37,516 nt of DNA from a virus (taxonomy: Duplodnaviria > Caudoviricetes). This document shows positions 1 through 37,516 of this stretch, one piece after another. Positions within the stretch are counted from its first letter, which is position 1. Each line of letters starts with the position of its first letter. Where the stretch lies: positions 1 to 37,516 of the IMG/VR virus record IMGVR_UViG_3300038393_000348. One strand, 5' to 3'. A model generated the notes under the pieces. That model had not been told where the DNA came from and did not search any database. It saw only the letters and a program-made list of their open reading frames with translations. A program made the translations under genes and the position numbers.

Positions 1-127
1 TGACCGGGCGACACCCAGCCGTCGCAGGTGCGGCAGTTGCGGTTGGGCTGGCCCAGCTCGCACAGTGCGTCATGGAGCATGGGTCGCCTCCCTGCAGGTT
101 GGGCATTGGCCGGCGATGAGTTCGAGG
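1..127 (+). repeat. Terminal direct repeat, copy 1 (assembly circularisation overlap)
   Basis: Identical to 37390-37516; 127 bp is a common maximum assembler k-mer; it falls inside coding sequence. Confidence 0.93.
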
Positions 128-219
128 TTGTGGGCGGTGTCGCGGTTGAGGTGTTCGAACCTGGCGGCGGCGCGTGCGACGTCGGTGTGGTGTTGGCAGA
201 GGGGCCGGTCGGGCATCAC
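70..219 (-). CDS. Small hypothetical protein (Cys/His)
   Basis: GTG start overlaps the stop of the upstream gene; MPDRPLCQHH...CPTC. Confidence 0.6.
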   Translation of the reverse strand: MMPDRPLCQHHTDVARAAARFEHLNRDTAHNLELIAGQCPTCREATHAP

Positions 220-548
220 GCGTCTCCTGCCGTGAGCCGGTTGGCGCGGCGCTTGTGGAACTCCCGGCGAACATCGTCGCCACCAGCCCAGCATCCGAGG
301 TCGAACCGCTCGGTGATCTGGGCGAGGAGGTCGAGTTCCGCCGCCGCTTGCAACGGCCCGGTCACGGCGGCCAGAACAGCGTCAGCGACACTGGACGCCA
401 CAGGGCATCCGGCGGTCGACCACGCGGCCTCGTGTATGCGGCATCGCTGCATCGGGCCCATTCCCCAGCCCGTGTAGTTGGTCCATGGCTCGCACCCCAT
501 CGCCTTCATCGCCGCCTCGGTAGCAGCCCGGCGCACGTCCTCGCTCAT
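216..548 (-). CDS. Hypothetical protein
   Basis: ATGA-coupled in the operon, RBS GAGGAGG. Confidence 0.7.
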   Translation of the reverse strand: MSEDVRRAATEAAMKAMGCEPWTNYTGWGMGPMQRCRIHEAAWSTAGCPVASSVADAVLAAVTGPLQAAAELDLLAQITERFDLGCWAGGDDVRREFHKRRANRLTAGDA

Positions 549-868
549 CGGGGGACCTCCTCATCGTCGAACCACTCATTCAGTGGCAGCGTCGCCGCTA
601 CAAGCAGCGCGTCACGCAGGTTGTGGGCGCGCACCGTGACGGGGCCGCTGGTGCTGGTCCAGTTGGCGTCCGAGTGTGGAGAGTCTGGCTCGCCGTAGAT
701 GCCGGACGAGTGCCCGCGAGACTCGATGGTGATGGTCCACTCGTGGCCGCAGTCGTGGCCCTTCTCTTCGCGTTCGGCCTTCTGCGCTCTGGCGATGAAC
801 TCGCGGCACGCTTTCTCGAAGGTGTCGCTCAGCGAGTTCCACCAGACCGCCGCCCGGATGCGGCTCAT
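545..868 (-). CDS. Hypothetical protein
   Basis: Start MSRIRAAVWW, coupled by ATGA to the upstream gene. Confidence 0.7.
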   Translation of the reverse strand: MSRIRAAVWWNSLSDTFEKACREFIARAQKAEREEKGHDCGHEWTITIESRGHSSGIYGEPDSPHSDANWTSTSGPVTVRAHNLRDALLVAATLPLNEWFDDEEVPR

Positions 869-1614
869 CGGGTGGCCTCCGTCCAGTGAGCTTTCGTCTG
901 CCACCACTCGAACTGTCCATCCTTGCCGTAGAGGACTCGCGGATTCAGCCCGAGCGCCTCGGCTACGTCGGCGTCACCAGCCGCGAGGGCGCCCTTGGTG
1001 TCGTCGGACCCGGACGGGGCGGACTCGCGCAGGCAGGGCAGTTCAGGGTCGAGCGCGAGACATGCGGCGCACTCGGCCGTGCCGGAGGCTTGGTCGCCCT
1101 CAGCGCCGAGACAGAAGTCATCCGGGCAGACGCACACCGCCTCGCCCGCCTCCTGCTCGGCCACCCCGGCAAGGACGGCTTCAAGGCGTTCGATCAGCGC
1201 CCGCTCGGACGTGTACGGCGCGGGGTTGCAGGTGCGCTTGTGCTCGTCCGCCAGTGCGCGCAGCCGGGACAACCGCTCCCGCGCCTCGGTGAGAGCGGAC
1301 TCCGCGGCCTCGGCGCGGTCCTCGCTCGCTTCTAGGTCGGCGCGGTACGTTTTGACCAAGCCCCACAGCCGCTCAGCCCGCGAGGTTCCTCTGGCATCGA
1401 CACCGGCATCTGACCTCAGCCGCTCCACCTCGGCTCGCAGGCCCTCGATGGTCGCGGCGTCAACGGCACGGTCCTGGGCCACGAGAGCGAGGACTCGGTC
1501 GACGTCCTCGCGGGCGTTCGGATGCGCCGCGTGATACGAGCGGATCCCCAGCGCTTCGGCGTACCGCTCCACGTCCGCGCGCGAGGGCTCAGGTCGAACG
1601 TCCGGGGCGGTCAT
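865..1614 (-). CDS. Coiled-coil protein with Cys clusters
   Basis: LRAEVERLR and RAEAAESALTEARERL heptads; CVC...C...CAAC. Confidence 0.7.
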   Translation of the reverse strand: MTAPDVRPEPSRADVERYAEALGIRSYHAAHPNAREDVDRVLALVAQDRAVDAATIEGLRAEVERLRSDAGVDARGTSRAERLWGLVKTYRADLEASEDRAEAAESALTEARERLSRLRALADEHKRTCNPAPYTSERALIERLEAVLAGVAEQEAGEAVCVCPDDFCLGAEGDQASGTAECAACLALDPELPCLRESAPSGSDDTKGALAAGDADVAEALGLNPRVLYGKDGQFEWWQTKAHWTEATR

Positions 1615-1961
1615 CGGACCTTCTCCCCGTTGCACTTGGCCGTGACGCCAGCAGGCACATGGAGCTTGACGCCGAAGTCAGGCTCACCGTCGTCCGGGTG
1701 ACCAGTGATGAGCGGCTCGACCGCCCATCCGCCGGGGTTATCGACGACCTGCACGCTCCAGCCGTCCTCATTCGCGGGGCCGCAGAACTGAGCGGTCAGG
1801 CGCATCTTCGTTCCGTCCGGCGCCTTGACGGTGATCTTGGCCGGGTGGTCGCTGTACCACGACGCCTCGCCGTGGATAGCGCCGTCGAACTCGATGAGGT
1901 CGTCGGATGCGCCGTAGATGCGCACCTCATGGCCCTGCTGCTGGTTCTGGTGGTCGGTCAT
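1611..1961 (-). CDS. Hypothetical phage protein
   Basis: IYGASDDLIEFDGAI motif typical of phage hypotheticals; coupled start and stop. Confidence 0.75.
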   Translation of the reverse strand: MTDHQNQQQGHEVRIYGASDDLIEFDGAIHGEASWYSDHPAKITVKAPDGTKMRLTAQFCGPANEDGWSVQVVDNPGGWAVEPLITGHPDDGEPDFGVKLHVPAGVTAKCNGEKVR

Positions 1962-2335
1962 CGCGCACCTTCAATCGCTCGGATGGTCGGGCAGGGCCAG
2001 ACCTGCCAGTTGCCGTTGTCGGTTCCGCATCCGGCGCATACCTGGCTCCGGCGGGCGGGGTTGCGGCCGTAGTCGACGGCGTCCACGGGGCTGTGGATCT
2101 CTCGGACCTTGCGCAGGCGGGTGCGGTCATCCCGACCAGCCTCGTGCGCGGCGTCGTAGCCCTGCCACCATGCGAACACGGCGGGCGTGCCGTCGTCCTC
2201 GGTGAGCACCTTGTGAGCGTGCGGCTGCTCGACGCCTCCGACGACGTGCATAGTCTCGCCGCAGTCGTGGCAGGGGTGGACGAACGTGTCGGTGACGCCG
2301 GGGTGTCCGGTCAGGTCGGCGCGGGGTGTGGTCAT
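1958..2335 (-). CDS. Hypothetical Zn-binding protein
   Basis: CHDC, VREIHSP...CAGC...WPCPTIRAI motif typical of actinophage early genes. Confidence 0.75.
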   Translation of the reverse strand: MTTPRADLTGHPGVTDTFVHPCHDCGETMHVVGGVEQPHAHKVLTEDDGTPAVFAWWQGYDAAHEAGRDDRTRLRKVREIHSPVDAVDYGRNPARRSQVCAGCGTDNGNWQVWPCPTIRAIEGAR

Positions 2336-2466
2336 GGCTTGGGTCCTCTCCTGGTGGTCACTGCTGGCTTGTCGAAGGGCGGGCGGTGCCTCTTGTTCGA
2401 TGCGATGGTGCGGCGCTTGTGGTTCGCGTAGATGCGGGCTTGGAGGGCGGCGAGAAGGCGGGTCAT
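2332..2466 (-). CDS. Small basic hypothetical protein
   Basis: ATGA-coupled on both sides; 44 aa. Confidence 0.55.
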   Translation of the reverse strand: MTRLLAALQARIYANHKRRTIASNKRHRPPFDKPAVTTRRGPKP

Positions 2467-2807
2467 CGGATCGCCTTCAGCTCGGCCGCGACGGTGTCGT
2501 TCAGCCAGTCGACCGGCCGCCAAACGGCGGCGTTGTGACCGGAGCGCGACAGGCGCGACAGCCACCGCTGCTGCTCGACCCGCACCCGGCCGCCCTGCGT
2601 CTTGAGCTCGCGCCACATGACGCCGCGAGAGCCGACGATGGTCAGGTCCGGGTAGCCGGCGCACGAGTCGCGGCGCGAGTCCCCGGAGTGGAACACCAGC
2701 AGCCCGAGCAACGTGGACAGGTCGAGCACCGACCGCTGCAGCTCGGCCTCAGTCATGGATCGGGCGACAGCGAGCATCGCCTTGGAGTCGCGGACGACGG
2801 CGGTCAT
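2463..2807 (-). CDS. VRR-NUC domain nuclease (probable Holliday junction resolvase)
   Basis: MTEAELQ...GYPDL...RELKT..GR...EQ..W PD-(D/E)xK signature. Confidence 0.88.
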   Translation of the reverse strand: MTAVVRDSKAMLAVARSMTEAELQRSVLDLSTLLGLLVFHSGDSRRDSCAGYPDLTIVGSRGVMWRELKTQGGRVRVEQQRWLSRLSRSGHNAAVWRPVDWLNDTVAAELKAIR

Positions 2808-3136
2808 GCGGCAGCCCTCGCAGCCCGGCGCCCGTGGTATCCGCACTCCTCGCTGCACCACTGGCGCCGCGCCCCGGTACGCCTCTGGGTGATGGGCTTG
2901 TCGCAGTGGCCGCACGTGCTGGGCGCGGCGTCCGGCTCGGCAGCCTTGGTCGTGCGGGTCCAGTCGACGCCGGCTGCGACGCCGAACACGGGCAGCTTGC
3001 GACGTCGCATGTCCGAGACCTCGATGCCGCACTCGGTCAGCCGCCAGCAGGTGAGGCACTCGGCCTTGGCCGCGAGGCGTTCGGCCCGGTCGTCGCTGAC
3101 CCACAGGTCGGGTCGCTCCTGGCATGGGGTCTTCAT
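2804..3136 (-). CDS. WhiB-like Fe-S regulator fused to a C-terminal zinc finger
   Basis: C-x21-CxxC-x5-C followed by GVAAG; C-terminal CGHC...WCSEEC. Confidence 0.75.
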   Translation of the reverse strand: MKTPCQERPDLWVSDDRAERLAAKAECLTCWRLTECGIEVSDMRRRKLPVFGVAAGVDWTRTTKAAEPDAAPSTCGHCDKPITQRRTGARRQWCSEECGYHGRRAARAAA

Positions 3137-3300
3137 GCGACACGCTCCATCGTGGATGGGTTGATGTGGCGGCAGGCGGGGCGACGGTCAAGGTGGACCA
3201 GCTCCCACAGTTCGCGCTCGAACAGGACCATCCACGCGCCGCAGGTGCAGCGGGCGATGTGGTCATGGGTCCACTGCTGCTGGGTGGTGAGGCCGCTCAT
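3133..3300 (-). CDS. Small hypothetical protein (55 aa, not in ORF track)
   Basis: MSGLTTQQQWTHDHIARCTCGAWMVL...; ATGA overlaps at both ends. Confidence 0.65.
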   Translation of the reverse strand: MSGLTTQQQWTHDHIARCTCGAWMVLFERELWELVHLDRRPACRHINPSTMERVA

Positions 3301-3758
3301 CGGTTCGCCTCCCGGTCTGCTCTGGCCCTGGCTCGGGCGAGTTCTTCGGTGGGTGTGGGCTGGTGGCGCTGGTCGACCGTGGTCGGCGCCTGTCGCCCCT
3401 TGAGCGCTGCCTTCATGGCGACGTACTCGGGGTCATCGATCGGTGGTGGTGTCCGCTTGGCCGCGCAGAGCGGGCACGGGTGGAAGTTGATCGGGTGCTC
3501 GTGGCAGCGCACGTTGTGCGACATGACGGGCTCGCTCGTGGCGTTCTTCGGCCAGTGGTTGCGGAACCCGGCCTCGGATGGCTTTTCGAGCTTCGCGTCC
3601 TCGGCTGCGAGGGCTGCGGCTGCGAGGGCGGCGCCGGGCGACCCGCCCACGGCCTTGAGCGCTGCGGCGACTCCTGCGGTGTCCCACGGGACTGCCCCAG
3701 GGGTGGTGGAGCGGATTCCGGCGACGACGCGTGCCGCCAACCCGAGGTCAAGGCTCAT
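3297..3758 (-). CDS. Probable C-terminal module of a split replication initiator
   Basis: Directly follows the initiator N-domain and linker ORFs; WDTAGVAAAL...P...W and CHEH...CPLC resemble C-terminal parts of actinophage initiators. Confidence 0.55.
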   Translation of the reverse strand: MSLDLGLAARVVAGIRSTTPGAVPWDTAGVAAALKAVGGSPGAALAAAALAAEDAKLEKPSEAGFRNHWPKNATSEPVMSHNVRCHEHPINFHPCPLCAAKRTPPPIDDPEYVAMKAALKGRQAPTTVDQRHQPTPTEELARARARADREANR

Positions 3759-3937
3759 CGCTGAACCCCCATCCATCCGATGCGCTGCTCGCGCGTTACG
3801 GAACCGGACGAATGGATGGGAGTCTCACCACGTCCTCCACTCCAATCCATTCCCTTCCAATCCATTCCATTCCCGATACACATGAGAGCGGAACGATTCC
3901 GCAGGTGTGCGTGGAATGACTCCACATACGTGTTCAT
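3755..3937 (-). CDS. Initiator linker-like ORF (60 aa) carrying the putative origin
   Basis: GNGMDWKGMDWSG linker motif; ATGA-coupled; RBS GAGG. Confidence 0.55.
   Translation of the reverse strand: MNTYVESFHAHLRNRSALMCIGNGMDWKGMDWSGGRGETPIHSSGSVTREQRIGWMGVQR
3768..3925. other. Putative replication origin (iterons and pentamer tract)
   Basis: Related 15-bp palindromes GCGGAACGATTCCGC (3888-3902) and GTGGAATGACTCCAC (3911-3925); TCCAA/TCCAT/TCCCT tract at 3836-3874; inverted repeat 3768-3779/3809-3820. Confidence 0.55.
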
Positions 3938-4308
3938 GCGCTCACCTCGAAAAGTGCGTCCGGCGGCGGGGCCGGTAGCGGGCTTGGTTGCGGGTGGCTG
4001 ATCCGCTGGTGCTTGCGGTACTTCGGGAAGTAGCCGTAGCGAAATCCGTTGTGGGAGTAGAGGACCACGAGGGGTGTCGACTCACCCGGCTTGGGGGTGC
4101 AGACCTCTCGCATCCACTTGTCGTAGTGCCGCTTGGTCAGGTCGTCATCGAGCGGGAACACGTACCCGAACACCGACGCCTGGGACGCGACGAACCTCCC
4201 GTCGTCGTCGGCGAGGCTGATCAAACCGAGGGCGAAAAGGCGCGCATCGCGGCTCATATGGGCGACGGAGGCCCAAAAACTTGGCTTAACCGAGCGGATT
4301 CGAGCCAC
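3934..4308 (-). CDS. Phage replication initiator, N-terminal DNA-binding domain
   Basis: MARIRSVKPSFW...ARL...GLIS.ADDDGR...KHQRI.HP.PS.LP signature. Confidence 0.85.
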   Translation of the reverse strand: MARIRSVKPSFWASVAHMSRDARLFALGLISLADDDGRFVASQASVFGYVFPLDDDLTKRHYDKWMREVCTPKPGESTPLVVLYSHNGFRYGYFPKYRKHQRISHPQPSPLPAPPPDALFEVSA

Positions 4309-4423
4309 GGAAGCCCTCCTTTCGATGGCAGGGGCACGGGCACGGCGGGTAGGCGCACCGCTCGTGCTGGCGGGTCAGGCACTGCCCGGATCGGGAGTCG
4401 CCGCGAGGCTGGTCGGTGGTCAT
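4286..4423 (-). CDS. Small Cys-rich protein
   Basis: C...H..C....CPCPCH; ATGA-coupled to the methyltransferase stop. Confidence 0.6.
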   Translation of the reverse strand: MTTDQPRGDSRSGQCLTRQHERCAYPPCPCPCHRKEGFRGSNPLG

Positions 4424-5592
4424 GCGGACGCCTCCCCGTCGTACATGAGGGGCGTCTGTGCGAGCCGAGTCCGCAGCGACAGGTCGAGGTAGTCCCGGTT
4501 CAGGTCGATGCCGACATAGCGGTGGCCGAGGCGTCCAGCTACCAGGCCCGTCGTCCCTGAGCCGTTGAATGGGTCGAGCACCACGCCGCTGGGCTTGCAG
4601 CCAGCTAGGATGCACAACTCAGGAAGTGCGCTCGGGAAGGTGGCGAAGTGCGCCTCTGCGAATGGCTCGGGAGGGAATGTCCAAACGTCGCGCCGGTTGC
4701 GCGTAGCACCGGTCAGGAACTCCCGGTAATAGCCGCCCAGCGCGACCTTCGCTTCGTCTGCAAGGGCTTGGGCTCGCTCGGCATTCCGACCGGCACCGGA
4801 CTGAGTAATGATGGCCTTCCCAGCGTCGTTCATACCGACCGCCCTAATCGCCGCAAAGTGCTCCTCAGTGAGGCCCTTCTCGCGGGCTAGTTCGAGCGCA
4901 CGCCGCAACTGTGGGCGCCCCTCCCATCGGACATCCGTGTCGCGATGACCAACCAGTTCCGGCCTCGCGTATGAGTTGCCGCTCGACAGGCCCGTAGCCT
5001 GCTCTGCGATGGCCTCAGCGTTGTAGTAGTAGCGCCGTGATTTCGTCAGCATGAACACGTGCTCATGTGAGCACGTGGGCCTGTCCGTGACGGCTTCAGG
5101 CATCGGGTTGGTCTTGGCCCAAATGACGCGCGACCGCACAGTCCAGCCGTCGTCCGCGAGCGCAATTGCGGTCCGTTCTGGCACGAGCAGCAGCGACTTC
5201 GGCCTGCCCCACTTCTGGCCGGGACGGTCCACTGATCTGGCCCACCCTCGCCGGGCAGGTTGCTTGCCGTCTGCGGCATTCGGTCCAGGGTTGCCCCGGC
5301 CGGAGTAGTACGAGTCTCCCAGGTTGAGCCACGCAGTCCCATCCGTCGCTAGCACGCGCCGAATCTCGGAGAACAGGGCGCGAAGAGACTCCACATACTC
5401 AGCCGGCGACTCTTCGGTTCCGATCTCATGGGCTTTGTCGGGATGATCTTTCGACAGGTAGGACCGCAGCCCGAAGTAGGGCGGGCTGGTCACGCAGCAG
5501 TCGACGGACTGGTCCGCCATCTCGCGCAGGATTGCGAGCGCATCCCCGTGGTACAGCGTCACCGAGTCGTCTTGGTAGTAGGGCTCGCTCAC
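4420..5592 (-). CDS. DNA methyltransferase, N4-C/N6-A, beta class
   Basis: TSPPYF catalytic motif precedes the HFATFP...VLDPFNGSGTTG SAM-binding motif; GTG start at 5592. Confidence 0.93.
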   Translation of the reverse strand: MSEPYYQDDSVTLYHGDALAILREMADQSVDCCVTSPPYFGLRSYLSKDHPDKAHEIGTEESPAEYVESLRALFSEIRRVLATDGTAWLNLGDSYYSGRGNPGPNAADGKQPARRGWARSVDRPGQKWGRPKSLLLVPERTAIALADDGWTVRSRVIWAKTNPMPEAVTDRPTCSHEHVFMLTKSRRYYYNAEAIAEQATGLSSGNSYARPELVGHRDTDVRWEGRPQLRRALELAREKGLTEEHFAAIRAVGMNDAGKAIITQSGAGRNAERAQALADEAKVALGGYYREFLTGATRNRRDVWTFPPEPFAEAHFATFPSALPELCILAGCKPSGVVLDPFNGSGTTGLVAGRLGHRYVGIDLNRDYLDLSLRTRLAQTPLMYDGEASA

Positions 5593-5843
5593 ACCGCCAC
5601 CCCCACGGCCTTGCGCGTCCTGCGGTAGACCTGCACGCGCCCGTTCTTCCGGCTCGGGCAGGTCGACGCCTTGGTGACGTGGCGGGTGGTGAGGTAGCCG
5701 TTGCGGACGCCCCAGCGGAACAGCTCGCCCCGCTCGAACGTGGTCAACTGGCTGGCCTCCACGACGGGGCGCAGGTCGTCGATGGTGATGTGGGCGCCGG
5801 GCTCGACGGTGGCGAGGATGCGGCGGTATGCGGGCTCGCTCAT
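5589..5843 (-). CDS. Hypothetical protein, possibly winged-helix
   Basis: Coupled starts and stops; TIDDLR...GELF......G.L pattern. Confidence 0.65.
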
Positions 5844-6628
5844 GACGCGGCCTGCCTCTCGTTAGGTTCGGATCGGACCCAGCCATCGGGCGTCGGCTGC
5901 CACCAATCGGCCCTGCCGTGGTGCGCGCGCCAGGCCGGCCACTCGGCAGGGTTCGCCCACGACGGGACGATCCAGCCGGCGAGTGCCGCGTTGCGCGGGT
6001 TGCGGTGCGCCCACTCATGGCAGCGCGGGCAGATGATGACCAAGTTGAACTCGTCGTCGGCTCCCCCCTGGCTCCGCAGCTTCCGGTGATGAACATGCAT
6101 GTAGCGGGAGTGGAATCCGCCGCCACAGCGTGCGCAGCAACCTCCCTCGCGCTCGTAGAGGGCGGCGCGCATGTTCGGGGGCAGGTTCCTACGGCCTGTC
6201 TTGTTCCGTCGCTTGCGGTTGAGAATGCTGGCGCATTTACGGCACCTGCGGGAGCCGCGCTTTGTCAGGTATGCGTCGGAGTAGTCGTGTCCGCGCTGGC
6301 AGACTTGCGTCCCTACCGTCAGTGCCGCTGGGGCTACTCCCCGAAGCATGTTGGTCCGCTGCGTCACCGCCTCCAAGTGGTCGGGGTTCACGCAAGCGCG
6401 GTTGCGGCAGAGGTGATCCAGCACCAGCCCGGCAGGTATGGGCCCGACCTTCTCCATGTACGCGAAACGGTGCGCGCCCATGTAGGTGCCGTTGCCAGCG
6501 TTGAACGTCCCGTACCCCGTGTCAGAGAGGGCACCAGTCCAATGCCAGCACCCGCCTTCGTCCTTGCGAACCTTGGCCCAAAAGCGCTCGGATGGCGTGC
6601 GCTGACGGATTCGTCCGCCCCGCTTCAC
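5840..6628 (-). CDS. HNH endonuclease with two HNH domains
   Basis: [34 protein letters not shown], then CARC..HVHHRK.RSQGG....NL..ICPRCH. Confidence 0.88.
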
Positions 6629-7125
6629 GACTCGGCCCTCACGATCTGCACAGTCGGCGTCCCCGGCGTTTCATCGCAGTAGTCCGCCACGTCGATGCCG
6701 TAGGCCGCGAGCCCGCGAACCTTCCACGACCCAACCGAGGCCACCTTGCGGAACTCCTCCACCACGTCGAACGGGTCCGGCGTCTCACCACCGCGGCCTT
6801 CGAGGAACGTGTTCAGCCAGTCGCGGGTGAGCAGGTCGTGCTCCCACGCCCGGCGGGTGCGGGAGCGGCGAACCTCCACCGTCCCTAGGCCGGGGAACTC
6901 CTGCGGGTCGCGCCACCCTTCGGCCTTGAAGCACTCGGCTACCCACCGCTCAAGGGCGGCCTCCAGCTGCCGCTGCTTGGCGATGAGTTCCTTGAGGACG
7001 GACAGGTGCTCCACTGCCTCGGCGACGGTGAGGTTGTCGAAGTCGTCGGAGACGTGGTCCAGCACGGACACGCCGATGGACAGGTCGAGGATGGCCGGGC
7101 GCACCCGGTCGTTGGCGGCGGTCAC
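6625..7125 (-). CDS. Hypothetical protein (recombination module)
   Basis: Coiled-coil N-half; adjacent to the annealase. Confidence 0.7.
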
Positions 7126-7766
7126 GACTGCTCACCCGACGTCTGCTCACGCAGGTACTTGGCGAAGCGGTCGAAGTCGTCTGTCTGCGCATCGGCCAAC
7201 GGCTGGGCACACCACTGCTCGTACTCGGCCTGCATGGCGGCCGAGTCGTTGCCGCCTGAGTGGTCGCACCAGGCGCGCCACGCCGCGACCTTCGCCTCGC
7301 GGAACCGGCGCTCTTCAGGAGTCGGCTCGGTGCCCTTCTCGACCTCGGCAGCGTGCAGGTCTTCCTTGGACCACAGGTCGAGCGCGACCCCGAACCTCAT
7401 TGCTGCGTTGCGGATCGCGTCGCCGATGCACTCCTTCATGGACGCCCCATCGCCGACGCCCGGTCGGGTCACGCCGCCGATGGTCAGGAGGATCCACAGG
7501 TTCCCGCTGCGGTCCAGCGCGGGAAGTCCCTCGGGCGTGCGGCCCATCGGCTCCCACGTCCACTCGGGGTCGACGTCGAGCAGGCGGGCTGTAGCGACGG
7601 CGTGGCCGACGAAGTCCAGGTGTGCCGCCGGCTGCCCGTGGTAGCCACCGCAGACGTTGCAATTCGCCTTGGGCGAGTCCTTCCGGTACGGCTTCGGAAG
7701 CTGCCCGATCTGCTCGGGCTGGAACGGCTTTCGCAGCGCGGCGAGCGCTTCGAGGTCAGCCATCAC
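7122..7766 (-). CDS. Rad52/Sak-like single-strand annealing protein
   Basis: LRKPF....I...P...LDFVGHA....RLLDVDP.W...LTIGGVTR.GVG...DAIRNAAMRFGVALDLW. Confidence 0.82.
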   Translation of the reverse strand: MMADLEALAALRKPFQPEQIGQLPKPYRKDSPKANCNVCGGYHGQPAAHLDFVGHAVATARLLDVDPEWTWEPMGRTPEGLPALDRSGNLWILLTIGGVTRPGVGDGASMKECIGDAIRNAAMRFGVALDLWSKEDLHAAEVEKGTEPTPEERRFREAKVAAWRAWCDHSGGNDSAAMQAEYEQWCAQPLADAQTDDFDRFAKYLREQTSGEQS

Positions 7767-7969
7767 AAGTCTCCTTTCGCGTCAGCCCCGAGCTGTTCGG
7801 TTCGGGGGCGCATCTGCATGAACAGGTCGTGGAGGAACCACAGGTCGTCCTCGGTGAGCCAGGTGCCGACCACGACGCGGTCGGTCATGTCGGTGATCTC
7901 GAGCGGCTGGGCGGCGTGGAGGAAGACACGCTGCGTCGCCGCGTCGAGCGTGTACGCGAGCGCGCTCAT
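7763..7969 (-). CDS. Hypothetical protein
   Basis: MSALAYTLDAATQRVFL...; coupled. Confidence 0.6.
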   Translation of the reverse strand: MSALAYTLDAATQRVFLHAAQPLEITDMTDRVVVGTWLTEDDLWFLHDLFMQMRPRTEQLGADAKGDL

Positions 7970-8136
7970 CCCTGCCCCCTCAGTTCGCGCACCCGCTCGG
8001 CGATCGCCCGCAGGCAGGTGACGTGCCAGTCGACGTGCTTGGCCTTGGGCTGCCAGCCGGCGCCGTTCACGGTGGCCCCGCAGGCGTCGCAGCGGGTGGC
8101 GTCGGTGACGGTGAAGGTGGGGTAGAGGAGGATCAT
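7966..8136 (-). CDS. Small Zn-finger-like protein (56 aa, not in ORF track)
   Basis: MILLYPTFTVTDATRCDACGATV...HVDWH; RBS AAGGGG. Confidence 0.65.
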   Translation of the reverse strand: MILLYPTFTVTDATRCDACGATVNGAGWQPKAKHVDWHVTCLRAIAERVRELRGQG

Positions 8137-8148
8137 TGGCGATTCCCC

Positions 8149-8187
8149 TTGACGTGTAGATACAGGTTGGTGCAGACTGTAGATACA
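8149..8187 (+). promoter_or_regulatory. SigA-type promoter with a duplicated operator
   Basis: TTGACG-18nt-CAGACT; TGTAGATACA occurs twice (8155-8164 and 8178-8187). Confidence 0.75.
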
Positions 8188-8207
8188 GCCCGACGAGAGG
8201 AACCACC

Positions 8208-8447
8208 GTGATCCAGCAGCACACCTTCCGCGTCACCTGCGACTGCGACATCTGCAAGGTCAACGCCGAGCGCGTCGGCCAGCCCTTCCCGCTCGCCGCA
8301 CTCATCCGCCCGCTGGCAGCGAAGAACCTCGGCGTGACCGAGCGGAACGCGAACAAGGCCAGCAAGGTTCACGGCTTCGTGTACGCCGCGCACGACCCGT
8401 CGACCAAGGGCCTTCCGGTCGAGCGCCGCTTCTCCATCCCCGCCTGA
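8208..8447 (+). CDS. Moron cargo protein (79 aa, CDCDIC motif)
   Basis: RBS GAGAGGAA plus GTG start; high-GC3 codons; downstream of a clear promoter. Confidence 0.75.
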   Translation: MIQQHTFRVTCDCDICKVNAERVGQPFPLAALIRPLAAKNLGVTERNANKASKVHGFVYAAHDPSTKGLPVERRFSIPA

Positions 8448-8448
8448 C

Positions 8449-8583
8449 ATGGCGACGATGCCGAGGTCCCTGCGCATCCCCGAGCCGGTGTGGAAGGCGG
8501 CGGTGGAGAAGGCTGCACAAGAAGGAACGACGGTCACGGCGGTGGTCGTGAAAGCGTTGGAGCGGTACCTGCGGAGGCGGTGA
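8449..8583 (+). CDS. Ribbon-helix-helix DNA-binding protein (44 aa, not in ORF track)
   Basis: MATMPRSLRIPEPVWKAAVEKAAQEGTTVTAVVVKALERYLRRR: beta-strand RSLRI followed by two helices. Confidence 0.85.
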   Translation: MATMPRSLRIPEPVWKAAVEKAAQEGTTVTAVVVKALERYLRRR

Positions 8584-8605
8584 GTCGTTCGGCATGAGGC
8601 GGTGG

Positions 8606-9274
8606 TCATGAGGCCACCGCCTCAGCCGTAATGTGGGCCAGCAGTTGGCGGCCGATGTGCTCGGTGTAGGCGGGTGGGATGGCTTCAGCTATGGCCTTGC
8701 GGTCGTCGGTCCAGTCGATCCCCATCGCCTGCTGCCACTCGGGCACGGAGCCCTTGCCGCCGCCCTCGCCGTAGACCGCGACATAGGGGCCGTCGTAGTA
8801 GGTGCCGTGACGCCATCCGCGCACGCGGCCCCGGTGGGGCTTGTGCGCCGGCGGTGTGAAATGGAATCGGGAGAGCTCGAAGTAGCGGTGGCGCAGGACG
8901 CTCAGCCCGAACATCTCACCGCACAGGATCATGTCCCGGCGAAGATCCGAGCCCTGCACGTTCTCTATGACCGAGGGGAGCCGAGTGTGGAACAACATGG
9001 CCCGCGTGGCGGGAATCAGCTGCGTGTATTCGCGCCCCTTGTTGGTTCCCTTGGTCAACGCGGTTGACGCCTGGCACGGAGGGGAGGCGTGAACGGCGTC
9101 GAACATGTGACCATTGCGCTCTGCGTAGTCGAGAGCATCCGCCCTCCAGAATTCGAAGGGGTAGTCGGGCTGAGGATTGATGTCCACGCCAACCACCTCG
9201 AAACCGGCTCGGTGGTAACCCATTCCGGCGCCACCTGCACCGCAGAACAGGTCGAGCAGCAGCGGCCGGCTCAT
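8606..9274 (-). CDS. Short C5-cytosine DNA methyltransferase-like protein
   Basis: LDLFCGAGG (motif I), ASPPCQ (motif IV), IENV (motif VI). Confidence 0.88.
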   Translation of the reverse strand: MSRPLLLDLFCGAGGAGMGYHRAGFEVVGVDINPQPDYPFEFWRADALDYAERNGHMFDAVHASPPCQASTALTKGTNKGREYTQLIPATRAMLFHTRLPSVIENVQGSDLRRDMILCGEMFGLSVLRHRYFELSRFHFTPPAHKPHRGRVRGWRHGTYYDGPYVAVYGEGGGKGSVPEWQQAMGIDWTDDRKAIAEAIPPAYTEHIGRQLLAHITAEAVAS

Positions 9275-9402
9275 CCCGCACCCCCAGCGCGCCGCCAGTC
9301 CCGCGTTGGAGGGGCCACGGGGCCAGCGGCGGCGTCTGTGTGGGCGAGGATGGCCGCCACGCAGGGAATGGCGACGATGAGGACGACGATGAGCAGGGCC
9401 AT
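9271..9402 (-). CDS. Small membrane peptide (43 aa)
   Basis: MALLIVVLIVAIPCVAAILAH; stop overlaps the methyltransferase ATG. Confidence 0.6.
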   Translation of the reverse strand: MALLIVVLIVAIPCVAAILAHTDAAAGPVAPPTRDWRRAGGAG

Positions 9403-9403
9403 G

Positions 9404-9766
9404 TCACACATCCCCGTTCTCGTGGCGGGCGTAGTCCATGGCATGGCCGTGGCAGACGGGCTTGCCGTCGATCACCTGCACGGCGTCGTTCCCGCAGTGG
9501 CAGGACTCGCGCGGCCAGATGGGCAGGACGTCGGCGTCGGCGCGGATCAAGGCGTCCACCATCGACTCATCCAGCGTGTTGCCCTCGAACGTCACGAGCC
9601 CGTTGGGGGACAGCGCGACCCGGCGGCGCAGGGCGGCGAGTTCGGGTGACGTTATGCCGGTCTCCTGCTGGACCTCGAAGCACAGGAGTTCGCCGTCGCT
9701 GGTGCGGCCCAGGATCTCGAGGGGGCGGATCACGTTGTCGGTCATGGGGATGGCGTTGACCTTCAT
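9404..9766 (-). CDS. Hypothetical protein with C-terminal CHC...CHGH
   Basis: ATGA-coupled; RBS GGGAGG. Confidence 0.7.
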   Translation of the reverse strand: MKVNAIPMTDNVIRPLEILGRTSDGELLCFEVQQETGITSPELAALRRRVALSPNGLVTFEGNTLDESMVDALIRADADVLPIWPRESCHCGNDAVQVIDGKPVCHGHAMDYARHENGDV

Positions 9767-10308
9767 CGATCGCCTCCCGTGAAGTAGGGCTGCAACTGGA
9801 CGTCGTCGGAGACGCGGTGCTTGCCACGAGCCAGGGGGTGGATTGGTGCGCCCGTCTTTGTGCGACCGAGGCACATGATCTGCCGCTGCTCTTCGCGGGC
9901 GATCTGACGAACCTGCTCGACACGTCGCGGGCGGGCGTGGTTGCCCCATGCGGCCACGACGACGCCAGCGTCTCGGATGGCCCTGCGCAGGAAGTCCTCA
10001 GCGCGCCTGCCACCGATTCCGTCAGGCCGGTCGGCGATCCCGGTCGGGTCGGTCGAGATCAGCGCGTAGAGGTTGACCACGAGCAGCGACCCGTACTGCC
10101 ACGTCTGGGCGAACCGGATGCAGCGCCGGATGGTGGGGTCGTCCTTGTCGGCGTCTGCGATGGAGGGGTTGAGCATGACGAACACCGCCGGGTCGTGGTG
10201 GTCGCCCCAGATGCGGCGCAGTTCGTAGCGGTAACGGCCGTCGTCGGAGAGTGTGGCGGTCCGCAGCATGTCTGTCGGGTCTACGTCGATGGGAAGCTCG
10301 GCGCTCAT
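9763..10308 (-). CDS. DUF1643 family protein
   Basis: YRYEL.R.W...FVMLNPS.AD...DDPTIRRC..FA...VVNLYA...AAWG...P.HPL. Confidence 0.9.
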   Translation of the reverse strand: MSAELPIDVDPTDMLRTATLSDDGRYRYELRRIWGDHHDPAVFVMLNPSIADADKDDPTIRRCIRFAQTWQYGSLLVVNLYALISTDPTGIADRPDGIGGRRAEDFLRRAIRDAGVVVAAWGNHARPRRVEQVRQIAREEQRQIMCLGRTKTGAPIHPLARGKHRVSDDVQLQPYFTGGDR

Positions 10309-10309
10309 G

Positions 10310-11080
10310 TCAGTGCCTCCGCTCGTTGTCGTGGCTGCGCAGCACCCACGCGACCCAGGTGACGATCCCGCCAACGAACAGGACGAACAGGGCCACGTAG
10401 GCGGCGTCCGAGAGTTCGGCCCCGGTGTGGGCGAGTTCAGGCGTTGCCGATGCGGCGGCCGAAGATCTCGCGCTCAAACGGCGTGAGGCGTTCGTAGTCG
10501 CCGAGGATGAGGCGGATGCGGTGGAACGAGAGCCATGTCGGGTCGTCGGCGCGCTCGCGGATGGCGCGGAAGTCGCTGAGGTCTGCGTCGTCGTTGGCTT
10601 CGAGGGCGTCGCGGAGGTCGAGGAGCTGCTCGACGGTGACGGGCTGGTCGTCGTCGGGTCCGCACTCGTCGGCGAAGTCGTGGCCGTCGTCGTTGTGGTG
10701 GTCGCGGACGTGGTCTGCGATGGCTCGCTGGACGGCGGGGTCGTTGTAGGCGCCGTGGTGGTGGTCGTAGTGGTCCATGTCGAGGTCTCCGTCTCAGAGG
10801 GCGTCGTCGTGGACGGCGCGGAAGTCGTTGAGGTGGAAGGAAGGTCGGTCGGCGCGGGGGAACAGTGGTCCTCCGAGACGCCGCCGTGGTTGCCGTGCTC
10901 GTCGCAGTCCTGCCCGTGCGTGGGCTGCGGGTCGGGGCGGCAGGGCTGGCCTGAGTTGCCGTGGGTGCAGCCGTCGGTCTCCTCGTGGTGGTCGGCGAAC
11001 GCGGGCAGGGCGCACACCAGGGCCAGGGACGAGCCGACAGCGAGAGCAGCGACGGTGCGGGAGACGGTGAGGGTTCTCAC
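10310..11080 (-). CDS. Secreted, sortase-anchored (LAHTG) Ser/Thr-rich surface protein
   Basis: Signal peptide ending PAFA; His/Cys-rich head; S/T/P stalk; LAHTG, TM helix and charged tail (RSHDNERRH). Confidence 0.85.
   Translation of the reverse strand: MRTLTVSRTVAALAVGSSLALVCALPAFADHHEETDGCTHGNSGQPCRPDPQPTHGQDCDEHGNHGGVSEDHCSPAPTDLPSTSTTSAPSTTTPSETETSTWTTTTTTTAPTTTPPSSEPSQTTSATTTTTTATTSPTSADPTTTSPSPSSSSSTSATPSKPTTTQTSATSAPSASAPTTRHGSRSTASASSSATTNASRRLSARSSAAASATPELAHTGAELSDAAYVALFVLFVGGIVTWVAWVLRSHDNERRH
10437..10778 (-). CDS. Putative nested out-of-frame gene (113 aa) inside the surface-protein stalk
   Basis: GGAG-8nt-ATG; amphipathic helical C-half; stop 1 nt before the LAHTG codons. 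Confidence 0.65.
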   Translation of the reverse strand: MDHYDHHHGAYNDPAVQRAIADHVRDHHNDDGHDFADECGPDDDQPVTVEQLLDLRDALEANDDADLSDFRAIRERADDPTWLSFHRIRLILGDYERLTPFEREIFGRRIGNA

Positions 11081-11244
11081 TTGGCCCACGCCCTGTGCTT
11101 GCCCCGGTACTCGGGCACGAGGGAGTTACGACGCAGCGAGTCGCGGAAGGCTGATCGGATGACCGCGTGGACGTCGTCGGCTCGGCGCCTGCCCTCGTAG
11201 ACGGCGGGCGGCGGCTCCGTGGTGGTGCTGGTGGACCCCTTCAT
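11077..11244 (-). CDS. Small hypothetical protein (55 aa)
   Basis: RBS GGAG; MKGSTSTTTEPPPAVYEGRRRA...; GTGA overlap with the surface-protein start. Confidence 0.6.
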   Translation of the reverse strand: MKGSTSTTTEPPPAVYEGRRRADDVHAVIRSAFRDSLRRNSLVPEYRGKHRAWAK

Positions 11245-11264
11245 GGGATACTCCGATCTGGTAG

Positions 11265-11306
11265 GCGCCGCCCCGCGTTGCAGCGCATTGGGGCGGCGCT
11301 TTCTTG
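11265..11306 (+). terminator. Intergenic stem-loop, with U-tract on the + strand
   Basis: GCGCCGCCCC-gcgttgcagcgcatt-GGGGCGGCGC followed by TTTCTTG. Confidence 0.6.
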
Positions 11307-11311
11307 TGTGG

Positions 11312-11413
11312 TCAGCGGCCGTCGAGCAGGTCGAACCGGCTCAGGGCGTCGTAGGGGTCGTCCGTGATGACGGCCGTGGCGAGGCGGTGCCAGAAGCGGC
11401 GGAGGGCGGTCAT
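11312..11413 (-). CDS. Small hypothetical peptide (33 aa)
   Basis: MTALRRFWHRLATAVITDDPYDALSRFDLLDGR; ATGA-coupled. Confidence 0.55.
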   Translation of the reverse strand: MTALRRFWHRLATAVITDDPYDALSRFDLLDGR

Positions 11414-12306
11414 CGCGACCACTGCATCGGCGCAGGGATCTGGAAGCGCGTCCCCGCCTTCGGCGCCATCGTGAGCGTGCGAACGTCCGTGCCGGCGGCG
11501 TAGTAGTTCCAGCCCTTGATGAACAGATAGACGAAGTTCCGAGCGGGGTACACGGCCCGACTGCGCTGAACCTCACGAAGTCGCGTGCGAATGGCGTGGA
11601 CGGCGGAGCCCTCGGGCTCGTTGATGGGCTGACCGATGCGGTCGAAGAACCGGTCCGCGTCCGCTTGGCCCGACACCTGCGAAATGAGGTAGTGCGAGAC
11701 GGCGACCGAAGTGGGCGGCGCGTCGACGGACTTCCGCAGGACGGACGCCTTGCCTACCGAGTGGCGAACGTCGGCTTCGTAGATGTCCTGGTAGTCGTCG
11801 TGGCTGCTGAGCCATGCCACGATCTCACCGTGAGACACGCCCTGCTGCTTGGTGTCCTGGTAGACGCGGCGCGACTCGATCAGGACGAGCACCTTGACCG
11901 TCGATGCCAGCAACTGTGCGTTCTTCTCGTTGGCGAACCCGAGCACGTCACCTGCGGTGCGGGCAGCTCCGGTGTCCATGTTCGACATCGCGGCCCGAGG
12001 GACGTTCCGCTTGATCCCCATGAGGACCGTTGCGCCTGAGGCGATGACCGCGTTCAGTCGGTGCTGCCCATTGAGCAGGTGGCCGTCCACGTCGAAGCAG
12101 ATGTCGTCGTTGCTGAGGGTCCATCGACCGGCTGCCATGTCGCGCGCGTACTGGTTGACCTTGGTCTGGCGGACGTTTCGGTTGATGGAGTTGGTCTTGA
12201 GCCACCGCTCGGCGATCTCGGGCGTGACGTGCACGTAGGAGTGGGTCGGCTTGTGCACCATCGCCGCGACGTTCAACGGCGTTGGTGCTGCGCTGTTTCG
12301 GGACAT
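11410..12306 (-). CDS. ParB/Srx-fold (DGQHR-like) protein
   Basis: VTPEIA..WL..N..NR......V..YARDM..G.W...I.FD..G.LLNGQHRL.AV. Confidence 0.82.
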   Translation of the reverse strand: MSRNSAAPTPLNVAAMVHKPTHSYVHVTPEIAERWLKTNSINRNVRQTKVNQYARDMAAGRWTLSNDDICFDVDGHLLNGQHRLNAVIASGATVLMGIKRNVPRAAMSNMDTGAARTAGDVLGFANEKNAQLLASTVKVLVLIESRRVYQDTKQQGVSHGEIVAWLSSHDDYQDIYEADVRHSVGKASVLRKSVDAPPTSVAVSHYLISQVSGQADADRFFDRIGQPINEPEGSAVHAIRTRLREVQRSRAVYPARNFVYLFIKGWNYYAAGTDVRTLTMAPKAGTRFQIPAPMQWSR

Positions 12307-12330
12307 GTGTGCGGTACCCTTTGTTCAGAC

Positions 12331-13134
12331 TCAGGCGAGTCGGTCGGCGACCTGTTGGAGCAGGTCGATGGATCGGAGAAGGTCGGCGCGGTGTTTCGCG
12401 GCGACCTTCTCCGCGTTCTGGGTGAAGCGGTCATCGGCGGCAAGTCGGTCGACTCGCTCGGCGACCTTGATGAGGTCGTAGACGGCATCGAAGAACTGGT
12501 CTGTCAGCGCGCGGCGCGGCGGGGCCTTGGTCCGTGCGGGCTCGGGCCGGGTGTAGGTCTTGCCGTCGAGCCCGACGACCGAGGGGCGCGGAGCCGCAGC
12601 CGTGGGGGCCGGCTGGTCAGCCAGCTCGACGCGCTCGCCCTCGGTCGTCGCTTCCGCGTCAGGCGTTGCCGGACCCGTCGCGGAAGTCACATCCCCGCCG
12701 GTTGTGTCGTCGGAGGGGTCGTCCAGAATCTCGCCCGTGTGCCGGTCCACGATGAGGTCGGCCTCGTCGGTCACGTAGTCCGGCTCAGGTGTTGCATCCG
12801 CAACATGTGCGAGGTCGCGATGCACCGTTGCGTTGTTCACGCCAACCACCGGAGCGATAGCCCGCGTGGACATGCCAGCCGCCGTCAGTTCTTTGACGAC
12901 CTCTCGCCGGACCTCCACCCCGAGCCGCGAGAGCGACCCTCCGAACCGGTCTGAGACGTACTCACCGGGGGATCGGTATCCGAGCGCGGAGTAGGCGTTC
13001 CGCTCGATGGCCTCGCGGATCAGCGGCATCACGGCCACGTAGTTGTCGGCGATGCTGTCCAGTCGCAGCGCGATGCGCTGGGTCAGCCGCTCGGCCTCGT
13101 GCTGGGACAGGGGAGCGGCGGCAACGACGGTCAT
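12331..13134 (-). CDS. HTH DNA-binding protein
   Basis: LGYRSPGEY...F and GMSTRAIAPVVGVNNATVHRDL helix-turn-helix. Confidence 0.82.
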   Translation of the reverse strand: MTVVAAAPLSQHEAERLTQRIALRLDSIADNYVAVMPLIREAIERNAYSALGYRSPGEYVSDRFGGSLSRLGVEVRREVVKELTAAGMSTRAIAPVVGVNNATVHRDLAHVADATPEPDYVTDEADLIVDRHTGEILDDPSDDTTGGDVTSATGPATPDAEATTEGERVELADQPAPTAAAPRPSVVGLDGKTYTRPEPARTKAPPRRALTDQFFDAVYDLIKVAERVDRLAADDRFTQNAEKVAAKHRADLLRSIDLLQQVADRLA

Positions 13135-13331
13135 GCCGCGCTCCCAGACCGGCGCATGAAGGCGTCGAGCGCTTTGCGGGCGATGCGCGCCCGGCTGAAT
13201 CCCTTGCGGCCGATGTTCACCGTCGGGAGGGCGCCGTCCTCGATGTAGCGGTAGATGGTCCGGCGCGAGACTCGCAGCTCTTCGGCTGCCTCGTTGATCG
13301 TGAGGAGGGCCGTGCCCTGCGTGCTAGCCAT
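13131..13331 (-). CDS. xis: Excisionase / Cro-like HTH_17 protein
   Basis: LLTINEAAEELRVSRRTIYRYIEDGALP; probably leaderless (TACTGT 7 nt before the ATG at 13331); start could be further upstream. Confidence 0.85.
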   Translation of the reverse strand: MASTQGTALLTINEAAEELRVSRRTIYRYIEDGALPTVNIGRKGFSRARIARKALDAFMRRSGSAA

Positions 13332-13468
13332 GACCGTGACAGTACGCGCCATGTCCGACAATGGCGTGCCGTGGCACGGTTCCGTGACCTAACCGTTATG
13401 TCTATCGGCCGAATATGGGTGTTCTCACCTATGGCACAACGGCACGCCATGGCACACCATGGCGAGTT
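13332..13468. promoter_or_regulatory. Lysis/lysogeny switch region with repeated GGCAC-type sites
   Basis: Divergent xis/repressor; 12-bp inverted repeat ATGGCGTGCCGT (13361-13372) / ACGGCACGCCAT (13439-13450); roughly 10-bp periodic GGCACNCCAT. Confidence 0.7.
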
Positions 13469-13819
13469 ATGGAGCACAACTCAGACCACAGGCCAGAGGT
13501 CGACCGCGCGCTCATCGCGGACTTTGTCGACTGGTACCTGCCGCGCACCGACCTGCGCGGCAACAAGCACGCGCTCGCCCGCAGGAGCAACTACTCGGCC
13601 CGCACCATCCAGCGCGTCGCCAAGAGCGACCCGTCCGTGCAGGCGGCCGTCCTCATCGCGATCAGCCGCGCGCTCGGTCTACCGCCCGACACGCTCATCA
13701 TGATCGGCCGTCACGACGGTCAGGGGCTCGTAGAGGAGGGGGCTCCCGCCGACGTGCGCCGCTGGCTGGAGGGCCAAGTAAAGAGTGGGTCAAGCGGGGG
13801 TCGCGCTGTCGGACAGTGA
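13469..13819 (+). CDS. Immunity repressor, XRE-type HTH
   Basis: KHALARRSNYSARTIQRVAK...LIAISRALGLPP; divergent from xis and upstream of int; start uncertain. Confidence 0.75.
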   Translation: MEHNSDHRPEVDRALIADFVDWYLPRTDLRGNKHALARRSNYSARTIQRVAKSDPSVQAAVLIAISRALGLPPDTLIMIGRHDGQGLVEEGAPADVRRWLEGQVKSGSSGGRAVGQ

Positions 13820-13834
13820 GGCTAACGTCACGTC

Positions 13835-14179
13835 ATGACGACGCAGGGTTATCTCACTATCGGTACGGGCATCTTCTGGGGTGCCGGAATCTCAGTCACG
13901 GCAACACACTTCGACCACCGGAACCCATGGTTCTACGTCGGCCTCACGGTGTGCATCATGGGTGTGACGGCGCTCAATACCGGCTTCATACTGTGCCGGT
14001 CGCGTAGCCTTAGGGATGAGTTCGACGCCGGCTATCGCACCGGCTACCGGGAGGGCCGCCGACGTGCGCCGCTCGTCGCGGTGAACAGGAGGAACGATGG
14101 CGGGTTACCGCAAGCTTCCGTCAGGTCTCTGGCAAGCCAGCGTCAGGCTTCCCGACGGGCGCCGACGTACACGCACTGA
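13835..14179 (+). CDS. Small two-TM membrane protein in the lysogeny operon
   Basis: Two hydrophobic segments, then GYRTGYREGRR; overlaps int by 83 nt. Confidence 0.7.
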   Translation: MTTQGYLTIGTGIFWGAGISVTATHFDHRNPWFYVGLTVCIMGVTALNTGFILCRSRSLRDEFDAGYRTGYREGRRRAPLVAVNRRNDGGLPQASVRSLASQRQASRRAPTYTH

Positions 14180-15137
14180 CCCCCTCAAGGGCGTCGTCAA
14201 GGCATGGGCTGACGACGCAGAAGGCTCAATCCGGCGCGGGGAGTGGGCCGACCCGCAGGACGGGCGGATCACGGTCGGGGAGTGGTACCGCATCTGGCTG
14301 GCAACGCGTGTCCTCGAGAGGGCCACAGCCGACAAGTACGCCTCACACTGGCGCACCCACGTCGAGCCACGGTGGGGCGCGGTGCGGCTCATGGCGGTGA
14401 CGTCGTGGGATGTGGAGGCGTGGGTGGCCGACATGACTCGCGCCAAGGTGGGGCCGACCGCGCTCGCCCAGTCCGTCCAGCTGTTCCGCTACATGATGGC
14501 CGACGCCGTACGGCACAAGCGGATCATGGCCGACCCAACTGCCGGGGTGAAGGTGCCGAAGGCGCCCAAGCATGTGGACAGGTTCCTCTCCCTACCCGAG
14601 TACGAGGCGCTGGAGGCCGCGACGCCCACCGACCGGGACCGGTGCATCGTGCGGCTCATGGCGTATGCGGGCCTGCGCTGGGGTGAGGTCGCCGGGCTGC
14701 ACGCGCATCGGGTGGACCTGGCCGCGCGCAGACTCACCGTGGTGGAAGTGCTGCGCCGGGACGCGACGGTCAAGGACCGGCCCAAGTCCGCGGCCGGGCA
14801 GCGGTACGTTCCGCTGGAGCGCAGACTGGTGGACCTGCTGGGCGAGCTCGTCCCGGCATCAGGCATGGTGTTCCCCGGCCTGCACTACACGAACTGGCGG
14901 CGGCGCGTGTTCGCCCCCGCGGTGCTCGCGGCCGGGCTCGCTGCCCCGCTGCCGACGCCGCACGACCTGCGCCACACGTTCGGGTCATGGCTGGCGGGCA
15001 ACGGTGTGCCGCCCACGGACATCATGGCGCTGATGGGTCACTCGACGCTGCGCGCGACGGAGCGCTACCTGCACTCCGGAAATGACCGGTTCGAGCGTGC
15101 CCTGACGGCGCTCCCGGCACGGCAACTCACACAGTGA
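14097..15137 (+). CDS. int: Tyrosine integrase
   Basis: RBS AGGAGG; GLRWGE, HDLRH, LMGH, TERY catalytic residues. Confidence 0.96.
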   Translation: MAGYRKLPSGLWQASVRLPDGRRRTRTDPLKGVVKAWADDAEGSIRRGEWADPQDGRITVGEWYRIWLATRVLERATADKYASHWRTHVEPRWGAVRLMAVTSWDVEAWVADMTRAKVGPTALAQSVQLFRYMMADAVRHKRIMADPTAGVKVPKAPKHVDRFLSLPEYEALEAATPTDRDRCIVRLMAYAGLRWGEVAGLHAHRVDLAARRLTVVEVLRRDATVKDRPKSAAGQRYVPLERRLVDLLGELVPASGMVFPGLHYTNWRRRVFAPAVLAAGLAAPLPTPHDLRHTFGSWLAGNGVPPTDIMALMGHSTLRATERYLHSGNDRFERALTALPARQLTQ

Positions 15138-15140
15138 CCC

Positions 15141-15260
15141 GCCATGCGTCACGGTGGCCCGCAGTGCGTCGCCATGCGTCACTAGTGCGTCACGAGCCCT
15201 GTTCACCATGCGCCACAGTGCCCCGGCATGGCACACTTTTTCTGGACGTGGCACGCCACC
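15141..15260 (+). repeat. attP left-arm repeats (Int arm-type / Xis sites)
   Basis: GCCATGCGTCAC twice, AGTGCGTCGC, AGTGCGTCAC, CCATGCGCCAC at roughly 10-bp period. Confidence 0.7.
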
Positions 15261-15278
15261 AACCCCCTGACCAGCAGT

Positions 15279-15331
15279 GCGCGCTTCCTTGACACGGAAG
15301 AGGTCACTGGTTCAAACCCAGTATCGCCCAC
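15279..15331 (+). other. attP core: 3' half of tRNA-Val(GAC)
   Basis: CTTCC-TTGACAC-GGAAG anticodon arm, ACTGG-TTCAAAC-CCAGT T-arm, ATCGCCCA acceptor strand; no 5' half present. Confidence 0.92.
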
Positions 15332-15340
15332 GCACAAAAC

Positions 15341-15369
15341 AAGCCCCCCGCCGAGTCGGCGGGGGGCTT
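15341..15369 (+). terminator. Perfect hairpin after the tRNA fragment
   Basis: AAGCCCCCCGCCGA-g-TCGGCGGGGGGCTT, 14-bp inverted repeat. Confidence 0.8.
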
Positions 15370-15370
15370 C

Positions 15371-15390
15371 GTGCGTCACTGATGCGTCGC
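15371..15390 (+). repeat. attP right-arm sites
   Basis: GTGCGTCACT-G-ATGCGTCGC, same motif as the left arm. Confidence 0.7.
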
Positions 15391-15406
15391 GGCTATGATT
15401 CGACTC

Positions 15407-15550
15407 ATGTCGCGCGCGCAGTGCTCCATCTGCCTTCACTCGGTTCTCACCCGTGGCGGCCTGGTTGTTCGCCATGCGGACCCGAGAGTGGGCCGCTCAG
15501 GAGACTGTCCAGGGTCGGAGCGCCCACCCGTACGCGTCCACCACGCATGA
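15407..15550 (+). CDS. Leaderless Zn-ribbon micro-protein (47 aa, not in ORF track)
   Basis: TATGAT (15394-15399) 7 nt before ATG; MSRAQCSICLHSVLTRGGLVVRH...CPGSERPP. Confidence 0.65.
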   Translation: MSRAQCSICLHSVLTRGGLVVRHADPRVGRSGDCPGSERPPVRVHHA

Positions 15551-15586
15551 CGAAAGGCCCCTCCCGCCCGAAGGCAAGAGGGGCGC
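15551..15586 (-). terminator. Terminator of the late/lysis operon
   Basis: Minus strand GCCCCTCTTGCC-TTCG-GGCGGGAGGGGC followed by CTTTCG. Confidence 0.85.
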
Positions 15587-15600
15587 TGTCGTTGAGCGGG

Positions 15601-15720
15601 TCAGGCGGTGGCGCGGTCCCATGCGTCGAGCACGATGCCGACGAGGAGCAGGGCGAACCCGGCCGCCATCATGGCGAACATGCGGCGTAGGAACCGCAGG
15701 TCGCGGCTGGTGGCGGGCAT
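15601..15720 (-). CDS. Small membrane peptide (39 aa)
   Basis: MPATSRDLRFLRRMFAMMAAGFALLLVGIVLDAW; TGATG coupling. Confidence 0.6.
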   Translation of the reverse strand: MPATSRDLRFLRRMFAMMAAGFALLLVGIVLDAWDRATA

Positions 15721-15959
15721 CAGCCCGTCCCGTCCTCGTAGCCGTCCGAGCGCTCGTCGGCCCACACGATCCGGGTCGCGCCGCCGTGGCCGTGGATCGC
15801 TTCGACGTCGTCGACGCTGGGCCACACGACGGTGGACTGGCGCTCTCCCCGCCAGCGGATCACGGCTACACCGTCGGGGAACACGACGCCGTCGGCCACG
15901 ATGCCCGTGCCCGAGATCCCGGACACGTCGTGATCGCGGTGGAGCTGGAAGGTGCGCAT
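15720..15959 (-). CDS. Hypothetical phage protein
   Basis: F.L.R..DVSG.SGTG.VADGV.F.DG...RW...IHGHGG.TRIVW motif familiar from actinophages. Confidence 0.8.
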   Translation of the reverse strand: MRTFQLHRDHDVSGISGTGIVADGVVFPDGVAVIRWRGERQSTVVWPSVDDVEAIHGHGGATRIVWADERSDGYEDGTG

Positions 15960-16309
15960 CAGGCCTTGCCGAGGATGCGGTTCGTCTCGACCGGGGTGCC
16001 GTCAGGAAGCGGCGACGCGGGTGCGGCGACCTCACCGGTCGGGGATGCCGGGTCCAGGCGGGCGGTCGCGTCGTACGTTGGCGGCTTGGCTGCGCCGAGC
16101 AGCCAGCCGAACGCAGGGTTCACGTGCCGCTCCAGCCACGCCACGGCGGCGTAGTACAGGGCGATGCAGGCGGCGGTGAGTGCGGTCACCAGGCCCGCCT
16201 GCGTGTCCGGGTCGAGGTTGAAGCCCCGGGCGGCGAGCCAGCCGAGCAGGAGGCCGACGGCGCTGGGGACGACGGTGCGGATGATGGCGATGAGGGACTG
16301 GGCGAGCAT
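15959..16309 (-). CDS. Holin
   Basis: IRTVVP..VG, two TM helices, YY....LE.....GWLLG...P.Y; directly downstream of the endolysin. Confidence 0.78.
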   Translation of the reverse strand: MLAQSLIAIIRTVVPSAVGLLLGWLAARGFNLDPDTQAGLVTALTAACIALYYAAVAWLERHVNPAFGWLLGAAKPPTYDATARLDPASPTGEVAAPASPLPDGTPVETNRILGKA

Positions 16310-16312
16310 GGG

Positions 16313-17185
16313 TCAGGAGTCCTTTCCGAGTTCGAGCACGATGGCCTTGGCGAGGGCGTCGACATCGACGTCGGCCGTGGCGGGGAGCGCCGCCTTCACC
16401 GCAGCAGCGATGGCGGCCGGCGACTGAGCCGCGACAGCTGCCCGCAGAGCCCGCGTCTCCGCGAGGATCTTCTGCAGGTAGGAGTCGGCCTGCCAGACGT
16501 CAGAGCCGTCGGGTGAGGGGATGATGTCGGAGCGCCAGATGGTCTTGGCGTCGGCTTCGGTCAAGGGCATGTCGTCCTCCTGGGCGGTCGTGGTGGTAGT
16601 CGGGAAGCCTGGGGCGGCGATGTTGCGGTCGCACGAGCCGGGGATGCCAGGAACGGTGGCCGAGCTGGTGTGCTGCCACGCGACCCACGTCGACCATGGG
16701 GCGGGCGCTGGCGGTGGGGTGGAGCGGTAGTTCGCCAGCCACAGTGGGTATGCCGCGAGCGCCTTGCCGCCGCCAAGGTGCTGGGCCGCGAACGCCGAGT
16801 ACGTGTAGACGATCGGGCGGACGCCAGTCGCCTTGTGCACGGTGGTCAGCCAGTCGAGCGCGAACGCGACGGTGGCCGACGACGACAGTGCGGTGGACTC
16901 GAGGTCGAGCACGGGCGGCAGGTCGCCTGGCTGCTGCCGGTGGACGGACAGGAAGTGCGCCGCCTCCTGCGCCCCCGTGCGACCGGCCTGGGGGCGGGCG
17001 AAGTGGTACGCCCCGAGCGGCAGCCCTGCGGCCCCGGCCTTGGCGCGGAAGTCGGCGTACTCGGGATCGGTGTACGTCAGCCCTTCGGTCGCCTTGACGA
17101 ACACGAACGAGCAGCCGGCGGCCTTGGCCTTAGCGAGGTTCGCGCCGCGCTGGTGGTTGCTGATGTCGATGCCCCACGAGGTCAT
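16313..17185 (-). CDS. Endolysin, GH25 muramidase
   Basis: GIDISNHQ, FVFVKATEG, GAYHFA, VLDLE, LWLANY, WQHTS. Confidence 0.95.
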   Translation of the reverse strand: MTSWGIDISNHQRGANLAKAKAAGCSFVFVKATEGLTYTDPEYADFRAKAGAAGLPLGAYHFARPQAGRTGAQEAAHFLSVHRQQPGDLPPVLDLESTALSSSATVAFALDWLTTVHKATGVRPIVYTYSAFAAQHLGGGKALAAYPLWLANYRSTPPPAPAPWSTWVAWQHTSSATVPGIPGSCDRNIAAPGFPTTTTTAQEDDMPLTEADAKTIWRSDIIPSPDGSDVWQADSYLQKILAETRALRAAVAAQSPAAIAAAVKAALPATADVDVDALAKAIVLELGKDS

Positions 17186-17189
17186 GCGG

Positions 17190-17357
17190 TTAGGCCGCCT
17201 TCCACGTTCCGATGACGTGCCGCCGCAACGCCTCGATTTGCGCCTGCCAGCGTTGACCCTTGGCCCAGTCCGGGTGGCTTCGCCAACCGCACTCGCAGGT
17301 GACGACGCGGCGGCCTCGCTGGACGGCGGCCTCGAAAGCCGAGAATCCGTGCGCCAT
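17190..17357 (-). CDS. Small Zn-finger-like protein
   Basis: VTCECGW...RRH; TGATG coupling. Confidence 0.6.
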   Translation of the reverse strand: MAHGFSAFEAAVQRGRRVVTCECGWRSHPDWAKGQRWQAQIEALRRHVIGTWKAA

Positions 17358-17482
17358 CAGGTCGTCTCCATTTCGCTGTCCTCCACGTCGAGCCAGTAGT
17401 CGCGCTCGGCGCAGGATCCCCACACTTCGACGTGCATGGCGCAGTGGCATTCGGCCGGGCAGGAGCCGCAGCAGTCGGACAT
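17357..17482 (-). CDS. Cys-rich micro-protein (41 aa, not in ORF track)
   Basis: MSDCCGSCPAECHCAMHVEVWGSC...; TGATG coupling at both ends. Confidence 0.55.
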   Translation of the reverse strand: MSDCCGSCPAECHCAMHVEVWGSCAERDYWLDVEDSEMETT

Positions 17483-17706
17483 CAGATCTCCTGAAGGTCG
17501 ATGCCGAACTCGGCGATCACGTCGTCGAGCAGGTGACGCCGACGCTCCTCATAGGAGCAGCTGCCGTCGTCTTGGTAGACGGTCCAGCGGTGGTAGCAGT
17601 CGCGCAGAGTCGGGTCGTCTGGGTGACACAAGTAGCCCATATCCGAGGCGTAGCCCTCGTAGCGGCGCATCTCGCGGCCACAGGCAGCGCAAACATGGCT
17701 GGCCAT
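17482..17706 (-). CDS. Small Cys-containing protein
   Basis: CAACG...LCHP...DCYH; RBS GGAGG. Confidence 0.65.
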   Translation of the reverse strand: MASHVCAACGREMRRYEGYASDMGYLCHPDDPTLRDCYHRWTVYQDDGSCSYEERRRHLLDDVIAEFGIDLQEI

Positions 17707-17867
17707 CAGCGCCTCCGTTCCTTGAGATGAGTCAGCAGGACGTCGAGCTCTTCGACGACGGCCCACAGGGCTTGAGCGGCCTCGGCGTGGCCGCGGGAGT
17801 GCTGCTCGTAGGCGCGGGCGTGGAGCCGGTCGCGCAGCTCACGGATGAGGCAGGTGGCGAGGATCAC
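17706..17867 (-). CDS. Small helical protein (53 aa)
   Basis: GTGA overlap with the upstream membrane gene. Confidence 0.55.
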   Translation of the reverse strand: MILATCLIRELRDRLHARAYEQHSRGHAEAAQALWAVVEELDVLLTHLKERRR

Positions 17868-18172
17868 TGGCTGGAGCGCGCCTCGCGCTGGGCTCGCAGA
17901 TGGAGCCGGGTGCGGTTCGCCAGCTCGAATGCCAGCCAGCCGAACAGGGTGATCGACAGCACCACGCGCGTCCACCTGCCCGGGTCGGTGAACTGGAACA
18001 GCAGCGACAGCGAGAACGTCAGGGCCAGCCCGGTGGTGAACTTCATCAGGTGCCGGCCCTCGGGGGTGGCATACCAGCGCACGCGGGAGTAGAGGATCAC
18101 GAACAGCCAGCCGAGGACGGCGACGGCGCCCATCAGAACCTCGGCGAGGATCGTTGCGGCGGTGAGCAGCAT
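17864..18172 (-). CDS. Putative holin-like three-TM protein
   Basis: FVILYSRVRWYATPEGRHLM motif; three hydrophobic helices. Confidence 0.75.
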   Translation of the reverse strand: MLLTAATILAEVLMGAVAVLGWLFVILYSRVRWYATPEGRHLMKFTTGLALTFSLSLLFQFTDPGRWTRVVLSITLFGWLAFELANRTRLHLRAQREARSSQ

Positions 18173-18360
18173 CAGCGGCCTCCCAGGGCTTGGTGGATGC
18201 GGGGGCCGAGGTTGTTGCGGCGCAGGATCTCGCGATGGTCCCGGGCAGCCTCGGCAGCGTTCTCTGCAATGGCGCGGGCCACCTCGAGCTGCTTCTTTGC
18301 CTGCTCTTTACCTTCGCGGTCGGACGGGTTGCCCTTGTACTTGAACGGCCAGCGGATCAC
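18172..18360 (-). CDS. Small coiled-coil lysis-associated protein
   Basis: MIRWPF...RRNNLGPRIHQAL; lies between two membrane genes. Confidence 0.7.
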   Translation of the reverse strand: MIRWPFKYKGNPSDREGKEQAKKQLEVARAIAENAAEAARDHREILRRNNLGPRIHQALGGR

Positions 18361-18635
18361 GACTCATCGCCCGCCTTCTCGTCGGCACGCTTCTCCAGTT
18401 GGTGCAGCGCGTAGGAGGCGGTGTGCGCAGGCACAGCAAGATCCTGCGTGGCCTTGGTCAGGACGGTGATGGTCTGCCGTTGGAACGCGATGGTCTCGTT
18501 CTTGTCCTTGACGATCTCGGCGTGCTGGCTGCGGGTGAGCATTCGGCCGGTCGCGAGCATCCAGAACAGTCCGGCGAACATGCCGGCCGCGCCGGAGATG
18601 GACCACAGGACCGGTGGAACATCGGTCACGTCCAC
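18357..18635 (-). CDS. Single-TM membrane protein with coiled coil (lysis cassette)
   Basis: RBS GGGAG plus GTG; TM helix, then TGRMLTRSQH. Confidence 0.75.
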   Translation of the reverse strand: MDVTDVPPVLWSISGAAGMFAGLFWMLATGRMLTRSQHAEIVKDKNETIAFQRQTITVLTKATQDLAVPAHTASYALHQLEKRADEKAGDES

Positions 18636-18639
18636 GAGT

Positions 18640-18770
18640 ACTCCCTGCGGTGGGCGTCGAGTGGGCTGCAAGATCGGTGAAAGTGCTCATGCGCGACTCC
18701 CGGTCGTGCGGTTGAGTGATACCGGCTCCCGCGGTCTGCAGCCCTACCTGTGGCCGCGGGAGTCCTCCGT
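18640..18770 (-). promoter_or_regulatory. Structured leader of the lysis cassette
   Basis: One anti-SD segment is complementary to three sites, and the loop is complementary to a downstream site (see findings). Confidence 0.5.
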
Positions 18771-18796
18771 GGTGGTGAAGAAGCTGACGTTCTGGG

Positions 18797-20455
18797 TCAG
18801 GCGGTCGTCGAGTCGGTGATGATCCCGCGCTGTGCCAGTCCGGTCAGCAACGCGGCGAGGGCGGCATTTCCGCCTCGCGAGCCGGTCACGGTAAGACGGT
18901 TCGACTCGTCGACTAGGAACCGGGTGGTGACGTCGTCCGCGAGCGAGGTGGCCGCCGTCGTGTTACCGACATGCACGTTGCCCATCGACGTGAACCGGGA
19001 CAGGTTGGATCCGGTGCGGATACCGTGCGTCTGCGACGTTCCGGCCCCAGTGTTGCCGGTGGTGTTGCCGACAAACCTGAGCCCGACCGATGCCCCGACC
19101 GGGATGAAGTCGGAACCGATGCCGGTGTTGTCGGTGATGGTGCAGTCCACGACCGAGACGCGCGTGAACGGCTGGTCCGACAGGAACCCCTTGCCTGCGT
19201 TGCCGATGACGTCGACACCGAGGAACTTGACGTTACGGATCGAGCCCCCGGTTGCGGAGGAGAACCACACCCCGCGGGAGCCGTTGCCCTTGACGGTGCC
19301 GCCCGTGAACGTGGCGTTGGTTGCGTTGTTGAGGTAGATGCCGTCCGTTGTGTTCTGGTCGAACGAGCAGCCGATGTACTCGCCGCCGTCCTGCACCACC
19401 GTGGGGGTCGCCCTCGTGCTGATGATGAGCCCCTGGGTTGCGTTGCCGCGGAAGTCGCAGGCGACCATCTTGATTCGGCGTACGACTGCGGTGTCGGTGT
19501 TGGGCTCCACGTCCATGCCCGCCTGCGGAGCCGTGCCGGCGGTGTTGATGAAACGGCACGCAAACCCGAACAGCCCATCGACGGCAACCACAGACAGGCC
19601 CTGCCGCCAGTTCGCATCGCACGTCACCCGGTCGAGCACAACGTCGGAGGACATGCCAGATACGTCGTCTCCTACGTAGATCCCGTCGCCCTTGGCGTTC
19701 TTGGACACCAGGTCGCGCAGGGTGACCTTCGAGGAGTTGACGATGTGGATGTTGTGCCGCTGCTCTGTGGCAGTAGCGAATGAAGCCTTGTCGCCGTCGA
19801 TGGTGCCGCCCCAGATGCGGACGTTGCTCACGCCCGAGATCGGGAGGATGCGGTCGTTCACGCCGGGCATGGCGGACTTGATGGTGGCCCCGTTGAGGTC
19901 CAGGCGCGTCCCGGACGGTGGGGTGATGGCGACGGTCGAGCGAACAGTAGACCCTGCGGCGAGCTGGACCGCCTTGCCCGCGGCGGCGGCCGTGGTGAGC
20001 AGGGTGTTGAGCGCGGCCCCATCGTCGGCGGTGCCGTCACCCACCACGCCATGATCCGAGGCGAGCATGACGAGCGAGTCCTGCCGCGCCGGGGCCTTGC
20101 CGCCGACGAGCGCCGGTGCATATGCGCCATCCAGCGCGCCCCTGGTGGCCGACCCGGTGTCGTTGACGAGGGCTTGTACGGCGGCGTCCTCGGAGACGGT
20201 GAACGCCGCGGCAGCCTCGATCGCAGATGCCGCCGTGATGTGCTCGGACACCAGCCCGCCCGGCGACACGAAGTAGACGGTAGGCACGTCGGTGGTGGCG
20301 AATGAGACCATACCGTTTGCGTCCGACGTGACCGTGAACAGCAGCGCGTCCGTGGCTGCGTTGTAGACGCTGACCTGCCCGTTGCGCAGGGTCCGCATGG
20401 CGCCGCCGGGGTTGACGTCCCACACGAGCACGCGCTGAAACGAGTACGTCGCCAC
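18797..20455 (-). CDS. Tailspike / depolymerase, right-handed beta-helix
   Basis: DHGVVGDGTADDGAAL (pectate-lyase-3-like), repeated GDGIY, GMDVEPN, N...G rungs; RBS GGAGG plus GTG. Confidence 0.85.
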   Translation of the reverse strand: MATYSFQRVLVWDVNPGGAMRTLRNGQVSVYNAATDALLFTVTSDANGMVSFATTDVPTVYFVSPGGLVSEHITAASAIEAAAAFTVSEDAAVQALVNDTGSATRGALDGAYAPALVGGKAPARQDSLVMLASDHGVVGDGTADDGAALNTLLTTAAAAGKAVQLAAGSTVRSTVAITPPSGTRLDLNGATIKSAMPGVNDRILPISGVSNVRIWGGTIDGDKASFATATEQRHNIHIVNSSKVTLRDLVSKNAKGDGIYVGDDVSGMSSDVVLDRVTCDANWRQGLSVVAVDGLFGFACRFINTAGTAPQAGMDVEPNTDTAVVRRIKMVACDFRGNATQGLIISTRATPTVVQDGGEYIGCSFDQNTTDGIYLNNATNATFTGGTVKGNGSRGVWFSSATGGSIRNVKFLGVDVIGNAGKGFLSDQPFTRVSVVDCTITDNTGIGSDFIPVGASVGLRFVGNTTGNTGAGTSQTHGIRTGSNLSRFTSMGNVHVGNTTAATSLADDVTTRFLVDESNRLTVTGSRGGNAALAALLTGLAQRGIITDSTTA

Positions 20456-20507
20456 GGGCTGAACCTCCAAGGGGGTCGTACGAACGGACGATGTTGGGCG
20501 CCGGGAG

Positions 20508-20537
20508 TTGACGGGGTGTATTGCACCCGCGTACGTT
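20508..20537 (+). promoter_or_regulatory. SigA-type promoter with a palindromic operator in the spacer
   Basis: TTGACG-18nt-TACGTT; spacer contains GGGTGTATTGCACCC. Confidence 0.72.
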
Positions 20538-20545
20538 GGTAACCG

Positions 20546-20695
20546 ATGGCAAACCAACCGAAGACGCCGACCCGCTCAGTGCGGATACCGGACGACGAGT
20601 GGGACGCGATCAGGTCAGCAGCAGCAGCCCGTGGGGTGACCGCCTCGGACGTGATCCGGGCCGCGGTCAGGAAAGACTTGGAGGGGACAGAATGA
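20546..20695 (+). CDS. Ribbon-helix-helix protein (49 aa, not in ORF track)
   Basis: MANQPKTPTRSVRIPDDEWDAIRSAAAARGVTASDVIRAAVRKDL; probably leaderless. Confidence 0.85.
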   Translation: MANQPKTPTRSVRIPDDEWDAIRSAAAARGVTASDVIRAAVRKDLEGTE

Positions 20696-21102
20696 AGAAG
20701 CTCGTTATGCCGCTCATCGCGGCGGTGGCAGTGCTGGGTGTCGTCGGAGGATTCTTCGTCGCCCGGATCGTGTTCACCACGCCGCAGGCCCAGCCCGACA
20801 GGCAGGTGCAGTTCGTGCAGCCCGCCGCCGAGACGGTCGAGCCAACGACCACGCCCGCGCCAGTCGCGACGACGGCCGCGCCGAAGCCTGCGCCGGTACA
20901 ATCGACCACGAGCGCGCCCGCGCCGAAGAAGGTTCAGCAGAAGGTGGCCACCGTGACCGAGCCGACCAGCACCGCGCCGACCAAGACGGTTCCCGCGCCG
21001 GACGACCCGATCCGTCAGACCGCGCCGCCGCCCGTGCCCGGCAACATCGTTCCCGGCCAGCCGCTCAACGCGAACCCGTCACCCACCACCGCGACGCTCT
21101 GA
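20692..21102 (+). CDS. Membrane-anchored Pro/Thr-rich protein (moron cargo)
   Basis: RBS GGAGGGG, ATGA coupling; MKK plus TM helix plus P/T/A-rich ectodomain. Confidence 0.8.
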   Translation: MKKLVMPLIAAVAVLGVVGGFFVARIVFTTPQAQPDRQVQFVQPAAETVEPTTTPAPVATTAAPKPAPVQSTTSAPAPKKVQQKVATVTEPTSTAPTKTVPAPDDPIRQTAPPPVPGNIVPGQPLNANPSPTTATL

Positions 21103-21106
21103 GGAA

Positions 21107-21772
21107 TCAGCGGGTCCAGATGATCTGCCCCGACACGTCCGCGATGTTCCCGGCATTCGCCGCCCAGTTCGCGAACGACGTCCACGCCTGCACCTGAAGG
21201 CGGATCTCTTGACCATCAGTCAGGCCCTCGACCTTGATGCTGATGGGCGAGTCGTTCTTGCCCGACCCGCTGCTGCCCGACACCGCGACCGGCATCGCAT
21301 TGCCGTATCCCTGCGCCCCGGTTGAAGGGATGTAGACCCGCGACCGGGCTTGCAGGTAGTCGAGCCCAGCGGTGTTGTTGTAGGCGAAGACACGCCCCAC
21401 GATGAGGATGTCGGCGGTGGTGAACCCGTCCGGCGTGAACCACGACTGTGACGCGAGAGGCGTAGCCCCAACGGTGTCAAGGCTGAAGCCCGACGTTGCC
21501 GTGTAGGCGGAGTCGCCTCGCACCGGGTTGGTGAGTGCATCGTTGCCGATGATGCCGCCGCGCAGCGTAAGGTCGTTGAACTCGGCGTTGCCGTCCGAGC
21601 CGAACGAGTAGCCCGACGTGCCGGCTACGAAGTTGTCCGAGTCGATGCCGCCCTCGCCGTTGGGGTGCATCCCGGTGCCGAAGAACGGGGAGCGGTTCAG
21701 TAGCGCCCTGGCGTTGGCGCGGTCCTTGCGGATCTCGCCGGTCAGGGTGCGCGCACGCACAGGCTTGCCCAT
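21107..21772 (-). CDS. Minor tail protein
   Basis: Position in the tail module; SDNFVAGTSG....DGNAEFN...RG motif; beta-rich C-terminus. Confidence 0.8.
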   Translation of the reverse strand: MGKPVRARTLTGEIRKDRANARALLNRSPFFGTGMHPNGEGGIDSDNFVAGTSGYSFGSDGNAEFNDLTLRGGIIGNDALTNPVRGDSAYTATSGFSLDTVGATPLASQSWFTPDGFTTADILIVGRVFAYNNTAGLDYLQARSRVYIPSTGAQGYGNAMPVAVSGSSGSGKNDSPISIKVEGLTDGQEIRLQVQAWTSFANWAANAGNIADVSGQIIWTR

Positions 21773-22965
21773 CACACCTCCAGCACGGTGGTGACGACCC
21801 ACTCAACCTGAGGGGTGCCGTCGTCGGGGACGTGGACGATGGTGTCGACGAGGCGCGCGTCGAACCCGTCCGCACCGCCGACGGGCCGGTCGCCGCCGTA
21901 CTCGTCGGTGTCGAGCACCACCCCGACCGTCGAGCCTCGCGGGGTCTGCGTCCAGTCGGCCGTCAGGTCGCCGTCGAACGACACGAGGTGGTAGTCCGTG
22001 GCTATGCCTGCACGGTCCGCCAGAGCGGCGTCCGCGTGCCGCTGCAACGTCGCGTCCACCGACACATCGGTGTGCGAGGTGTCCACGTACGTCATACGCG
22101 GCCATCCCTGCGCCAGCAGCGTCGTCGCCGTGGCCGTCTTACGCTTCTGCGCCTTCTCCTCACCAGAGCCGACGGCCTCGGCGTAGGTGGCCGCGTTCGC
22201 CACGTCCTGCACGCGCCCCTGGTCGATCAGGTTGCCGCCAGCTCGCCGCGTCGGGACCAGCTGCGGGTCGCCGAGATACAACGACGACAGCAGCGCGACC
22301 GTGGGCGGCGGGTCCGGCAGCCGGTAGTCCTCGGTGTCCTCCACGAACTCGAGGACGGTCTGCGCGGTGATGTGCCCGAGCCTGTCGCCAAGGACGAGCT
22401 GGCGCACTGGGTTGTCGAGCGTGCCAGCCGCGCCGAAGTACCACTCCGGGCCGCCCGTCGCCTCGGCCAGCGACCGGAACTCGCGGCCCACGGTGGTGGT
22501 GTCCCACGCGTTGATGACGCGCGTCGAGACGCTGGCGCCCGAGGTGGACGGGTCGACCTGCACCTGCAAGTTCTGCCCAGCCACCGCCTGCGCCTCAGTC
22601 ACGAGGTCGCGGAAGATCTGGTGGTCGTTGACGTTCGTCCACGTGCGCGCCGGCTGGTCGCACTTGTCCTCGAAGAACCCGCCCCACTCCTGGCACGTGA
22701 ACTGGAACGTGCGAGGGGCGGTCTTGCGATCCGTCCGCACCCACCCCGACCACACCGGCACCCCGTCGCGGGCGATCAGGATGCCAGACACGGGCAGGCC
22801 GATGGATGGCCGCCAGAACGACCGGCCGGGCTCGACCGTCGCCTCGAATGACGCCTCGCCGTGGTCCGACAGTGGCAGAGAGAACGACAACCCGCGGGCG
22901 GGGATGAGCTCCTCGACGATGTGCGGATCGTCCCACCGGGTGGCGTAGACCTCGTACCGGGGCAC
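21772..22965 (-). CDS. Tail hub / Tal-like minor tail protein
   Basis: Position after Dit; RDGVPVWSG, GGPEW, GWP motifs. Confidence 0.8.
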   Translation of the reverse strand: MPRYEVYATRWDDPHIVEELIPARGLSFSLPLSDHGEASFEATVEPGRSFWRPSIGLPVSGILIARDGVPVWSGWVRTDRKTAPRTFQFTCQEWGGFFEDKCDQPARTWTNVNDHQIFRDLVTEAQAVAGQNLQVQVDPSTSGASVSTRVINAWDTTTVGREFRSLAEATGGPEWYFGAAGTLDNPVRQLVLGDRLGHITAQTVLEFVEDTEDYRLPDPPPTVALLSSLYLGDPQLVPTRRAGGNLIDQGRVQDVANAATYAEAVGSGEEKAQKRKTATATTLLAQGWPRMTYVDTSHTDVSVDATLQRHADAALADRAGIATDYHLVSFDGDLTADWTQTPRGSTVGVVLDTDEYGGDRPVGGADGFDARLVDTIVHVPDDGTPQVEWVVTTVLEV

Positions 22966-22968
22966 GGG

Positions 22969-23715
22969 TTACCTGCTGCCGTAGGCGAACCAGCGCACGC
23001 TGACGGTGGTGGTGTTGTTGCGCACACAGTTGGCGGTGAACCCGCTCGCGGACTCACCCGACGGCCAGACGCTCTGCGTGGTGGAGGACAAGGTCATGCC
23101 CGTCAGCACCTGCAGCAGGATGGTCGGGGTGGACGTGAACGGCACCGGGAACGTCACCGCCTGCGCGCGCTGGTTCGTCGCGTCGCCCGCGAGCGACACG
23201 GTGCCGGTCTGCATGTACGGGACGCCGAACAGGTCGGTGGGCACGATCAGGCTGTCGATCTTCGCAGCCGGGATCGTGGTCGCCGACGCCGCGTGCCGCA
23301 GCCGCGCGAGTGGGATCGCGGACGTGGGCACGGTCGGGTCGGTCGGGGACGCGTTCGGAGTGCCGATGATCGCGCGGATGCCGCCGGACGCGGTCGGCAG
23401 CGCAGACAGGGTGGCGAGGTCGTAGACGATGATGTCGTTGCGGGGCAGCCCGCCCACAGGGTTGGCCGTCAGCACGTCGTAGGTGAGGTCGGTGTCCAGC
23501 GCCACCAGCGACGCGCCGTCGAGCGTGGCAGCCTGCACCACGCCAGCGCCAGCCGCGACCACGACCGACGCCGACGCAGTCGTGGTCTGCGCCACGGACA
23601 GCCCCGACAGGACACCCGTCTTCGCCTTACCTGCTGTGTTCGCCAACACCCACGCGAGTGCCTTCTTCTGGCTGCCCTCGTCGTTGGCGGCGTTGTGGTA
23701 CTCGAACTGGCTCAC
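22969..23715 (-). CDS. Minor tail protein with a C-terminal H-lectin/gp53-like domain
   Basis: PRNDII, G.P...P..P..P..AIPLA; QTGTV...VTFP.PFTSTP...SGFT. Confidence 0.78.
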   Translation of the reverse strand: MSQFEYHNAANDEGSQKKALAWVLANTAGKAKTGVLSGLSVAQTTTASASVVVAAGAGVVQAATLDGASLVALDTDLTYDVLTANPVGGLPRNDIIVYDLATLSALPTASGGIRAIIGTPNASPTDPTVPTSAIPLARLRHAASATTIPAAKIDSLIVPTDLFGVPYMQTGTVSLAGDATNQRAQAVTFPVPFTSTPTILLQVLTGMTLSSTTQSVWPSGESASGFTANCVRNNTTTVSVRWFAYGSR

Positions 23716-24566
23716 ACCCAAGCTCCTTCGTAACCCCATGCGGACAGGGAGTGGTTGGCGGTGAAACCGTCAGCGGTCCACGACAGCGACCCGCCGCCGA
23801 CAGGGACCGCGCACCAGTTGCCGACGTACGTCGTGACGTTGCGAAGCGAGACCAGCCCGTTGAGCAGCACTTCCCGCGGCTTGCCCGCGTTGATGTCCAC
23901 CCACTGCCCGTCAGGGATCGTGTAGTTGATCGCGATGAGGTCGCCCGTCTCGGCGAGGCTGATGCGCGGGTTGGTCACGCCGCCGTCGATGCGCAGCCGC
24001 GGGTGGTAGGAGGCGGTGCCGGCGTTCGGCAGCGTGATCGCACCGGGCGTCACGCCAGGGGGGACGCCGTAGTCCAGCGGATAGGCCAACGGGTAGACCA
24101 ATCCAGTGCCGCCGGCTGATGCGGCGAGGCTGGTCTGATCGAACGTGGCGGGGCCGTACTTCAGGGGGTCGGCCGCGCGCAGACGCAGTTGGTACCGGAA
24201 CCGCACTGGGCCGATCCACTCCACCGCCGCACCCTGCAGCACCCGGACCATGGTCGACCGGACGCCCAAGTTCGGGTCGTCCACGACGTACTCATGCAAT
24301 GACTTCAGGGTCAGGTCGTTGAGCTGGTCAACGATCGCCAGCGCAGCCGCACGCGACGGCTGCACGACCTCGCCGGTGTGACCGATGACTCGCGCGCCGT
24401 AGTAGCTGGTCGTGTCCCATCCGCCGTCCTGCTGCGCCTTGTCCTGCGCATCGGACCGAACTGGTGGCGCGTCATCCCACCCGGCCAGCGATATGGTCGC
24501 GCGGAAGTCCGCACCGTCACTGTCAGCAAGGAATGGGCCGATGGCAATCGCCCGACGCCAGCCCAT
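23712..24566 (-). CDS. Distal tail protein (Dit)
   Basis: Directly after the tape measure gene; GW...P.VR, L.A.DP.KYG, NAGT....P...I.G...NP. Confidence 0.85.
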   Translation of the reverse strand: MGWRRAIAIGPFLADSDGADFRATISLAGWDDAPPVRSDAQDKAQQDGGWDTTSYYGARVIGHTGEVVQPSRAAALAIVDQLNDLTLKSLHEYVVDDPNLGVRSTMVRVLQGAAVEWIGPVRFRYQLRLRAADPLKYGPATFDQTSLAASAGGTGLVYPLAYPLDYGVPPGVTPGAITLPNAGTASYHPRLRIDGGVTNPRISLAETGDLIAINYTIPDGQWVDINAGKPREVLLNGLVSLRNVTTYVGNWCAVPVGGGSLSWTADGFTANHSLSAWGYEGAWV

Positions 24567-26422
24567 CAGAGGCCCGCCGCAAGTGCGGAGCCGATCAGGC
24601 CCGCGTTGATCCGGTTCGGGCGGCGCGCGATACCGTCGACGATCGCGGCGATGTCCTGCGGGTGAAGGCGCGTGTAGCCATCACCACCCGCACTACCGCC
24701 ACCGACCGCAGCACGGATCTGCTCCTGGTTGATGATCCGGCCCGCGGTCGCCGGCGCGAACAGCTCGGTGGTGCGGTTCCACGACCCGTCCGGGTTGTCA
24801 CCGACCTGGTACAGCGCACCCGGAAACACTGGGCCACCCTTGGCGCGCTGACCGAGGTTGACGTACCCGCCACCGGGCAGGGCGATCCGGCCACCTGTGA
24901 CCGTGCCGCCACCGGAGGACTTGACGACGCCGCCGACCGTGAAGTGCACGTCGACGTTCTTCTTGTTGGGAATCCGCTCGATCGCGGACGCGAGCGCCTT
25001 CGCCTTGCCGGACGCCCTGTCGAGCTTGTCCGCGGCGTCCTTGGCCCAGCCGAAGCCCGGCACCTTGGACAGCGCGCGCAGCATCGCAGACCACATGTCC
25101 GACAGGTCTGCGAACCGGCGCAGGATGAACGCGATGACGCGGCCGATGAGACCCATGAGGGTCTCAAACGCGCGCCACAGGAGTTTCACGGTCTCGATCA
25201 CGACGCGCACCTGGGATGCCCATATGGGCAGGTACTCGCGGATCAGCAGCGCGATGAACGGGATGAGGTTGTTCACGATGAAGTTGCCGATCTTCTTGAT
25301 CGTGTCGGCCCACTTCGCGCCGGTCCCGTCGCCCATCTTGAAGCCGTCGGCGATCGTGTGCAGCGCCTCCTTGAGCGCGGGCAGGATCGTTTTGACGCCC
25401 TTCTCGATGGCCGGCCACAGCTTGCCCGTCACCCAGCCGACGAAAGACAGGACGGCGTCGCGAGCCTTGAGGATGAAGGTGACGAACTTGCTGTCCTCTT
25501 CGACGTTGAACGCCTTGCGCAGCGCGCCGGTGAAGTCGCCGTGGACGAGCAGCTGGAACAGCCCCTTGGCCGCGTTCGCCACCCGGCCCAGTCCGTCGCT
25601 GAGCCGGTCGATGAACGGGCCGGCGTGACTGGCGACGTAGTCGGCCACCTTCGTCAACACTGGGAGCAGCTTCGTGCCGATGGCCCGGAACGCGTCACCG
25701 ACGGCATCCTTCGCGCGAGCCATGGCGCCCTCGAAGCCCTTGCCCGCAGCCTCGGCCGCACCGCCGAATTCCTTGTTCAGCTCGCCGAGGATGAGCTTCT
25801 GCGCATCCAACGTCTTGCCGGACTCGACGAGGGTCTGGATCTGCTTCTTCTGGTCGGCCGTGAACGACACGCCAACCTTCTGCAGGGCTGTTACACCCTT
25901 GATCGGGTCGTTGAGGGCCTTGCCGAGCTGGATCACCGAGCCCTGCATGTCGGTGCCGAGCGCGGTCGACATGTTCAGGGCTGCCTTGGTGGCCTGGTTG
26001 AAGACGTCGTTGCCCTTGCCGACCCCGTCGCGGATGTTGGTGAACGTGGCAAGCACGTTCTGCCCGTTGATGATGACTTCCTCATCCACCCCGGACAGGG
26101 ACTCCAATGCACCGGCGCGCGCCTGAATACCCTTCACGGACTGGTGCGCGACGTTGCCCGTCGACTTGAGGACGGCGGCTGTCTTGTCCGCGAGCTTCTG
26201 GTACGACGCGGCATCCTTGACGCCCTGCACCATCGCCGCGCCAAGCGCGCCGATCCCGGCCACCGCGGCACCGGCACCAGCCGACGCGACACCGATCAGG
26301 GCACCCTTGCCGAGCTTGCCCAGCTTGGACCCGAGCCCGTCCGACTTCTGCCCTACCTTGTCGAACACGTGGGACGCCCGGTCGCGAGCGAGGATGTCAA
26401 AGACTAGCGCGAGGTTAGCCAC
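24566..26422 (-). CDS. Tape measure protein (618 aa)
   Basis: FDILARDRAS N-terminus, QLGKALNDPIKG, aromatic periodicity, RAKGGPV...ELF.P C-terminus. Confidence 0.92.
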   Translation of the reverse strand: MANLALVFDILARDRASHVFDKVGQKSDGLGSKLGKLGKGALIGVASAGAGAAVAGIGALGAAMVQGVKDAASYQKLADKTAAVLKSTGNVAHQSVKGIQARAGALESLSGVDEEVIINGQNVLATFTNIRDGVGKGNDVFNQATKAALNMSTALGTDMQGSVIQLGKALNDPIKGVTALQKVGVSFTADQKKQIQTLVESGKTLDAQKLILGELNKEFGGAAEAAGKGFEGAMARAKDAVGDAFRAIGTKLLPVLTKVADYVASHAGPFIDRLSDGLGRVANAAKGLFQLLVHGDFTGALRKAFNVEEDSKFVTFILKARDAVLSFVGWVTGKLWPAIEKGVKTILPALKEALHTIADGFKMGDGTGAKWADTIKKIGNFIVNNLIPFIALLIREYLPIWASQVRVVIETVKLLWRAFETLMGLIGRVIAFILRRFADLSDMWSAMLRALSKVPGFGWAKDAADKLDRASGKAKALASAIERIPNKKNVDVHFTVGGVVKSSGGGTVTGGRIALPGGGYVNLGQRAKGGPVFPGALYQVGDNPDGSWNRTTELFAPATAGRIINQEQIRAAVGGGSAGGDGYTRLHPQDIAAIVDGIARRPNRINAGLIGSALAAGL

Positions 26423-26423
26423 G

Positions 26424-26936
26424 TCATCCCTCCCAGGGCATCTTGCGTAGGGTTCCGCTGGCCTGCGCCACGATCATCTGAGCGATGTCTTCCATGGCCT
26501 TCTCGAGCGCCTTGCGGATCTCGGGCGCCGCGTCGCGGTACGTCTCGTCGAACCAGCCCTTGAGTCCTGGCACTTCTTGGTTGACCCACCGCCAGTCCTT
26601 GCGGGGCTTCTCGCCGTCAGCGAACACGGGGTGGCGGATGCGCCCCTTCGTGTTCGCGAGATGCGCGTTGCTGGCGCGCTTACTGCCGTACTTCACGACC
26701 ACGGAGACGCCCGGGTCGCGACCGGTCTTAACCTGCACGGTCTGGGACGCGGCGTTGCCTCGACCGCCGTAGGGCAGCCCGTCCTTAAGCCGCCGCTGCG
26801 CCTGCTTCATGGCAGGCTTAACGGCCTTACGCATTCCGGCGGTGAGTGCCTGCCGCATTGGCTTGTCGCCCGCAGCCTTGAGAGCCTTGGACAGGTCAAG
26901 GAACTGCTGTGCGCCGCGCACCTCGAAGTCGTTCAC
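26424..26936 (-). CDS. HK97 gp10-like tail/neck completion protein
   Basis: VRGAQQ...L.KALK, GRIRHPVF, W..Q....GWF pattern. Confidence 0.65.
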   Translation of the reverse strand: MNDFEVRGAQQFLDLSKALKAAGDKPMRQALTAGMRKAVKPAMKQAQRRLKDGLPYGGRGNAASQTVQVKTGRDPGVSVVVKYGSKRASNAHLANTKGRIRHPVFADGEKPRKDWRWVNQEVPGLKGWFDETYRDAAPEIRKALEKAMEDIAQMIVAQASGTLRKMPWEG

Positions 26937-27624
26937 GCGACCCCCAGTTCTCGGCGCAGTTCCTGTTCCTCGCGCGGGATGGCCCGGCCCCGTTCGTCCT
27001 CGCCGAATGGCTCGTCGAGGATCGAGTCGAACCGCTCCCGCCAGTCCTCCACGAGGTCGTCACCACGCGCCTCGCGGGCGCGCAGGTCGGCCTCGAACCG
27101 CTCGAACAGCAGGACGTATGCGAGGTCGCAGACGTCAGACAGGGTCAGGCCGAAGCGCGCGAACCCTGGGCCTCGCTTGCCTGCATGACCATGAGTGCCA
27201 TCGACGGCCGCCCCTCGGTCTCCAGCCGGCGCACGACCCGAGAGGATGAGTCGCCCGCGGAGGTAGGCGCGGTTCGCGTCGGCCCATCCGAGGAGTCGGA
27301 GGGCCGTTCGGTAGGGCGGTCGGTGACCGCCTCGACGACGGCGTACAGGACGCCCATGAGGTCGTCCACGCCCTGGCGCTCACGCTTGGCCGTCGACCAG
27401 AACGTGTCGAAGTCGTCCGGGTGCACGACCATGCGGAACGTGCCCTTGAGCAGGGCCATCGCCTCGCTGATGTTCGCCTCGTCCACCTTGGCTGCAGACT
27501 CGAGGAAGTCCGCTACCTCGAGCTCGGTGAAGTCCGGGTTGGAGCGCAGGGTGTGTTCGAACCAGCCGAACGTGTCCGGCTCGGCAGCCTCCCGCGGCGT
27601 GCCGAAGCTGCCGAGGTCAGCCAC
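26933..27624 (-). CDS. Tail assembly chaperone, long form (-1 frameshift near 27311-27319)
   Basis: The -1 frame is open from CCC TAC through PYRTALRLLGWA...LSDVCDLAYVLL to TGA at 26933; no obvious independent start. Confidence 0.75.
27145..27624 (-). CDS. Tail assembly chaperone, short form
   Basis: Follows the major tail gene; EAVTDRPT motif. Confidence 0.82.
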   Translation of the reverse strand: MADLGSFGTPREAAEPDTFGWFEHTLRSNPDFTELEVADFLESAAKVDEANISEAMALLKGTFRMVVHPDDFDTFWSTAKRERQGVDDLMGVLYAVVEAVTDRPTERPSDSSDGPTRTAPTSAGDSSSRVVRRLETEGRPSMALMVMQASEAQGSRASA

Positions 27625-28207
27625 GAGTCGTACCCGCCGCCCAGAACGTGAACGGCTTGCTCGACCCAACCGGCATCTCCATGTTGAAGGTGCACGGGAT
27701 CGCCGCGATATCAGGCGCCTTCTTGAACGCTGACTCGACCTCGCCGCCCTGGATGCACTGGCGCAGCAGCAGTCGCAGCGTGTGGTCGGTCGACTCCCAC
27801 AGGATCATCGACCGGACCTCGGTGCCGGGGTCCGGGGGCTCGAACTTGAACAGCGACGTGGCGCCGGTGCCGCTGAGCGCGGTCAGCGCGGCGACGCCGC
27901 CGTTGAGGGCGCGCTGGTAGTTCGACAGCGTGTAGTTCGCGAGGTTGAACGCGATCGACCCAGCGCGCTCGGTGGTGGCGTACTTGATCGGGTCGAAGAA
28001 CTCCGCGACGTTGATCGCCTCCACCGTGGTGGCGTACTTGAACGATGAGCCCTCCGTGGTGGCGCCTAGCGGAACCCACGCAACCGCCGGGTCGTCTGTG
28101 AAGACGCTGCCCGCCACGGTGTTCGTCGGGTCGGCGGTCCCCAGGGGGGCCATCCACAACATGCCTGGATCGGTCAGGACCGTGGGCACTGCAACGGCGT
28201 GAGACAT
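27617..28207 (-). CDS. Major tail (tube) protein
   Basis: G.LW.APLGTADP, W.PLGAT.EG; position in the tail module. Confidence 0.85.
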   Translation of the reverse strand: MSHAVAVPTVLTDPGMLWMAPLGTADPTNTVAGSVFTDDPAVAWVPLGATTEGSSFKYATTVEAINVAEFFDPIKYATTERAGSIAFNLANYTLSNYQRALNGGVAALTALSGTGATSLFKFEPPDPGTEVRSMILWESTDHTLRLLLRQCIQGGEVESAFKKAPDIAAIPCTFNMEMPVGSSKPFTFWAAGTTRG

Positions 28208-28210
28208 GGC

Positions 28211-28411
28211 TCAGCTCTCCTTGGTGTCGGTGGCCTTGACCGGCCGGACTTCGTCCTTGCGCACCACGCCACCGGTGACGTGCGAGGCGGGCACGGGGTC
28301 GCCTGGGTTGAACGCCCGCGCCCCGTTCACGTCGATGGGCACGGTGGCGACGTACGCGCCCCACTCCGCCCGCTGCTCGTCGAGGTACTGCTCGACGGTC
28401 TTCTCGGCCAT
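28211..28411 (-). CDS. Small virion-associated protein
   Basis: RBS AAGGAG; YVA..PI.VNGARAFNPGDPVP. Confidence 0.72.
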   Translation of the reverse strand: MAEKTVEQYLDEQRAEWGAYVATVPIDVNGARAFNPGDPVPASHVTGGVVRKDEVRPVKATDTKES

Positions 28412-28454
28412 GTCTGCTGCTCCTTGTCAGGTGATCGTGAAGTACGGGAAGTGC

Positions 28455-28898
28455 TCAGGCCGGGGACGCGTAGACGGTGGCGCGCACCACGTACAGCGGC
28501 TCATCCTCAGAGCTCGTGGACGCGTTCGCCGCGTCAGTGGCCTGCCCAGACACCCCGCTGACCACGACCAACTTGGTGCCGGACGTGACCAATGCGGCGG
28601 GTGGGGCTGCATTGACTGCGCGGAGGGCGGCGATCAGGGCGATGCCGGCTTTGCGAGCCGCTGCCGCGTCGGTAACCGAGTAGATGTTGAACGTGCACTC
28701 GCCAACCGTGAGGGTGCCCTCGGCGTCGCCGCCGTCCGCCGACGGGTCGGCCGCTACGAGTGCGTACACCCCGCGTTGAGGCGACCGCAGCCGGTGCTCA
28801 TGAAAGCCCAAGGCAAGGGGCTTACCTTGGCCGACGAGACCGGTCAGGCCGTTTCCCCACTCGCGGACGCAGGCGATGAGGTCCACGATGGTACTCAC
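28455..28898 (-). CDS. Tail terminator-like protein
   Basis: Position and size; beta-rich with C-terminal Y.V.AT. Confidence 0.62.
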   Translation of the reverse strand: MSTIVDLIACVREWGNGLTGLVGQGKPLALGFHEHRLRSPQRGVYALVAADPSADGGDAEGTLTVGECTFNIYSVTDAAAARKAGIALIAALRAVNAAPPAALVTSGTKLVVVSGVSGQATDAANASTSSEDEPLYVVRATVYASPA

Positions 28899-29356
28899 CG
28901 GAGATAGTCCCAGCCGGGGCCGTCGAGTTGGGGAGGCCAGGCGTCAGGAAAGGACCCGCGGGGAGATGGGACCGTAGACACGACCACGACCCCAGAGGCG
29001 CGGTTGGCCGCGACCAGCTCATTCCGACCGCTCTGCGCCTCAGCCAGGAGGACCGAGGCGACCTGGTCGATCTCGTCATTGCGGACCGGGTAGGACAACT
29101 CCACCATCGCTGCCGCGCGAAGCGCCGCGACGTTCTTGGCGGTGTCCTCGAGATCCGTGGCGACCGGACCCGTGACTGCGAGAATCCACCCGCATGCGGC
29201 GTCGATCAGGCGCGTGACCTGCGCGTCGGTCGGGTACGTGTTGGCCGAGAAGGTCCCGGTCGGGGTGTCCGATCCGGGGGTCACGGCATCGACAGTGCGG
29301 GAGGTGACGTAGTCCGCCACGTCTTGGACGGCGGGGGCCCACGATGGTGCAGGCAT
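28895..29356 (-). CDS. Head-to-tail adaptor
   Basis: P...DVA....RT, F...T.PT..QV..LI..A, AA..VELSY motifs. Confidence 0.78.
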   Translation of the reverse strand: MPAPSWAPAVQDVADYVTSRTVDAVTPGSDTPTGTFSANTYPTDAQVTRLIDAACGWILAVTGPVATDLEDTAKNVAALRAAAMVELSYPVRNDEIDQVASVLLAEAQSGRNELVAANRASGVVVVSTVPSPRGSFPDAWPPQLDGPGWDYLR

Positions 29357-29375
29357 CTACGTCACCTCCCGTCTG

Positions 29376-29570
29376 TCACTTCGAAGCCGACTTGGCGTCC
29401 TTCGTCGAGGCCTTCTCGACGAGGCCCTTGCGGAGGTGGCGGTCGAGCTCGTCGCCAGACACGGCGTTGGTGACGACCGCGCCCGCGTAGAAGCCCTGAA
29501 CGACCTCGGCGCCGTTGGCGTCCTCGACCTTGAGCGTCACGTATGGCGCCTTGACGACGTAGCCGCTCAT
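29376..29570 (-). CDS. Small head-associated protein
   Basis: TGATG-coupled to the MCP; RHLRKGLVE. Confidence 0.7.
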   Translation of the reverse strand: MSGYVVKAPYVTLKVEDANGAEVVQGFYAGAVVTNAVSGDELDRHLRKGLVEKASTKDAKSASK

Positions 29571-30493
29571 CAGGACACCACCCCGGTGATCTCCTGGCCC
29601 GCGCCGGTCTCCTGCACGACCGGGACCGTCTTGCGGCGACCCTGGAGGTCCCACGAGTCGGTCTCGTCGCGCCGGATCGGCTTGATCTGCACGGCGAGGT
29701 CGGCCACCGCGTAACCGGGTGCACCGTCAACCTCGTCAGCCATGCCGCCGAGGGCGTTGGAGTCCAGCACGAGGGCGTTGAGGCCGTTCGGCAGGTTCGG
29801 CGTCTTGATGACGTTCAGGCCAGCGACCGACTCGATCATGCCGGTGTAGACCGGGTTGTCGGAGGTCTCACGCTTCCGAAGCTGCGCGATGGCGTCGTTC
29901 AGCATCAGGTAGGTGTAGGCCTTCGGCGACACGACGAGGGTGTCAGGGTTGTAGCCCTGGTTACGGTCCTCGATCGTCTGCACCGCGAGGAGGATGTCCT
30001 CAAGGGGCTTCCGGTTGGCGACGGTGGCGTTGTTCCACGTGGCGATGGCCGCGGTGTCAGCGAGTGCCGAGGCGACTGCCGACATAGCGATCGTGTCGAC
30101 CTGCTTGATGACCGAGTTGATCACCTTGCGGAACTTGCGGTCGACGGCCGCGCCGGCGAGCGCGTTGCGCGCGATCTCCTCGTCGGTGAGGCGGACCTTC
30201 TGGCCCCACTTGACGATGGCCGCGAGCGCCGCCGTGCCGGTCGGGTCGTTCGCGTAGGGGTACTCAGACCCCGGCGCGACTGCCTCAACGGCGCGGTCGG
30301 TCAGCTGCGACTCGCTCTGGTCGTAGAGCACCGCCCCGCCCGACGAGCGGAACCGCTGGGTGAGGATCTGGTCGGACACGAACCGCAGGTCGCGGTAGTC
30401 GCGCAGACGCCGCTGGATGGCAGCCGGGCTCTGGAGGAACCTGCTGATGGTGAGCATGTCGCCCGAAAGGGTGGGCGTGGGCTGCAGAGGCAT
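29570..30493 (-). CDS. Major capsid protein (HK97 fold)
   Basis: GGAVLY, VAPGSEYP, KWG....TDE, GYNPDTLVV; position after the protease and decoration genes. Confidence 0.88.
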   Translation of the reverse strand: MPLQPTPTLSGDMLTISRFLQSPAAIQRRLRDYRDLRFVSDQILTQRFRSSGGAVLYDQSESQLTDRAVEAVAPGSEYPYANDPTGTAALAAIVKWGQKVRLTDEEIARNALAGAAVDRKFRKVINSVIKQVDTIAMSAVASALADTAAIATWNNATVANRKPLEDILLAVQTIEDRNQGYNPDTLVVSPKAYTYLMLNDAIAQLRKRETSDNPVYTGMIESVAGLNVIKTPNLPNGLNALVLDSNALGGMADEVDGAPGYAVADLAVQIKPIRRDETDSWDLQGRRKTVPVVQETGAGQEITGVVS

Positions 30494-30513
30494 GCCTTAT
30501 CTCCCTTCGGGGA

Positions 30514-30900
30514 TTAGTTGCGTCCGTCGACGCGGACGAGGAGCGGCGAACCGGCAGCCGTGGTGACTGCGGTGCCGATGAGGGTGCCGGCCGCGGCTGC
30601 GGTGGCAATGGTGGCCGTCTTGACCTGGCCGTTGGCGTCGGAGACGACACCGGCGTCAGCGGTGATCGCACCAGACGCCTCGAGCTCGTGCACGACACCG
30701 ACGACCGGCCAGACGGCGACGACGGCACCGGAAGCGGCGTCGTGCGCTGCGACGCCGACGACAGTGGCGTCGTCGGCACCAGCGTGGGCGACGGTGCCGT
30801 TGCCGGACACGGCCACGAGCCGGCGGCCGGTCACGGCAGCTGAGGTGGTAAAGGTCTTCGGGACGGAGCCGCCCGAGTAGACAGGCGTGTAGTCGGCCAT
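30514..30900 (-). CDS. Capsid decoration / cement protein
   Basis: 128 aa, Ala/Gly/Val-rich, VGVAAHDAASG; between the scaffold and MCP. Confidence 0.78.
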   Translation of the reverse strand: MADYTPVYSGGSVPKTFTTSAAVTGRRLVAVSGNGTVAHAGADDATVVGVAAHDAASGAVVAVWPVVGVVHELEASGAITADAGVVSDANGQVKTATIATAAAAGTLIGTAVTTAAGSPLLVRVDGRN

Positions 30901-30902
30901 GG

Positions 30903-32084
30903 TCAGGCCTCCTTCGGGAAGATGTGGGAGAACTCGTCGAAGTCGCTGTCGTCACCCGCGTGACCCAGCTCGTTCATGGGCACCACACCCTTGGCGAGGC
31001 CGTTGATGACCTCACGGGTGCCATCGGGGTCGGCGTCCCACAGGCGCTCCCAGTGCTCTGAGCGCGCCTTGGGGAACTTGCCATCCTTGACCGCCGTGGC
31101 GATCACGGTGTCCCGCTCGTCGCGGCGGCGGCGGTTGTCGGCAGCCACGAGCCGCTCAATGCGGTCCTGCTGCGCCTGCCATGCCGAGGCGTCGATAACC
31201 ATCGTGCCGGGAGCGGCAGCGACGGGGGTCGGAGCGGGCGCCGGCGATGCCGAAGCCTGAGGGGTCGCAGACGGGGCGGCAGGGGCCTCGGCGCGCTCGG
31301 AGAGCGCTTCCCCCAGGGCGGCCAGGATGGTCGCCTCGTCAGCGTCGGTTGCGATCCCGAGCTGCTGCCGCATACTGGTGAGCTGCTCGTCGCTGAATGC
31401 CACGGCGGGGCTCCCTTCCGGCTTTTCTGTGGACCCGGACGCGGACACGGCCGGGTGCTTTGGGGCCGGGGCGTGAGCGCGCCCGGCGTAGTTGAAGATC
31501 GACAGGTCGAAGCGAGCCTTGACGGACTCGGGAACGGGCGACTCGACGGCGATGGCGTCGGCGAGGCCGACGTCTACGGCTTCCTGCGCCGTGTACCACG
31601 TTTCGGCGTCCATGGCTGCGCGCCAGAACTCGAGGTCGCCGCCTGCCTTGTGCATGTAGATGCTGGCGAGGTTGTCGCGCATCTGGTCGAGCCGGTCGGC
31701 GATCTCCCGAAGGTCTCTGGCGTCACTGCCGCCGACGTTCGCGGCCGGGTTGTGGATCATGATCTCCGCGCCCAGACCCATGACCACCTTGTCAGCGCCA
31801 CCTGCGACGATGACCGAGGCGATGGACGCTGCCATGCCGTCCACATACGCCGTGACCGTGGCGGGGTGCTTGCGCAGGCTGTTCATGATCGCCAGGCCCT
31901 CGAAAGCGTCGCCGCCCGGGGAGTTGACGTGCAGGTCGATGGCGTTCGCCGTGATGGCGTCAAGGTCGCGGGCAAACTCAGAGGCGTAGACGCCGAACCA
32001 CCCGCCCACGCCGTCGAAGATCCGAATCACGGCGGGGCTGTCGCTGCTGCCAGCATTCTCGATCTGGTACCACTTGCGGCTCAC
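30903..32084 (-). CDS. ClpP-type head maturation protease fused to scaffold
   Basis: VNSPGGD, DGMAASIAS, MIHNP, MDAETWYTAQEA; helical C-terminal scaffold region. Confidence 0.92.
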   Translation of the reverse strand: MSRKWYQIENAGSSDSPAVIRIFDGVGGWFGVYASEFARDLDAITANAIDLHVNSPGGDAFEGLAIMNSLRKHPATVTAYVDGMAASIASVIVAGGADKVVMGLGAEIMIHNPAANVGGSDARDLREIADRLDQMRDNLASIYMHKAGGDLEFWRAAMDAETWYTAQEAVDVGLADAIAVESPVPESVKARFDLSIFNYAGRAHAPAPKHPAVSASGSTEKPEGSPAVAFSDEQLTSMRQQLGIATDADEATILAALGEALSERAEAPAAPSATPQASASPAPAPTPVAAAPGTMVIDASAWQAQQDRIERLVAADNRRRRDERDTVIATAVKDGKFPKARSEHWERLWDADPDGTREVINGLAKGVVPMNELGHAGDDSDFDEFSHIFPKEA

Positions 32085-33313
32085 GATGCCTCCTGGTTCG
32101 GGACGGAGCGAAGGAACTTCACGAGGTCGGCATCTGACGTGAGCCCAGCCGACTCGCGAACGCGGTCAAGCTCCGAGGATCGGGTGCCGATCTCGTCGAA
32201 AACGATCTGCGGAGCAGGCTCCGTCGGGCCGAAGTTCAGGTCGACCAAGTCCTCGACGATGTGGGCGTTCGCGGTGTCGCGCACCATCTCCGCGACGGCC
32301 TGCAGTGACAGGGTGAAGAAGTCCGCGAAGGTGGACCCGAGGGCCCATGACCCGGTCTGGGTGCCGAGGTTCAGGAAGTGGCCGAGCGCCGAGCGGGCGA
32401 TCTGCTCGTCGTGGTAGCGGACGAACTTGTCGATGTCGGGCAGGGCCCCCGTAACGCCGACGAGGGACAGCTTGGCGCCATTGGGGATCGCGCCTCCGGC
32501 GTTGTCCCCGGCTCGAACGGCCTTGGCCATGTCCGTGCCAGCGGAGAGATCCTTCTCGCCCTCGGCCGACTCGTAGATCGGGATACCGATCCCGTTCCGG
32601 TCGATCGACGTCGACCACGTCCGCAGCGCACGGTCCTTCAAGATCCAGTTCTTGTACGCCGAGCGCAGCAGCGACTGGCCCTGCCAGTTGCCCCCTTCGC
32701 GCTCCAAGACGTAGGCCACGAGCCGGGACACTGGCAGCACGACCCCGGTTGAGCCGGGCATGACGCCAGGACCCATCTGCCCGGTGCCGGTGCTGTACTG
32801 CTCGATGGACACGAGGCCGCCGTCGCGGGCGACGTTGATCTTCGAGATCGACTGCGGTAGTCGCGGGCCCAGCTTGCGCAGCCGGTACAGCCCGGCATCG
32901 TCGATGCGGTACACCTGCTCGAAGAACATGTGCCCGAAGGGCAGCATGAGCAGGGCCAGCCGAAGGTGGTCCTGCCACGAGAAGCGGTCGCGCCCGCGAA
33001 GCTGCGACGTGAAGTCGTCTTCGGGGTCTGCGTCGGCGATCGGTAGGCCGAGGCTGGAGGCGACCGCCATGGTCACCTCCGGGCGGCAACCCCGCCCGTC
33101 CAGGCGCCACCCGGTGCGGATGATCGGAGAGGTCACAGCTCGCAGCACAGACGAGACCTGCGCGTCCTGGTGCCGCATCCGGTCGAACACCTGCACCGAG
33201 AGAGGCCACACCAACTCAGGCGTGGTCTCTCCGCTCATGTCCCCCCAGAACGAGGGGTCGGCCGCGTATCCACGCTCACGAACGGGCCGAGGGGCGGGAG
33301 GAATGACGGTCAC
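32081..33313 (-). CDS. Portal protein (Mu gp29 / DUF935-like)
   Basis: M..QD.QV, GH.FFEQVY, G.SLLRSAYK.W, GSWALG. Confidence 0.9.
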   Translation of the reverse strand: MTVIPPAPRPVRERGYAADPSFWGDMSGETTPELVWPLSVQVFDRMRHQDAQVSSVLRAVTSPIIRTGWRLDGRGCRPEVTMAVASSLGLPIADADPEDDFTSQLRGRDRFSWQDHLRLALLMLPFGHMFFEQVYRIDDAGLYRLRKLGPRLPQSISKINVARDGGLVSIEQYSTGTGQMGPGVMPGSTGVVLPVSRLVAYVLEREGGNWQGQSLLRSAYKNWILKDRALRTWSTSIDRNGIGIPIYESAEGEKDLSAGTDMAKAVRAGDNAGGAIPNGAKLSLVGVTGALPDIDKFVRYHDEQIARSALGHFLNLGTQTGSWALGSTFADFFTLSLQAVAEMVRDTANAHIVEDLVDLNFGPTEPAPQIVFDEIGTRSSELDRVRESAGLTSDADLVKFLRSVPNQEAS

Positions 33314-33339
33314 GATGCCCCCTCTCCCGGGTTTCTTGG

Positions 33340-34794
33340 TCAGAAAGCGATGGCGGCGACGCCGCTGGGTTGCTTGGGCGCCTGCACGCGGCGGGGGGCT
33401 GGCGGGGTGTAGGCGAGCTTGAGGCCGTGCAAGGCCCGGGCGACGGCGGCAGCCGGCGCCACCTCGGGGGAGTCCTTAAGCAGCAGCGCGCGCTCACCAC
33501 TCACGGTTGGCGGCCGCCACTTCGCGACCCGGATGGCGTTGTTGAGACGCTCCTGGTTGCCGTGCCGGATCTGTCCATCGTCGAGCAGGTCGGCGAGGTA
33601 TCCGCAGCCGGCAGCGAACCCGGTGCTGGTCACGTCGACGATCTGCACGCCCGCACGCTCGAGCTCGGCACCGAAGGCGGACGTGGCCACCTTGCCGCCC
33701 CACACCTCCTGCAGCCGCCGGCACTCGTCGACCACCCGGAACGCGGTCAGCGGCGAACCCTCGTTCGCGAGCTCGACATGGACGACTCCACCCCGTCTCC
33801 ACGCGACGGCAACCCACACGTCGCGGTCGCCGGCGAGGTCAACGCCGAACGCGATGTCACCGGTCTGCTCGGACTCGACGTCGACTAGGTCCAGCCACTT
33901 GCCGTAGGGGAGGGCGCCGCCCTGCGACACCGGGTCTTCCCACCAGGACAGGAACTCGCGAGCGAACTCCTGCGGCGGCATCGAGGCACGCTGGTCCGCC
34001 AGCGACTCCTCGGTGATCCGGCCTGGCCAGAGCGCGCAGTTCGCCGACCACCATAGGTCTCTATCGTCCAATGCGCAGCCTGTGACAGCGCCGGCAGTGT
34101 GCGAGCAGTCCGTCTGCGAGCACGCCTTGCGCGTCGCCCCATACTCGACGTACGCCAAACGCTTGTCCTTGCCGGCACGACCGCGGTCACGGATTCGACG
34201 CAGTTGCTCGGACATCAACAGTCCCGCCGACGAACCGATACGCACCTGAGCGCCCGGCCGGGTCAGCATCGTCGGGTAGACCGCGCCGACGTGCTTCGGC
34301 TCGAGGTAGAGCGCCTCGTCGAGCGTGATCCGCTTGACCCCGGTGAGGCCACGGCCGGCCTTGCCGGTGCGGGACTGGAAGTCGATGGTGTTGCCTGTGT
34401 CCTTGTGGACGATCGACATGTCTTGGTGACCCTCGTAGAAGGTCACCTGCTCGTCGTACTCCGGGTTGGACTTGATCCACTCGCGGAAGTCGTTGAACGT
34501 GCCCTTGAGGGTGTCACCGTGATGCGCCGTCCATAGGTGCCGCTCGACGCCGAACACGAACAGGTCGGCGAGGGCGGCGATGCCCAGGGTGGACGTCTTG
34601 ATGTTCTGCCGCGGCGAGATGACTGCGACCTCGAACGACGCCGGCCGCTCCGCTGCCTTCTCGGCGTAGATCGTGTCAAGGATCCACCGCTGCTCGTCAT
34701 CCGGCGGCAGCCCAAGGTCGGCTCCCACCTTGGCGGCGAGGTCACCGTTGGTCCACTTGTGGGCCGGCCGGTGACGGTGCAGCGGCTGGTACAT
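33340..34794 (-). CDS. terL: Terminase large subunit
   Basis: PRQNIKT (Walker A variant), GRG, LDEA, SSAG, FAREFL, FGVD. Confidence 0.93.
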   Translation of the reverse strand: MYQPLHRHRPAHKWTNGDLAAKVGADLGLPPDDEQRWILDTIYAEKAAERPASFEVAVISPRQNIKTSTLGIAALADLFVFGVERHLWTAHHGDTLKGTFNDFREWIKSNPEYDEQVTFYEGHQDMSIVHKDTGNTIDFQSRTGKAGRGLTGVKRITLDEALYLEPKHVGAVYPTMLTRPGAQVRIGSSAGLLMSEQLRRIRDRGRAGKDKRLAYVEYGATRKACSQTDCSHTAGAVTGCALDDRDLWWSANCALWPGRITEESLADQRASMPPQEFAREFLSWWEDPVSQGGALPYGKWLDLVDVESEQTGDIAFGVDLAGDRDVWVAVAWRRGGVVHVELANEGSPLTAFRVVDECRRLQEVWGGKVATSAFGAELERAGVQIVDVTSTGFAAGCGYLADLLDDGQIRHGNQERLNNAIRVAKWRPPTVSGERALLLKDSPEVAPAAAVARALHGLKLAYTPPAPRRVQAPKQPSGVAAIAF

Positions 34795-35195
34795 CAGGCG
34801 CCGTGCTTGGCCCGGCGGGCTGCTAGCTCGTCGCGCAACTGCTCCGGAGCCGTCGCCTTCGCAGCACCGCGCGTCGCCTGGGCCATGACTTCCCGGAACT
34901 CCTTCGACAGCGAGGCATAGGCCGACCCGGTCTCCATGAGCCCGTTGTCGAGTCGGTTGGCCAGGCTCAGAGCCTGCGCTCCCAGTGCCGTACCGACGCG
35001 GCCAGCAACCTCGAGTTCCGCGAGGGCTGCTGTCGCGACCGCACCCAACTCGCGGCGCGGCTTGGGGCTCTGCGGAAGCGCCACTACGTCCGCACCGGAC
35101 CGCTTCGTGCGCTTCCGGCACCGATCAGAGCAGTACTTCGCGTTCGCGCGGGCCGCGTCGAACTCCTTGCCACAGGTGCAGGTGATTCGTGGCAT
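34794..35195 (-). CDS. terS: Terminase small subunit with an N-terminal Zn finger
   Basis: RBS GGAGG; ALSLANRLD...ASLSKE...DELAARR; CTCG...YCSDRC. Confidence 0.8.
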   Translation of the reverse strand: MPRITCTCGKEFDAARANAKYCSDRCRKRTKRSGADVVALPQSPKPRRELGAVATAALAELEVAGRVGTALGAQALSLANRLDNGLMETGSAYASLSKEFREVMAQATRGAAKATAPEQLRDELAARRAKHGA

Positions 35196-35299
35196 GAAGC
35201 ACCACCCACCTCCTGGGCCTGTCCGGACATTGGTTGATCGGAGGGAGAAGACGGCTGACTCGCGGGTCATGGCGGTGTCGCGTCTGGATTTTTTTCGGG
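35196..35299. other. Probable cos / packaging region
   Basis: Non-coding gap between HNH and terS with an A7 tract; inferred from gene order only. Confidence 0.45.
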
Positions 35300-35617
35300 C
35301 TACCACTGCCTGCGCGTGGTGTCCTGCCTCGCCCGTCCTCGCTTGGCACCATCGCTCTGATTGCACCGCTTGCCGCAGGTGGGACAGGGGACGCCGTGCG
35401 CCAGCCCCCGGTAACCGCCCGTCACTGGGTCGTGGTCGGAGTGCAGTGCGCAGTTGTCGACCTTGCCGTGTCGCTTGCAGAAGGTGCGCCACATGGCGTG
35501 TCCACACAGGCAGCAGGGGTCACCGGGTTGATATGCCGCGAGCATCGCGGCCCTGGCCTTGCGATGTGCTGGCGTGGCGTAGACCTTGGCCGACCCGCTG
35601 CGCTTAGCGAACGGCAC
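35300..35617 (-). CDS. Packaging-associated HNH endonuclease
   Basis: Y...HR..R, CCLCG, LHSDHD...YRGLAH...CN..DGA; upstream of terS. Confidence 0.82.
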   Translation of the reverse strand: MPFAKRSGSAKVYATPAHRKARAAMLAAYQPGDPCCLCGHAMWRTFCKRHGKVDNCALHSDHDPVTGGYRGLAHGVPCPTCGKRCNQSDGAKRGRARQDTTRRQW

Positions 35618-35786
35618 CGGTAGCCACCACCAGCCCCACATCCCGCCGCTCGAACCCAGCCCGCCTCAGCGCCCGGTCGTGCTCCCGTGAATGGTGGCGG
35701 CACAGGTCGATACTGCCGTGCCCGGTGTAGGTGTAGCGGGCGCGTGCCCCGCAGCGGTCGCAGGTTGAGCCGGTGGCGTCGTCCAT
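35604..35786 (-). CDS. Small Zn-binding protein
   Basis: CDRCGARA...LCRHH..EH...L. Confidence 0.7.
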   Translation of the reverse strand: MDDATGSTCDRCGARARYTYTGHGSIDLCRHHSREHDRALRRAGFERRDVGLVVATGAVR

Positions 35787-35866
35787 ACCGACCCCCTGAC
35801 ATGCCGACAGCCCCGGCCGTGCGGCTCGGGGCTGGTTGAGGGAATGCTACGCACGCCCTAGGTGTG

Positions 35867-35907
35867 AATTGTCCGCCATGAAGAGTCTCGGCGTCAAGAA
35901 TCTCGGC
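35867..35907 (-). promoter_or_regulatory. Putative late promoter with direct repeats
   Basis: Minus strand TTGACG-18nt-GACAAT; GCCGAGA(T/C)TCTT twice, overlapping the -35; downstream hairpin at 35808-35834. Confidence 0.6.
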
Positions 35908-35936
35908 AGCGTGTCATCCGAGGCGACGGACGTGTG

Positions 35937-36725
35937 TCATGCCGCCTCCTCCTTCTCACCCTTGGTCGCGTACGCCAGCACGGCGGCCACGCTGTAGAGC
36001 GTACGGCCCTTGGTGTCCTTGCCGTGGCGCTTGATGTGGTCCAGCGATGCCCACTTGCGCAGCAGCGCCGGATCGATGATGCGGTACGTCCTCGCCGCGA
36101 TGGATGCGATGACCGTCGAGGCGGGCGCGAGGTCGGACGCTTCGGGCACGATCTGGCTCATCCACCACGCCAGCGTGTCCTCGGTGCCGCAGCCAGGGCA
36201 GGCGATGAACTGCCGGTCGGGGTAGGCGCGTACCTTCGCACCGCACGGGACGCTGTTGCCGTCCGTGTCGGCCACGGTGACAGGGCAGTCACCGATGGGC
36301 ATCCAGTCGCGGCGGTCGGGCAGCGCGTGGGCTTTCAGCTTGCGTGCGTGCTCGGCCAGTTCCTCGGCGCACAGTTCGGCCTCTGCGATGTCAGTGCGGG
36401 CCAGGGTGTCGGCCCAGTGCTCGATGAACCGGGCGAGTGCTGCCGGCTGCTCCTGCTCGTCGGTGGGCGCCTGCCACGCGAGGGTGCGTCCTTCGATGTC
36501 GGTGACTAGGTCGAGGACGACGCGCGCCCAGTGTGCGAGGTCTCCGTGCGCGTCACGGCGGTCGTCGAGCACGGCGAGGCTGACCGGCGGCGGCGCTTCG
36601 GCTGATGCGTTGGACCCGCCCACCTTGCCGGCGACCCTGGGGCCGTCAAGCGAGCCTTCCCAGTGGTCGCAGATGCTCACGCAGGCTCGGCGGATTGCCC
36701 CGACGGTCTCGTGGTACTCGCTCAC
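35937..36725 (-). CDS. Probable late-gene regulator (Zn ribbon plus C-terminal HTH)
   Basis: IGDCP...CGA...CPGCG and LLRKWAS..HI...G......LY; last early gene before the late promoter. Confidence 0.7.
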   Translation of the reverse strand: MSEYHETVGAIRRACVSICDHWEGSLDGPRVAGKVGGSNASAEAPPPVSLAVLDDRRDAHGDLAHWARVVLDLVTDIEGRTLAWQAPTDEQEQPAALARFIEHWADTLARTDIAEAELCAEELAEHARKLKAHALPDRRDWMPIGDCPVTVADTDGNSVPCGAKVRAYPDRQFIACPGCGTEDTLAWWMSQIVPEASDLAPASTVIASIAARTYRIIDPALLRKWASLDHIKRHGKDTKGRTLYSVAAVLAYATKGEKEEAA

Positions 36726-36865
36726 TTCTCGCTCTCCCTGCTGGTGGTGTGGATCGGGTCGGGGCACGTGCACGCGGTCGGTTCGTCGCGCTCGTGGTCC
36801 CACGCGTCGCCCGAGCAGTTGCGGCACTTGCCCTGCTCGCACTCGGGGCATATGGGGTCGCTCAC
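36722..36865 (-). CDS. Cys-rich micro-protein (47 aa)
   Basis: MSDPICPECEQGKCRNCSGDAWD...CTCPDPIH; GTGA-coupled. Confidence 0.7.
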   Translation of the reverse strand: MSDPICPECEQGKCRNCSGDAWDHERDEPTACTCPDPIHTTSRESEK

Positions 36866-37254
36866 GATGCGTCCTTCCTTTCGGGCAGGTGTTCCCACAC
36901 GAACTGGGTGATCCAGCCGACGAGGTATGCCGTCGGCTCACCGGCTTGGTCGTGGTGGCCGATGTGCCCCATGAGGTTTCCGGCGACGTGGGCCGCTTCG
37001 TGGGCGATGGTGTTGACCAGGTCGGCGGTGGACCGGGCCTTGCGCACGTCGACGACCAGCACGTGGTGGGCCTCGGGTGAGGTTCCGTTCTTGGGGTGCC
37101 ACACGGAGTGGCGAGCCCACCCGTCGGCGTCTGGGAATCCGTCCTCGACGAGGCCGGGGAAACGTCGCTTGAGCAGCGCCCACCCCCGGCGGTCGTACAC
37201 GACGTGCAATTGCGCGCCATACGGGTCGATGTCGGTCTGAGCTAGGCCGCTCAC
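36862..37254 (-). CDS. Zincin-like HExxH protein
   Basis: TIAHEAAHVA...EPTAYLVGWI. Confidence 0.78.
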   Translation of the reverse strand: MSGLAQTDIDPYGAQLHVVYDRRGWALLKRRFPGLVEDGFPDADGWARHSVWHPKNGTSPEAHHVLVVDVRKARSTADLVNTIAHEAAHVAGNLMGHIGHHDQAGEPTAYLVGWITQFVWEHLPERKDAS

Positions 37255-37469
37255 GCCGCCTCCTCGTTGCACAGGTCGCACGAGCACCGCTTGCCCGTGG
37301 CGGGGTTGGTCTCCAAGTGGTGCCGGTGCAGGCCACCCCGGCAGCCCGAGCACAGCGGGAACGCGCGCGACCCGCAGTGGCAGTGCGGGTGACCGGGCGA
37401 CACCCAGCCGTCGCAGGTGCGGCAGTTGCGGTTGGGCTGGCCCAGCTCGCACAGTGCGTCATGGAGCAT
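37251..37469 (-). CDS. Cys/His-rich small protein
   Basis: 72 aa with 10 Cys; RBS GGGAGG. Confidence 0.68.
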   Translation of the reverse strand: MLHDALCELGQPNRNCRTCDGWVSPGHPHCHCGSRAFPLCSGCRGGLHRHHLETNPATGKRCSCDLCNEEAA

Positions 37470-37516
37470 GGGTCGCCTCCCTGCAGGTTGGGCATTGGCC
37501 GGCGATGAGTTCGAGG
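37390..37516 (+). repeat. Terminal direct repeat, copy 2
   Basis: Identical to 1-127. Confidence 0.93.

Follow-up and report, generated by a model that had tools for sequence, protein, structure and literature searches.

A candidate gene nested out of frame in the stalk of a predicted sortase-anchored surface protein of a temperate actinobacterial phage

The stalk of a predicted sortase-anchored surface protein encoded by a temperate siphovirus appears to harbour a second gene in its -1 frame. The explanation that best fits the data as a whole, with a probability of roughly 0.7, is a nested, internally started gene on the same early transcript as the surface protein gene; that the inner frame is a real gene born by overprinting is, judged from the sequences compared, marginally more probable still. 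The proposal, made in an earlier note on this DNA, that one locus yields both a surface protein and a cytoplasmic protein gained comparative support, whereas dN/dS-type tests were negative or uninformative.

Virus record and locus

The window, i.e. the stretch of DNA analysed, is the whole 37.5 kb virus record IMGVR_UViG_3300038393_000348 (37,516 nucleotides), with direct terminal repeats at its ends and a GC content of about 68%. Its genes include an integrase, a repressor-like gene, a GH25 endolysin, a tape measure, a portal and a terminase, and by this sequence content it is a temperate siphovirus. By its relatives it is also actinobacterial: one of the related loci (L028) sits in an Actinomycetes assembly. 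Near-identical DNA was present in 11 soil and rhizosphere runs, two of which are possible sources.

The nested locus (Table 1) lies inside a long minus-strand run of early genes, next to genes for an annealing protein, methylases, DUF1643, HTH and HNH proteins. The coordinates first assigned to the inner frame were borne out base for base on the minus strand.

Table 1. Features of the nested locus in the window
Feature	Position	Strand	Basis
Upstream frame, 55 codons, stop overlapping the outer GTG	11077..11244	-	sequence
Outer gene for a surface protein of 256 aa, predicted to be sortase-anchored; GTG start coupled to upstream stop	10310..11080	-	sequence, relatives
Signal peptide, residues 1-29, ending AFA	10994..11080	-	by eye, no predictor
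Four-Cys/His-rich extracellular domain (CxHG..C.PDPQP.HG.DC..HG..EDHC)	10862..10993	-	alignment
Outer-protein stalk (Ser/Thr/Pro/Ala), in which the inner frame lies	10439..10861	-	sequence
In-frame TGA, 15 nt upstream of inner ATG, blocking read-in from further upstream	10794..10796	-	sequence
GGAG, SD-like, 8 nt before inner ATG	10787..10790	-	sequence
Nested inner frame of 113 aa, in register -1 (= +2) relative to the outer gene	10437..10778	-	sequence
Inner N-terminal part, variable, low model confidence	10647..10778	-	alignment, model
Inner conserved domain, four predicted helices	10446..10646	-	alignment, model
LAHTG, class E-type sorting motif	10421..10435	-	sequence; definition PMC5148588
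Hydrophobic membrane segment, then RSHDNERRH tail	10340..10405	-	by eye

The 55-codon upstream frame has its own GGAG and gave no NCBIfam match. A sigma-70 promoter scan near the locus gave no match. A GC-rich hairpin followed by TTTCTT (11267-11301, plus strand), noticed by eye, resembles a terminator for the strand opposite the operon and was not flagged by the scan. Two DNA methyltransferases (N6/N4 and C5-like) and a double-HNH protein also lie in this early run (4420-6126 and 8606-9274, minus strand).

The outer surface protein

On its sequence features the outer gene is real. Most likely it starts with a GTG at 11080 that shares bases with the TGA closing the upstream frame. Its four-Cys head is common to 12 proteins and more than a dozen loci, and most of these 12 proteins also have a stalk and an L-P/A-x-T-G anchor. 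The A-x-A motif of the putative signal peptide (A27 and A29) was invariant in 17/17 aligned rows, and SNPs between co-occurring alleles, as read from tables, fell mostly on third codon positions of the outer frame in the head. All four loci in which the nesting was found combine a signal peptide, LAXTG (LAFTG, LAYTG and LALTG in the relatives), a hydrophobic segment and a charged tail, the features that define class E sortase substrates (PMC5148588, abstract). Family HMMs stayed below cut-off for the window outer protein.

The one lysogen genome, which contains L028 (G001), encodes a class E sortase (NF033747, 274.6 bits, cut-off 160), as well as a PMT-family glycosyltransferase. As neither a sortase nor a PMT-family protein was found in the two phage records searched, a host sortase would be used. 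Export, stalk glycosylation and anchoring of the outer protein are suggested by its motifs; its effect may be to hide receptors or to change the surface of the cell.

The four-Cys/His head (10862-10993, minus strand, in the window; loci L007-L024) is found in numerous records of soil phages, some with an anchor and others lacking one, and had no Pfam, PHROG or PDB match. Several mosaic alleles of the outer gene were seen in the same soils, with assembly branch points at window positions 10406-10435, 10676-10705 and 10801-10830; they include the alleles of two relatives of the inner protein described below (P0002 and P0003/P0016).

Relatives of the inner protein and their loci

An exhaustive phmmer search with the inner protein gave 10 matches, of which seven besides the query are true relatives, and a profile search added three more; P0017 and P0020 were removed as repeat-driven. 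Of the 10 protein relatives, nine carry the C-terminal domain (31-56% identical), recognizable by QPVTVEQLLD ... S..RI..L ... LTP.ER.IF..R, and all nine end 2-8 residues past the last invariant Arg. DNA was available for three (L028, L030 and L031), giving four loci with the window. The search for stand-alone or nested homologues that had been recommended for this frame thus found the nested kind in 4/4 loci with DNA, one copy each: in the three relatives the frame has the same register, inside a LAxTG-ended stalk in a phage early region. All four nested genes are interrelated and belong to phages or prophages of soil-type actinobacteria. Their predicted products are 110-145 aa long, acidic (pI 4.6-5.0) and His-rich; the window protein (pI 4.6) has no signal or membrane segment, and its N-terminal part is indeed His/Asp-rich, as previously described. 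A CxERAEHWH motif found in P0022, P0024 and P0025 is altered in P0003 and absent from the window protein.

The four-Cys head of the window protein is exchanged for an unrelated domain in the other three nested loci. Since the outer head differs between nested loci, stalk, inner frame and anchor move together as a cassette under exchangeable heads. Both head domains were also found on stalks without such an inner frame. Seven distinct chromosomal genes, each lying next to class F-like sortases, share the head of L028, L030 and L031; a -1 ATG after the head was seen in none of the seven, and five had -1 stops. This second head (PW.CHPV.G.GE.G.GWN.I.P...S.HIDE) occurs in chromosomal surface-protein arrays (L054, L055, L056, L062-L066), which carry a VP.A.TDG motif and adjoining class F-like sortases scoring below cut-off. 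These arrays represent an unnamed sorting system and, in all likelihood, the donor of the phage head.

The linkage of inner frame, stalk and anchor could also be read as a sign of joint function, by a logic like that of Rz/Rz1: the inner gene would be real and its product a cytoplasmic partner of the surface protein, acting with it in superinfection exclusion, envelope control or the like, with both co-inherited and co-expressed. This would be a sub-case of the preferred explanation, from which it differs in the role of the inner protein. The inner frame does travel with stalk and anchor while the head is exchanged, and every DNA context known is nested, with one copy. However, de novo birth in the stalk accounts for this linkage without any partnership; the membrane would separate the two proteins, except for a nine-residue tail; and the remaining outer-family loci that were examined manage without an inner frame. 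Partnership is therefore rated as rather unlikely.

Among 69 records, including all outer-family loci fetched, the inner profile matched the four nested loci only, apart from one weak unrelated match, and it matched 0/400 and 0/300 in other sampled genomes; across these records and the sampled genomes the inner frame is thus less widely spread than the outer one. Annotated phage records contained no inner-protein relative beyond E 0.06, and pattern scans with inner queries gave nothing in viral contigs or metagenome contigs. Three DNA-pattern matches and locus L029 turned out to be unrelated to the inner frame. The relatives were collected through the inner frame, a bias towards intact frames that hides broken ones; six sparse searches through the outer frame returned no homologous stalk with a broken inner frame.

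The allele P0002, seen in two soil runs by a marker base and the divergence point, has the same start and first 44 residues but an unrelated, helical-looking C-terminal half, compatible both with a swap of modules in a real gene and with simple turnover of the stalk. The protein collection contains the inner frame of the window phage, and the outer surface protein was absent from it at the three starts tried, from which it appears that gene callers keep one of the two frames.

Start and stop signals of the inner frame

The inner ATG occupies 10778-10776 and the TGA 10439-10437, with one base between the latter and the LAHTG codons (10435-10421). The outer frame reads ETET over the SD-like motif and STWTT over the ATG, as had been noticed. 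The earlier note also cautioned that openness alone proves nothing, and rightly so: when the outer protein was held fixed and its codons were redrawn 20,000 times, 33% of the draws kept the frame open. An open frame with SD-like motif, ATG and stop at their exact places, which were chosen post hoc, was obtained in 0.1% of draws.

The homologous stalks keep the open frame, the SD-like motif, the ATG and the stop in all four loci; stops in these stalks or loss of the SD-ATG, named beforehand as evidence against the gene, were found in none. GGAG (GTGAG in L031) stands 8 nt 5' of the only ATG of the frame in each locus, and TGA lies one or two codons ahead of the anchor motif. The ATG requires an A-ending outer codon (ACA, ACA, ACA and TCA in the four loci) and the stop a T-ending one (CCT, CCT, GCT and GCT); in the window genes, codons starting with TG are preceded by an A-ending codon in 12/104 cases, and those starting with GA by a T-ending codon in 54/439. 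These rare third bases are kept despite outer Thr/Ser, Pro/Ala and Glu/Asp changes, and start and stop are kept in 4/4 loci though outer fourfold sites differ at about 0.4. By strength of anti-SD pairing the inner start regions fall within the top 3-10%, and they belong to the 7-19% of windows with the least structure; their pairing with a generic anti-SD (-5.0 to -6.8 kcal/mol) is at the weak end of 12 window starts.

The same Met is found in P0002, P0003/P0016 and P0018, so that a start of its own is conserved in these proteins as well as in 4/4 loci, and G-D-x-x-M is common also to P0003/P0016 and P0018. The Met-Pro of P0018, known from its protein sequence, implies an outer Cys in place of Trp; since the Pro after Met entails this replacement, it would be the ATG and not the outer Trp that persists. 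The homologous Met is absent from P0019, P0021, P0023 and P0026, which were called from other starts.

These signals also bear on the idea that the inner frame is reached from the outer one by ribosomal frameshifting, giving a secreted, unanchored fusion of head and inner domain. An inner stop just ahead of the anchor motif would make a neat shed form, and the -1 frame is open far upstream in L028 and L030. Against this, an in-frame stop closes the window frame shortly upstream of the ATG and another does so 9 nt upstream in L031, and frameshifting would have no need for a conserved SD-ATG. This is considered the least probable of the explanations weighed here.

Selection on the two frames

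The tests for selection, among them the frame-specific dN/dS put forward earlier as a check, gave a divided answer: co-conservation and column heterogeneity were positive, whereas dN/dS and synonymous suppression were flat. In the domain alignment of 10 proteins (leaving out P0002 and P0016), 7 of 47 gap-free columns outside the seed motif were conserved in at least nine proteins and three in all ten; the column variance, 0.076 versus 0.030 in a uniform star-tree null, was reached in 0/10,000 simulations, although a looser count (8/10), which is held against the frame, gives p 0.04-0.07. The invariant or near-invariant residues are Ala, Ser, Leu, Leu, Pro, Arg and Arg, with hydrophobic columns four apart, and the inner conservation is patchy, with a helical pattern. 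In LTPxER the inner residues are constant where the outer frame reads RRLS, PQPS, HPQT and PQTS.

Co-conservation of adjacent bases had an odds ratio of 3.7 at inner positions 1-2 and 1.2 at outer positions 1-2, versus 2.2 and 4.4 in controls. With the near-duplicates L003, L012 and L024 left out, the signature was inner-like in 6/6 nested pairs and outer-like in 7/8 control pairs and 3/3 upstream pairs; its interval spans zero in 3/6 pairs and 1/3 disjoint sets, the pairs are not independent, the control pair L014/L023 is also positive, and the signature is partly confounded by the fixed C at outer position 2. Outer synonymous choice produced inner Arg over Gly at 31:8, versus 40:59 in control stalks (the low-GC L009 being left out). 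Inner Leu is CTC 37:CTG 2 and inner Val GTC 31:GTG 0, the ratio in window genes being about 1:1, and this near absence of CTG and GTG indicates that the outer frame still governs codon choice in the overlap.

The dN/dS-type tests lend the inner frame no support. No purifying selection on it was detected: pNN/pNS was 1.82 overall, and when positions were matched it was 1.22 (0.92-1.59), similar to the 1.11 of the control. Outer fourfold sites differed without clear suppression (0.37-0.38 in the overlap, 0.41 upstream, 0.25 downstream), and the twofold/fourfold test gave p 0.007 with the inner-guided alignment only (0.25 DNA-guided, 0.83 outer-guided). These tests are read as uninformative, because the stalk holds the inner wobble position at C and because the frame-specific ratio gave a false 0.47 upstream. 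In the assembled contigs from 8/11 runs, the inner frame varied too little to allow a polymorphism test.

Two supposed costs to the outer protein do not set it apart from controls. A/T-ending stalk codons do not discriminate, since stalk GC3 is 0.77-0.80 in the four nested genes (0.87-0.89 upstream) and 0.48-0.92 in 15 control stalks. The same applies to the odd distal-stalk residues: the R/W/H/L/F/Y share is 0.03-0.07 in the outer stalk versus 0.02-0.08 in 13/15 controls.

It may be asked whether the surface protein is the only product, the -1 frame reading like protein by stalk construction and its signals being shared through descent and patchy recombination. The frequency of open recodings (about one third), the flat dN/dS-type tests, the mosaic alleles, P0002 without the domain and the collection of relatives through the inner frame are all consistent with this, and control -1 frames look protein-like too, a TGA preceding the anchor in three of four control genes. 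It accounts less well for an ATG kept across Thr/Ser and probably Trp/Cys changes, for scattered invariant columns with helical spacing, for a co-conservation signature that, inside one and the same gene, switches where the inner frame starts, and for a fold model far above control; the sparse outer-frame searches, moreover, returned no broken frame. A surface protein without a nested gene is considered improbable, though a good deal less so than frameshifting.

Structure and family searches

AlphaFold, run with seven inner sequences, predicted helices at residues 49-61, 67-76, 79-97 and 100-111, with a block pLDDT of 79-92 and a pTM of 0.54; seven control -1 frames gave a pLDDT of 52 and a pTM of 0.23, their alignment being less homologous than the test alignment. 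The description of the inner frame as a folded helical domain is thus matched by a four-helix model with pLDDT near 90. Single-sequence ESM Atlas models were poor (pLDDT 0.40 and 0.45), and ESM Atlas gave no usable match for the inner protein. A 35-base stretch inside helix 2 duplicates a stalk segment from further upstream (83% copy). This counts against the nested gene, and it also fits an origin of the inner frame by overprinting in the stalk.

The inner proteins matched no Pfam, PHROG, NCBIfam or PADLOC family at cut-off and no PDB sequence, and Foldseek gave no match at E 0.001 for the inner model, whose best fold match (Z 5.2, rmsd 3.5, 58 aligned) lies within the helical-bundle background. 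Two candidate families were rejected: DUF433 (PF04255; Pfam E 0.16 for 1/10 sequences, hhalign probability 0.1% with a shallow five-sequence profile) and sigma-70 region 4 (hhalign probability 0.9% against 12 sequences), where the inner protein ends at the point at which the helix-turn-helix would begin.

A domain predicted to fold this well would be unusual for a young gene, and six relatives known as protein only might be stand-alone, which leads to the suggestion that a pre-existing gene was captured in frame into the stalk. Its codons, however, almost wholly avoid CTG and GTG, the shifted frame of ordinary window genes is open over 113 codons in just 18/281 windows, most relatives have an N-terminus that looks like a Ser/Thr stalk in a shifted frame, and a family or fold match is absent. 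Capture is regarded as very improbable.

Proposed origin and function

For a nested gene born in place, the following course can be proposed. The outer frame would be the older one. Its stalk may need only length and Ser/Thr richness, and for this reason outer codon positions 1 and 3 would have been free for a folded domain; position 2 would have stayed C (as it is in 91/113 outer codons overlapping the inner frame) while positions 1 and 3 spelled the domain. Read in the -1 frame, Thr would become Asp/His/Tyr/Asn, Ser Leu/Val/Ile/Phe or Glu/Gln, Ala Arg/Gly and Pro Ala/Pro, a palette suited to amphipathic helices; Thr-Glu would supply the GGAG, and Glu/Asp before the anchor the TGA. Birth by overprinting is favoured by the wider spread of the outer family together with codon use, the criterion set out in PMC8227390.

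From one early transcript, the surface protein would be translated from a start coupled to the upstream gene, exported, glycosylated on its stalk and anchored by the host sortase. Ribosomes would also initiate at the internal GGAG-ATG and terminate just ahead of the anchor motif. The result would be a cytoplasmic protein, small and acidic, with a domain predicted to form four helices. If the gene is real, this product could be an accessory factor of the early phase, binding some host protein and acting apart from the surface protein, as is common for the products of phage early genes in general. Small size, acidity and early position make such a role the most likely one, at somewhat better than even odds.

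If real, the locus represents a traceable de novo birth of a folded protein in a tailed phage; sister stalks still display the non-coding state, which would open gene birth to direct tests. It also reveals a blind spot in annotation, and a screen for similar nesting could cover other Ser/Thr stalks, which surface proteins often have. More tentatively, and at rather less than even odds, the Ser/Thr stalks of phage surface proteins may be cradles of new genes, in which one lineage fixed a new folded cytoplasmic protein outside any known family, whose C-terminal module is exchanged (P0002), while frames such as that of L021, described below, are births in progress.

Comparison with known systems

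Nested same-strand genes are already known in phages (Rz1) and bacteria (comS, gndA), as is overprinting on disordered regions in eukaryotic viruses: paramyxovirus C overlaps the N-terminal, disordered part of P, and in hepatitis B virus preS1 lies over the polymerase spacer. The likeness to Rz/Rz1 seen earlier is confined to the nested architecture. In lambda, Rz1 is likewise a same-strand gene wholly inside another phage envelope-protein gene, and the survey in PMC6139136 counts 116 spanins embedded in the -1 frame. Unlike these, the window locus lies outside the lysis cassette, as had been pointed out (endolysin at 16313-17185; neighbours being methylase, DUF1643, annealing-protein and HNH genes), and in a phage of a Gram-positive-type host, and no signal peptide or lipobox was seen by eye in the four inner sequences. 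The locus, put forward earlier as the best candidate for an undescribed system, is not established as a system, since nothing shows the two proteins acting together.

Like viral overprinted accessory genes, the inner frame is a restricted, young frame within a widespread older one, where disorder in the partner eases constraint (PMC8227390). The cases treated in that source are mostly from small eukaryotic viruses, 75% of the new frames being +1 and the +2 births the more disordered; in contrast, the present one concerns a tailed phage, a +2 (-1) frame, a new protein predicted to fold and an older extracellular Ser/Thr stalk. With comS in srfA and gndA in gnd it shares an out-of-frame internal start and an independent product (PMC12350097, PMC11230408). 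Those products, cytoplasmic or membrane-associated, are experimentally proven microproteins (GndA has 36 aa) inside enzymes, whereas here proteins of 110-145 aa are predicted in a low-complexity stalk. Surface display from a phage genome is shared with phage-encoded sortase substrates (bioRxiv 10.64898/2026.10.24.761521), and neither this abstract nor that of PMC5148588 mentions a nested gene. A gene nested in a sortase-substrate stalk was not found in the mainly open-licence literature searched.

Similar frames in control stalks

TGA just before the motif was found in three of the four distinct control genes with L-P/A-x-T-G, and 1/16 control stalks (L021) had an SD-ATG frame of its own, from which it follows that SD-ATG starts arise easily. 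In L021 (1493-1696, plus strand), an unrelated stalk of the four-Cys family, GAGGAG is followed after 8 nt by ATG and a Cys-rich -1 frame of 67 codons that ends at a TGA just ahead of ELPYTG; it is possibly an independent birth or due to chance. L014 (2248-2565) and L023 (2103-2423), both on the plus strand, have co-conserved -1 frames (..PGRW.V...YGI.RAWR..) with TGA before ELPYTG, no ATG, GTG or TTG in the stalk, and a weak beta-hairpin model.
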